36,059 bases of DNA from NCBI GenBank assembly GCA_964447495.1, contig CAYUTF010000025.1:1-36059 (forward strand), given 5' to 3'. Under the pieces are notes generated by a model. That model was not told the origin of the DNA. It worked only from the letters and a program-made list of their open reading frames with translations, and did no database searches. A program made the translations under genes and the position numbers. Positions 1 through 36,059 of the stretch are shown piece after piece; position 1 is the stretch's first letter, and every line of letters starts with the position of its first letter. Origin of the DNA: an uncultured archaeon (GTDB lineage: Archaea; Asgardarchaeota; Lokiarchaeia; Sigyniarchaeales; SOKP01).

Positions 1-556
1 TTCTATCATCAAAAGCTTTGCCCCGAACCATATTATTTGGGAATTCCATAAAAGGGGAGAGTAGCGTACCTACTGATCCAACATCTACTAATGTTTTATT
101 GACTTCCTCTTTCGAATTCATTCCAATATCGATATACATTTCATCAATATCAACATTTTTCTTACGTTCACTTATGGTAGTTAAATGAGGTGGTTTAGAT
201 CCTATGATGCCATGATAAATTTTACCCGAGTCTGCTTTTATTACCACTGATTGCCCCAACAAGATACGTGTGTCCCAACCACCCACAGGAACAAATCTTA
301 TGAAACCTCTCTGGTCTATATGTGAAACCATAAAGCCTATTTCATCCATATGAGCATCAAATAATATTCTATTTTTTTTCTCAGTTCCGTTTCGAATAGC
401 CAAGATGTTTCCCAGTGGATCCTTCCAAGCTTTATCTGCTAAACCTTCTATTTCGATTTTATTCAAAATAAAATTACTTACATCCTCTTCATATCCCGAG
501 ACTCCAATTAGGTCTGATAACTCCTTTTGAAGTGTTTTTACACTTTCAAGATTCAT
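1..556 (-). CDS. M42 family aminopeptidase (TET/Frv-like), N-terminal part; runs off the window edge
   Basis: Not in the ORF track. Manual translation from ATG at 556: MNLESVKTLQKELSDLIGVSGYEEDV...DPLGN...ILFDAHMDEIGFMVSHIDQRGFIRFVPVGGWDTR...GSKPPH...MYIDIG...KAFDDR, with the characteristic M42 motifs. Confidence 0.92.
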   Translation of the reverse strand, partial: MNLESVKTLQKELSDLIGVSGYEEDVSNFILNKIEIEGLADKAWKDPLGNILAIRNGTEKKNRILFDAHMDEIGFMVSHIDQRGFIRFVPVGGWDTRILLGQSVVIKADSGKIYHGIIGSKPPHLTTISERKKNVDIDEMYIDIGMNSKEEVNKTLVDVGSVGTLLSPFMEFPNNMVRGKAFDDR

Positions 557-684
557 ATAGTATCCTTCCTCTTATCCATTAACGATTGTTTTTTCTATAT
601 TTTTATATAAGTTTAAAATATTAAAAATATCTTAATAGATTTATTCTAATTAAAACAAAAGGTTTTTTTTAGTAAGGAGTAAAA

Positions 685-1461
685 ATGTTTAGTACAATTT
701 ATCTAATAAGTTCTTCAGTTTTTGGTATATTGATGGTGATATTATATTTAATTAAGTATAAAGGGACTTCCATTAAAGTATGGAAACCAATAGTGGCTTG
801 GATTCGTGCTTTTATTTATTTTTCTTTATGTAATATTATTATTGCAATATCTGGGACATTAGCTAAATCAATCAATCAACCGTTATTTAGCTCAGATCAA
901 ATCACTAATCCATACTGGCTTTTTTATCTTAGCATCTGTTTTGTATATATTTTTTTTACTTACTGGATCCTATGGTCTCGTATGACGCTTACTTTCGATC
1001 GTAAATATTATTTACTAATAGAAATCATTTTTGGAATGATATGGGGTTTCAGTACGGGAGGTCTACTTCTCTCCTTTTACCATCTTTGGAGTTTAACGGG
1101 GTTAGCAAGTTGGATAAGATATATTCTTACATATATTTCAATAGGAGTTTGGCAGTACTTTGCTCATGATTATTTTTGGGATGTATATGTAAGTCCTGAA
1201 CATGATACACCAAGATCAATAATAATAAAAACATATGTGTGTCATATACCAAATGTAGCGCTTACATTAGGATTTCTAACCATCTGGAATAATTATGCAA
1301 TATACATCGTATTTAATATCTTCGCCTTAGTTGCAACAACTATCTTTCAAAAATTTCCTGCTCCCTGGGTTAAAGGTTCTTTTCATGCCCCAATGGTTAA
1401 ATCAGGAATCTTTAGATTTTTTCGAGGAACTGGTTTTATAAAAGAGACTCAGAGTTCATAA
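685..1461 (+). CDS. Hypothetical multi-pass membrane protein
   Basis: 258-aa ORF with about 7 hydrophobic segments; AAGGAG SD-like motif upstream of the ATG. Confidence 0.75.
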   Translation: MFSTIYLISSSVFGILMVILYLIKYKGTSIKVWKPIVAWIRAFIYFSLCNIIIAISGTLAKSINQPLFSSDQITNPYWLFYLSICFVYIFFTYWILWSRMTLTFDRKYYLLIEIIFGMIWGFSTGGLLLSFYHLWSLTGLASWIRYILTYISIGVWQYFAHDYFWDVYVSPEHDTPRSIIIKTYVCHIPNVALTLGFLTIWNNYAIYIVFNIFALVATTIFQKFPAPWVKGSFHAPMVKSGIFRFFRGTGFIKETQSS

Positions 1462-1546
1462 TTTGCTAATCTTAGTAACTATAAATAGAAACTACTAATA
1501 AAATAAGAAATTAAGATTAAAAATTAACAATAAACAAAAAAAGGAG

Positions 1547-3241
1547 TTATTTCCTTCTCTTTTTTAATTCGTTAATTGCTTTTTCTGCTAATATTAACGC
1601 ATCTGTATAACGTGATTTATGCTTTTGAACTTCAGCTTCCAGTTCTATGGTTTTATTTTGTAAATCCAATATTAATTCACTTGATTCTTCATTGGATTGA
1701 GGCATAAACTCAGAATTTTCAATATTCTCTTTAAGATAATTATACTTTTCCTTCCATACCTTGAGTTCAGTTTGGAGATCCTCTATGTGATCATCTGAGG
1801 TGATATCTTCCATAGACAATGGCGCTCCTCCTTCACTTTCTATACCAACGAGTCGTTCTTTTAACATGCCTATTTCTTCTTCCAATTCTCGAATTTTGAT
1901 CCTTAGTTCTGCAATTTCATCCAAATATTCAGCAGAAGTCCTGGGCGCTGTAATTTCCTCAAAAATGGTCTTTCCCGTTTCTAGTTCATTTGCAGATTTA
2001 TCTCCCAATATTCTCTGTTTCCTTTTCTGTAGTTCTTCAATGGTTTGTTGTGGCAGAAAATCAAGTGGATTGAATCCAATGCCGCCATGTTGAGTCTTTC
2101 GTTTCCGAATTTTTACAAATAATGGGATTCCCTTTACTGCTTCTCCACCTATGATACATTCTCCCTTATCTAATCCCGAAATATCTTTTTTATTATCTCG
2201 GCTTAAATCTTCCGCACTTGAAATTGTGGCATCAATATCACGTATATCTGTAAGATTATGGATAACCCAGGAGCCTGCTTGCGCTCGAATCGTTGTATCT
2301 AGTAATTGGGGTCTCTGAGTACCAATCACAATGTTCGCACCAAATTTTCGACCTTCTTGAGAGAATAATTTAACAACTTCACAAGTTTCCGTTCGTTTTT
2401 TACCAGCAAATAGGTGAGCCTCATCTAAGAATAAATAAAATGGTGGGATTCTTCTTCCAGTACTCGCTTGATATAATTTCTTAAGTAATTTGCCGGCAAT
2501 CATTTCTTGAACGTTTAAATCCATCCCTCTCATATTCACAATAGTACATAAATTTGGAGCAACCAGATCTTTCGCATCTAATGAAAATAAGTATTCAACA
2601 TCGATATCTCCCCCTTTATTGATCTTCAAATCAGCAAACTCGATGATTTTATCAACAAATTCGCTTTTATTATCCGCTGAATCACTTGCTCCTTCAGCAG
2701 CTACTTTCAATGAACCATATTCTCCATGACGGTCTATGATGACTACAGGAATTCCTTTTTTCATAAATTCCTCACATAAAACGCCCATTGTATACGATTT
2801 CCCTGACCCACTCTTTCCTGTAATGAATATCCTTCCGAAATTTTTTATAAGCAAGAATACATCAAATGGATATCCAATCAATTTACCTAAAGATACAGAC
2901 TCTTCAGGAGCATTGTGTATTCCTAAAAGCTTTTCTATTTGTTCTCCAGTTGCTTTATAGACTTCTGATCCAACCTCAAATGGTCTTTTTGGTCTTTCTC
3001 CAAGAACAACTAAGTTTGCCACGATTCCTGATGAATCACTAAACATATCACTGATACTAAGCATATAATGATCTCTTTCTCCATCCTCTTTTTTTTCTCC
3101 ATAGATTGTTAAGTATGTGCTCCTTATAACACTTGGATCAGCGATCTGCATGGTCACTTCATATGCAGTGGTCTTTCCTATTAATCTACCTACGGGATTA
3201 TTATCTTTTCCTTGGGAATCACTTTTTTTCTCATCTGACAT
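1547..3241 (-). CDS. HerA/FtsK-like (DUF87) ATPase with C-terminal coiled coil
   Basis: Walker A GKSGSGKS, IIDRHGEY, Walker B LFLDEAH, EGRKFG and TQRP motifs; HAS-barrel-like N-terminus; E/K/L-rich heptad tail over the last ~130 aa. Confidence 0.88.
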   Translation of the reverse strand: MSDEKKSDSQGKDNNPVGRLIGKTTAYEVTMQIADPSVIRSTYLTIYGEKKEDGERDHYMLSISDMFSDSSGIVANLVVLGERPKRPFEVGSEVYKATGEQIEKLLGIHNAPEESVSLGKLIGYPFDVFLLIKNFGRIFITGKSGSGKSYTMGVLCEEFMKKGIPVVIIDRHGEYGSLKVAAEGASDSADNKSEFVDKIIEFADLKINKGGDIDVEYLFSLDAKDLVAPNLCTIVNMRGMDLNVQEMIAGKLLKKLYQASTGRRIPPFYLFLDEAHLFAGKKRTETCEVVKLFSQEGRKFGANIVIGTQRPQLLDTTIRAQAGSWVIHNLTDIRDIDATISSAEDLSRDNKKDISGLDKGECIIGGEAVKGIPLFVKIRKRKTQHGGIGFNPLDFLPQQTIEELQKRKQRILGDKSANELETGKTIFEEITAPRTSAEYLDEIAELRIKIRELEEEIGMLKERLVGIESEGGAPLSMEDITSDDHIEDLQTELKVWKEKYNYLKENIENSEFMPQSNEESSELILDLQNKTIELEAEVQKHKSRYTDALILAEKAINELKKRRK

Positions 3242-3515
3242 TAGTTTTCACAAATAATCGGTTTTTTTAGTATTATATGCAAATACACATATATTAATCT
3301 TAAACTATTGTTATCAATTAAAAAAGCATATATAAACTTTCATAAATCCAATATTTATTCTTCTCAATAAACAATGGGCGGCTTAACTCATGATTAGAAC
3401 TCTAAATGATTTAGGGAGTACTTGATTATATAAAAAATGTGAAAATAATAACCAAGAAAAAAAATAAATTTTGCTTTTTTAATACCATTTATCCCATCAT
3501 TACTAATTTGTAGTC

Positions 3516-4055
3516 TTACCAGTTTTTTTCCAATTCCTCTCCCATGAATTTTCGGATGTTATCAATTGCCCATAAAACATACTTATAACACTTTTTCCCC
3601 CATGTTCCATCTTCAATGTATTTCATCAATGTATTGATGCCTTGACTGAAATCATACCCAGATAAATCGGGACAGTAAACTGATCCAAATTCCTTCTCGA
3701 ATTCTTTCGCAAATTGTGCTGATTTCATATAAGCAACCGGAACTAAATCGTTCGACATTTTTTTTCTTCCTTTTCCTCCTAAAATTACCCCAACCGCAGC
3801 ACATCCTCCAACTACTGCTCCACAGGGACAAGATTGCCCCTTTTCCGACTTAAATCCCCCCAATCCCCCCGATAAGGGAATCATAATGTTATTGATTAAT
3901 CCATCTTGGATTCCAAGTACATTTAAAATGCCTGTTAATGTTGCTTCCGCACATCCTCCTTCAGCAGGATTTATTTTAGGGAATATCTCTTCAAATTGCT
4001 TTAGTGCTTCATCAAATTTTGCGTTAATCTCTCCCTTCATTGCCTTTTTTTCCAT
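3516..4055 (-). CDS. C-GCAxxG-C-C family putative redox-active protein
   Basis: CAEA...GGLG...CGAVVG...FGSVYC...KKC cysteine pattern typical of the family. Confidence 0.85.
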   Translation of the reverse strand: MEKKAMKGEINAKFDEALKQFEEIFPKINPAEGGCAEATLTGILNVLGIQDGLINNIMIPLSGGLGGFKSEKGQSCPCGAVVGGCAAVGVILGGKGRKKMSNDLVPVAYMKSAQFAKEFEKEFGSVYCPDLSGYDFSQGINTLMKYIEDGTWGKKCYKYVLWAIDNIRKFMGEELEKNW

Positions 4056-4094
4056 AAAATTTTTCCACCTTTTTTATAAATAAATCATATATAT

Positions 4095-5021
4095 TTACAT
4101 ATGATAAACAATATATTTCTTTATCATTTTGATGGGTTTATAGGACTCTTTTGCTCTTCTTAGCCCTTCTATCCCTAAGTCTTGCTCCCGATTAACATAA
4201 ATCGCATCAATACAACAACTTTTTAAAAAGAAATTATTGACTGCTTGATACGCTCCCTCATATTCTGCATGTGCTTTCTCAATATGTATCACTAAAGTGT
4301 TTTCATTCAACATTTCACCAAATGTATAAGCCGCACATTTATCGTCCACACATAGTAATCCACCGCTAAAGCCTAATATGGTAAAATTATTCAATGCCTC
4401 ATATATGGCTTCTTGTTCTGCTTCTAAACTCTCATCTTCAGTACAAGCTCTAATGACACACCATTCTAATTGGAGCTCTTTACATTTCTCAATAAAATCT
4501 TCTGTTAATACTCGGAAATCATACTCATAATTGTTTAAGAACTTTTCTAACCATCTTCTATTTTGCCTGTACTTGTTTCCCGCTAAATTAAGAATCTCAT
4601 CTTTGTTATACACATAATCCCCATTATTTCTATCTTCAATGCAAACTAGATTTAAAGTATTAAATTTCTCGTGTTTGGTTAATTTTTCGCAGATATTCTC
4701 TGGAACCCTATGAATCTCTATATTTCCAATGTTTTCAAATAATTCAATAATAATTCTATCAGGATGAGGACCAATCGGAGGAAAAAAGTATATATAATCT
4801 TGAGTATCAGAATTAATCGGTTGCTTTCTTTTCTTCAAATAATCCTTAGAAAATAAGATTATATGATCTTTATATTCAAAAAATAAAAAATTATAATAAT
4901 TTCTCCACATGAAGAGATTCGTGAACGTAAATTCTGAACTTTCTGGAGGATATTTGCTGAAATATTCATCAAATTGACTTTTATCCGTTAATTCAATAGG
5001 TTTACCTAAGCTAAGATTCAT
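4095..5021 (-). CDS. DUF2156 / aminoacyl-phosphatidylglycerol synthase C-terminal-like GNAT-fold protein
   Basis: SEFTFTNLFMW, DYVY..L.G.KY, IHIEKA...GAYQ, VNREQDLGIEGLRRAKESYKP motifs. Confidence 0.88.
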   Translation of the reverse strand: MNLSLGKPIELTDKSQFDEYFSKYPPESSEFTFTNLFMWRNYYNFLFFEYKDHIILFSKDYLKKRKQPINSDTQDYIYFFPPIGPHPDRIIIELFENIGNIEIHRVPENICEKLTKHEKFNTLNLVCIEDRNNGDYVYNKDEILNLAGNKYRQNRRWLEKFLNNYEYDFRVLTEDFIEKCKELQLEWCVIRACTEDESLEAEQEAIYEALNNFTILGFSGGLLCVDDKCAAYTFGEMLNENTLVIHIEKAHAEYEGAYQAVNNFFLKSCCIDAIYVNREQDLGIEGLRRAKESYKPIKMIKKYIVYHM

Positions 5022-5245
5022 GGTTTATTTATTATTTAAAGAACTTTAAAAGGATTGTTATTTTATTCAATTAATTTTTATAAAATTTTATGAGTTTAAT
5101 ATGGATATCTGGTTAATCTTAAAAATTATCCTTCTAATATTCCTAAAAATTTTTGATATTTTCTATATTTTTAAGAAAAATAAGTTTATAAATTTCTTTT
5201 AATAATTTATTGATCAAATAGTGTATAAATAGAGAGCTATAAATA

Positions 5246-5938
5246 TTGAGAAAGAAACTTATAAGGTTGTTTTTAATCCTTGGATTATTAATTATATCAA
5301 CAGGAGTTTTACTGTCTTTCGCAATCTATTTATATAGTAACATTACAAATAGAAATTTTAGTACTGAAGAGATTTATACAGTTACATATCCAGAAGGAGA
5401 TGTCAATTTATACGTACGGATTACTATTAGTCCTCCCAGTGATCCAGGAATGACTGGTTGTTATGCAAATGTCCAGTTTAGCTCCTTTACTGACGGAGAT
5501 TTGGAAATAAATGGTATTTCCTATGTAAAATTGAATATTTATAAAGATGGGAATCCTGTTTCATTCGATGAAATTAATTTATCATCTCCCCCAATATATT
5601 GGGTTTCCTACAATTCTATCGGTGCAATATATAAAGATAATAATGTAACTGTGATAGGTCAAGCTAGAATAAATTATAAAGTAAATGATACTAATTATGA
5701 TGAACTTTTTCATTATCAAATATCTATTGTTCTTCCTACTGATATGACTGGCCGTTTTTATACAGAAACAATACCATTTATTTGGATTGAATTCATTGTT
5801 ATTTTAGGATTAATTTTATCAGTAGGATTTATTATAGGAGTTGTGAATTCAATAAGAATAGAATATTTATATTCACAAGAAGAGAGGGAAAAAGATAAAA
5901 AATTCTGGGATTATTTAAGGCAGAAAAGAAACCAGTAA
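5246..5938 (+). CDS. Hypothetical membrane-anchored protein (N- and C-terminal TM helices, extracellular beta-rich middle)
   Basis: TTG start, two hydrophobic segments, several N-x-S/T sequons (NFS, NLS, NVT, NDT). Confidence 0.7.
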   Translation: MRKKLIRLFLILGLLIISTGVLLSFAIYLYSNITNRNFSTEEIYTVTYPEGDVNLYVRITISPPSDPGMTGCYANVQFSSFTDGDLEINGISYVKLNIYKDGNPVSFDEINLSSPPIYWVSYNSIGAIYKDNNVTVIGQARINYKVNDTNYDELFHYQISIVLPTDMTGRFYTETIPFIWIEFIVILGLILSVGFIIGVVNSIRIEYLYSQEEREKDKKFWDYLRQKRNQ

Positions 5939-6014
5939 TGCTTTTTTTTTATTTGATGTGATCATTGTTTATTTGAAAAAGAGAAAGGAACTAGAACAAA
6001 ATAAATATAAACTC

Positions 6015-6449
6015 TTATTTAAAAAATCTACTCAAGTCTGTACTCTCCTCACTCTTCAACCGCTCTATGACTTTCTCTAAGATTTCGATTACTCTTTCCT
6101 TATATGAAGGTTGCTCGGGATACTTATAGCTAAATGCCTTCCAATTAGGTCTTTTATGCCCGATTTTAAATTTATAGCCACTTAGCTTTGTCATATACGT
6201 ATCGCTGTCTAATTTTGTAGCAATCTGGTCTGCTATAATATACCAGTGATATTTCGTACCGATTTTCGCGCCCGAGTTTGGAGGAGCAGCTTGAAATCTG
6301 GTTTTTAAACTATTAAATTTAATTAACCATTCATCTGGAGATACTTTGGTTTCATACCATTTACCATCATCATAATTCCAATGATGAGATTGTCCAACTC
6401 GCATTCCGGTGTAGGTCTTATCCTTATACGTTTTAAGATTATTGTACAT
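6015..6449 (-). CDS. Conserved hypothetical protein
   Basis: 144-aa ORF with W/Y-rich motifs (YTGMRVGQSHHWNYDDGKW.ETK, YHWYIIADQ, HKRP..W) resembling an uncharacterised prokaryotic family. Confidence 0.7.
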   Translation of the reverse strand: MYNNLKTYKDKTYTGMRVGQSHHWNYDDGKWYETKVSPDEWLIKFNSLKTRFQAAPPNSGAKIGTKYHWYIIADQIATKLDSDTYMTKLSGYKFKIGHKRPNWKAFSYKYPEQPSYKERVIEILEKVIERLKSEESTDLSRFFK

Positions 6450-6492
6450 TGCTTTTACTTATCTTAAAATTCTTAAAATTAATCATAATAAG

Positions 6493-6544
6493 AAATATTG
6501 CATCTAATTAATAGAAATAAAGAGTACTGATTTTTAGTTGAATT
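6493..6544. repeat. Direct repeat, left copy (39-bp identical core, 52 bp with 2 mismatches)
   Basis: CATCTAATTAATAGAAATAAAGAGTACTGATTTTTAGTT at 6501-6539 is identical to 9871-9909. Confidence 0.93.
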
Positions 6545-6739
6545 AATCATTCGAAAAAAAATAATATAAATAATCCTTTTTTATACAAAACAAACTTTAG
6601 TCTTTAGCAAGGTGATCGTTTAAGGCATACAAACGAAAGATCAGTTATTTTTTAAATTTAGATGGGGATGATGAGTTATGCCATTCCTCATGATATTTTC
6701 CGTTTAATTTAATAATTTTGACGATTTTATACTTATTAG

Positions 6740-6943
6740 GTGATAATTATTTCGAAAAAAGATCAAATCATTGAAGAGTTAGATAAGTTTCCTGAAAAAT
6801 TGTTGGATGAAATTTTTGATTATGTGAAGTATTTAAAAGGAAAATTAATCTATGAAAACATGGAAACTGCAATAACGAGTGAATCAAGTTTGATAAAAGA
6901 TTGGTCTCGTCCAGAGGAAGATGAAGCATGGCAAAATTTGTGA
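6740..6943 (+). CDS. DUF2281-like antitoxin
   Basis: Small acidic ORF (LDKFPEKLLDEIFDYVKYLK...SESSLIKDWSRPEEDEAWQNL) overlapping the start of the downstream PemK/MazF gene. Confidence 0.82.
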   Translation: MIIISKKDQIIEELDKFPEKLLDEIFDYVKYLKGKLIYENMETAITSESSLIKDWSRPEEDEAWQNL

Positions 6944-7260
6944 AGGGTGATGTAGTTGTCATTCCTTTTCCCTTTTCTGATCTTTCTCAAGCAAAACGAA
7001 GACCTGCATTAGTAGTTACTGATTTAAGTGGTGATGATCTCATTTTATGCCAAATTACTAGCCAAACTATTTCAGATCAATATTCTATTTCTTTAACTGA
7101 TGGAGATTTTCAAAATGGTTCCTTGAAAAGAAGAAGTAATATAAGACCAAACCGACTTTTTACAGCAGATACCCGTATCATTTTGTATAAAATTGGGCAT
7201 GTAAAAAATGAAAAAATGAATGAAGTTATCAAAAAAATCATTCAAATTATTCAAGCGTAA
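6928..7260 (+). CDS. mazF: PemK/MazF family endoribonuclease toxin
   Basis: KGDVVVIPFPFSDLSQAKRRPALVV...ILCQITS signature. Confidence 0.92.
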   Translation: MAKFVKGDVVVIPFPFSDLSQAKRRPALVVTDLSGDDLILCQITSQTISDQYSISLTDGDFQNGSLKRRSNIRPNRLFTADTRIILYKIGHVKNEKMNEVIKKIIQIIQA

Positions 7261-7517
7261 GAATTCAATCATCTTTAATACCATATCACCTTGTTTATGA
7301 AGATCTTCGGTAAAATTCCTGCCTTTTCAGGAGGGGACACCACGGGGGAGGGAAATAACCTTGTCTTTAAAAAAATTTTCTATGCGCGTACTATTCCTGT
7401 ATAATCCTTCAACTATTCCTTTTATATGAATGATCTGCAAATAGATAATGTCTTTAAAAATCCTATCTGCTTCTTCTGAAAAAATTTTATGTAGCGAGAA
7501 ATAAACACATTCCTCTA

Positions 7518-7919
7518 CTACCAAGATTTTAGTTGTAAATTGAAAATTTCTTTAAATTTTTTGTCTTTAGAGTAAATAATGTCCGTATTGTGCTTTTTAC
7601 AAGTCATAGCAATGATTTCATCATGCAATTCGTGACTTTCAGCATTTTTTAACATCAATTTAATGATTTCCAAATTAAAATCATCGATAATGATATTTTC
7701 TGAGTTTTCCCATCGATTGAGAGCCTCCTCAAATGCATTTGTTTTCCCAGCTCTTCTCATTTTCCAAAGTAATTCTGCGATTGCAATTGTAGGGATAATT
7801 ACTGTTATTTCTCCATTTATCACTTTTTTTTTCAATTGTTGGAGAATTAAAGGAATTTTTTGATATTCATAATGGAAATAAAATAGGACTTGAGCATCAA
7901 TTACTGCTTTTTCTGTCAT
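7518..7919 (-). CDS. vapC: PIN-domain (VapC-like) toxin
   Basis: VIDA, IAIAEL, ELHDEIIA, IYSKDKKF: the acidic PIN catalytic residues; directly downstream of an AbrB-like gene. Confidence 0.88.
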   Translation of the reverse strand: MTEKAVIDAQVLFYFHYEYQKIPLILQQLKKKVINGEITVIIPTIAIAELLWKMRRAGKTNAFEEALNRWENSENIIIDDFNLEIIKLMLKNAESHELHDEIIAMTCKKHNTDIIYSKDKKFKEIFNLQLKSW

Positions 7920-7947
7920 TTTATATCAAGTGTCACCAATTTTTTGA

Positions 7948-8196
7948 TTATTTCACACTAGGGAATAACGATTTTTTTGCTTCATCTAACTCTTCCTCTG
8001 TAAACGGAGTTACTCCCTTAAATAAATTATCTTCTATCTCAAGCGGATGTGTCTTTTTTTTGACTAAAATAGTTTTATCATCTTTAAGTTCCATCTCAAC
8101 CTCATTTTTGTCATCAATAGCTAACTTATCTCTCCATTCTTTTGGTATTACAATCCTTCCATTTGATGAGACTTTTTGAGTTATTTTTTCAGTCAT
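7948..8196 (-). CDS. AbrB/MazE/SpoVT family antitoxin
   Basis: KVSSNGRIVIPKEWRDKLAI swapped-hairpin motif with an acidic tail. Confidence 0.9.
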   Translation of the reverse strand: MTEKITQKVSSNGRIVIPKEWRDKLAIDDKNEVEMELKDDKTILVKKKTHPLEIEDNLFKGVTPFTEEELDEAKKSLFPSVK

Positions 8197-8217
8197 TTAT
8201 ATTTTCATTTTTTCAAT

Positions 8218-8242
8218 TGTCATTATAATATAATAAATGACA
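8218..8242. promoter_or_regulatory. Inverted repeat, candidate TA autoregulatory operator
   Basis: TGTCATT-N11-AATGACA about 20-45 bp upstream of the AbrB antitoxin start codon. Confidence 0.5.
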
Positions 8243-8464
8243 GTTATTATATCTTTTCAAAACTAGCAATTAGAGAGTCCTACTCTTTGTCATAATAAGA
8301 TAATACAAATATGATCTTTAGCAAAGATCATGGTAAAAAGGGAAAAATAAGAATATAAGATACTAAATTCTAATTTTATAAAGTGTATAAACTAATGGGA
8401 ATAAAGCAATCTATCTTCACAATCCAATCGCTCGAGAACCAGCAAAACTATTGCACGGACTAAA

Positions 8465-9463
8465 TTAATGCGCTAACTTTTTTCCTTCCAGCTCGTAATA
8501 CTTTAACCAATACTCCCGTAGATTATTGCCCCAGACATCGAGTAGATTTGCCAACGATTTGGGAAGCGAAGTTATATGGTTGCCATACAAACCTATCGAA
8601 TTCAAGCTTTTAAGATTCCCAATCGTTTCAGGGAGCGTGGTGAGCTTATTGTTATCAAGCGATAAATCCTTTAAGCTCGCTAAATTACCAATCGCGATAG
8701 GTAGAGACTTTAATTTATTATTTTCAATGCTGAATTCCCATAATTGAGATAATTTATCAATACATGACGGAAGGCGGCTGATTTTGTTATAACTAATAAA
8801 TAAGCGTTCTAACTTCAGCAAAGAACATATCTCCCGCGGGAAAAGCTTAAAATCATTATTAATTAGTCTCAATAACTTCAAATTGGTTAAATTTATAAAA
8901 TTTTTCGGTAATATTGAGAGGTGATTTCCCCCTAACAACAAATAATCTAGTTCCTTAAGATTGCCGATCTCTTCGGGAAGGGTGTGTATATCATTTTCCA
9001 TAATATCAAGTCGTTTTAAAGCAGGTAGCTGACATAAAACCTTGGGAAACTCGATAAGCTTATTCCGTGAAAGCCCTAATTGCCTGAGACTTTTTAAATT
9101 AGCAAATTCGTTGGGTATCGACTGTATTTGATTATAACCAATCTTTAACACTTCCAGTTTGCCTAATGTGCCAATCCAACCAGGAAGCTCGACTAAACCG
9201 CTACCACTGGCACTCAAAATCCTTAGCTTTTTAAATTGGCGGATTACGTCTGGAAGGTACGCCATTTCGCTCATAAGGTTCAATCCATTTACGCGATTGC
9301 CTTCAATGGTAAAGATATTACTATCCTCTTCGGGATCGAGCAAACGGTGCTCCCGATCTGGCCCAAAATACATAACGCCTAGGTCCAAGGTGCGCTCGAG
9401 CTCCTTCAGAGTGCTCTGCTCCGCGGCGGGAAGTTTGTTTCTTACATTTTCATCTTCATTCAA
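8465..9463 (-). CDS. Leucine-rich repeat protein
   Basis: About 10 tandem 23-aa LxxLxLxxNxLxxLPxxIxxL repeats; start codon (TTG) uncertain. Confidence 0.92.
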   Translation of the reverse strand: MNEDENVRNKLPAAEQSTLKELERTLDLGVMYFGPDREHRLLDPEEDSNIFTIEGNRVNGLNLMSEMAYLPDVIRQFKKLRILSASGSGLVELPGWIGTLGKLEVLKIGYNQIQSIPNEFANLKSLRQLGLSRNKLIEFPKVLCQLPALKRLDIMENDIHTLPEEIGNLKELDYLLLGGNHLSILPKNFINLTNLKLLRLINNDFKLFPREICSLLKLERLFISYNKISRLPSCIDKLSQLWEFSIENNKLKSLPIAIGNLASLKDLSLDNNKLTTLPETIGNLKSLNSIGLYGNHITSLPKSLANLLDVWGNNLREYWLKYYELEGKKLAH

Positions 9464-9544
9464 TCGTAAACACCTAAAAAATATAATAAATCTTTTTCTA
9501 TTTAAACGTTTAGGGAAACCCTGTTTATTGATTTTAACTTTAGA

Positions 9545-9877
9545 TTAAAGATTTGAAAGATCAAATAAATGTATTTTAATATTGCTATATACTATATTCA
9601 TGAACCGAAAGTCTTGCTTACTCCCTAAGAATAATGCCGGAGTAAGACCAATAATATCCATAAAGTGATTGTCATAATAAACAGCATATTTAGCTTTAAT
9701 AAAGTTCCTAAAACCATCAATGTTTACTTTCCCGTTTGACATTAATATAAATTTTCGCCGGTCGTTGAACTCTTTTAAATCGCGATTCCGAAATTCATAC
9801 ATCGTCTTAGTATTTGATCCCTTACCTCTGGTCCAGTAAGCCCAACCTTTCTCCCATAGGTAAAATATTACATCTAA
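9545..9877 (-). pseudogene. 5'-truncated hypothetical gene fragment
   Basis: The frame of ORF 9545..9802 stays open upstream (LDVIFYLWEKGWAYWTRGKGSNTKT-MYEF...) until it enters the direct repeat, with no ATG, GTG or TTG in that extension. Confidence 0.45.
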
Positions 9878-9914
9878 TTAATAGAAATAAAGAGTACTGA
9901 TTTTTAGTTAAATT
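9863..9914. repeat. Direct repeat, right copy
   Basis: Matches 6493-6544 at 50 of 52 positions. Confidence 0.93.
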
Positions 9915-9985
9915 GAATTTACATAAATAAGCTTTTATTTTAGATATAACAATAAAATAAAAAAAGAAAAATGTTGAATTTAAGT

Positions 9986-10996
9986 CTATAATTTCTTAAC
10001 TATGAGGTCAGCTAACCTATTGGAATAGCCCCATTCATTATCATACCAACTAACTACGCCTACAAGATTTCCAATTGCTTTTGTCCATAAACTGCTGAAT
10101 ACTGAGCTCGCTGGGTTTCCCACAATGTCACTACTAACGATAGGATCATCAGTATATTCTAAAATTCCTTTTAGACTGCCCATTGAAGCCTCTTTCATTT
10201 TAGCATTAATTTGTTCAGCAGATGCGGCATTTTGTACATTACATTTCAAATCAACTACACTTCCATCTAAAGTGGGTACACGCATCGCAATCCCGTCTAA
10301 TTTTCCTTGTAATTGAGGAAAAACTAAACCGATTGCAGCAGCTGCACCTGTTGATGTCGGAATGATATTGCCTGATGCGGCACGACCACGAATCATCTTC
10401 ACGGGGTCTCCTGCTCGCGCAGTATCAACCGTAATCTGATCTCCCGTCATGGAATGAATTGTTGTCATAATTCCGCTTTTGATATTAAAGTTTTCATTTA
10501 AAACTTTAACCACGGGGCCAAGGCAATTCGTTGTGCAACTAGCATTGCTGATTATCTTATGATCATTTGTAATTTTATCATCATTGCATCCTAAAACAAC
10601 GGTTATATCTGGATTTACAGCAGGAGCACTAATAAGAACCCGCTTCGCTCCAGCTTCTAAATGCTTCGCAGCACCCTCTCTCTTAGTGAAAAATCCCGTG
10701 CATTCCAATGCTACATCGATATTATTATTACCATGTGGTAAATTTGCTGGGTCTCGTTCTGCTGTAATTGGAATTTCCTTACCATCAATTACTAATGATT
10801 TTTCCTTTGCTTTAATAGTTCCCTTAAATCTTCCAAATACGGTATCATATTTTAGGACATAAGCCAAATATTTGGGATCAAAAAGATCATTGATTGAAAC
10901 AACATCAATGTCATTCCAGTACCTGTCATGAACCGCTCTGAAGAAATTTCGTCCAATTCTTCCAAATCCATTTATTGAAATTCTTTTTGCCATCAT
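9986..10996 (-). CDS. gap: Type I (bacterial/eukaryotic-type) glyceraldehyde-3-phosphate dehydrogenase
   Basis: INGFGRIGR, ECTGFF, SNASCTTNCL active site, NIIPTSTGAA, SWYDNEWGYS. Confidence 0.96.
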   Translation of the reverse strand: MMAKRISINGFGRIGRNFFRAVHDRYWNDIDVVSINDLFDPKYLAYVLKYDTVFGRFKGTIKAKEKSLVIDGKEIPITAERDPANLPHGNNNIDVALECTGFFTKREGAAKHLEAGAKRVLISAPAVNPDITVVLGCNDDKITNDHKIISNASCTTNCLGPVVKVLNENFNIKSGIMTTIHSMTGDQITVDTARAGDPVKMIRGRAASGNIIPTSTGAAAAIGLVFPQLQGKLDGIAMRVPTLDGSVVDLKCNVQNAASAEQINAKMKEASMGSLKGILEYTDDPIVSSDIVGNPASSVFSSLWTKAIGNLVGVVSWYDNEWGYSNRLADLIVKKL

Positions 10997-11193
10997 TAAT
11001 CACTATTTTGTTTTTAGATTTTCATAAAAGACAAGTCAAGCTAAATAATATTCCATTAATTTATTAATTTTTTAGTTTCTGTGATCTTTACTATACTAGG
11101 GTTTTTTATGAATATGGAAAAAATTATTTTATTTAGCTATACTTTAAATTAAAAGGAGTAGAATTTAATATTGTAAATAATTAGGGATTTTAT

Positions 11194-12414
11194 ATGAATG
11201 ATATAGAAATAGCTCTTCTCGGAAAAATTGATGATATGAAGGAAGAAATCATTGAATTTCTTCAGAAATTAGTTCGATCCCCGACTGAAGTTCCTCCTGG
11301 AAAATATAGGGACTTATCTAAAGTTATTAGCGCGAAGATGGAGGAATTTGGGATAAAAACAAAAATTAAACGAAATAATATTATTGGAGAATTGGGGAGT
11401 GAAAAGGGGCGAAATCTAATTTTTAACGCTCATTATGATACGGTCACTGTTCATGATGGTTGGACAAAAGAGCCTTATAGTGGTGAAATAGTAGATAGTA
11501 AAATTTATGGCAGAGGTTCTTCTGATGATAAATCATGTGTTGTAGCTGAAATTTTTGCGGCAAAAGCTCTATTGGATATAGGGGTTGAATTAAAGGGAAA
11601 ATTACTTCTTACGGCTGTAGTGAATGAAGAGATAGGAGGCGTCGGAGGAACGGAATACATTGTTAATGACGAAATAATTAAAGGAGATGCCTGTGTAGTA
11701 GGAGACGCTCCTGCAGCTTATCCAACTGCATATCGAGGAGGAGCCCTCCAATTTAGTTTCTTAATTAAAGGAATACGCCGACATGCTATGTGCTACCCCG
11801 ATTTAGTTCCTCAATATCGTAATGAATTTTCTGGAATTAATGCGGTTCATAAAATGCTTCCTATCATGAATTTTTTGATGAAACTGCAAGAAGAATTCAA
11901 TACAAAAGAAACCAAATATCCTGTGCCTTTGTCTTTACCAAAAAAGGTAAGCAGTGTTGAGATCACTAAGATGGAAGGTGGAAATGCAGTAGATACTGTA
12001 GCAGATTATTGTAATCTGCATTGTATGATTAATGTAATTCCTGAACAAGATATTGAACCAATAAGAGCAAAAATTTTTGCATTTATAGAAGATCTAAAGA
12101 AAAAAGATCCTGATTTGGATATACTTGTCCAAAATCCGATTTCAATTAAACCCCAAATAGCAGATATCAATTCAGATATTGCTAAAGCGGTAAAAGATGC
12201 GTTTAAAACTATTTATAAAGAGGAAAGAGAATTTAAAACGTTTATTCCCACAACTGACGCTCATAATTTCCAACAAAAAGGAATAGAGACAATTTTAATA
12301 GGTACAATTCGAGGGGAGAATAATATCCATGCCCAAGATGAATTTGTATATATCGATGACTTAATCAATGTGACAAAAATTTATGCACTTACGGCGCTTA
12401 ATTATCTACGCTAA
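11194..12414 (+). CDS. M20 family metallopeptidase/deacylase (ArgE/DapE-like)
   Basis: FNAHYDTV, YGRGSSDDK, NEEIGG, TDA, IHAQDE motifs. Confidence 0.92.
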   Translation: MNDIEIALLGKIDDMKEEIIEFLQKLVRSPTEVPPGKYRDLSKVISAKMEEFGIKTKIKRNNIIGELGSEKGRNLIFNAHYDTVTVHDGWTKEPYSGEIVDSKIYGRGSSDDKSCVVAEIFAAKALLDIGVELKGKLLLTAVVNEEIGGVGGTEYIVNDEIIKGDACVVGDAPAAYPTAYRGGALQFSFLIKGIRRHAMCYPDLVPQYRNEFSGINAVHKMLPIMNFLMKLQEEFNTKETKYPVPLSLPKKVSSVEITKMEGGNAVDTVADYCNLHCMINVIPEQDIEPIRAKIFAFIEDLKKKDPDLDILVQNPISIKPQIADINSDIAKAVKDAFKTIYKEEREFKTFIPTTDAHNFQQKGIETILIGTIRGENNIHAQDEFVYIDDLINVTKIYALTALNYLR

Positions 12415-12479
12415 CCCAATTTACTCTTATTTTTTTAATAAAATAAATAAAAAAGATAGTTAAAATAAAATTAGATTGA

Positions 12480-13247
12480 TTATATTTCTTCTCCAGATTC
12501 CTTTCCCATAAGCCTTAAAACGGAATCTGCAAGCTTATTTTGACTACGACTCATTATTCCCTTAATTTTCCCTTCTTTTCCGGTCACTCTGAGCATGATG
12601 CCATTCCATACTGAACTAGGCTCTCCTTTAACTTTCTTAAATCTATCCCGATGAACAGTAACTTCAATATTTTTATACTTTTTGGCAGCATCGGAACATT
12701 TAAAACATAAAATGCATTTATCTTTATCCACTACTATAGATTTTCCCTCTCGAGACATCGCATCGACCGAACACTCCTCTACAAATTGATCAATAACCTT
12801 GGTGTCCTTTTCATTACAGGTTATAGTTATCGATCCATCAACGACTTTTCGTACTTTACGTCCATCCTCAAGAGTTCGAACCTCCTCCTCAAATTCTGGA
12901 AGAGAACCATTTTCTACTAGTAAGATTTTATTCTCTCCATTGATTAATAATTCTAAGGTGTATCCTGGACATATCCATGAACAGCTACCACACCAAATGC
13001 ATTTATTGATATCAACGACAATCTTCTTGTCAGATTCTATTTTCATGAATTCTGGTGTGCCGATAGCGGTCTTTTTAAGGGGCTCTTCGTAGATAGATAT
13101 TGTTACAGGGCAAACCCTTTGACAAAATCCACACTCTAGGCAAAGGGACTCATCATATTTTAATATCGATTCATGATTGAGCATTTTATATACATAATGG
13201 GTGATATTCTCATCTACTTGAACTGCCTTTTTTACTGGTAATGACAA
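12480..13247 (-). CDS. Polyferredoxin / multi-4Fe-4S protein
   Basis: CLECGFCQRVCP, CIWCGSCSWICP, CILCFKC motifs; TTG start with GGAGTG SD-like motif; last gene of the hdrA-mvhD cluster. Confidence 0.85.
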   Translation of the reverse strand: MSLPVKKAVQVDENITHYVYKMLNHESILKYDESLCLECGFCQRVCPVTISIYEEPLKKTAIGTPEFMKIESDKKIVVDINKCIWCGSCSWICPGYTLELLINGENKILLVENGSLPEFEEEVRTLEDGRKVRKVVDGSITITCNEKDTKVIDQFVEECSVDAMSREGKSIVVDKDKCILCFKCSDAAKKYKNIEVTVHRDRFKKVKGEPSSVWNGIMLRVTGKEGKIKGIMSRSQNKLADSVLRLMGKESGEEI

Positions 13248-13302
13248 TTTTGTTCACTCCCTTTTTTCTTAAAAATTTATTTTCTTAATGATTAATAAAG
13301 AT

Positions 13303-14433
13303 TTATGTTCTTCCAAGTTCCATTTGTTTTATGGCTTTACCAGACCTGAATGGTATATCGTCAACGTTCTCACCAGAGGTGTACTTAAATTTTTTCTTGA
13401 AGGTCTCATTGAGCGATTGAAAATATAATGATAAAGGTAAATGTTGAGGACAATTATTATCGCAATTTCCGCATTCTACGCAGCGATCTGCCACATGAGC
13501 TATTCTGGTTAGCTGATAGGTATTACTATCTATGTTTTTTTCTTTTTTCTTTTTCATAAGTATGCAATCAACGCAATAACAAACAGGGCAGCCCCGTATG
13601 CATATTCCGCATGCTGTACATGCTTGGAACTTAGCTAATTTTTCTTTTTGAGATAATTTATCCCATTCTTCCAAATCTTTCGCTCTCTTTGCTAAAGCAT
13701 GTTCCTTGATCTCTTTAGCTTTTTTCGTATGAATTTCCTTTAAATCAGCGGGAAGTATCTTTGTGGTAATTTTTGATTTTTCAACAAGTTCAGAGCCCTT
13801 ATCTGAGTAAACTTTAAGGATTATTTCTTCAGAATCAATTGGAATTCCGATATCGCTAATTCCTAAATCTGCCACAACGGGAACTTTTCGTGTGCATCGG
13901 GAACAATTTTCGGCTATCTCTAAATCAAGTTCTTTTGTCTTTCCATCATTGAATTTAAGAATTAACCCCTTATCGCCAATTTTTTCCTTAATAACCTTAG
14001 TAGTATCAATGTCCTTATATTTTTTCATTTCTCGGGACACATTTATTACCATACCGCGATCTTCGAAAGCAATGATAAACAAATTGTCTAAATTAACCTG
14101 CTTAATTTTTACTAATTCAATTATTCCTCGAGTGTCGCATGGTCTCGCAATTAAGCCAACCTTTTCTTTCATTGCTCCCTCAAGTGATTTATGGAGATAT
14201 TTTGCAGCGGAATCTGTTCTTGCATATCCATAAGCAATAAGATTTGTCAATGGAAAACCTGATATATCCTCCGGTTTTTCATACACTTTCGGACTTACAG
14301 TAAATCGATCTTCTTGACCTGATTTTTTATCTACTTTAGTTTCGGCGCCGATAATTTTGTCCACTTTCTTTTCTTTCAGTAGAGCCTTTAATAATTTTGG
14401 AAAATCTTCAATTTTAATTAAATATTCTGCCAT
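13303..14433 (-). CDS. FdhB/FrhB-family (FlxC-like) Fe-S subunit
   Basis: ARPCD.R.I.EL.K..Q, CSRC....P..ADL, CTACGICIRGCPVCYC, AH.ADRCVECGNCDNNCP. The start could be 14433, 14442 or 14451. Confidence 0.82.
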   Translation of the reverse strand: MAEYLIKIEDFPKLLKALLKEKKVDKIIGAETKVDKKSGQEDRFTVSPKVYEKPEDISGFPLTNLIAYGYARTDSAAKYLHKSLEGAMKEKVGLIARPCDTRGIIELVKIKQVNLDNLFIIAFEDRGMVINVSREMKKYKDIDTTKVIKEKIGDKGLILKFNDGKTKELDLEIAENCSRCTRKVPVVADLGISDIGIPIDSEEIILKVYSDKGSELVEKSKITTKILPADLKEIHTKKAKEIKEHALAKRAKDLEEWDKLSQKEKLAKFQACTACGICIRGCPVCYCVDCILMKKKKEKNIDSNTYQLTRIAHVADRCVECGNCDNNCPQHLPLSLYFQSLNETFKKKFKYTSGENVDDIPFRSGKAIKQMELGRT

Positions 14434-14546
14434 TGCATCCATGTATATCAAACTCTCTATTATTCTATTTTTTATGTTTAAATTCTTCTTTTACTTACTT
14501 CAATTACATTTTTTTTAATAAAATTTACATTTTGTATATTAATTCT

Positions 14547-14625
14547 TTAATGTGTTATATGGGGCTTCCATTTCTTCCGTTGAACTCTCATTTTTTTAGT
14601 TCAACATCATCAGTAAACACATTTA
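14547..14625 (-). promoter_or_regulatory. Eukaryote-like SECIS element in the 3' UTR of mvhD/vhuD
   Basis: Minus strand reads AAUGUGUU-UACUG-AUGA-UGUUGAACU-AAAAAAAUGAG-AGUUCAACG-GA-(AGAAAUGGAAGCCCCAUAU)-AACACAUU: AUGA/GA core, fully paired 9-bp upper stem, apical A-run, 8-bp lower stem, starting a few nt after the TAA. Confidence 0.9.
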
Positions 14626-14628
14626 ATT

Positions 14629-15069
14629 TTATGTTTTTATTTTTTGAGGTGTGTCGCCCTTACTTTTGAAAGGATTGGGGCCTAATGTTCGAATGACTTT
14701 ATCAAATTCAGTTGCTTCGCGTTGGAACTTTTGTCCCTCAGCTGCACTACAATAACTCAATCTTAATCGTTCTTCTTCGAGACCCATAGATTTTAACACT
14801 TCTTTTAGATATTCTACTTGACGGAAAGCGAAATAATTACCCGTTTCATAATCGCATTCTTTAGGATATCATCCCACTATCAAAACACCGTCAGCGCCTC
14901 TTCCAAAAGAGCGCATAACGACGTCTGCTCCAACTCGTCCCGTACATGGTACTAGAATAACTCGAATAGAATCGGGATATTGCGCACGAATTGTTCCCGC
15001 CATATCAGCAGACCCGTATCCTCACTTCCAACATAGAAATGCAATAATCTTAATATCTTCTTCTGCCAT
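14629..15069 (-). CDS. vhuD: Selenoprotein MvhD/VhuD (hydrogenase [2Fe-2S] delta subunit), 146 aa, Sec16 and Sec67
   Basis: Absent from the ORF track. Translation: MAEEDIKIIAFLCWK(U)GYGSADMAG...YP..IRVILVPCTGRV...GADGVLIVG(U)YPKECDYETGN...ERLRLSYCSAAEG...LGPNPF. TGA at 15022-15024 and 14869-14871 align to Cys in the paralog at 23293..23760. Confidence 0.95.
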
Positions 15070-15082
15070 AATGTTTCCCTCT

Positions 15083-17059
15083 TTAATCCTCCATAGGAAG
15101 TAATTCATCAATTAAAGCCATATATTGATCATCTCTAAAGTATGTTAATTCAATAGCTTTAGACGGGCAAAGACTAGCGCATGTACCACATCCTCTACAT
15201 AAAATGAGATTAACAACGATAATTCCCTTTTCATTGACTGAAATTGCTGTGAAAGGACAAGCTTCGATACATTTATAGCATTTAGCGCATCTTTCATCGG
15301 AAGGAGTGGCTCTAATTAATTCCATGGTATATTCGCCTTTACTCATTGGTATTGCTGCCGATGATGCTGCACCCTTCGCTTGACTCACAGATTTATCTAT
15401 CTCTTTTTGTCCTTGAGCAGAACCGCATATATAAATACCCGGAACTTTAGTACTTATAGGATCAAGTCTTGCATGATACTCCTTTAGAAAACCATCGGAA
15501 CTCTTTTCCATATTAAGGACTCGAGCGATCTCTTCTGTACCTTGTGATGGTAATGATGCAGAAGAGAGAATGACCATATGAGCTTCCATAGTAACAATAG
15601 AATCAGTTCCTACGGGTTCAAATTGTACTATAAGATTTTTTGTAAGTGGATCCTCTTCAATTTTCCCAACTAATCCTTTGACAAAGACAATTCCCGCGTC
15701 ACGAGCCCTTCTGTAATATTCTTCATAATCCTTACCTGCACATCTCATATCAATATATACACAAACGATTTCTGAATCTGGATACTCTGATTTTATCAGT
15801 TTCGAATTTTTAACCGATAGATTACAACATACGACTGAGCAGTATGGATGTTTTTTGACATCTCTACTTCCTACACAGTTAATAAATATTATCTTGGTAG
15901 GACGCTTCCCATCGGATGGTCGTTTCAAATGGCCGTATGTTGGACCGTTTGGAGCAATAATCCTTTCCAACTGTATTTGGTTGATGACATTCTCAAATTT
16001 TCCATATCCATAATCGGATCCTTCATAGAGATCCCAACCCGTCGCAACAATTATAGTACCAATATCGAGCTTTACAATTTCTTCTTGTTGTGAAAAATCA
16101 ATGGCATCTTCTACACAAGCATCGACACAGCCAAAACACTCAACACATGACTCTCTTACAATGTCGTATATTGCAGGAACTGCTTGAGCGAAGGAAATGT
16201 CAATACATTTACGAGCTGATAGATGTTCATCAAAATAATTTGATACATATATCGGGCAAACATCAGTACAAGCTCCACATCCAGTGCATTTACTTTCAAT
16301 GACGAATCGTGGATTTCTTTTTACTTGTACTTTAAAATTGCCAATATATCCATCTACTTTGACTACTTCACTGTACGTTAATATTTCAATATTTGGGTGA
16401 CGGTTAGCCTCTAACATTTTCGGACCGAGAATTCATATGGAACAATCATCGGTTGGGAACGTTCTATCGAGTTGACTCATTCGTCCACCGATCGTCGTAT
16501 TCTTTTCTATTAAATATACTTTGTATCCAGTATCACCTAAATCGGTTGCTGCTGACAAGCCTGAAATTCCACCGCCAATCACTAAAGCTGTTGGTGTGAC
16601 AGGAACCGTCATAGTTGGCACATCTTCTAATAATCGTGCTCGAGCGATTCCCGCTTTAATTAATTCAATAGCTTTTTTAATTGCTTTTTCCCGTACTTCT
16701 GGAGCTTGATGAACAAAACTACAATGCTCCCTGATGTTTACAAACTCAAAATATCTTGGTGGAATGCCTGCTTCCTTTAAAATCGCAGCAAATACAGGTT
16801 GATGTGTTCTTGGAGTGCATGCAGCTACAACAATTCGATCGAGTTTAAATTCTTCTATTTGTTCTTTAATATACGAACTTCCCCCTTCAGTACACATGGA
16901 AAGATATTCATATGCTCGAACTCCGTCTAATTTGTTGATTTCTTCGACTATCCTCGGAACATCTAAAATACCTGCTATATTTATCCCTCAGCGACACACA
17001 AAAACGCCTACAGTAGACGTTTCAGCTTCATAATTTTCCTTGGTCTGATTTCCAGACAC
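15083..17059 (-). CDS. hdrA: Selenoprotein heterodisulfide reductase subunit A, 658 aa, Sec24 and Sec209
   Basis: ORFs 16433..16897 and 15083..16417 are in one frame, joined by TGA 16433-16435 (FPTDDCSI-U-ILGPKM). The frame extends upstream through TGA 16988-16990 (VGVFVCR-U-GINIAG) to a GTG at 17059 preceded by AAGGTG. Confidence 0.94.
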
Positions 17060-17404
17060 ATTTAACACCTTTATTGATATATCCTCCTAATTTTTCAAGA
17101 ATATATGTTATAAATCTCTCTATTTAATAGTATCTAATAGAATATATTTATGATATTGTTAATAGTTCTTATTTTTTAAGTTCAATTATTATTAAATTTT
17201 ATTCAACGTATTTTAATATTTGAAGTTATAAGCTTTAATTACTCAATTAATCCGACAAAATATCACATGGTTATCGTTTCCAATAACTTATAAGAGAGGA
17301 AATTAATGGACTTGATAAAAAATGAATAAAAAAATGATGAGGTTGATCATATTTTTAGATATCATATAATAAATTACTTAATATTTTGGAGATAAATCTA
17401 GAAT

Positions 17405-18580
17405 ATGCAAGGTATTGAAAAGTCTATTATCAACAATGTTATACTAAGGAAATATCATCTTTCAAAAGATTCAAAAATAGATTATATTCTACAAATTACA
17501 GAAGACTTATGTGGTTTACACGCTACGGGGACCATAGAACCATATATTCAACTTTTTGTTAGGATGAATCATTTTATTAAGGAAGATTTAGATACCGAGC
17601 CATATATTCATAAAACCCTTGGTAGAATACGTGGTATGCGCAAAACATTATTTATTCTAGCAAAAGAATTAATGGAGATTGTCCATCCTATCGTTTGAGT
17701 TCTAACTCAGAAACGTGATGATAAATATTTAGAATACCGAGATATCTCTTTAAAGGAATATGAAATACTTGCGAAAAAAATAGCAAATCTGTTAGAGAAA
17801 AAAGAACTATCTACAAGTGAGATTAAAAAAGCAATAAATTCAAAGAAAGACATCGTAGCTGTAATCTCGATTATGTGCGACCAAATGATTTTACTTCGAG
17901 GTAGACTTTTGAGCAGTTGGAAAGATAGGAGGCTTTTATATGTTCCATTCAAAAGATATTTTCCAGACATAAAGTTGGATAGATATACTGAAGAACAAGC
18001 TATATCCTTACTCATTAAGAAGTATCTGAAATCTTATGGCCCCGTAACCAAAGAAGATATAATATGGTGGACTGGATTAACTAAAACCAGAATACAACCT
18101 GTTCTTACTGAATTAAAAGAAGATATCGAGCCAATCCAGATATCAGAATTGAATGAAGAATATCTCATAATAAAATCTGATTTCGCAATGTTAGAAAATG
18201 TTAGACATATTCCTGAAAGTACAATAAATTTACTCCCTTTACTTGATCCGTATATGATGGGATACAAAAGTCGTGAACGATATGTTGATTTGAAGTATTA
18301 TGATTACATATTTGATCGATCCGGAAATGCAACATACGTCATACTCCAAGATGGGGTCGTTATAGGAATTTGGGATATTATCGAAAAACCAGACCCTGTA
18401 TGTAAGTTATTTTTCTTCAATGACATTGATGATAATGTTCTACATGAAGTCTATTCAAAGGCAATTGCATTAGGTACATTCATAACAGGGAAAAAACTTC
18501 AAATTAAGAATTGTAAGTCAATGGTGCCTTTAACAAAAAGAACAATGGGTGGTTTCATGTCTCCTTTAAAGGAAGCTTAA
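17405..18580 (+). pseudogene. AlkZ/YcaQ-like (HTH_42) DNA glycosylase interrupted by one in-frame TGA
   Basis: ORFs 17405..17698 and 17873..18580 share a frame, with only TGA 17696-17698 between them. Motifs GLHAT...PYIQLF.R, MRKTLF, YLKSYGPVT..DI.WWTGL, LLPLLDPYMMGYK.R. Confidence 0.78.
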
Positions 18581-18651
18581 TTGGATTATCTTATAAATAA
18601 TCGATATGAAAAAAGAAAAATAAAAAATTATTAACTAATTTGATACGTAAC

Positions 18652-18861
18652 TCAATCTATTTTTGTTAAATATCTGAACAGGCGCTTTACCGATTCAATT
18701 CTGGTCTCTTCTCCTATCTATTGATTCCTATGTTATTTGAAAGTTTACCCGAGGAATCTATGAAAATGATGCCGAAATGGCAAAAGTGTATGAATTAGTA
18801 ACAATTTTGAGTGAATTATTTCGTCAAGATCGAAGGCAGGCATTTCCAAACCCTTGACTTC
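18652..18861. pseudogene. Scrambled remnants of a paralogous AOR/ferredoxin operon
   Basis: Minus 18652-18717: IGEETRIESVKRLF (ferredoxin C-terminus). Plus 18720-18803: IDSYVI*KFTRGIYENDAEMAKVYELVT (78/84 nt identical to the reverse complement of 19864-19947). Minus 18826-18861: EVKGLEMPAFDL. Confidence 0.85.
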
Positions 18862-18999
18862 TAATCAAGAATGACTTAATCAAAATCCTTTAAATCTAAG
18901 CTTAATTTGAAAAACTCGATCATTAAGACATATAGAAATAGAACTAAAGCGTATAATTTCATTTACTTAATTAATTAAAAAAAGAAAAATAATGATAGA

Positions 19000-19542
19000 T
19001 TACTTCTTTATTCCAAATTCAGTTACATCGCCAAATAGGCGTTTTACAGCTTGGATACGCGTCTCTTCTCCGATCTGCTCGACGCTCTTCAGACTAATTG
19101 CCTCCTTAGGACAGACTGCTATACATTGAGGCTCACGTTTGCCCACCTCGGGGTCAATAAACTCCTCTTTCATCGTTTCGCATAAATCGCATATCAGTGC
19201 TTTTTGTGAATCTAAATGGAGAGTGATCACACCAAAATCACAAGCTCGAATGCAAAAGCCACATCCGTTACATTTGTCGTTGTCAACTAAAATTGATCCT
19301 TCTTCATCCTTATCTAATGCTTTTTCAGGACAAGCTCTGATACATGGAGCATCTTCGCATTTCTGACACGCAAGCGCAATGTTAAAAATTGGCTCAATTC
19401 TTACACGATGAATTCGGGTATTAATTGGATTAAATTGTGCATCATGGACGAAGCTGCATACACTCTCACAAGTTTCGCATCCTGTACAAAGTTCTGGATC
19501 TACAACTATAAATTGGTGAATTCTCTTCTTTTTTGCTGACAT
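19000..19542 (-). CDS. 4Fe-4S dicluster protein (Fe-S partner subunit of AOR)
   Basis: CTGCETCESVC, CQKCEDAPCIRACP, CNGCGFCIRAC, CDLC...CIAVCP; its ATG directly follows the aor TAA. Confidence 0.9.
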   Translation of the reverse strand: MSAKKKRIHQFIVVDPELCTGCETCESVCSFVHDAQFNPINTRIHRVRIEPIFNIALACQKCEDAPCIRACPEKALDKDEEGSILVDNDKCNGCGFCIRACDFGVITLHLDSQKALICDLCETMKEEFIDPEVGKREPQCIAVCPKEAISLKSVEQIGEETRIQAVKRLFGDVTEFGIKK

Positions 19543-21474
19543 TTATTTTTTCTTACCTCCGGATGCGGGTTTTAAGTTTCCAATAACAAAATCGAGACCT
19601 AATTTCTTGAGGGTTGCATCAGTTGGAATTCCCGTTTCTTTATTCCAGCCACGTACTTCATAGTAGCCACTAAGTAAGGTTTGGTATCCTTCTTCTTTGA
19701 GTACAACTCCTTTAGCAGGACCTTTCGTATGGGCTTCTTTAAAGAACTTCTCAGGAGGATGATCATCTGCTCGAGTCCAGCCTTCCCGAATATTGAAGCA
19801 TTTTGATAAATTAACGATTGCTGCCCCTCTTTGATTAATAGATTCTTCTGTATGAGGGATGCCCGTAACTAATTCGTAGACTTTTGCCATTTCGGCATCA
19901 TTTTCATAGATTCCTCGGGTAAACTTACAAATAATATAGGAATCAATAATCGCATAAATATCTTCTACTTCAATAATGGATTTCGCTCGTTCAAGTGGTT
20001 GTCCATAACCAAAGCGATCATACTTACCTTTCGCATCAAGACCGTAGGCACCATTTCGTAAATGACAAGCCCCACGAATGGATACACTTTCGCCCACAGC
20101 AAAAGAGGTCATCCCGTGAAGGTCAAATGCCGGCATTTCTAAACCTTTTATATGCATTCCATAATAACTTGCATTTTTTCGGCCCATTTCTTCTAATCGT
20201 ATTCCTGCTAGCCTAGTACCGTCGCCAAAAATCTCTCCTGCGAAACCTTCTCCCAGTATCATCTCTTCGGTGAATCTTACTAAATTTTTTGTAGAACCAA
20301 AGGGTAATTTATATCCTAAATCTTTATCAGTTACAAGACCTTTTTCAAAACATTCCATACACATCGCGGCACTAACCCCCGCCGAAATTGCGTCGATTCC
20401 TAGATCATCACATAAAGCAACACATTTAAACACTGTAGGCCAGTCAGGATTACCGCAAGCACTTCCAAAACTATAACAGATCTCGACATCAATACTTGCA
20501 AATAAGTTTGGATAATCTGGATGGGTTTTGGGAACTTGGGCAATATGATCACAAGCTATAGAGCACTGAGAACACGCAACTTTTTTTACCACCCAATCAA
20601 TATTTAAAGTATCTCCTGTAAATGCGCCATTATCGATCTCTTCCCAGGTTCCCTCTTGATGATTTCGAACAGGAAACATACCAAGCTTGTTATAGCTCGT
20701 TATACCCGCGGGAGTTCCTAAGTCTCGATATTTCGCAGTAGCTGGACCATTTGCGACTTTAATTAATTTCTTAGCCATTTTATAAAATTCTGCTGGTTGT
20801 GCGACTTTAATACTTTTTATCCCTCTAAAGCAGATTGCTTTTAAATTCTTAGAACCCATTACTGCTCCCATACCCGTACGACCTGCTTGTCGATTTCGAT
20901 CGTTAGTAATACAAGCTAGCTTACTCATCTTTTCGCCTGCTGGCCCAATTGACATGACCGCTAATCTTTGATCTTGAAATTCCTCTCGAAGTAGTTCTTC
21001 AGTTTCCCAACAGCCTTTACCCCATACTGTTTTCTCGCATGGAACTAAATAATAATCATCATCGTCAATAACCAAGTAACAAGGTTTAGCTGCTTTACCT
21101 TTTATAACAATCATATTTATTCCGGCTCTACGAGCCTGAGCTCCTACTGAGCCAGAAGAAATTGACATACCAAACATATTTGTAAGTGGTGATTTTGCAA
21201 AAACACCATACTTCGAACTTGTGGGTAAAATAGTAGTTGGAAAAGGACCAATTGCCCATACAAATACATTATCTGGACTTAATGGATCCACACCAGGTTT
21301 AAGCTCATCCCATAATACCTTCGCACCAAAACCATATCCTCCAATCCAATCGCGGCAGAATTCATCAGAAAGCGTAGTTTTGTCAATCTTTTCATTGGTT
21401 AAATCAACATCGAGTCTCACTTGAGAATATCCTTTTATTACTTCTGGTATAGAAATATCTTTAGATTTACTCAT
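19543..21474 (-). CDS. aor: Tungsten-dependent aldehyde:ferredoxin oxidoreductase family enzyme
   Basis: AKSPLT, SIGPAGE, AGRTGMGAVMGSKNLKAI, CxxCxxxC, DDLGIDAIS, KGLEMPAFD, RGACH, YY..RGW motifs. Confidence 0.95.
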   Translation of the reverse strand: MSKSKDISIPEVIKGYSQVRLDVDLTNEKIDKTTLSDEFCRDWIGGYGFGAKVLWDELKPGVDPLSPDNVFVWAIGPFPTTILPTSSKYGVFAKSPLTNMFGMSISSGSVGAQARRAGINMIVIKGKAAKPCYLVIDDDDYYLVPCEKTVWGKGCWETEELLREEFQDQRLAVMSIGPAGEKMSKLACITNDRNRQAGRTGMGAVMGSKNLKAICFRGIKSIKVAQPAEFYKMAKKLIKVANGPATAKYRDLGTPAGITSYNKLGMFPVRNHQEGTWEEIDNGAFTGDTLNIDWVVKKVACSQCSIACDHIAQVPKTHPDYPNLFASIDVEICYSFGSACGNPDWPTVFKCVALCDDLGIDAISAGVSAAMCMECFEKGLVTDKDLGYKLPFGSTKNLVRFTEEMILGEGFAGEIFGDGTRLAGIRLEEMGRKNASYYGMHIKGLEMPAFDLHGMTSFAVGESVSIRGACHLRNGAYGLDAKGKYDRFGYGQPLERAKSIIEVEDIYAIIDSYIICKFTRGIYENDAEMAKVYELVTGIPHTEESINQRGAAIVNLSKCFNIREGWTRADDHPPEKFFKEAHTKGPAKGVVLKEEGYQTLLSGYYEVRGWNKETGIPTDATLKKLGLDFVIGNLKPASGGKKK

Positions 21475-21900
21475 GTTTTACACTTATTTTTGTTTATTGA
21501 TATTTAATTTTTCTGAACAATTTAATATAGATAATAAATCTTTAAGAGGTTAATTGTTAATGCAAATAACCACTCCTATTCATATTTCCTAATATTAAAT
21601 TCTTGAAAAATCTGTTTTATATAGATTTTAATTAAAATTAATTTTTATTTTATTTAAAATTCCCTAATTTTGATTTATGACATAAAAGAGGGTAAATATT
21701 CTCATTTATATTATCACCTAGAGTTCAATATTATACCTTAATTACTAGTACAGATTTTATCTAAATGTAATAATATAAAATTTAAAATCTATCGAAATTT
21801 AAACTAAGATAGTAAACATGCCTGCAAAAATCCCCTTAAAAATGTTTCAAAACATACAAGATAAGAATTATTGGTATTTCTGAAAGGTGGTATTTAAAAT

Positions 21901-23262
21901 TTGGACCTATTAAGATTTTTAAAAGATAATGTAGTTCCAGCTACGGGTTGTACTGAGCCAGTTGCCGTAGCTTATGCGGTATCCTTAGCATATCATGCCC
22001 TTTTCCAAGAAATAATCACTACTAATGAGAATAATACATTTATTTTTAACAATGAAGTCCCTGAGATTGAAATTGAGAATATCCAGCTGATTGAGATTGT
22101 AGTGGATCAAAATATATATAAAAATGCTTATTCTGCAATAATCCCAGGAACTGGAGGTTTAAAAGGCTTAAAAGTTGCTGCTGTTTTAGCCTTATTTTGT
22201 AATCCCAAAGATAAATTAAATCTTTTTAAAAATGCAATATTACCAGATAGCGATAAAATACAGAAAATTCTTGGCAGTGATATTATCAAATTTTCATATA
22301 TTGAAGATATAGAGCAACAGCCCTTGTTGAATATAGAAATTGTGTTGAAATATAAATATGATGAAAAGATAAGAATTTCTCAAGTAAGTATTTTAGAGAC
22401 TCATGATAAAGTTGTTAACATTAATGTAAATGGAAGAGATTTATTTAAAAGCCATCAGACTCAAGTTGAAACTCAGAATAGAGAATTAAAATTAAATTTA
22501 GAAGACATATTAGAATTAATTGAATCTGCTAACACTGAAGTATTGGACGCAGTTGATGTTGGCATTTCCATGAATAAGAAAGTAGCTGAAGAAGGATTGC
22601 AAAGACAATATGGGCTAAATTTTGCAAAGAATTTACAGCAAATGTTCCAAGAAGAAGGATGCTCTGAATCTATACTTTCAGAAATTCGAATTAAAGTTGC
22701 TTCAGCAGGAGATGCAAGAATGGGAGGTGTAAATTTACCTGTTATGACAACTTCAGGATCAGGAAATATGGGAATAACAGCAATATTACCAGTAGTAATT
22801 ATGGGATCACGTAAAAATATTGAAAAGCGTCGAATTCAACGTGCGGTACTATTATCTCATTTAATAACATATTTAGCCAATAAAAATTATGGTCATTTAT
22901 CTGTTCTATGTGGATCTGCTATAAAAGCCGGCTTTGGAGTTGCTGCAGCCATAACTTATTTGTTAAATGGCACTAAATCTCAAATCAATACTGCAGTTAA
23001 TCTAATGGCAGCAAATAACGCAGGATTTCTATGTGATGGTGCAAAACCAAGCTGTGCTTTAAAGATTTCAACTTCTGCCGGCATTGCAACAGAATGTGCG
23101 TTATTAGCAATGAATAACCAAACAATTCCTTCTGATAATGGAATAATTTTTGAGGATATAAACGATACAATCAAAGGAATAGGAACAATTTGCCGTGCAA
23201 TTCATCCTATAAACCAGAAAATCTTAGCTTTGATAGAAAAAAGCAGTAAAGAATATAGTTAG
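21901..23262 (+). CDS. L-cysteine desulfidase (CyuA/YhaM/CdsB, serine dehydratase alpha-like)
   Basis: PATGCTEPVAVA, KNA...IPGTG, DARMGG..LPVMTTSGSGNMG, LSVLCG, CDGAKPSCALK. Confidence 0.88.
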   Translation: MDLLRFLKDNVVPATGCTEPVAVAYAVSLAYHALFQEIITTNENNTFIFNNEVPEIEIENIQLIEIVVDQNIYKNAYSAIIPGTGGLKGLKVAAVLALFCNPKDKLNLFKNAILPDSDKIQKILGSDIIKFSYIEDIEQQPLLNIEIVLKYKYDEKIRISQVSILETHDKVVNINVNGRDLFKSHQTQVETQNRELKLNLEDILELIESANTEVLDAVDVGISMNKKVAEEGLQRQYGLNFAKNLQQMFQEEGCSESILSEIRIKVASAGDARMGGVNLPVMTTSGSGNMGITAILPVVIMGSRKNIEKRRIQRAVLLSHLITYLANKNYGHLSVLCGSAIKAGFGVAAAITYLLNGTKSQINTAVNLMAANNAGFLCDGAKPSCALKISTSAGIATECALLAMNNQTIPSDNGIIFEDINDTIKGIGTICRAIHPINQKILALIEKSSKEYS

Positions 23263-23292
23263 AATAATATTTCCCTAACTTTTATTAAAAAT

Positions 23293-23760
23293 TCACAGGC
23301 ACCTTTCAAGTTCGATTAAACCTAATTTTTTAGGGATTTTTGATTCTCCTAACGCTTTCACGGTATTAGTAAATTCTGTTATTAATTCTGCAAACTGTTT
23401 CCCTTCACTTGCAGAAATCCAATGCAATCGAAATCTTTCTTCTTCTATTCCTATACTTTTAATTAAATTTTTTAAATGTTCCATTCTAACTTGAGTTAAT
23501 TCATTCCCAGAGATATAATGACAATCTCCTATATGACATCCGGTAACTAAAACTCCATCGATTCCATTCTTGAATGCACTTAGTATAAATGTAGGCTCAA
23601 CCCTTCCAGAGCACATAACTCTCACGATTCTTATATTTGGGGGATACTGAAACCTAGATACACCCGCTAAATCAGCTCCCGCATAAGAGCACCAATTACA
23701 ACAAAATGCTAAGATCTGAGGTTCAAAACTTTCTTCTTTTTTACTTTTTGATTTTGTCAT
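23293..23760 (-). CDS. mvhD: MvhD (cysteine form)
   Basis: AFCCNWCSYAGADLAG...RVMCSGRV...GCHIGDCHY..GN...WISASEG. Confidence 0.95.
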   Translation of the reverse strand: MTKSKSKKEESFEPQILAFCCNWCSYAGADLAGVSRFQYPPNIRIVRVMCSGRVEPTFILSAFKNGIDGVLVTGCHIGDCHYISGNELTQVRMEHLKNLIKSIGIEEERFRLHWISASEGKQFAELITEFTNTVKALGESKIPKKLGLIELERCL

Positions 23761-23778
23761 TTTTTAAAATCCTCTTAA

Positions 23779-26700
23779 TTACTCTTTTTGACATGCTTTA
23801 AGATTAATTCCAGTAAGTAAATCAATTTGCTTTTTAATTTGGAACTTGCTGAAATGTTTCTGATCTATTGCACCTAAAGGACATTCTGCTGCACAAGCAC
23901 CACATCCTTTACATACTGCGTCAATAATATGTGCTTTTTTCTCAGTAATGGTATATAAACCCATTTCTTTAGTAATATCAATCATTTCTATGGCTTTATA
24001 TGGACAAATTTCATAACATCTTCCACATCCTATACATTTTTCAGGATTTACTTGAGAAGTAATACCTTCAGTTTCTACTTCTCCTTTCACCATTAACATA
24101 GCAGCTCGTCCCGCTGCCCCATAACCTTGATCCATACTCTCATCAATCCATTTTGGCCAGTGAGCATTACCACACAGGAATATTCCTTCTGTAGCAAAGT
24201 CAATTGGCCGCAACTTAACGTGAGCTTCTAAGAAAAAGCCATCTTTTGTAGTAGGAACTTTGAGCTTCATGGCTAAATCTTTTGTACCCTCTGCAGGAAC
24301 TTCAGGGGTCGCTAATATCAATAAATCTGAGTCATATTCTATATCACATTCAGCTCCTATATTATGATATTTTACATGGAAAGAATCACCATTTGCAGTT
24401 AGCAGAATATCATCAATTGACTTATATCTTTCAAACATAACTTTATTTCTTAAATCTCGCCATAAACTTTCAGCATTTATGTCAGAAAACTGAAGTTCTC
24501 TATATAATACGTGAATTTGAGCATCTGGGTTTAATTTAAGTAACTTTTCGATATTCTTTAATGCAACTCTGCAACAAATATTACTACAATAAGATTTTAT
24601 TGTATCACCCTTATTACATTCATTTGCTCTCTGATCAACGCATAAAATTATAGTTGCTGCATTAAATTTAGGAATATCCTCTTCCCTTTTTTCATCAAAT
24701 TCTCTTTGAATATAAACGCGTTTTTCATATTTTTCTTGGATTTCCTTCCATCTTTCTGTCTTAATTTGATTTGAACCTGTTGCAACAATTATAGTCCCAA
24801 CCATGAATTCTTCTGTTGTTTCCTCATTAGATATGGTTTGCACTTTTATTTGATAATTCCCCACAAAACCTCGAATATCCTTTACTTTTGTGCTTGTAAG
24901 AATGTGAACATTATCCATACTTTCTAAATCCTTGATATAATTATCAATATCATCATTACTTAAGGATAAATCATATAGATCTACGTAATTGATGGCATTT
25001 CCTCCTAAAGTTTCTTTTAGATCAATTAAATATACTTCTAATCCTTGTTGGGCAAGATTACGGGATGCTATAATTCCTGCGATACCCCCTCCGATAACCA
25101 ATGTTGATTGCTGAACCTTAACCTTTATTTTTTGCAGTGGTTTTAAATTAACTACTTTGGCTAAATACATACGAATTAAATCCTTTGCTTTTTCAGTTGC
25201 TTTCTCAGGTTCATGTTGATGTACCCAAGAGCATTGATCTCTGATATTAACTAATTCGAATAAAAATTGATTTAATCCCGCTTCCCTCAAAGTATTTCTA
25301 AATAAAGGTTCATGGGTCCTAGGAGTACATGAAGCAACAATAAATCGATTTAATTTATATTTATGTATCATCTCTATTATTTGTTCCTGAGAATCTGAAC
25401 TGCAGGAATACATGTTTTCTTCTGCATGAGCGACATATGGTAATTTTGATACATACTCAACAACTTTTGCGGTATTAACTGTTCCTGCGATATTAATTCC
25501 ACACTGACAGACAAGCACTCCTACGCGAGGGTCTTCATCAGAATGGATGGGAACTTCAGGAGGATATTCAATCTCTTTAATATTTTCAAATCTGACAGGA
25601 TATAACTTTTCACTAATCTTTGCAGCACATGCTGAGCCCTCTGCAACAGAAGTTGGGATATCTTTAGGTGTTCTTGCATAGCCTGCAAAATAGATATTAT
25701 TCTTTTCACAAGTTGCGAATCCTTCGTTATCAATATATCCTAAATCATTAATTCCTACGTTCAAATTCTTTAATAATTCGTAATATGATTTGTTGGGAAA
25801 TAGAACACTTGCTAAAACAACTATATCAACCTCGTTAGCCTCAACAGTTCCTTTATCAATATCTTCATAACTTAAGATTAATTTTCCATTGTCGGGATTT
25901 ACTTTTACGAAAGACACTCTTCCATTAATATACTCTACACCATATTCTTCCTTGCTTTTTACAATGAATTCATAAAAGTTCTTTCCCTTTGCTCTTATCT
26001 CAGTATTATAAATCAAACATTCAGTATCGGGAGAGTGTTCTTTTGTAATGATTGCTTGTTTAGCTGAAGCCATACAACAAATAGCAGAACAATATTTTTT
26101 ACATCCAAGATGGTGAAAATCTCTGGATCCAACACACTGTAAGAAAGCTATCTTATGAGGATGTTTTTTATCATCTAACCTTATTACTTCACCCCCAGTA
26201 GGTCCATTTGCAGAAAGAAGACGCTCATATTGCATACTTGATAAAACATTTGGATTACTTCCACCAAGTACTTCATAAAATTCTGGTAATTCTTGTTTAA
26301 ACCCTGTAGCAATTACAATAGCTCCTACATCTATGTTTATACTTCTCGGTGTTTGGGAAAAATCAATTGCATTTGCGCTGCATTTTTTTTCACAGAATCC
26401 ACACGCTCCGAATTTTAAATGTAGACATGCATTGTCATCAATTAGATAAACTGGGGGTACTGCAGATGGGAAAGAAATATATGCTGCTTTTCTATTGTTC
26501 AAATTGCAATTAAACTCACTCGGTAATTTTTTAACTGGGCAAACAGAGGCACAATCTCCACATCCCTTGCATAAATCTTCTTTGATATATCTTGGTTTTT
26601 TAATTACTTCAATTTTATAATTACCCGGTGAACCCTCAATATTTTTCACATATGAATATGTTAGAAGCTCGATATTCGGATTTCTAAACACCTCTACCAT

Positions 26701-26895
26701 CTTTGGAGCAAGGATACATAAACTACAATCCAAGGTGGGAAATGTCTTATCGAGTTGTGACATTGCTCCACCAATAGTCGATTTCTCTTCAACAAGATAT
26801 ACTTTAAAACCTAATCCTGTCAAATCTAAGGAAGTTTGTATCCCTGCGATACCGCCTCCGATTACGAGAACGCTACTCTGCATTTTTTCCGACAT
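23779..26895 (-). CDS. hdrA: Large HdrA-like flavoprotein (cysteine form, two FAD-binding modules)
   Basis: Two IGGGIAG motifs, LDKTFPTLDCSLCILAPKM, internal GVLVCQCGINIAG...CTPRTHEPLF...NIRDQCSWVH domain, C-terminal 2x4Fe-4S. Confidence 0.92.
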   Translation of the reverse strand: MSEKMQSSVLVIGGGIAGIQTSLDLTGLGFKVYLVEEKSTIGGAMSQLDKTFPTLDCSLCILAPKMVEVFRNPNIELLTYSYVKNIEGSPGNYKIEVIKKPRYIKEDLCKGCGDCASVCPVKKLPSEFNCNLNNRKAAYISFPSAVPPVYLIDDNACLHLKFGACGFCEKKCSANAIDFSQTPRSINIDVGAIVIATGFKQELPEFYEVLGGSNPNVLSSMQYERLLSANGPTGGEVIRLDDKKHPHKIAFLQCVGSRDFHHLGCKKYCSAICCMASAKQAIITKEHSPDTECLIYNTEIRAKGKNFYEFIVKSKEEYGVEYINGRVSFVKVNPDNGKLILSYEDIDKGTVEANEVDIVVLASVLFPNKSYYELLKNLNVGINDLGYIDNEGFATCEKNNIYFAGYARTPKDIPTSVAEGSACAAKISEKLYPVRFENIKEIEYPPEVPIHSDEDPRVGVLVCQCGINIAGTVNTAKVVEYVSKLPYVAHAEENMYSCSSDSQEQIIEMIHKYKLNRFIVASCTPRTHEPLFRNTLREAGLNQFLFELVNIRDQCSWVHQHEPEKATEKAKDLIRMYLAKVVNLKPLQKIKVKVQQSTLVIGGGIAGIIASRNLAQQGLEVYLIDLKETLGGNAINYVDLYDLSLSNDDIDNYIKDLESMDNVHILTSTKVKDIRGFVGNYQIKVQTISNEETTEEFMVGTIIVATGSNQIKTERWKEIQEKYEKRVYIQREFDEKREEDIPKFNAATIILCVDQRANECNKGDTIKSYCSNICCRVALKNIEKLLKLNPDAQIHVLYRELQFSDINAESLWRDLRNKVMFERYKSIDDILLTANGDSFHVKYHNIGAECDIEYDSDLLILATPEVPAEGTKDLAMKLKVPTTKDGFFLEAHVKLRPIDFATEGIFLCGNAHWPKWIDESMDQGYGAAGRAAMLMVKGEVETEGITSQVNPEKCIGCGRCYEICPYKAIEMIDITKEMGLYTITEKKAHIIDAVCKGCGACAAECPLGAIDQKHFSKFQIKKQIDLLTGINLKACQKE

Positions 26896-27117
26896 TTTGC
26901 TGTATCTTATTATATGTTTATTGAATAATGATTCTATCTTAGGAATAGGAAATTATTGATTTTTTTTTAATCTAACGATTATTTTAAATTATGTGAAACG
27001 ATCTTAGCACTTTATTTGTTAACTCTTCCGTATAAAAATGGGAAGAACTGTGAAAAAGAATTTAAATAAATTAAATACTAAAATTCATATTACAAAAAAA
27101 AGGATGGCAAAAGAAAG

Positions 27118-27933
27118 ATGAAAATTGCTATGATTTACTTTTCTGCGACGGGAAATACTGAGAAAATAAAAAATGTCATAAAGTATGAATTAATTCGATT
27201 AAATAATGAAGTTCATGATTTTAATATAGCCAATAGGGATGTTAGGCAGTCATTTAATGATATTGGGTCTTATAATGGGCTTATTTTTGGTTTTCCTATT
27301 TATTACTTGCGAGCTCCCCGTATTGTAAGAGAATGGTTGAGTACTAAAGATGGAAATCATATAAGCTGTGCTACTTTCTTTACCTATGGTGGAGTTCATG
27401 TTGGATTAGCTCATTATGATATAAAGAAAATTTTAGATACTCACAATTTCGAGTTAATTGCATCAGCAGAATTTTTAGCAAAACACACTTATAACGTTGC
27501 TGGGTTTGATCTTATGAAAAATCGCCCTAATGAAGAAGATTTTGAAATTGCCAAAGAATATGCCAATATTTCTCATCAAAAATTTCTAAAATCCAAAATT
27601 CAAAGAGTTTCAATTGAAACACCAAAATTATCAGAAGAAAGGGCAGATAAAATCGAAATTACATTTAGAAGAGCAATTCCTATCCCTTATATAGATAGTG
27701 AACTCTGTACTCAATGTGGTCTATGTGAAAAAGTTTGCGTTACAAACGCTATGGAAATAGGAAATGGAAAACCACGAAGGATAGATTGCATACGTTGCCT
27801 TCGATGTTTATTTTCTTGTCCTGAGAACGCCATTAAAGTGCCAAATATGACCCCTCAATACCAGTATTTAAAAAATGTATTGAAGCTCACTGATGAGAAA
27901 TTGAGAAACAGGAAAAGTAAAATTTACATATAA
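27118..27933 (+). CDS. EFR1-family flavodoxin-ferredoxin fusion
   Basis: IYFSATGNT flavodoxin loop, GFPIY, TYGG, followed by CTQCGLCEKVC and CIRCLRCLFSCP. Confidence 0.9.
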   Translation: MKIAMIYFSATGNTEKIKNVIKYELIRLNNEVHDFNIANRDVRQSFNDIGSYNGLIFGFPIYYLRAPRIVREWLSTKDGNHISCATFFTYGGVHVGLAHYDIKKILDTHNFELIASAEFLAKHTYNVAGFDLMKNRPNEEDFEIAKEYANISHQKFLKSKIQRVSIETPKLSEERADKIEITFRRAIPIPYIDSELCTQCGLCEKVCVTNAMEIGNGKPRRIDCIRCLRCLFSCPENAIKVPNMTPQYQYLKNVLKLTDEKLRNRKSKIYI

Positions 27934-28019
27934 TGCTATAATATTCTTTCAATTTTATAAGAGCAAATTTTTTACTTCTTCGAATAATATAAACCTTAAA
28001 AAGAGAATTAGATGACAAA

Positions 28020-31000
28020 ATGGATTCAAAGTCCAAAATTAAAATATATCAATGTCCATTTTGTAATAATGTACTTAATTCAAGATATTCTAAATGTTAT
28101 AATCTCTATTGTGAAGGGCAAAGATTTGGACTTCATAATTTTATCATTTACAAACTCAATCCTGATTTAGGAATTGGAAGAATTACTAAAATTATCGAAA
28201 TTCCAATTTCTAAATCTTTAGATGATCAAGATTCTCGATTTGTTAAAAAATATAAGGTATCGTTTGAAAATAATATCGTAAAAATAATTCATCCCATTGA
28301 TCTTATACATTATTTATTTGCAATAAATGAAAGTGTTAGAACTAACAAAGGAGTAGGAATCATTAATTCTCAATATTTTCTGAAGAAAGATGGAGAAATT
28401 TCTTATGAAATACTATTCTCAGATGGAAATATATTCCAAATTGCTGAAGCTGAAATTTTAACTCAATATCAGAAACCAATTAATAAGATTTTAGCTAAAA
28501 AAACCTTAGATTCTCCTCAGCAGTTTTTAATTAAATATTGGTCTAATTTATTCTACTCATATTACACTTCTTATCAAATTAAATGTATTACTAACTCTCG
28601 TTTATCATTAATGCCTCATCAAGTTAATGTTGCACATAGATTATCGGAAGAATTCTTTCCAAGAGTAATTTTAGCAGATGAGGTTGGTCTTGGAAAAACT
28701 ATTGAAGCTGGAATATTTATCAAGGAAATGATGGCAAGAAACTTGGCAGAGAGAATTTTAATAATTGTTCCCGCAACTTTGGTTAAGCAATGGCAATTTG
28801 AGCTTCAAAATAAGTTTAATATGGTGTTCACCATATACGATGGGAAAAAAGTTAAAGAATTGAAAAAGAAACCGGTTTTTAAACACAAAGGCATTTTTCT
28901 TAATCTATTCTATTATGATAATTTAATTATTTGCTCTCTCCAATTTGCGAGAAACAAAAAATATGCAAAATTGCTCTCAGAAATTTCATGGGATATAGTT
29001 GTATTTGATGAAGCTCATCATCTAAGACGATATGTTTTAAATTATTCAACAGGAAATTATAAAAATACTCTCAATTATGAGTTAGCTTATAGTTTAAGTC
29101 AGAATTCCCAATCTTTGTTATTATTATCCGCCACTCCATTACAACTACATTCTTTTGAGTTATATTCTTTAATCGAATTAATTCAAAGAGAAGCATTTGA
29201 TAACTTTTCTGATTTTGAGCACTTTCGCAAAAATATGCCGTTTATCAATCTTTTGATAACAAATGTAAACCAAATCGGTGATTTAAACAATTTTGAAGTA
29301 AAAAATACTATTAAGTTGCTTAAGCGTCTTGGTTATATAGATTACAACACAGAAGGCAAACAAATTTTAGAATTTATTGAAGATCGAGGCTTTAAAGCTA
29401 AATTAATGGATAAAATTGAAAGTGATCATACTCTCTCAAAATTTTTAATAAGGAATAGAAAAAAAAATGTCTTTTCTGATGATGCATTAAATACTCGTAT
29501 TGTAAATACAATCGTAGTAAATCCCACCAAAGAAGAGATTGAAGTATATAATGAAATAAGGTTATACTTAGCCAAAATCTATAACTCATCTTTGAATAAA
29601 CATAATGTTGGACTTGGATTTATAATAACAACCCTGCAGAAACTCCTTACTTCTTCAAAATATGCTCTTTTAAAAAGCTTAGAAAGGCGACTCGATCAGA
29701 TTGACAAATTGAAAAGCCTGTCTATTGATATATCTGATTTAAGAGAAGAAGATCCCGAATTTTTTGAATCTGAATTGGAAAATGAATATCTCGATTCAGA
29801 AATCTCATATCAGAATCATAATAAAGACCAATTCGATTCAAAGAAAGTATCCTTAGATTTAATTAATCAGGAAAAAATTATTAAAGAATTCTATGAAAAA
29901 CTTAAAAAAATCCCTTATGATTCTAAATCAGATAAATTAATCGAACTTATAGGAGAAATATATCATCAAAATTCTTCTGAAAAAATACTCATATTCACTC
30001 AGTTTGTTGATACTTTATTCCATTTAAAACAACTCCTCCAAAAGCAACAAGAAGATTATTATGTGGAACTTTTTTACGGTGGAATGGATAAAGAGGAAAA
30101 AGATAAAGCTGTTGAAAGATTTCGCTCAAATAAGGGATTTTCTATATTATTATCTACAGAAATAGGAGGAGAGGGACGTAACTTTCAATTTGCACGAGTT
30201 CTTATTAATTTTGACCTTCCTTGGAACCCAATGAAACTAGAACAAAGAATTGGGAGGCTGGATAGAATAGGGCAATCATCTAAGGAAATTTATATCTATA
30301 ATTTCTTTTTAGAGGGTACAGTTGAGACGGATATAATGTTCGCTCTAGATAAACGAATTCACTTATTTGAAGAATCTATTGGACAATTAGAGCCAATTAT
30401 CGGTAAAATTGAAAGAGATATAAAAAATATAATCTTTTCGGAAGATGACGGAGTTAAAAGGAGAAAACTAAATGAATTCAACCGAAAATTAGATATTGAG
30501 GTTAAAAAAGCAAAGGAAAGTGAGATGCAGCTAGATGATTTACTTATTGATAAGAAATCATTCCAAGTTGATGATTTAATCACTTCTATTGCTGCTTGTG
30601 AAGAAGTCAAGCTCAGTCATAACGAGTTATTTCTTTTAATGAGATATTTTTTCGCTCTTGACAATCATAAATATGGGAACATCATTTTATCTCAAGATTG
30701 TGAAAACCAAATTAAAAGTAGAGTAAATTGTGAACTCGAAATCGAATTAAATGAAAAATTATTAAAAAATTTAAGTTTTAATTTAAATCGGATATATAAA
30801 GGGACCTTTGGATTAGATCTTGCAAGAGAAAGAGAAGATATCGACTTTTTTGCCTTAGGTCATACCTTAATTAACGAAATTATTAATTATTGCAGATCAG
30901 ATTCCTTTGATGGAATTTTTACAATTCTAAACGTTAAAAGAGATTTCTTACCAAAACGAATAAAACAAATGGGTAAGAATCTCAATGAAGCATTTTTATT

Positions 31001-31631
31001 CATATATAACATAAAATTTCAAGGTTATATTTTAGAAAATCAATATTCTACTACTATTTTTAATCAAACTGGGAATCAAATAATAGAATTCGAAAACTTT
31101 TTGTTAGATATTGAAAATTATAACAGAATCTTTCAATTAAGGGAAAATGGAAATCAAACCTTTAACTTAGATAAATACCCTTTAGATTCTTTATTAAAAA
31201 CCTCAAAAATGAATATCAAACGAAAAACTTCTCAATGGAAAAAAGAAGTAAGAAAGCTTAATGATAAGATTTTTAACATTGAGATGAAAAAAAAAGAGAA
31301 GATTTACAAATTTAACAGAAAAGCATTGAATCTTAAACTTGAAGCGATGAAACTGAAACTTGAACGAAAAACTAATCAAAGACCTAGTGAACGCCAAAAA
31401 GCTAATTTAGCTAGCCTTACAGATGAAAAGAAAAAACAAGAAAAAATAGAAAGATATGAGCGATTAGAAGAAGATATAAGATTTATTGAGAAAGATATTA
31501 GACTCATTGAAAGGCAAATTGATGATCTTTCTTTTAACTATGAGGATCTTAAAAATGAGATGAAAAAGAGGAATTTAGCAAAGTTTTATACAAATCTAAC
31601 TTCATTTGCAATAATAAGGTTTATAGATTAA
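28020..31631 (+). CDS. SNF2-family helicase (RapA/HepA-like)
   Basis: LMPHQ, [61 protein letters not shown]; C-terminal coiled coil. Confidence 0.93.
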   Translation: [1203 protein letters not shown]

Positions 31632-31706
31632 ACTATAAATGATATATATTTAAAAACTCATTCTAACTTTATATAATAAAAAGAATGAGAACTCGAGCGA
31701 TTTAGT

Positions 31707-32306
31707 TTGCAATTATATAACGTCTATGAGAATGGAGTTTTAAGAAAAGTGAAAAAGGTTGATTTTGCGGATCATAAAGTATTTCTCATCGATGATACAA
31801 AGACAATTTATCTATGGTTTGGACAAAAATCCTCTCAAAAGAAAAGAGATTTAAGCAAAAAAAAAGCAAATAACATAATTAAAGAAAGAAAGAAGAAGAC
31901 GAATCTCGAAATCATGTACCAAAACAAAGAATACGGTACATTTTTAACTATTAAAGACGTTTTAAAAGAGGGTATTCAAGTAGAAGCGGCTTTAGAACGA
32001 AGAAGTGAATTAAAAATAAAAATTGGTGATACTATGGAACTGATCGAAGCAGGAATAGAACTCGATTTTGAAGCAGAGCTTACCTTAAATGCTCATAAAC
32101 TTATAGAGGAGAAAAAAACTTATGAAGAGCTATGTCTAATATTAGCAGAATTACAATTAAAGCTAATTAAAGGTAAAAGTAAATTGCAAGAGGGCGAGAT
32201 AAATAAAAAAGCTAAAGAAATTCATCAATCTTCTTCTACATATAATGAATTATGCTGGTTAATAGCAGAATTAAAACTTCTTAAACAAAACAAGAATAAT
32301 CCATAA
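31707..32306 (+). CDS. Gelsolin-domain protein with C-terminal helical X domain (Asgard 1DGelX-like)
   Basis: KVFLIDDTKTIYLWFGQKSS...A...EIMYQNKE...F gelsolin core, then duplicated motif TYEELCLILAEL / TYNELCWLIAEL; TTG start. Confidence 0.8.
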   Translation: MQLYNVYENGVLRKVKKVDFADHKVFLIDDTKTIYLWFGQKSSQKKRDLSKKKANNIIKERKKKTNLEIMYQNKEYGTFLTIKDVLKEGIQVEAALERRSELKIKIGDTMELIEAGIELDFEAELTLNAHKLIEEKKTYEELCLILAELQLKLIKGKSKLQEGEINKKAKEIHQSSSTYNELCWLIAELKLLKQNKNNP

Positions 32307-32390
32307 GAAAGAAAGTATTATATTCTTATTTATTGATAAATCATTATCATTATGGTTATTAAATTAATTAATTAAGAAAGGTTTAACATT

Positions 32391-33566
32391 ATGAATGCGA
32401 AAGAAAGGATACTTAAAGTAGTGAATCATGAAGAAGCGGATCGAGTTCCCTCTTTCGAAGGAACAATAGATAATTTAACAATATACAATCATTTTGGGTT
32501 AAAATACGGATATCAAGGAAATGGAGATCTTCTTAGAAAAACTTATGACCTCATGAAAGGTGATACTCAACTTCTCAAAAAGTTTGCAGATAAGTCAAAT
32601 AAAGTCTCAGATACCCTCACTCCAGCAATTGACTTATATCGAAAAGTAGGGATCGATCTTTTTCCTATCTATGTAACTAATTTTCCTGTTTTTTACGAAA
32701 GAGAAGGTATTATAGACGATTATGGCAGACGATTTTATTTTAAAAAAAATCCCCAAGATAACATGGACATTCTCTATTATATGGGTGGTACTTTTAAAAC
32801 TATTGAAGATTTTAGGAATTTTCCCGAATTAGACCCCGATAATCCTAAAAGGGAACAAGTTTACAGGGATGCTAAGAAGATTGAGGAAAAACATCATTCA
32901 AAGATTTATGTCATCCCTACTATTGGTGGAATATATGAGGGTGCATGGCAATGTTTTGGATTAGAAACTTTCAGTAAATTCTTCGCTCATCCTGAAATTC
33001 TCAAAGAAATTTTTGAAAATCGGGGCAAATTTGCTGTTGAGATGGTCAAACGAATGATTGAATGGGGAGAAGATGGAATTGTTTTTATGGGAGATGACTA
33101 TGGATTTAAAAATGGGTTAATGATGCGTCCTAAATACTATGAACAATATATCTTTCCATGGATTAAAAAGATGTGTGATATTGCGCATAAAGCAGGATTG
33201 AAATTCTTCCTACATTCCTGTGGTGATGTATATAACATTTTTGAGGGGTTATTAGAATGTGGTATTGATATGATTCATCCTATTGAACCAACTACAGCAA
33301 ATCCAGAATTTAATATCTTTAAATTATACGAGAAATATTCTAATAGAGTTACATTTGTTGGAAATGTTTCGCCTCAAGATCTTGCTGATAAAAAACCTGA
33401 AGATATTAAAAACTGTGTTAAGAAATTGATTAAGGAATTAGCACCTGGAGGAGGATATATTCTAAGTTCAGGTCATAGCATCAACCCCGCAGTAAAATTA
33501 GAAAATTTCCTTACTATGCATGAAACTTTAAAACAATATGGTACTTATCCAATTCAAGTATCATAA
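32391..33566 (+). CDS. Uroporphyrinogen decarboxylase superfamily protein (MtaA/CmuA-like corrinoid methyltransferase-type)
   Basis: MNAKERI...EEADRVP, GDDYG, FLHSCG, GNV, GGGYILSSGHSI motifs. Confidence 0.85.
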   Translation: MNAKERILKVVNHEEADRVPSFEGTIDNLTIYNHFGLKYGYQGNGDLLRKTYDLMKGDTQLLKKFADKSNKVSDTLTPAIDLYRKVGIDLFPIYVTNFPVFYEREGIIDDYGRRFYFKKNPQDNMDILYYMGGTFKTIEDFRNFPELDPDNPKREQVYRDAKKIEEKHHSKIYVIPTIGGIYEGAWQCFGLETFSKFFAHPEILKEIFENRGKFAVEMVKRMIEWGEDGIVFMGDDYGFKNGLMMRPKYYEQYIFPWIKKMCDIAHKAGLKFFLHSCGDVYNIFEGLLECGIDMIHPIEPTTANPEFNIFKLYEKYSNRVTFVGNVSPQDLADKKPEDIKNCVKKLIKELAPGGGYILSSGHSINPAVKLENFLTMHETLKQYGTYPIQVS

Positions 33567-33762
33567 TCCAAAAGGAGATATTGGAATGAAGGATATTATT
33601 CTCAAAAATGAAAAAATTGATCATATCCGAGCCAAATAAATTAAAGAAAAGAATCTCAAGACTTGTCAAGCGATCTGGGATAATTTGCTTTTAAATCTGA
33701 AAATTTATACAATTTTTTCAAAATTTTTAATCCCAATTTTAATTTTTTCATCGTAAAAATGC

Positions 33763-33797
33763 ACGTTATGTTTCCCTATGCATAACGTTTTTATATG
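33763..33797 (+). promoter_or_regulatory. Inverted repeat adjoining a TATA-like box upstream of ftr
   Basis: ACGTTATG-N10-CATAACGT directly followed by TTTTATATG, about 50 bp before the ftr ATG. Confidence 0.45.
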
Positions 33798-33846
33798 ATT
33801 TAAAAATTATGAATAATTATTAATAATTATTTGAAGATGAATTTAT

Positions 33847-34764
33847 ATGAAATTAAATAATGTAGAAATAGAGGATACATATTCGGAAGGATTCGGAACC
33901 TATTTCACCCGAATTTTGGTTACTGCAATTGATAAAAAACACCTCGATAATGTGGCTCAAGTAGCTACGGGGTTCGCAACTTCTGTAATTCATTGTCCAT
34001 GTGAAGCTGCTATTGATTGTTTTGTCCCTCCAGAGAAAACCCCTGATAAACGACCTGGGGTAATGCTTATGTTTTTTGTAGGGAAGAAGGATCAAGTAGA
34101 TAAAGTACTAATTGATCGTGTAGGACAATGTGTGTTAACTGCGGCAACTACTTCTTTGTTCGATGGATTCACACAATCCTTGGATCCAGCAAAAGTATTT
34201 TCAATTAATACAGGAGGCAAACTCCGTTATTTTGGAGATAAATTCGAAGAAAAAGTCAATGATTTCCCATTTCCTACCTGGAAAGTTCCTGTTTTTGATG
34301 GAAGTTTTTACATTCAAGACTCTTTTAAGGTTGGGAAAGGTGCAGGAGGCAATTTCATTCTTTTTGGAAAGGATCAAAAATCTGCGGTAGCAGCAGCTGA
34401 TAAAGCAGGAGAAGCAATCCTAAGTGTTGAGAATGTTATCGCTCCATTTCCAGGTGGGTTTGTAAGATCTGGATCAAAAGTGGGATCGAAGTATTCCTTT
34501 CTCCCCGCCTCTACAAATGAGGTCTTTTGTCCTACCTTAAAAGATAAAATAGATAACTCCATGTTAAAAAGTGATGAAAAAGCAGGATATGAGATTGTAT
34601 TAGATGGAGCAACTGAGGAAGCGGTTAAAGAAGCAATGAAAGCAGGGATTAAAGCAGCTGTTCAAGTCCCTGGAGTAACCCGGATTACGGCAGGAAATTA
34701 TGGGGGAAAATTGGGGCCATTCCAATATCACCTCCATGAAATTCTCCGAGGTGAAGCTCATTGA
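33847..34764 (+). CDS. ftr: Formylmethanofuran:tetrahydromethanopterin formyltransferase
   Basis: IEDTYSEGF, TGFATSVIHCPCEA, TPDKRPG, RVGQCVLT, PFPGG.VRSGSKVGS, ASTN, ITAGNYGGKLG. Confidence 0.96.
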   Translation: MKLNNVEIEDTYSEGFGTYFTRILVTAIDKKHLDNVAQVATGFATSVIHCPCEAAIDCFVPPEKTPDKRPGVMLMFFVGKKDQVDKVLIDRVGQCVLTAATTSLFDGFTQSLDPAKVFSINTGGKLRYFGDKFEEKVNDFPFPTWKVPVFDGSFYIQDSFKVGKGAGGNFILFGKDQKSAVAAADKAGEAILSVENVIAPFPGGFVRSGSKVGSKYSFLPASTNEVFCPTLKDKIDNSMLKSDEKAGYEIVLDGATEEAVKEAMKAGIKAAVQVPGVTRITAGNYGGKLGPFQYHLHEILRGEAH

Positions 34765-35735
34765 TTCATTTGAGCGTAAATCGTGAGGCTTTAAAGATCA
34801 TAAAAAAAATCTTGGCTTATCCCGATTTCTATTCAGTAGAGATATCAACTTTATCAAACAAAGTGACAATTATTGATGGATCTCATGGTACATACGAGTT
34901 CGGTAGGCTAGTAGGCGAAATCTGTATGGGAGGGTTTGGTAGCTGTCAGTTCACGAATATTTCGGTAAAAGGAGTATTCATTCCGGGGCTACTCGTTCAA
35001 ACATCTCATCCTGTTATGGCTCTCATTGGATCTCAGAAAGCGGATCAAATTAGTATCAAGATTCAAAAAGGTGAAAAAACGAAAAAGTATAATTATATGG
35101 TTTCGGGGCCATTTCGAGCGAAGACAAGATTAGATAAGGTGCTTTTCGATATAATAAAATATTCCGATGATTCCGAGGAAACTGTAATTGTTTTTGAATC
35201 CGCTAAGATTACAGATGAAAATATTATGGAGCAAGTTTTTGCTAAATGTAAATTAGATTCTTCGAAAACCGTTGCTATATTTACACCCACAAATTCTATC
35301 CCCGGTACCGTTCAAATAGCCGCGAGAGTAATAAAGACGGGAATACACATCCTGCGAGAGCAAGATTTCAATCCACACTACTTGAAATATGCCATGGGGA
35401 CTACCACATTGGCACCAATTGCGAAAGATGATCTCCAAGCAATGGGTCGTACCAACGATTCAATAATATATGGAGGAAGAGATTATATAACTGTAGATGT
35501 TCCAAAGGAAGAAGAAGCACAGATGGTAGAACTTTTAAAGAAATGTCCATCAAATGTCTCATCATCATATGGTAAGCCTTTCTATGATATCATGAATGAA
35601 GTAAAATTTGATTTTTCTAAGGTAGATAGTAAACTATTTGCTCCGGCAATTCTGACAATCAACAATATAAGAACTGGTAAAACCTATACTGCCGGAGAAG
35701 TAAATGAGGACATTCTTTGGCGGTCGTATTTTTAA
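34761..35735 (+). CDS. mch: Methenyltetrahydromethanopterin cyclohydrolase
   Basis: LSVN, EICMGG, GSQKA, SGPFRA, PTNSIPGTVQIAARV, AMGRTNDSIIYGG, YGKPF, FAPA; TTGA overlap with the ftr stop. Confidence 0.93.
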   Translation: MIHLSVNREALKIIKKILAYPDFYSVEISTLSNKVTIIDGSHGTYEFGRLVGEICMGGFGSCQFTNISVKGVFIPGLLVQTSHPVMALIGSQKADQISIKIQKGEKTKKYNYMVSGPFRAKTRLDKVLFDIIKYSDDSEETVIVFESAKITDENIMEQVFAKCKLDSSKTVAIFTPTNSIPGTVQIAARVIKTGIHILREQDFNPHYLKYAMGTTTLAPIAKDDLQAMGRTNDSIIYGGRDYITVDVPKEEEAQMVELLKKCPSNVSSSYGKPFYDIMNEVKFDFSKVDSKLFAPAILTINNIRTGKTYTAGEVNEDILWRSYF

Positions 35736-35806
35736 GCTTTTATCAATTTTTTATTTTATTTTTTTTTAAATTTAAAATTTTAAAAATATCCTTTATTATA
35801 AAAATC

Positions 35807-35830
35807 ATCGTGAAAGCACACTTTCACGAT
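35807..35830. terminator. Perfect hairpin between convergent genes
   Basis: ATCGTGAAAG-CACA-CTTTCACGAT, 10-bp stem with a 4-nt loop. Confidence 0.4.
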
Positions 35831-35960
35831 CAAATGTATATTACTAATACATACGATAATAACATTAAGATATTACTTTCGAAACATAGAATCTTTATAC
35901 CTAATATTTATTAGGTTTTATTTAGACTATTTTTAAAAATCAAAAAAAAAATAATAATTT

Positions 35961-36059
35961 TTATAGTAGGGCCATAATATTTGCCAATTCTTTCATTTTT
36001 TTCGTTCCTTTTACCTTTAGTTTCCCTGTTAACATCTTTAACAACATTGCGCCTTTAGA
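35961..36059 (-). CDS. C-terminal end of a probable SCP2 sterol-binding-domain protein (partial)
   Basis: ...SKGAMLLKMLTGKLKVKGTKKMKELANIMALL*; GKLKVKG is typical of SCP2 C-termini; only 32 aa visible. Confidence 0.5.
   Translation of the reverse strand, partial: SKGAMLLKMLTGKLKVKGTKKMKELANIMALL

Follow-up and report, generated by a model that had tools for sequence, protein, structure and literature searches.

Pairs of hdrA and vhuD genes that share one SECIS element, probably on one polycistronic mRNA, have been described in Lokiarchaeota by Mariotti et al. (2016; PMC4989117) and by Huang et al. (2024; PMC11227280), the latter extending the shared-lokiSECIS pairs to Asgard archaea. In the text of the 2016 report it is argued that such an element reads distant but not adjacent UGA codons, and the discussion implies that hdrA's own SECIS has 'degenerated' in Loki, a group for which SBP2 is given as not detected (Mariotti et al., 2016; PMC4989117). 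One distal RNA signal recoding two cistrons joins prokaryotic operon organization with eukaryote-style recoding, and it is because these two were linked that the Loki SECIS drew attention in 2016. The concept of a shared SECIS is therefore that of the earlier work, and the locus described here is one more instance of it.

Regarding the other known systems, the SECIS elements of Methanococcales and Methanopyrus, which carry a GAA_A bulge and lie in the 3' UTR, are associated with the same HdrA and VhuD families in the same gene order as here but have another consensus structure; in the accounts of PMC4989117 and PMC11227280, the SECIS of methanogen VhuD carries an AUGA motif. Judging from PMC9622424 and PMC11881835, reporter and mutagenesis work has so far addressed methanogen SECIS elements only. 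Eukaryotic 3' UTR SECIS elements (kink-turn AUGA/GA, dependent on SBP2 and eEFSec), including those of the multi-UGA SelP, share with the present element the AUGA...GA arrangement and an A-rich loop and, as is proposed here, act from downstream on several distant UGAs, whereas helix II is shorter in our locus and the message would be bicistronic or polycistronic. With the bacterial SECIS, a hairpin bound by SelB just after each UGA, the locus has UGA-to-Sec recoding in common but no local element.

We have analyzed a window of 36,059 nt (the whole stretch of DNA under study), for which a first-pass annotation had proposed that one 3' SECIS acts at long range across a cistron boundary. The locus is best read as an ordinary Lokiarchaeial/Asgard hdrA-vhuD selenoprotein pair, likely transcribed as one mRNA, on which a single downstream SECIS recodes all four UGAs, and we put the probability of this reading at about 0.8. 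According to this model, hdrA and vhuD would most likely be transcribed together, the Loki-type SECIS after vhuD would bring in Sec-tRNA(Sec) together with its dedicated elongation factor, either directly or via an adaptor, and any ribosome located upstream on this RNA would read all four UGAs as Sec, across the cistron boundary. Every comparative test reported below supports the proposed long-range action; co-transcription, Sec insertion and the effect of the element on hdrA are points that we infer. The Lokiarchaeota pairs of Mariotti et al. (2016), as described in its text, resemble the present one in their tandem hdrA-vhuD order, the junction being very short or overlapping, in the presence of several UGAs in both genes with hdrA never ended by UGA, and in a single element located after vhuD, in which AUGA precedes a 9-bp stem, the A-rich loop of 11 nt ends in AG, and GA follows the stem.

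The locus and its in-frame UGA codons

All the genes, codons and RNA elements of the locus lie on the minus strand. The gene hdrA (heterodisulfide reductase subunit A, selenoprotein form; 15083..17059), an ORF read with TGA=U, ends with TAA and probably starts at the GTG of position 17059, which was placed by aligning 53 orthologous upstream regions and coincides with the end coordinate of the first-pass annotation, the longest ORF beginning at GTG 17068. Its product contains Fer4 and FAD/NAD-binding domains (Pfam) and is similar to HdrA over its full length, aligning with the solved chain 9sfi_A over residues 16-654 (E 4e-206). A spacer of only 13 nt (15070..15082) separates the hdrA stop from the ATG of vhuD (vhuD/mvhD, hydrogenase delta subunit, selenoprotein form; 14629..15069; stop TAA), whose product matches FlpD (PF02662, E 1.4e-44) and solved MvhD/VhuD chains (E about 1e-36). 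The two genes, each with two UGAs, are thus spaced as first annotated, and across 60 orthologous loci this distance amounts to 12-22 nt, a range that is approximate where N-termini differ. Beyond the SECIS, an A-rich and C-poor spacer (14443..14548) leads to the gene of an frhB-like iron-sulfur protein (13303..14442; FrhB_FdhB_C and Fer4, Pfam), and a poly-ferredoxin gene coding for 255 aa (12480..13247; Fer4 families, Pfam) ends the cluster. The four-gene cluster of the first-pass annotation stands as a conserved block of three genes, but the ferredoxin gene comes next in just 12/59 loci. It had also been pointed out that all four genes stop at TAA; this is true but carries no signal, because 20 of the 25 window ORFs of at least 140 aa end in the same way. 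UGA does serve as an ordinary stop elsewhere in the window, as had been stated, with TGA at 23293 (a Cys-type mvhD) and at 34764.

The first hdrA UGA (16988..16990), which precedes the SECIS core by 2380 nt, stands at a position occupied by Cys in solved HdrA, and the second (16433..16435), which is the canonical HdrA Sec position, aligns with residue X of chain 9sfi_A within the same local motif. In vhuD, both the first (15022..15024) and the second UGA (14869..14871) lie opposite Cys in the Cys-type mvhD of the window and in solved chains. Since UGA occupies the canonical Sec/Cys position in HdrA and two conserved Cys positions in VhuD, both products fall among the selenoprotein forms of their families, and Sec would be inserted at each of these codons. 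Both hdrA UGAs are TGA in 56/56 aligned hdrA sequences and both vhuD UGAs in 61/61 aligned vhuD sequences; two other hdrA columns have Cys codons or, in 5 and 3 sequences, respectively, TGA.

The four UGAs are found at distances of 261 to 2380 nt from the SECIS. In orthologue alignments, no synonymous-site constraint was detected 3' of any of them, diversity being average (z -0.3 to +1.5), and because these sites are unconstrained, a bacterial-type local element appears to be absent here. Stop codons tell a similar story: hdrA ends with TAA or TAG in 60/60 orthologous loci and with TGA in 0/60, and vhuD, which adjoins the SECIS, ends with TGA in 6/60. That hdrA never and vhuD sometimes ends with TGA fits an element that reads distant rather than adjacent UGAs.

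A single SECIS element downstream of vhuD

The whole element (14549..14623) adopts, in an unconstrained MFE fold, a three-way junction made of helix I, the core with helix II, and a 3' mini-hairpin. The lower helix I pairs 14616-14623 with 14549-14556 in this fold. The core (14576..14610) begins 18 nt 3' of the vhuD stop with AUGA (14607-14610), directly followed by helix II, a perfect 9-bp stem with one G-U pair (14598-14606 with 14578-14586) found by both fold and pattern. An A-rich apical loop of 11 nt (14587-14597), with seven A first and AG last, closes this stem, and GA (14576-14577) lies directly 3' of it. Between GA and the 3' strand of helix I, the mini-hairpin (14559..14571) forms a 4-bp stem with a 5-nt loop. 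The features that define a lokiSECIS in Mariotti et al. (2016, section 11), i.e., AUGA, the 9-bp stem, the 11-nt loop with A first and a final G that usually has A before it, GA (or AA) behind the stem and, for HdrA-VhuD pairs, a position after vhuD only, are thus all present. The fold is better than expected from shuffles (z = -3.4; 1/200 shuffles equally good), and among 44 orthologues, 43 of which were chosen by a pattern that itself demands a paired stem, 8/9 pairs of helix II vary at both of their positions.

The first-pass annotation had located the only SECIS just after vhuD, about 2.4 kb from the first UGA, and this was borne out by a strict pattern scan and three covariance models, none of which revealed a second element in the window. 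Over the 3.8 Mb of the genome the strict pattern has 8 matches, and none of 5 shuffled versions contains any; exactly one of the 8, the core described above, falls in the window. Model R1 (93 positions, 44 orthologues) scores the window element, which belongs to its training set, at 101 bits and, with filters off, gives one match in the window, the runner-up having an E of 0.58. However, R1 and R2 (a 41-position core from 10 orthologues) are too sequence-specific, missing the genome's five other SECIS elements, and their silence elsewhere in the window is for this reason weak evidence. Model R3 was therefore built from these five other elements, the window element being excluded, and it ranks the latter on top, at 19.4 bits with a rough E of 0.054. 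On the minus strand of 15070-17400, R3 has no match at E up to 10, a result to be read in the light of the weakness of a model that gives the true element only 19.4 bits. Evidence that no diverged second element exists can hence come only from the pattern scan and from R3, itself a weak model. As for the earlier statement that there is no room for an hdrA-specific element, the 13-nt gap is indeed too small, but an element could overlap coding sequence, where the searches nevertheless found nothing.

A loose pattern without loop rules gave 293 matches in the genome and 4 in the window and was rejected as too permissive; each of the three extra window matches contains a mismatch and lacks an A-rich loop, and all are located outside hdrA-vhuD. 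Rfam includes eukaryotic SECIS models. At gathering thresholds it gave 0 matches in the window, and it seems to hold no Loki SECIS model.

Orthologous loci, paralogous pairs and the Sec machinery

A SECIS directly follows vhuD in 60/60 Asgard orthologous loci (43 identified by the pattern and 17 by R1), and the pattern has no match elsewhere in these loci of roughly 6 kb, on either strand. The same association is found within the genome. Of its UGA-containing hdrA-vhuD pairs, 4/4 have one SECIS each, which lies at the vhuD stop or right behind it, and three of these are paralogous pairs that repeat the layout of the window. UGA and SECIS are both lacking in the 4 Cys-type pairs. The AUGA of the SECIS can double as stop codon in sister loci, as it also does in Lokiarchaeota loci described in PMC4989117. 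Alignments mixing orthologues and paralogues (MAFFT) were shifted and were left out of these results. What the window adds is thus not the concept but a well-controlled instance of it, supported by 60 orthologous loci and by a genome that contains four pairs of the Sec type along with four of the Cys type.

The Sec machinery that recoding calls for was looked for in the genome, and tRNA-Sec (57.7 bits), SepSecS (475 bits), EFSec (245 bits) and SelD, the latter with one in-frame TGA, were all found above cut-offs. A PSTK-like gene (144.8 bits, E 4e-42) scores under the curated family cut-off. With this one component below its threshold, the gene set is that of an organism with archaeal/eukaryotic-type Sec decoding.

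An in-frame TGA in an AlkZ-like gene was rejected as a fifth Sec codon, an orthologue having Lys at this position and no SECIS following the gene. The 'GCUU' ORF of contig C1 does not fit the published Prx-like family, since it has no CxxC/UxxU box and contains an extra Cys.

Alternative readings of the locus

If the UGAs were stops or assembly errors, hdrA and vhuD would be broken genes. Elsewhere in the window UGA does act as a normal stop, and the neighboring AlkZ-like gene provides an example of a UGA resembling a true defect; however, the conservation of the same four UGAs in all orthologues, at Cys/Sec positions and with coding conservation continuing past them, contradicts this explanation, to which we give practically no credence. 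A more substantial challenge comes from the start of hdrA, where a conserved 5-bp hairpin overlaps the start codon (17042..17058 in the orthologue alignment), 22 codons ahead of the first UGA. Its stem is invariant in 32/34 aligned orthologues, with indels in the loop only and in steps of 3 nt, and synonymous diversity drops there to z -5 to -7; the hairpin is thus conserved at the nucleotide level. Of the 3 occurrences of this motif in the genome, 2 are at the starts of Sec-type hdrA genes, the second one on contig C126. hdrA might hence be decoded via a second, unrecognized signal, such as this hairpin or the leader, the SECIS then serving vhuD alone. Yet the hairpin is absent from the UGA-containing hdrA genes on contigs C51 and C5, it lacks an AUGA/GA core and was hit by none of the SECIS models, and its position 5' of the UGAs resembles that of an initiation-control element, while there is no constraint on their 3' side. 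In addition, the contrasting stop codons of hdrA and vhuD are what action of the distal SECIS on hdrA would lead one to expect. We thus consider a separate hdrA signal improbable and favor the single SECIS acting on both genes.

How far the transcript extends is a distinct question, and one that leaves the four upstream UGAs served by the same element. An RNA-library contig of 267 nt (14874-15140, 0 mismatches, depth 2) bridges hdrA and vhuD and ends short of the SECIS; its source is a metatranscriptome that possibly holds DNA, and contigs of this kind cannot prove a single transcript. RNA runs X1 and X2 (0.07 and 0.05 of sampled words, respectively) gave contigs covering neither the SECIS, the spacer nor the downstream genes. 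The element could be intercistronic instead of belonging to a 3' UTR, within a longer hdrA-vhuD-frhB-like mRNA that would include the ferredoxin gene in this genome. Consistent with this, the frhB-like gene comes next after vhuD, on the same strand, in 59/59 assessable orthologous loci, behind a spacer of 142-244 nt (median 189). Moreover, T runs of at least 5 occur in 16/60 post-SECIS spacers against 14.4 expected from shuffles, with no conserved oligo-T, the longest run in the window's own spacer is T4, and a T-rich stretch including a T6 run appears only after the ferredoxin gene, the last of the cluster. Internal initiation on a leader is suggested by a motif conserved immediately 5' of the frhB-like ATG. 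Conversely, TATA-like A/T words about 35-45 nt upstream of this ATG in many loci indicate that the frhB-like gene may have its own promoter, but they are weak evidence either way, because the sequence contains 3.7% C. Furthermore, to our knowledge, rules for archaeal terminators are not established for this group. We place the longer mRNA somewhat below even odds. It comes close to the wording of the first-pass annotation, which had set the SECIS in the middle of a cluster.

Toward a fuller anatomy of the Loki-type SECIS

The text of Mariotti et al. (2016; PMC4989117) deals with core, stem and loop only, and its supplementary figures may show both features that we describe in addition, namely the lower helix and a covarying mini-hairpin. 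It is tempting to view the Loki-type SECIS as a larger three-way-junction RNA, not a simple hairpin, that would also be an intercistronic signal of operon mRNAs in the hdrA-vhuD-frhB-like block and whose mini-hairpin would offer a possible docking site for an archaeal SECIS-binding factor; taken as a whole, this proposal is speculative and, in our opinion, rather unlikely. The fuller anatomy of the element, the conserved downstream gene without intervening oligo-T and the hdrA start hairpin are possible additions to the known system and could serve as targets for reporter and mutagenesis studies. Regarding the mini-hairpin, it is found in the MFE fold of 6/6 SECIS elements of the genome, with a different sequence in each. 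Its stem is invariant in the 44 orthologues, 3/5 pairs covary in the paralogous family, and GCA is frequent in its loop among hdrA-vhuD elements.

Four UGA codons in two adjacent genes

On the minus strand of the AT-rich window (GC 0.27-0.36), four genes are arranged head to tail, namely hdrA (15083-17059), vhuD (14629-15069), a frhB-like iron-sulfur gene (13303-14442) and a poly-ferredoxin gene (12480-13247). The reading frames of hdrA and vhuD are open only with TGA read-through, the UGAs lying at 16988-16990 and 16433-16435 in hdrA and at 15022-15024 and 14869-14871 in vhuD, and the TAA stop of hdrA is separated by 13 nt from the ATG start of vhuD. The match of HdrA to solved HdrA chains is almost full-length (9sfi_A, E 4e-206); Cys stands opposite its first UGA, and opposite the second a residue written X in 9sfi_A. 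VhuD belongs to the FlpD/MvhD proteins (E 1.4e-44) and both its UGAs align with Cys in solved chains as well as in the Cys-type mvhD of the window (23293-23760). The latter belongs to an hdrA-like/mvhD pair (23293-26895, minus strand) whose mvhD ends in TGA and whose hdrA-like protein, of 1038 aa, has HdrA segments rearranged or duplicated; neither in-frame UGA nor SECIS was found in this pair, which hence serves as an internal control inside the window.

A single SECIS element downstream of vhuD

The first-pass annotation had proposed that one SECIS serves the four UGA codons across the cistron boundary. The layout behind this proposal, with a single element found after vhuD, was confirmed by a pattern scan of the window, by covariance models and by 60 of 60 orthologous loci. 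The SECIS core (14576-14610, minus strand) begins 18 nt past the vhuD stop and comprises AUGA, a perfect 9-bp stem, an 11-nt loop with seven A at its start and AG at its end, and GA, which are the features listed for lokiSECIS, the Loki-type, eukaryote-like element, by Mariotti et al. (2016; PMC4989117). An unconstrained fold of 14540-14632 (-16.4 kcal/mol, z -3.4, equalled by 1 of 200 shuffles) has two additional parts, a lower helix of 8 bp and a small 3'-side hairpin.

Regarding a possible second element, a strict SECIS pattern gave 8 matches in the 3.8-Mb genome versus none in five shuffled genomes, with exactly one in the window; a loose pattern gave four window matches, of which the three others were rejected, each having a mismatch, no A-rich loop and a position outside hdrA-vhuD. 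No match was returned by an Rfam search of the window. A covariance model built from 44 orthologues (R1), run with filters off, found in the window only the element downstream of vhuD (101 bits, by construction, as this is one of its own training sequences), the next-best match (E 0.58) having no SECIS core. R1 and a core-only model from 10 orthologues (R2) missed the other SECIS elements of the genome and would thus be liable to miss a diverged second element as well; a third model (R3) was therefore trained on these five other elements, the window element being left out. Its top window match, 14573-14613, is gapless and of full length (19.4 bits, rough E 0.054), and on the minus strand of 15070-17400 it had no match with an E of 10 or less. 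When 56 hdrA and 61 vhuD sequences were aligned by codon, the 12-codon windows downstream of each of the four UGAs had average synonymous diversity (z -0.3 to +1.5), which argues against local hairpins of the bacterial type or redefinition elements. The last windows of vhuD (14632-14670, minus strand) have low synonymous diversity (z -2.1 to -3.5), which may reflect either an RNA constraint extending beyond the SECIS into the end of the coding sequence, or an alignment-end artefact.

Orthologous loci and paralogous pairs

With one genome per species, the ortholog scan recovered 60 Asgard loci plus a Methanobacteriaceae locus with Cys (61 in total), the closest being labelled Promethearchaeota or other Asgard MAGs. 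In all 60 Asgard loci, both vhuD UGAs are present, hdrA precedes vhuD on the same strand, carrying 2-3 UGAs wherever the locus includes the HdrA N-terminus, and a SECIS directly follows vhuD (pattern matches at +12 to +22 nt in 43 loci, R1 matches of 51-102 bits in the other 17); elsewhere in these loci the pattern matches neither strand. Helix II, the 9-bp stem (14598-14606 with 14578-14586), has two-sided changes in 8 of 9 pairs and 96.5% of cells paired, values reached by 0 of 500 shuffles, 43 of the 44 aligned sequences having been selected by a pattern that demands pairing. Two additional hdrA columns switch between TGA and a Cys codon (TGA in 5 and 3 sequences). The stop of hdrA is TAG in 31 loci, TAA in 29 and never TGA, and that of vhuD is TGA in 6 of 60; according to Mariotti et al. 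(2016), the HdrA stop is always UAA or UAG and AUGA is able to act as a stop codon.

Within the source genome, eight full hdrA-vhuD pairs were identified. Four bear UGAs (2+2, 2+2, 2+2 and 3+2 in hdrA and vhuD, respectively), with junctions of 13, 13 and 20 nt and one 11-nt overlap, and all have a Loki-type SECIS at or immediately after the vhuD stop; no SECIS was found in any of the four Cys-only pairs. In the vhuD paralogue on contig C5 (about 651-657 of locus L021), the gene ends at the UGA within the AUGA core of its SECIS, and the stop of vhuU on contig C76 (L023, 2318-2482) likewise lies inside the core, a dual use already reported for VhuU.1 (Mariotti et al., 2016).

The Sec machinery was also recovered: tRNA-Sec (57.7 bits, above cut-off) adjoins SepSecS (475 bits), an EFSec/SelB homologue (245 bits) is located on the same contig, SelD contains a single in-frame TGA, and a PSTK-like gene scores under the curated cut-off (E 4e-42).

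As far as comparative sequence data go, a shared SECIS is thus supported. This interpretation is not new. Indeed, Mariotti et al. (2016) state that all HdrA-VhuD tandems have a single lokiSECIS 3' of VhuD, and that as many as six UGAs across ~2 kb may be served by one such element; the shared-SECIS statement is repeated for over 400 Asgard genomes by Huang et al. (2024; PMC11227280). No experimental test was found in the accessible part of a 2026 review, and a literature search combining Asgard, SECIS and polycistronic returned no paper.

Transcripts and operon context

Two salt-marsh metatranscriptome runs contain small portions of the window. One 267-nt contig from an RNA library covers 14874-15140 with 0 mismatches, spanning the spacer with 58 nt of hdrA on one side and, on the other, 196 nt of vhuD in which the first vhuD UGA lies. 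This is compatible with co-transcription, although contigs are no proof of a single transcript and the library may hold DNA. All 59 assessable loci have the frhB-like gene downstream, across a spacer of 142-244 nt. The portion of this spacer past the SECIS (50% A, 3.7% C) has no enrichment of T runs of 5 or more; the SECIS may hence sit inside a longer operon mRNA.

RNA structure at both ends of the pair

The anatomical details added here are modest. All six SECIS elements of the genome fold alike without constraint, with a lower helix (clear in five, not evident in the contig-C1 element), an AUGA-helix II-GA arm and, after GA and before the lower helix's 3' strand, a hairpin of 4-6 bp. These mini-hairpins (14559-14571 in the window) have stems of unrelated sequence among the six. 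The stem is invariant in the orthologue family of the window. In the contig-C126 paralogue family (pattern match in 27 of 30 loci, the pattern putting no constraint on this helix), three of five pairs change on both sides, one being U-A in 18 sequences and C-G in 7. No mention of the mini-hairpin was found by literature search or in main texts on lokiSECIS, supplements aside.

A 5-bp hairpin over the hdrA start codon (17042-17058, minus strand) is conserved at the nucleotide level, its loop length changing in steps of three, and one further Sec-type hdrA of the genome has this motif at its start. Upstream of the window hairpin come two Shine-Dalgarno-like motifs (17083-17087 and 17066-17069) as well as a conserved promoter-like block (~17150-17195).

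Other genes with in-frame UGA

An AlkZ-like DNA glycosylase gene (17405-18580, plus strand) contains one in-frame TGA (17696-17698), rejected as a Sec codon since it aligns with Lys in an orthologue and is followed by no SECIS; the TGA probably marks a broken gene or an assembly error. Outside the window, a 158-aa ORF (contig C1, 137780-138253; L022, 981-1454, minus strand) has two adjacent in-frame UGAs in a G-C-U-U motif, a Loki-type SECIS ~15 nt past its end and no Pfam family. Its assignment to a Prx-like family was rejected as a misfit with the published description, and it may represent an undescribed Asgard selenoprotein family, unless listed in the supplements of the published surveys. 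Within the taxonomic family, 53 of 61 genomes have the ORF; 2-3 in-frame TGAs occur in nearly all full-length matches, the few matches without TGA being partial, and protein-level conservation persists beyond the UGAs.

Follow-up and report, generated by a model that had tools for sequence, protein, structure and literature searches.

Codon 24 of the hdrA gene described here is a UGA that very probably encodes selenocysteine (Sec), and the gene would belong to the multi-Sec HdrA type known from Loki-type Asgard archaea (Promethearchaeota), which was the best explanation of the data. The gene lies in a 36,059-nucleotide stretch of archaeal DNA, the whole of which is referred to below as the window. 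The sequence comparisons identified codon 24 as a genuine and strongly conserved Sec codon, the second one in this HdrA besides the canonical site. Most likely, hdrA and the adjacent vhuD are transcribed into one mRNA, in which a single eukaryote-like SECIS element shortly downstream of vhuD would direct tRNA-Sec and EFSec to recode four UGA codons, two per gene. The shared use of one SECIS is assumed here after the model proposed in the text of Mariotti et al. 2016 (PMC4989117). At the protein level, Sec24 would take the place of the second C-x-C Cys in the N-terminal domain, which is mobile. The features are listed in Table 1.

Table 1. Positions of the hdrA-vhuD gene pair, its Sec codons and SECIS element, and related genes in the window.
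Feature	Position	Strand	Remarks
hdrA CDS	15083..17059	minus	658 codons; starts with GTG and ends with TAA; two UGA in frame
TGT codon 22 of hdrA, first Cys of C-x-U motif	16994..16996	minus	Corresponds to Cys11 of 5ODC
UGA codon 24 of hdrA, Sec site, V-C-R-U-G-I-N-I-A-G	16988..16990	minus	Corresponds to Cys13 of 5ODC HdrA
UGA codon 209 of hdrA, canonical HdrA Sec, D-C-S-I-U-I-L	16433..16435	minus	Corresponds to Cys197 of 5ODC, X in 9sfi_A
vhuD/mvhD (FlpD family)	14629..15069	minus	13 nt downstream of hdrA stop; two in-frame UGA
lokiSECIS (candidate)	14576..14610	minus	AUGA, 9-bp stem, 11-nt loop AAAAAAAUGAG, GA
FrhB/FdhB-like Fe-S protein gene, next in cluster	13303..14442	minus	Pfam FrhB_FdhB_C, E 3.5e-9
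Polyferredoxin-like 4Fe-4S protein gene, last gene of cluster	12480..13247	minus	Pfam Fer4 families
Cys-type fused HdrA paralog, 1038 aa	23779..26895	minus	V-C-Q-C-G-I-N-I-A-G and D-C-S-L-C

When TGA was translated as Sec (U), the minus-strand frame starting with GTG at 17059 remained open up to its TAA stop at 15085..15083, and the resulting 658 codons reproduced the length given for the reconstructed protein in the initial annotation. Exactly two TGA codons were present in this frame, codons 24 (16990..16988) and 209 (16435..16433). The plus strand at 16985-16996 reads ccctcagcgaca, the reverse complement of which, TGT CGC TGA GGG, corresponds to C-R-U-G; the translation agreed that the TGA is in frame and occupies the second Cys position in the C-x-C-G-x-N-I motif near the N-terminus, and the canonical Sec claimed for the same HdrA was found at codon 209. 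GGTG was located 7 nt upstream of the GTG start, and AGGAGG was present farther up. Gene calling with translation table 11 yielded only the fragments 15083..16417 and 16433..16897, as had been anticipated for annotation pipelines at codon 24. As the standard caller splits hdrA and loses the N-terminal Fe-S domain, reading through UGA-24 is important when the metabolism of Asgard archaea is reconstructed.

The similarity of the product to the sequences of solved HdrA structures identified it as a full-length HdrA, an electron-bifurcating flavoprotein composed of an N-terminal, a thioredoxin-reductase-like, an inserted and a C-terminal ferredoxin part. The phmmer search detected 9sfi_A (E 4e-206), 5odc_A (1e-193), 8rvu_a (5e-193) and 7bkb_A (5e-173), along with 8rvv_A, and these matches, with E-values from 4e-206 to 5e-173, covered residues 13-655. 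Pfam analysis detected FAD/NAD-binding and 4Fe-4S (Fer4) domains, and the predicted structure of the N-terminal domain was superposed by Foldseek on the HdrA N-terminus with TMq of 0.74-0.78. In each of the five solved HdrA sequences, the residue aligned with codon 24 was the second C-x-C Cys (Cys13 in 5ODC). The four conserved N-terminal Cys residues of 5ODC, 11, 13, 46 and 71, corresponded to codons 22, 24, 56 and 81 of the gene, and position 209 (Cys197 of 5ODC) was the canonical Sec position. The comparison with the in-window paralog was also borne out, as GVLVCQCGINIAG of the fused HdrA has Cys at both motif positions (G-V-L-V-C-Q-C-G-I-N-I-A-G, with the second Cys codon at 25503..25501).

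The TGA at codon 24 was retained between assemblies and within the genome. Contigs from four other public sequencing runs covered 16988-16990, and no difference was listed at the codon, in a comparison that leaves differences close to contig ends unlisted; the four long contig pieces from these runs showed zero differences, and the two divergent short pieces had none listed at the codon. The source genome, composed of 223 contigs and 98% complete, contained four full-length Sec-type hdrA paralogs with 46-52% identity among their products, all of which carried TGA at both sites. One of the four had a third TGA, at A-A-U-T-P. Three further full-length hdrA copies in the genome encoded Cys at both sites.

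The same position was compared among relatives. Within the same order, 21 genomes provided 36 loci, of which 24 had TGA and nine had Cys at site 24; two were truncated or fused forms without the region, and one locus was misaligned. In-frame TGA codons within the conserved HdrA sequence of these 36 loci were confined to four Cys columns, 24, 56, 81 and 209, with U counted 24, 15, 11 and 31 times, respectively. In a sample of the phylum, a match to the N-terminal domain was found in 108 of 121 genomes; the best 30 loci of these 108 genomes, spread over several families, consisted of 21 with C-x-U and nine with C-x-C, and the first motif Cys was Cys in all 30. The tabulation of TGA against TGY in related Asgard genomes, which the initial annotation had proposed as a check, was carried out on the 80 nearest genome_contigs loci, almost all of them assigned to Promethearchaeota or another Asgard candidate phylum. 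All 79 loci that reached the site had TGA. In these 79 loci, the sequence was conserved on both sides of UGA-24, and the Cys codon two positions upstream was TGT in 53 and TGC in 26. The first motif Cys (codon 22, Cys11 of 5ODC) was Cys in every locus tabulated. Because loci are shared between the sets and the genomes are related, the counts represent conservation and not independent events; as such, they indicate that the TGA at codon 24 is conserved far beyond chance.

The relation between the two Sec positions was examined in 128 distinct stretches comprising the N-terminal and flavin regions, collected from all fetched loci. Residues 24 and 209 were U/U in 110 stretches, C/U in nine and C/C in three, and six stretches had C at 24 with no motif at 209. 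The combination U/C did not occur; thus, none of the 110 distinct stretches with U24 had Sec24 without Sec209. Sec at all four positions was found in eight of the 128. The C-x-U position (codon 24) was the commonest second Sec site in the HdrA relatives. The nesting of U24 within U209 fits a functional coupling of both residues, with counts that are inflated by kinship.

A candidate lokiSECIS element was detected 19 nt past the vhuD stop codon and approximately 2.4 kb downstream of UGA-24. From 14610 to 14576, it consists of AUGA, UGUUGAACU, AAAAAAAUGAG, AGUUCAACG and GA in this order. The strict pattern applied here (R-UGA, a 9-nt stem with at least 8 pairs, a 9-14-nt loop starting with AA, and GA/AA) gave this single match in the 36-kb window, when compared to 0.32 matches expected from 50 shuffles. 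Over the whole window, no strict-pattern lokiSECIS followed hdrA, and the only one was located downstream of vhuD. Compensatory double changes were observed at five of the nine stem pairs among six orthologs. As the MAFFT alignment of the SECIS regions across paralog groups was shifted by indels, only these six clean orthologs were used. The centroid fold of the region was the same hairpin, with a single-sequence fold z of -1.56, unremarkable by itself. The Rfam scan of 12000-18000 with E up to 1 detected no family, and Rfam apparently lacks a lokiSECIS model; the SECIS call therefore rests on the strict pattern and the published description. The latter, in the text of Mariotti et al. 2016, comprises a 9-bp stem, an 11-nt apical loop rich in A, and an AUGA..GA core (PMC4989117).

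The vhuD product was assigned by Pfam FlpD (E 1.4e-44) and by matches to MvhD/VhuD in the PDB. Its two UGA codons, 16 (15024..15022) and 67 (14871..14869), were both located on the same columns as the two X residues of the methanococcal VhuD chain 9sfi_K. The same-strand cluster of hdrA continued downstream with vhuD, the FrhB-like gene and the ferredoxin, and no hdrBC was found in it.

The genome also encodes a Sec machinery. A tRNA-Sec (57.7 bits) adjoins the gene for SepSecS (475 bits) on contig C19, which also carries EFSec/SelB (245 bits). SelD was detected with 176.9 bits, and the selD gene has its own TGA. These four components were all above their cut-offs, and a PSTK-like gene (144.8 bits) was under the NCBIfam cut-off. 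The nearest hdrA loci belonged to Promethearchaeota/Promethearchaeia MAGs.

Two readings without Sec at codon 24 were considered against these results. If the organism read all TGA as sense under a reassigned code, the frame would be open just as observed, and nothing more was in favour of this reading, which we regard as next to impossible. Against it, the gene for a Cys-type MvhD paralog ends in TGA directly past a complete FlpD domain, and the stop codons of the window ORFs of at least 150 aa were TAA in 19, TGA in three and TAG in two. These TGA stops, the restriction of in-frame TGA in HdrA to Cys columns, and the dedicated tRNA-Sec and SepSecS in the genome contradict a reassignment. The other reading, in which TGA-24 really terminates translation, marks a pseudogene or stems from faulty assembly or sequencing, so that the first 23 codons are separate from the rest, is in line with the table 11 frame, which closes at codon 24. 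We give it hardly any credence: the TGA was kept in all 79 readable orthologous loci with both flanks fully conserved, it was shared by the four Sec-type paralogs of the same genome and unchanged in the contigs of four other runs, and such codons occurred on Cys columns only. Together with the presence of the SECIS and the Sec machinery, these observations contradict this reading.

The location of Sec24 in HdrA was compared with the structural literature. HdrA's N-terminal domain carries a [4Fe-4S] cluster, named HA3 or A3, in the texts of PMC9012536 and PMC13518236. The crystal structure, as described in the passages available from PMC9012536, has this cluster bound by Cys residues of the N-terminal domain and by Cys197 of the partner HdrA. 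Mariotti et al. 2016, which predates the structure, took the extra Sec positions not to be cluster ligands, according to the available text (PMC4989117). In passages of the 2026 cryo-EM reports, the Cys197 equivalent, which these reports do not treat as a cluster ligand, and its C-x-x-C partner are 'additional' Cys residues of HdrA that bind an unknown ligand, or are joined as a selenylsulfide, between the cluster and FAD (PMC13518236, PMC13580544). The available texts of the three sources disagree on which Cys residues ligate the N-terminal cluster (PMC9012536, PMC13518236, PMC13580544), and its ligands are not named in the passages at hand from PMC12350162, PMC6019823 and a bioRxiv HdrA preprint.

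The alignments placed all in-protein Sec positions (13, 46, 71 and 197 in 5ODC) in the set of Cys residues around one mobile [4Fe-4S] cluster, and the passages available from the HdrA literature do not spell out that these positions map together to the Cys set of the shuttle cluster. In the crystal form, the canonical Sec209 of the partner subunit would reach the same cluster site as Sec24, so that two selenium atoms may lie at or next to one cluster. The initial annotation had inferred a selenium ligand on the N-terminal cluster. The part of this proposal that stands is the placement of the residue in the cluster-bearing domain; a Sec24-Fe bond is a reasonable idea that was not established by the comparisons. 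As four conserved N-terminal Cys residues are present and the partner Cys197 is counted as a ligand, one of the N-terminal residues is presumably spare in the crystal form. In the cryo-EM states, the cluster leaves Cys197 of the partner, and a fourth ligand would then be needed. With the hint at a spare residue on one side and the need for a fourth ligand on the other, it is an evenly balanced matter whether Sec24 would bind iron directly in one or more of the conformational states.

It is possible, if somewhat doubtful, that Sec24 is real and not a ligand, being the spare fourth residue and acting as a redox-active selenol beside cluster HA3. Sec24 might then exchange with the Cys206/Sec209 pair of the partner, in a relay that links FAD to the cluster through a selenylsulfide or diselenide. 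The counterpart of Sec24 would be Cys16 of MvhD (Sec16 in VhuD), which is not a ligand. This is consistent with the crystal cluster, for which the text of PMC9012536 gives N-terminal Cys residues and the partner Cys197, leaving one of the four free, and with PMC13580544, passages of which present MvhD Cys16 and HdrA Cys202/Cys205 as 'additional' conserved Cys residues toward FAD. It also agrees with the lack of Sec24 without Sec209 noted above. Sec16 of the VhuD encoded in the window aligned to MvhD Cys16 without gaps. Like Sec24, VhuD Sec16/MvhD Cys16 is the second residue of a short Cys pair and is Sec in the selenium form, judging from the available part of PMC13580544, and both residues lie where the first strand ends in a small Fe-S domain of alpha/beta type, on the same mobile arm. 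They differ in that VhuD Sec16 lies beside a [2Fe-2S] cluster in C-x-x-U, whereas the domain of HdrA Sec24 has a [4Fe-4S] cluster and C-x-U.

The likeness of the two domains themselves gave a mixed picture. In the profile-profile alignment by hhalign, the HdrA N-terminal domain and VhuD were collinear with all Cys/Sec residues aligned (C22/U24/C56/C81 with C13/U16/C42/U67), and MvhD chains were among the first non-HdrA matches in Foldseek, at ranks 9, 15 and 19. Against a relationship, the homology was weak, with an hhalign probability of 16% and a pairwise E of 0.0016. Searched against VhuD by BLASTP, the HdrA N-terminal domain gave no significant match (E 0.23), and Pfam FlpD did not match any of three N-terminal domains with E up to 10. 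The Foldseek scores of the MvhD chains (TMq 0.37-0.43) lay amid those of other flavodoxin-like folds and were no better. What speaks further against a spare Sec24 is that the arm carries the cluster off Cys197 of the partner in the cryo-EM states, for which the position of Sec24 is the obvious candidate for the fourth ligand.

Another reading, which we consider unlikely, has Sec24 and the partner Sec209 replacing each other as ligands of HA3, the mobile shuttle cluster. In such a ligand swap, the N-terminal arm would dock at the flavin and the partner Sec209 would displace Sec24 on one iron, giving the ligation of the crystal type; the arm would then swing off to deliver the low-potential electron, and Sec24 would re-bind. 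Selenolates are better nucleophiles and better leaving groups than thiolates, and this reactivity would make the swap faster and thereby also the gating step of electron bifurcation. If true, the swap would explain why the canonical site is always Sec, why C-x-U is the commonest second Sec site and never occurs without the first (0/110), and why the first motif Cys is invariant in every tabulated locus. The cluster would, in this case, be wholly selenium-ligated in the eight distinct relatives with four Sec.

The extra Sec residues in Asgard HdrA have been known since 2016, and the later structures add their location. The set of Cys residues that hosts them surrounds a single mobile [4Fe-4S] cluster, which takes the low-potential electron of flavin-based bifurcation. 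If selenium ligates this cluster, natural selenium-ligated Fe-S clusters would exist at the heart of electron bifurcation.

The gene pair corresponds in all respects of substance to the multi-Sec HdrA-VhuD pairs of Lokiarchaeota. According to the available text of Mariotti et al. [quoted passage not shown] A survey of Asgard archaea in 2024, as far as its accessible text goes, found HdrA selenoproteins in 58% of the Asgard genomes that use Sec, again with the shared SECIS (PMC11227280). Likewise, hdrA here is the immediate upstream neighbour of vhuD in the same orientation, more than one Sec including the canonical one is located on conserved Cys positions of HdrA, VhuD has two Sec, hdrA ends in the non-UGA stop TAA, and one element with AUGA, a 9-bp stem, an 11-nt A-rich loop and GA is present downstream of vhuD only. 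The initial annotation had asked whether the position had been reported earlier. Multi-Sec HdrA of Lokiarchaeota was indeed published in 2016, and the C-x-U position is very likely among the five Sec positions of that list, as it is the commonest extra site. One of the published sites is located in the last ferredoxin motif, at the C-terminal side, in the text available (PMC4989117); this site and the four in-protein sites found here make five, equal to the published count. The N-terminal Sec of this HdrA was thus a correct call on a kind of feature already known since 2016.

The single-Sec HdrA of Methanococcales and Methanopyrus, represented by 9sfi chain A, is the same protein and matches from end to end (E 4e-206). 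The methanococcal system shares the canonical Sec in D-C-x-x-U, a residue discussed as Sec197 in passages of PMC13518236, and a vhuD in which two Sec occupy identical columns. In contrast, the solved methanococcal chain 9sfi_A has Cys at the C-x-C position (VCYCG), where Sec is found here, and the papers assign the methanococcal SECIS to the archaeal type, whereas that of the present pair is eukaryote-like. The Cys-type HdrA of the HdrABC-MvhAGD complex (5ODC, 8RVU and 7BKB) is the same four-domain protein, in which the four N-terminal Cys residues and Cys197 are conserved and all five are Cys. When compared with this type, the HdrA described here has Sec at two of the five positions, and its relatives at up to four.

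Eight distinct HdrA stretches from same-genus relatives (loci L017-L020, L024, L030, L032 and L033) were found to carry Sec at all four of positions 24, 56, 81 and 209, which is the entire cysteine set around the N-terminal cluster of HdrA. The source genome of the window (G000) itself contains three additional Sec-type hdrA-vhuD pairs, located on contigs C51, C5 and C126 (L002, L003 and L004). Sec occupied both the C-x-U and canonical sites in 3/3 of these hdrA copies, and the copy on C5 possesses a third Sec within A-A-U-T-P, corresponding to Cys71 of 5ODC. The selenophosphate synthetase (SelD) match of the same genome (C55, 11999-12838) contains one in-frame TGA, as expected of a Sec-containing SelD.

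Five genome_contigs records of near-identical orthologs (70-86% identity; L085, L071, L072, L083 and L129) bore discordant title labels: one was titled 'Nanopelagicaceae bacterium', and the other names given were Odinarchaeota, Hodarchaeota, Hermodarchaeota and Thorarchaeota. These labels are probably binning or labelling artefacts.

An all-Cys counterpart module is located 6.7 kb from the Sec-type pair; sulfur and selenium versions of the Hdr module are neighbours in one window. The stop codon of its MvhD is TGA. An aldehyde:ferredoxin oxidoreductase gene and an adjoining ferredoxin gene are placed between the two modules.

Features in and around the two Hdr modules (window coordinates)
Feature	Position	Strand	Remark
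VhuD	14629-15069	-	Sec 67, the second of two, on the Cys of G-C-H
AlkZ-like DNA glycosylase gene	17405-18580	+	Pfam PF06224, E 1.9e-37, residues 33-325 matched
Aldehyde:ferredoxin oxidoreductase + 4Fe-4S ferredoxin	19000-21474	-	AFOR_N/AFOR_C, E 7e-98
Fused double HdrA, then Cys-type MvhD	23296-26895	-	all-Cys counterpart; HdrA of 1038 aa

The AlkZ-like gene is divided by a single in-frame TGA at codon 98 (17696-17698, +) into ORFs of 97 aa and 235 aa, and no match to the strict SECIS pattern was detected near this gene. Pseudogenization, an error and read-through are all possible explanations of this interruption.

In the same-strand cluster of the Sec-type hdrA-vhuD pair (12480-17059, -), neither hydrogenase subunits nor hdrBC directly follow the pair; a gene for an FrhB/FdhB-like Fe-S protein and then one for a polyferredoxin are present downstream instead. 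The electron donor or acceptor of the Sec-type module may therefore differ from that of the methanogen Mvh-Hdr complex.
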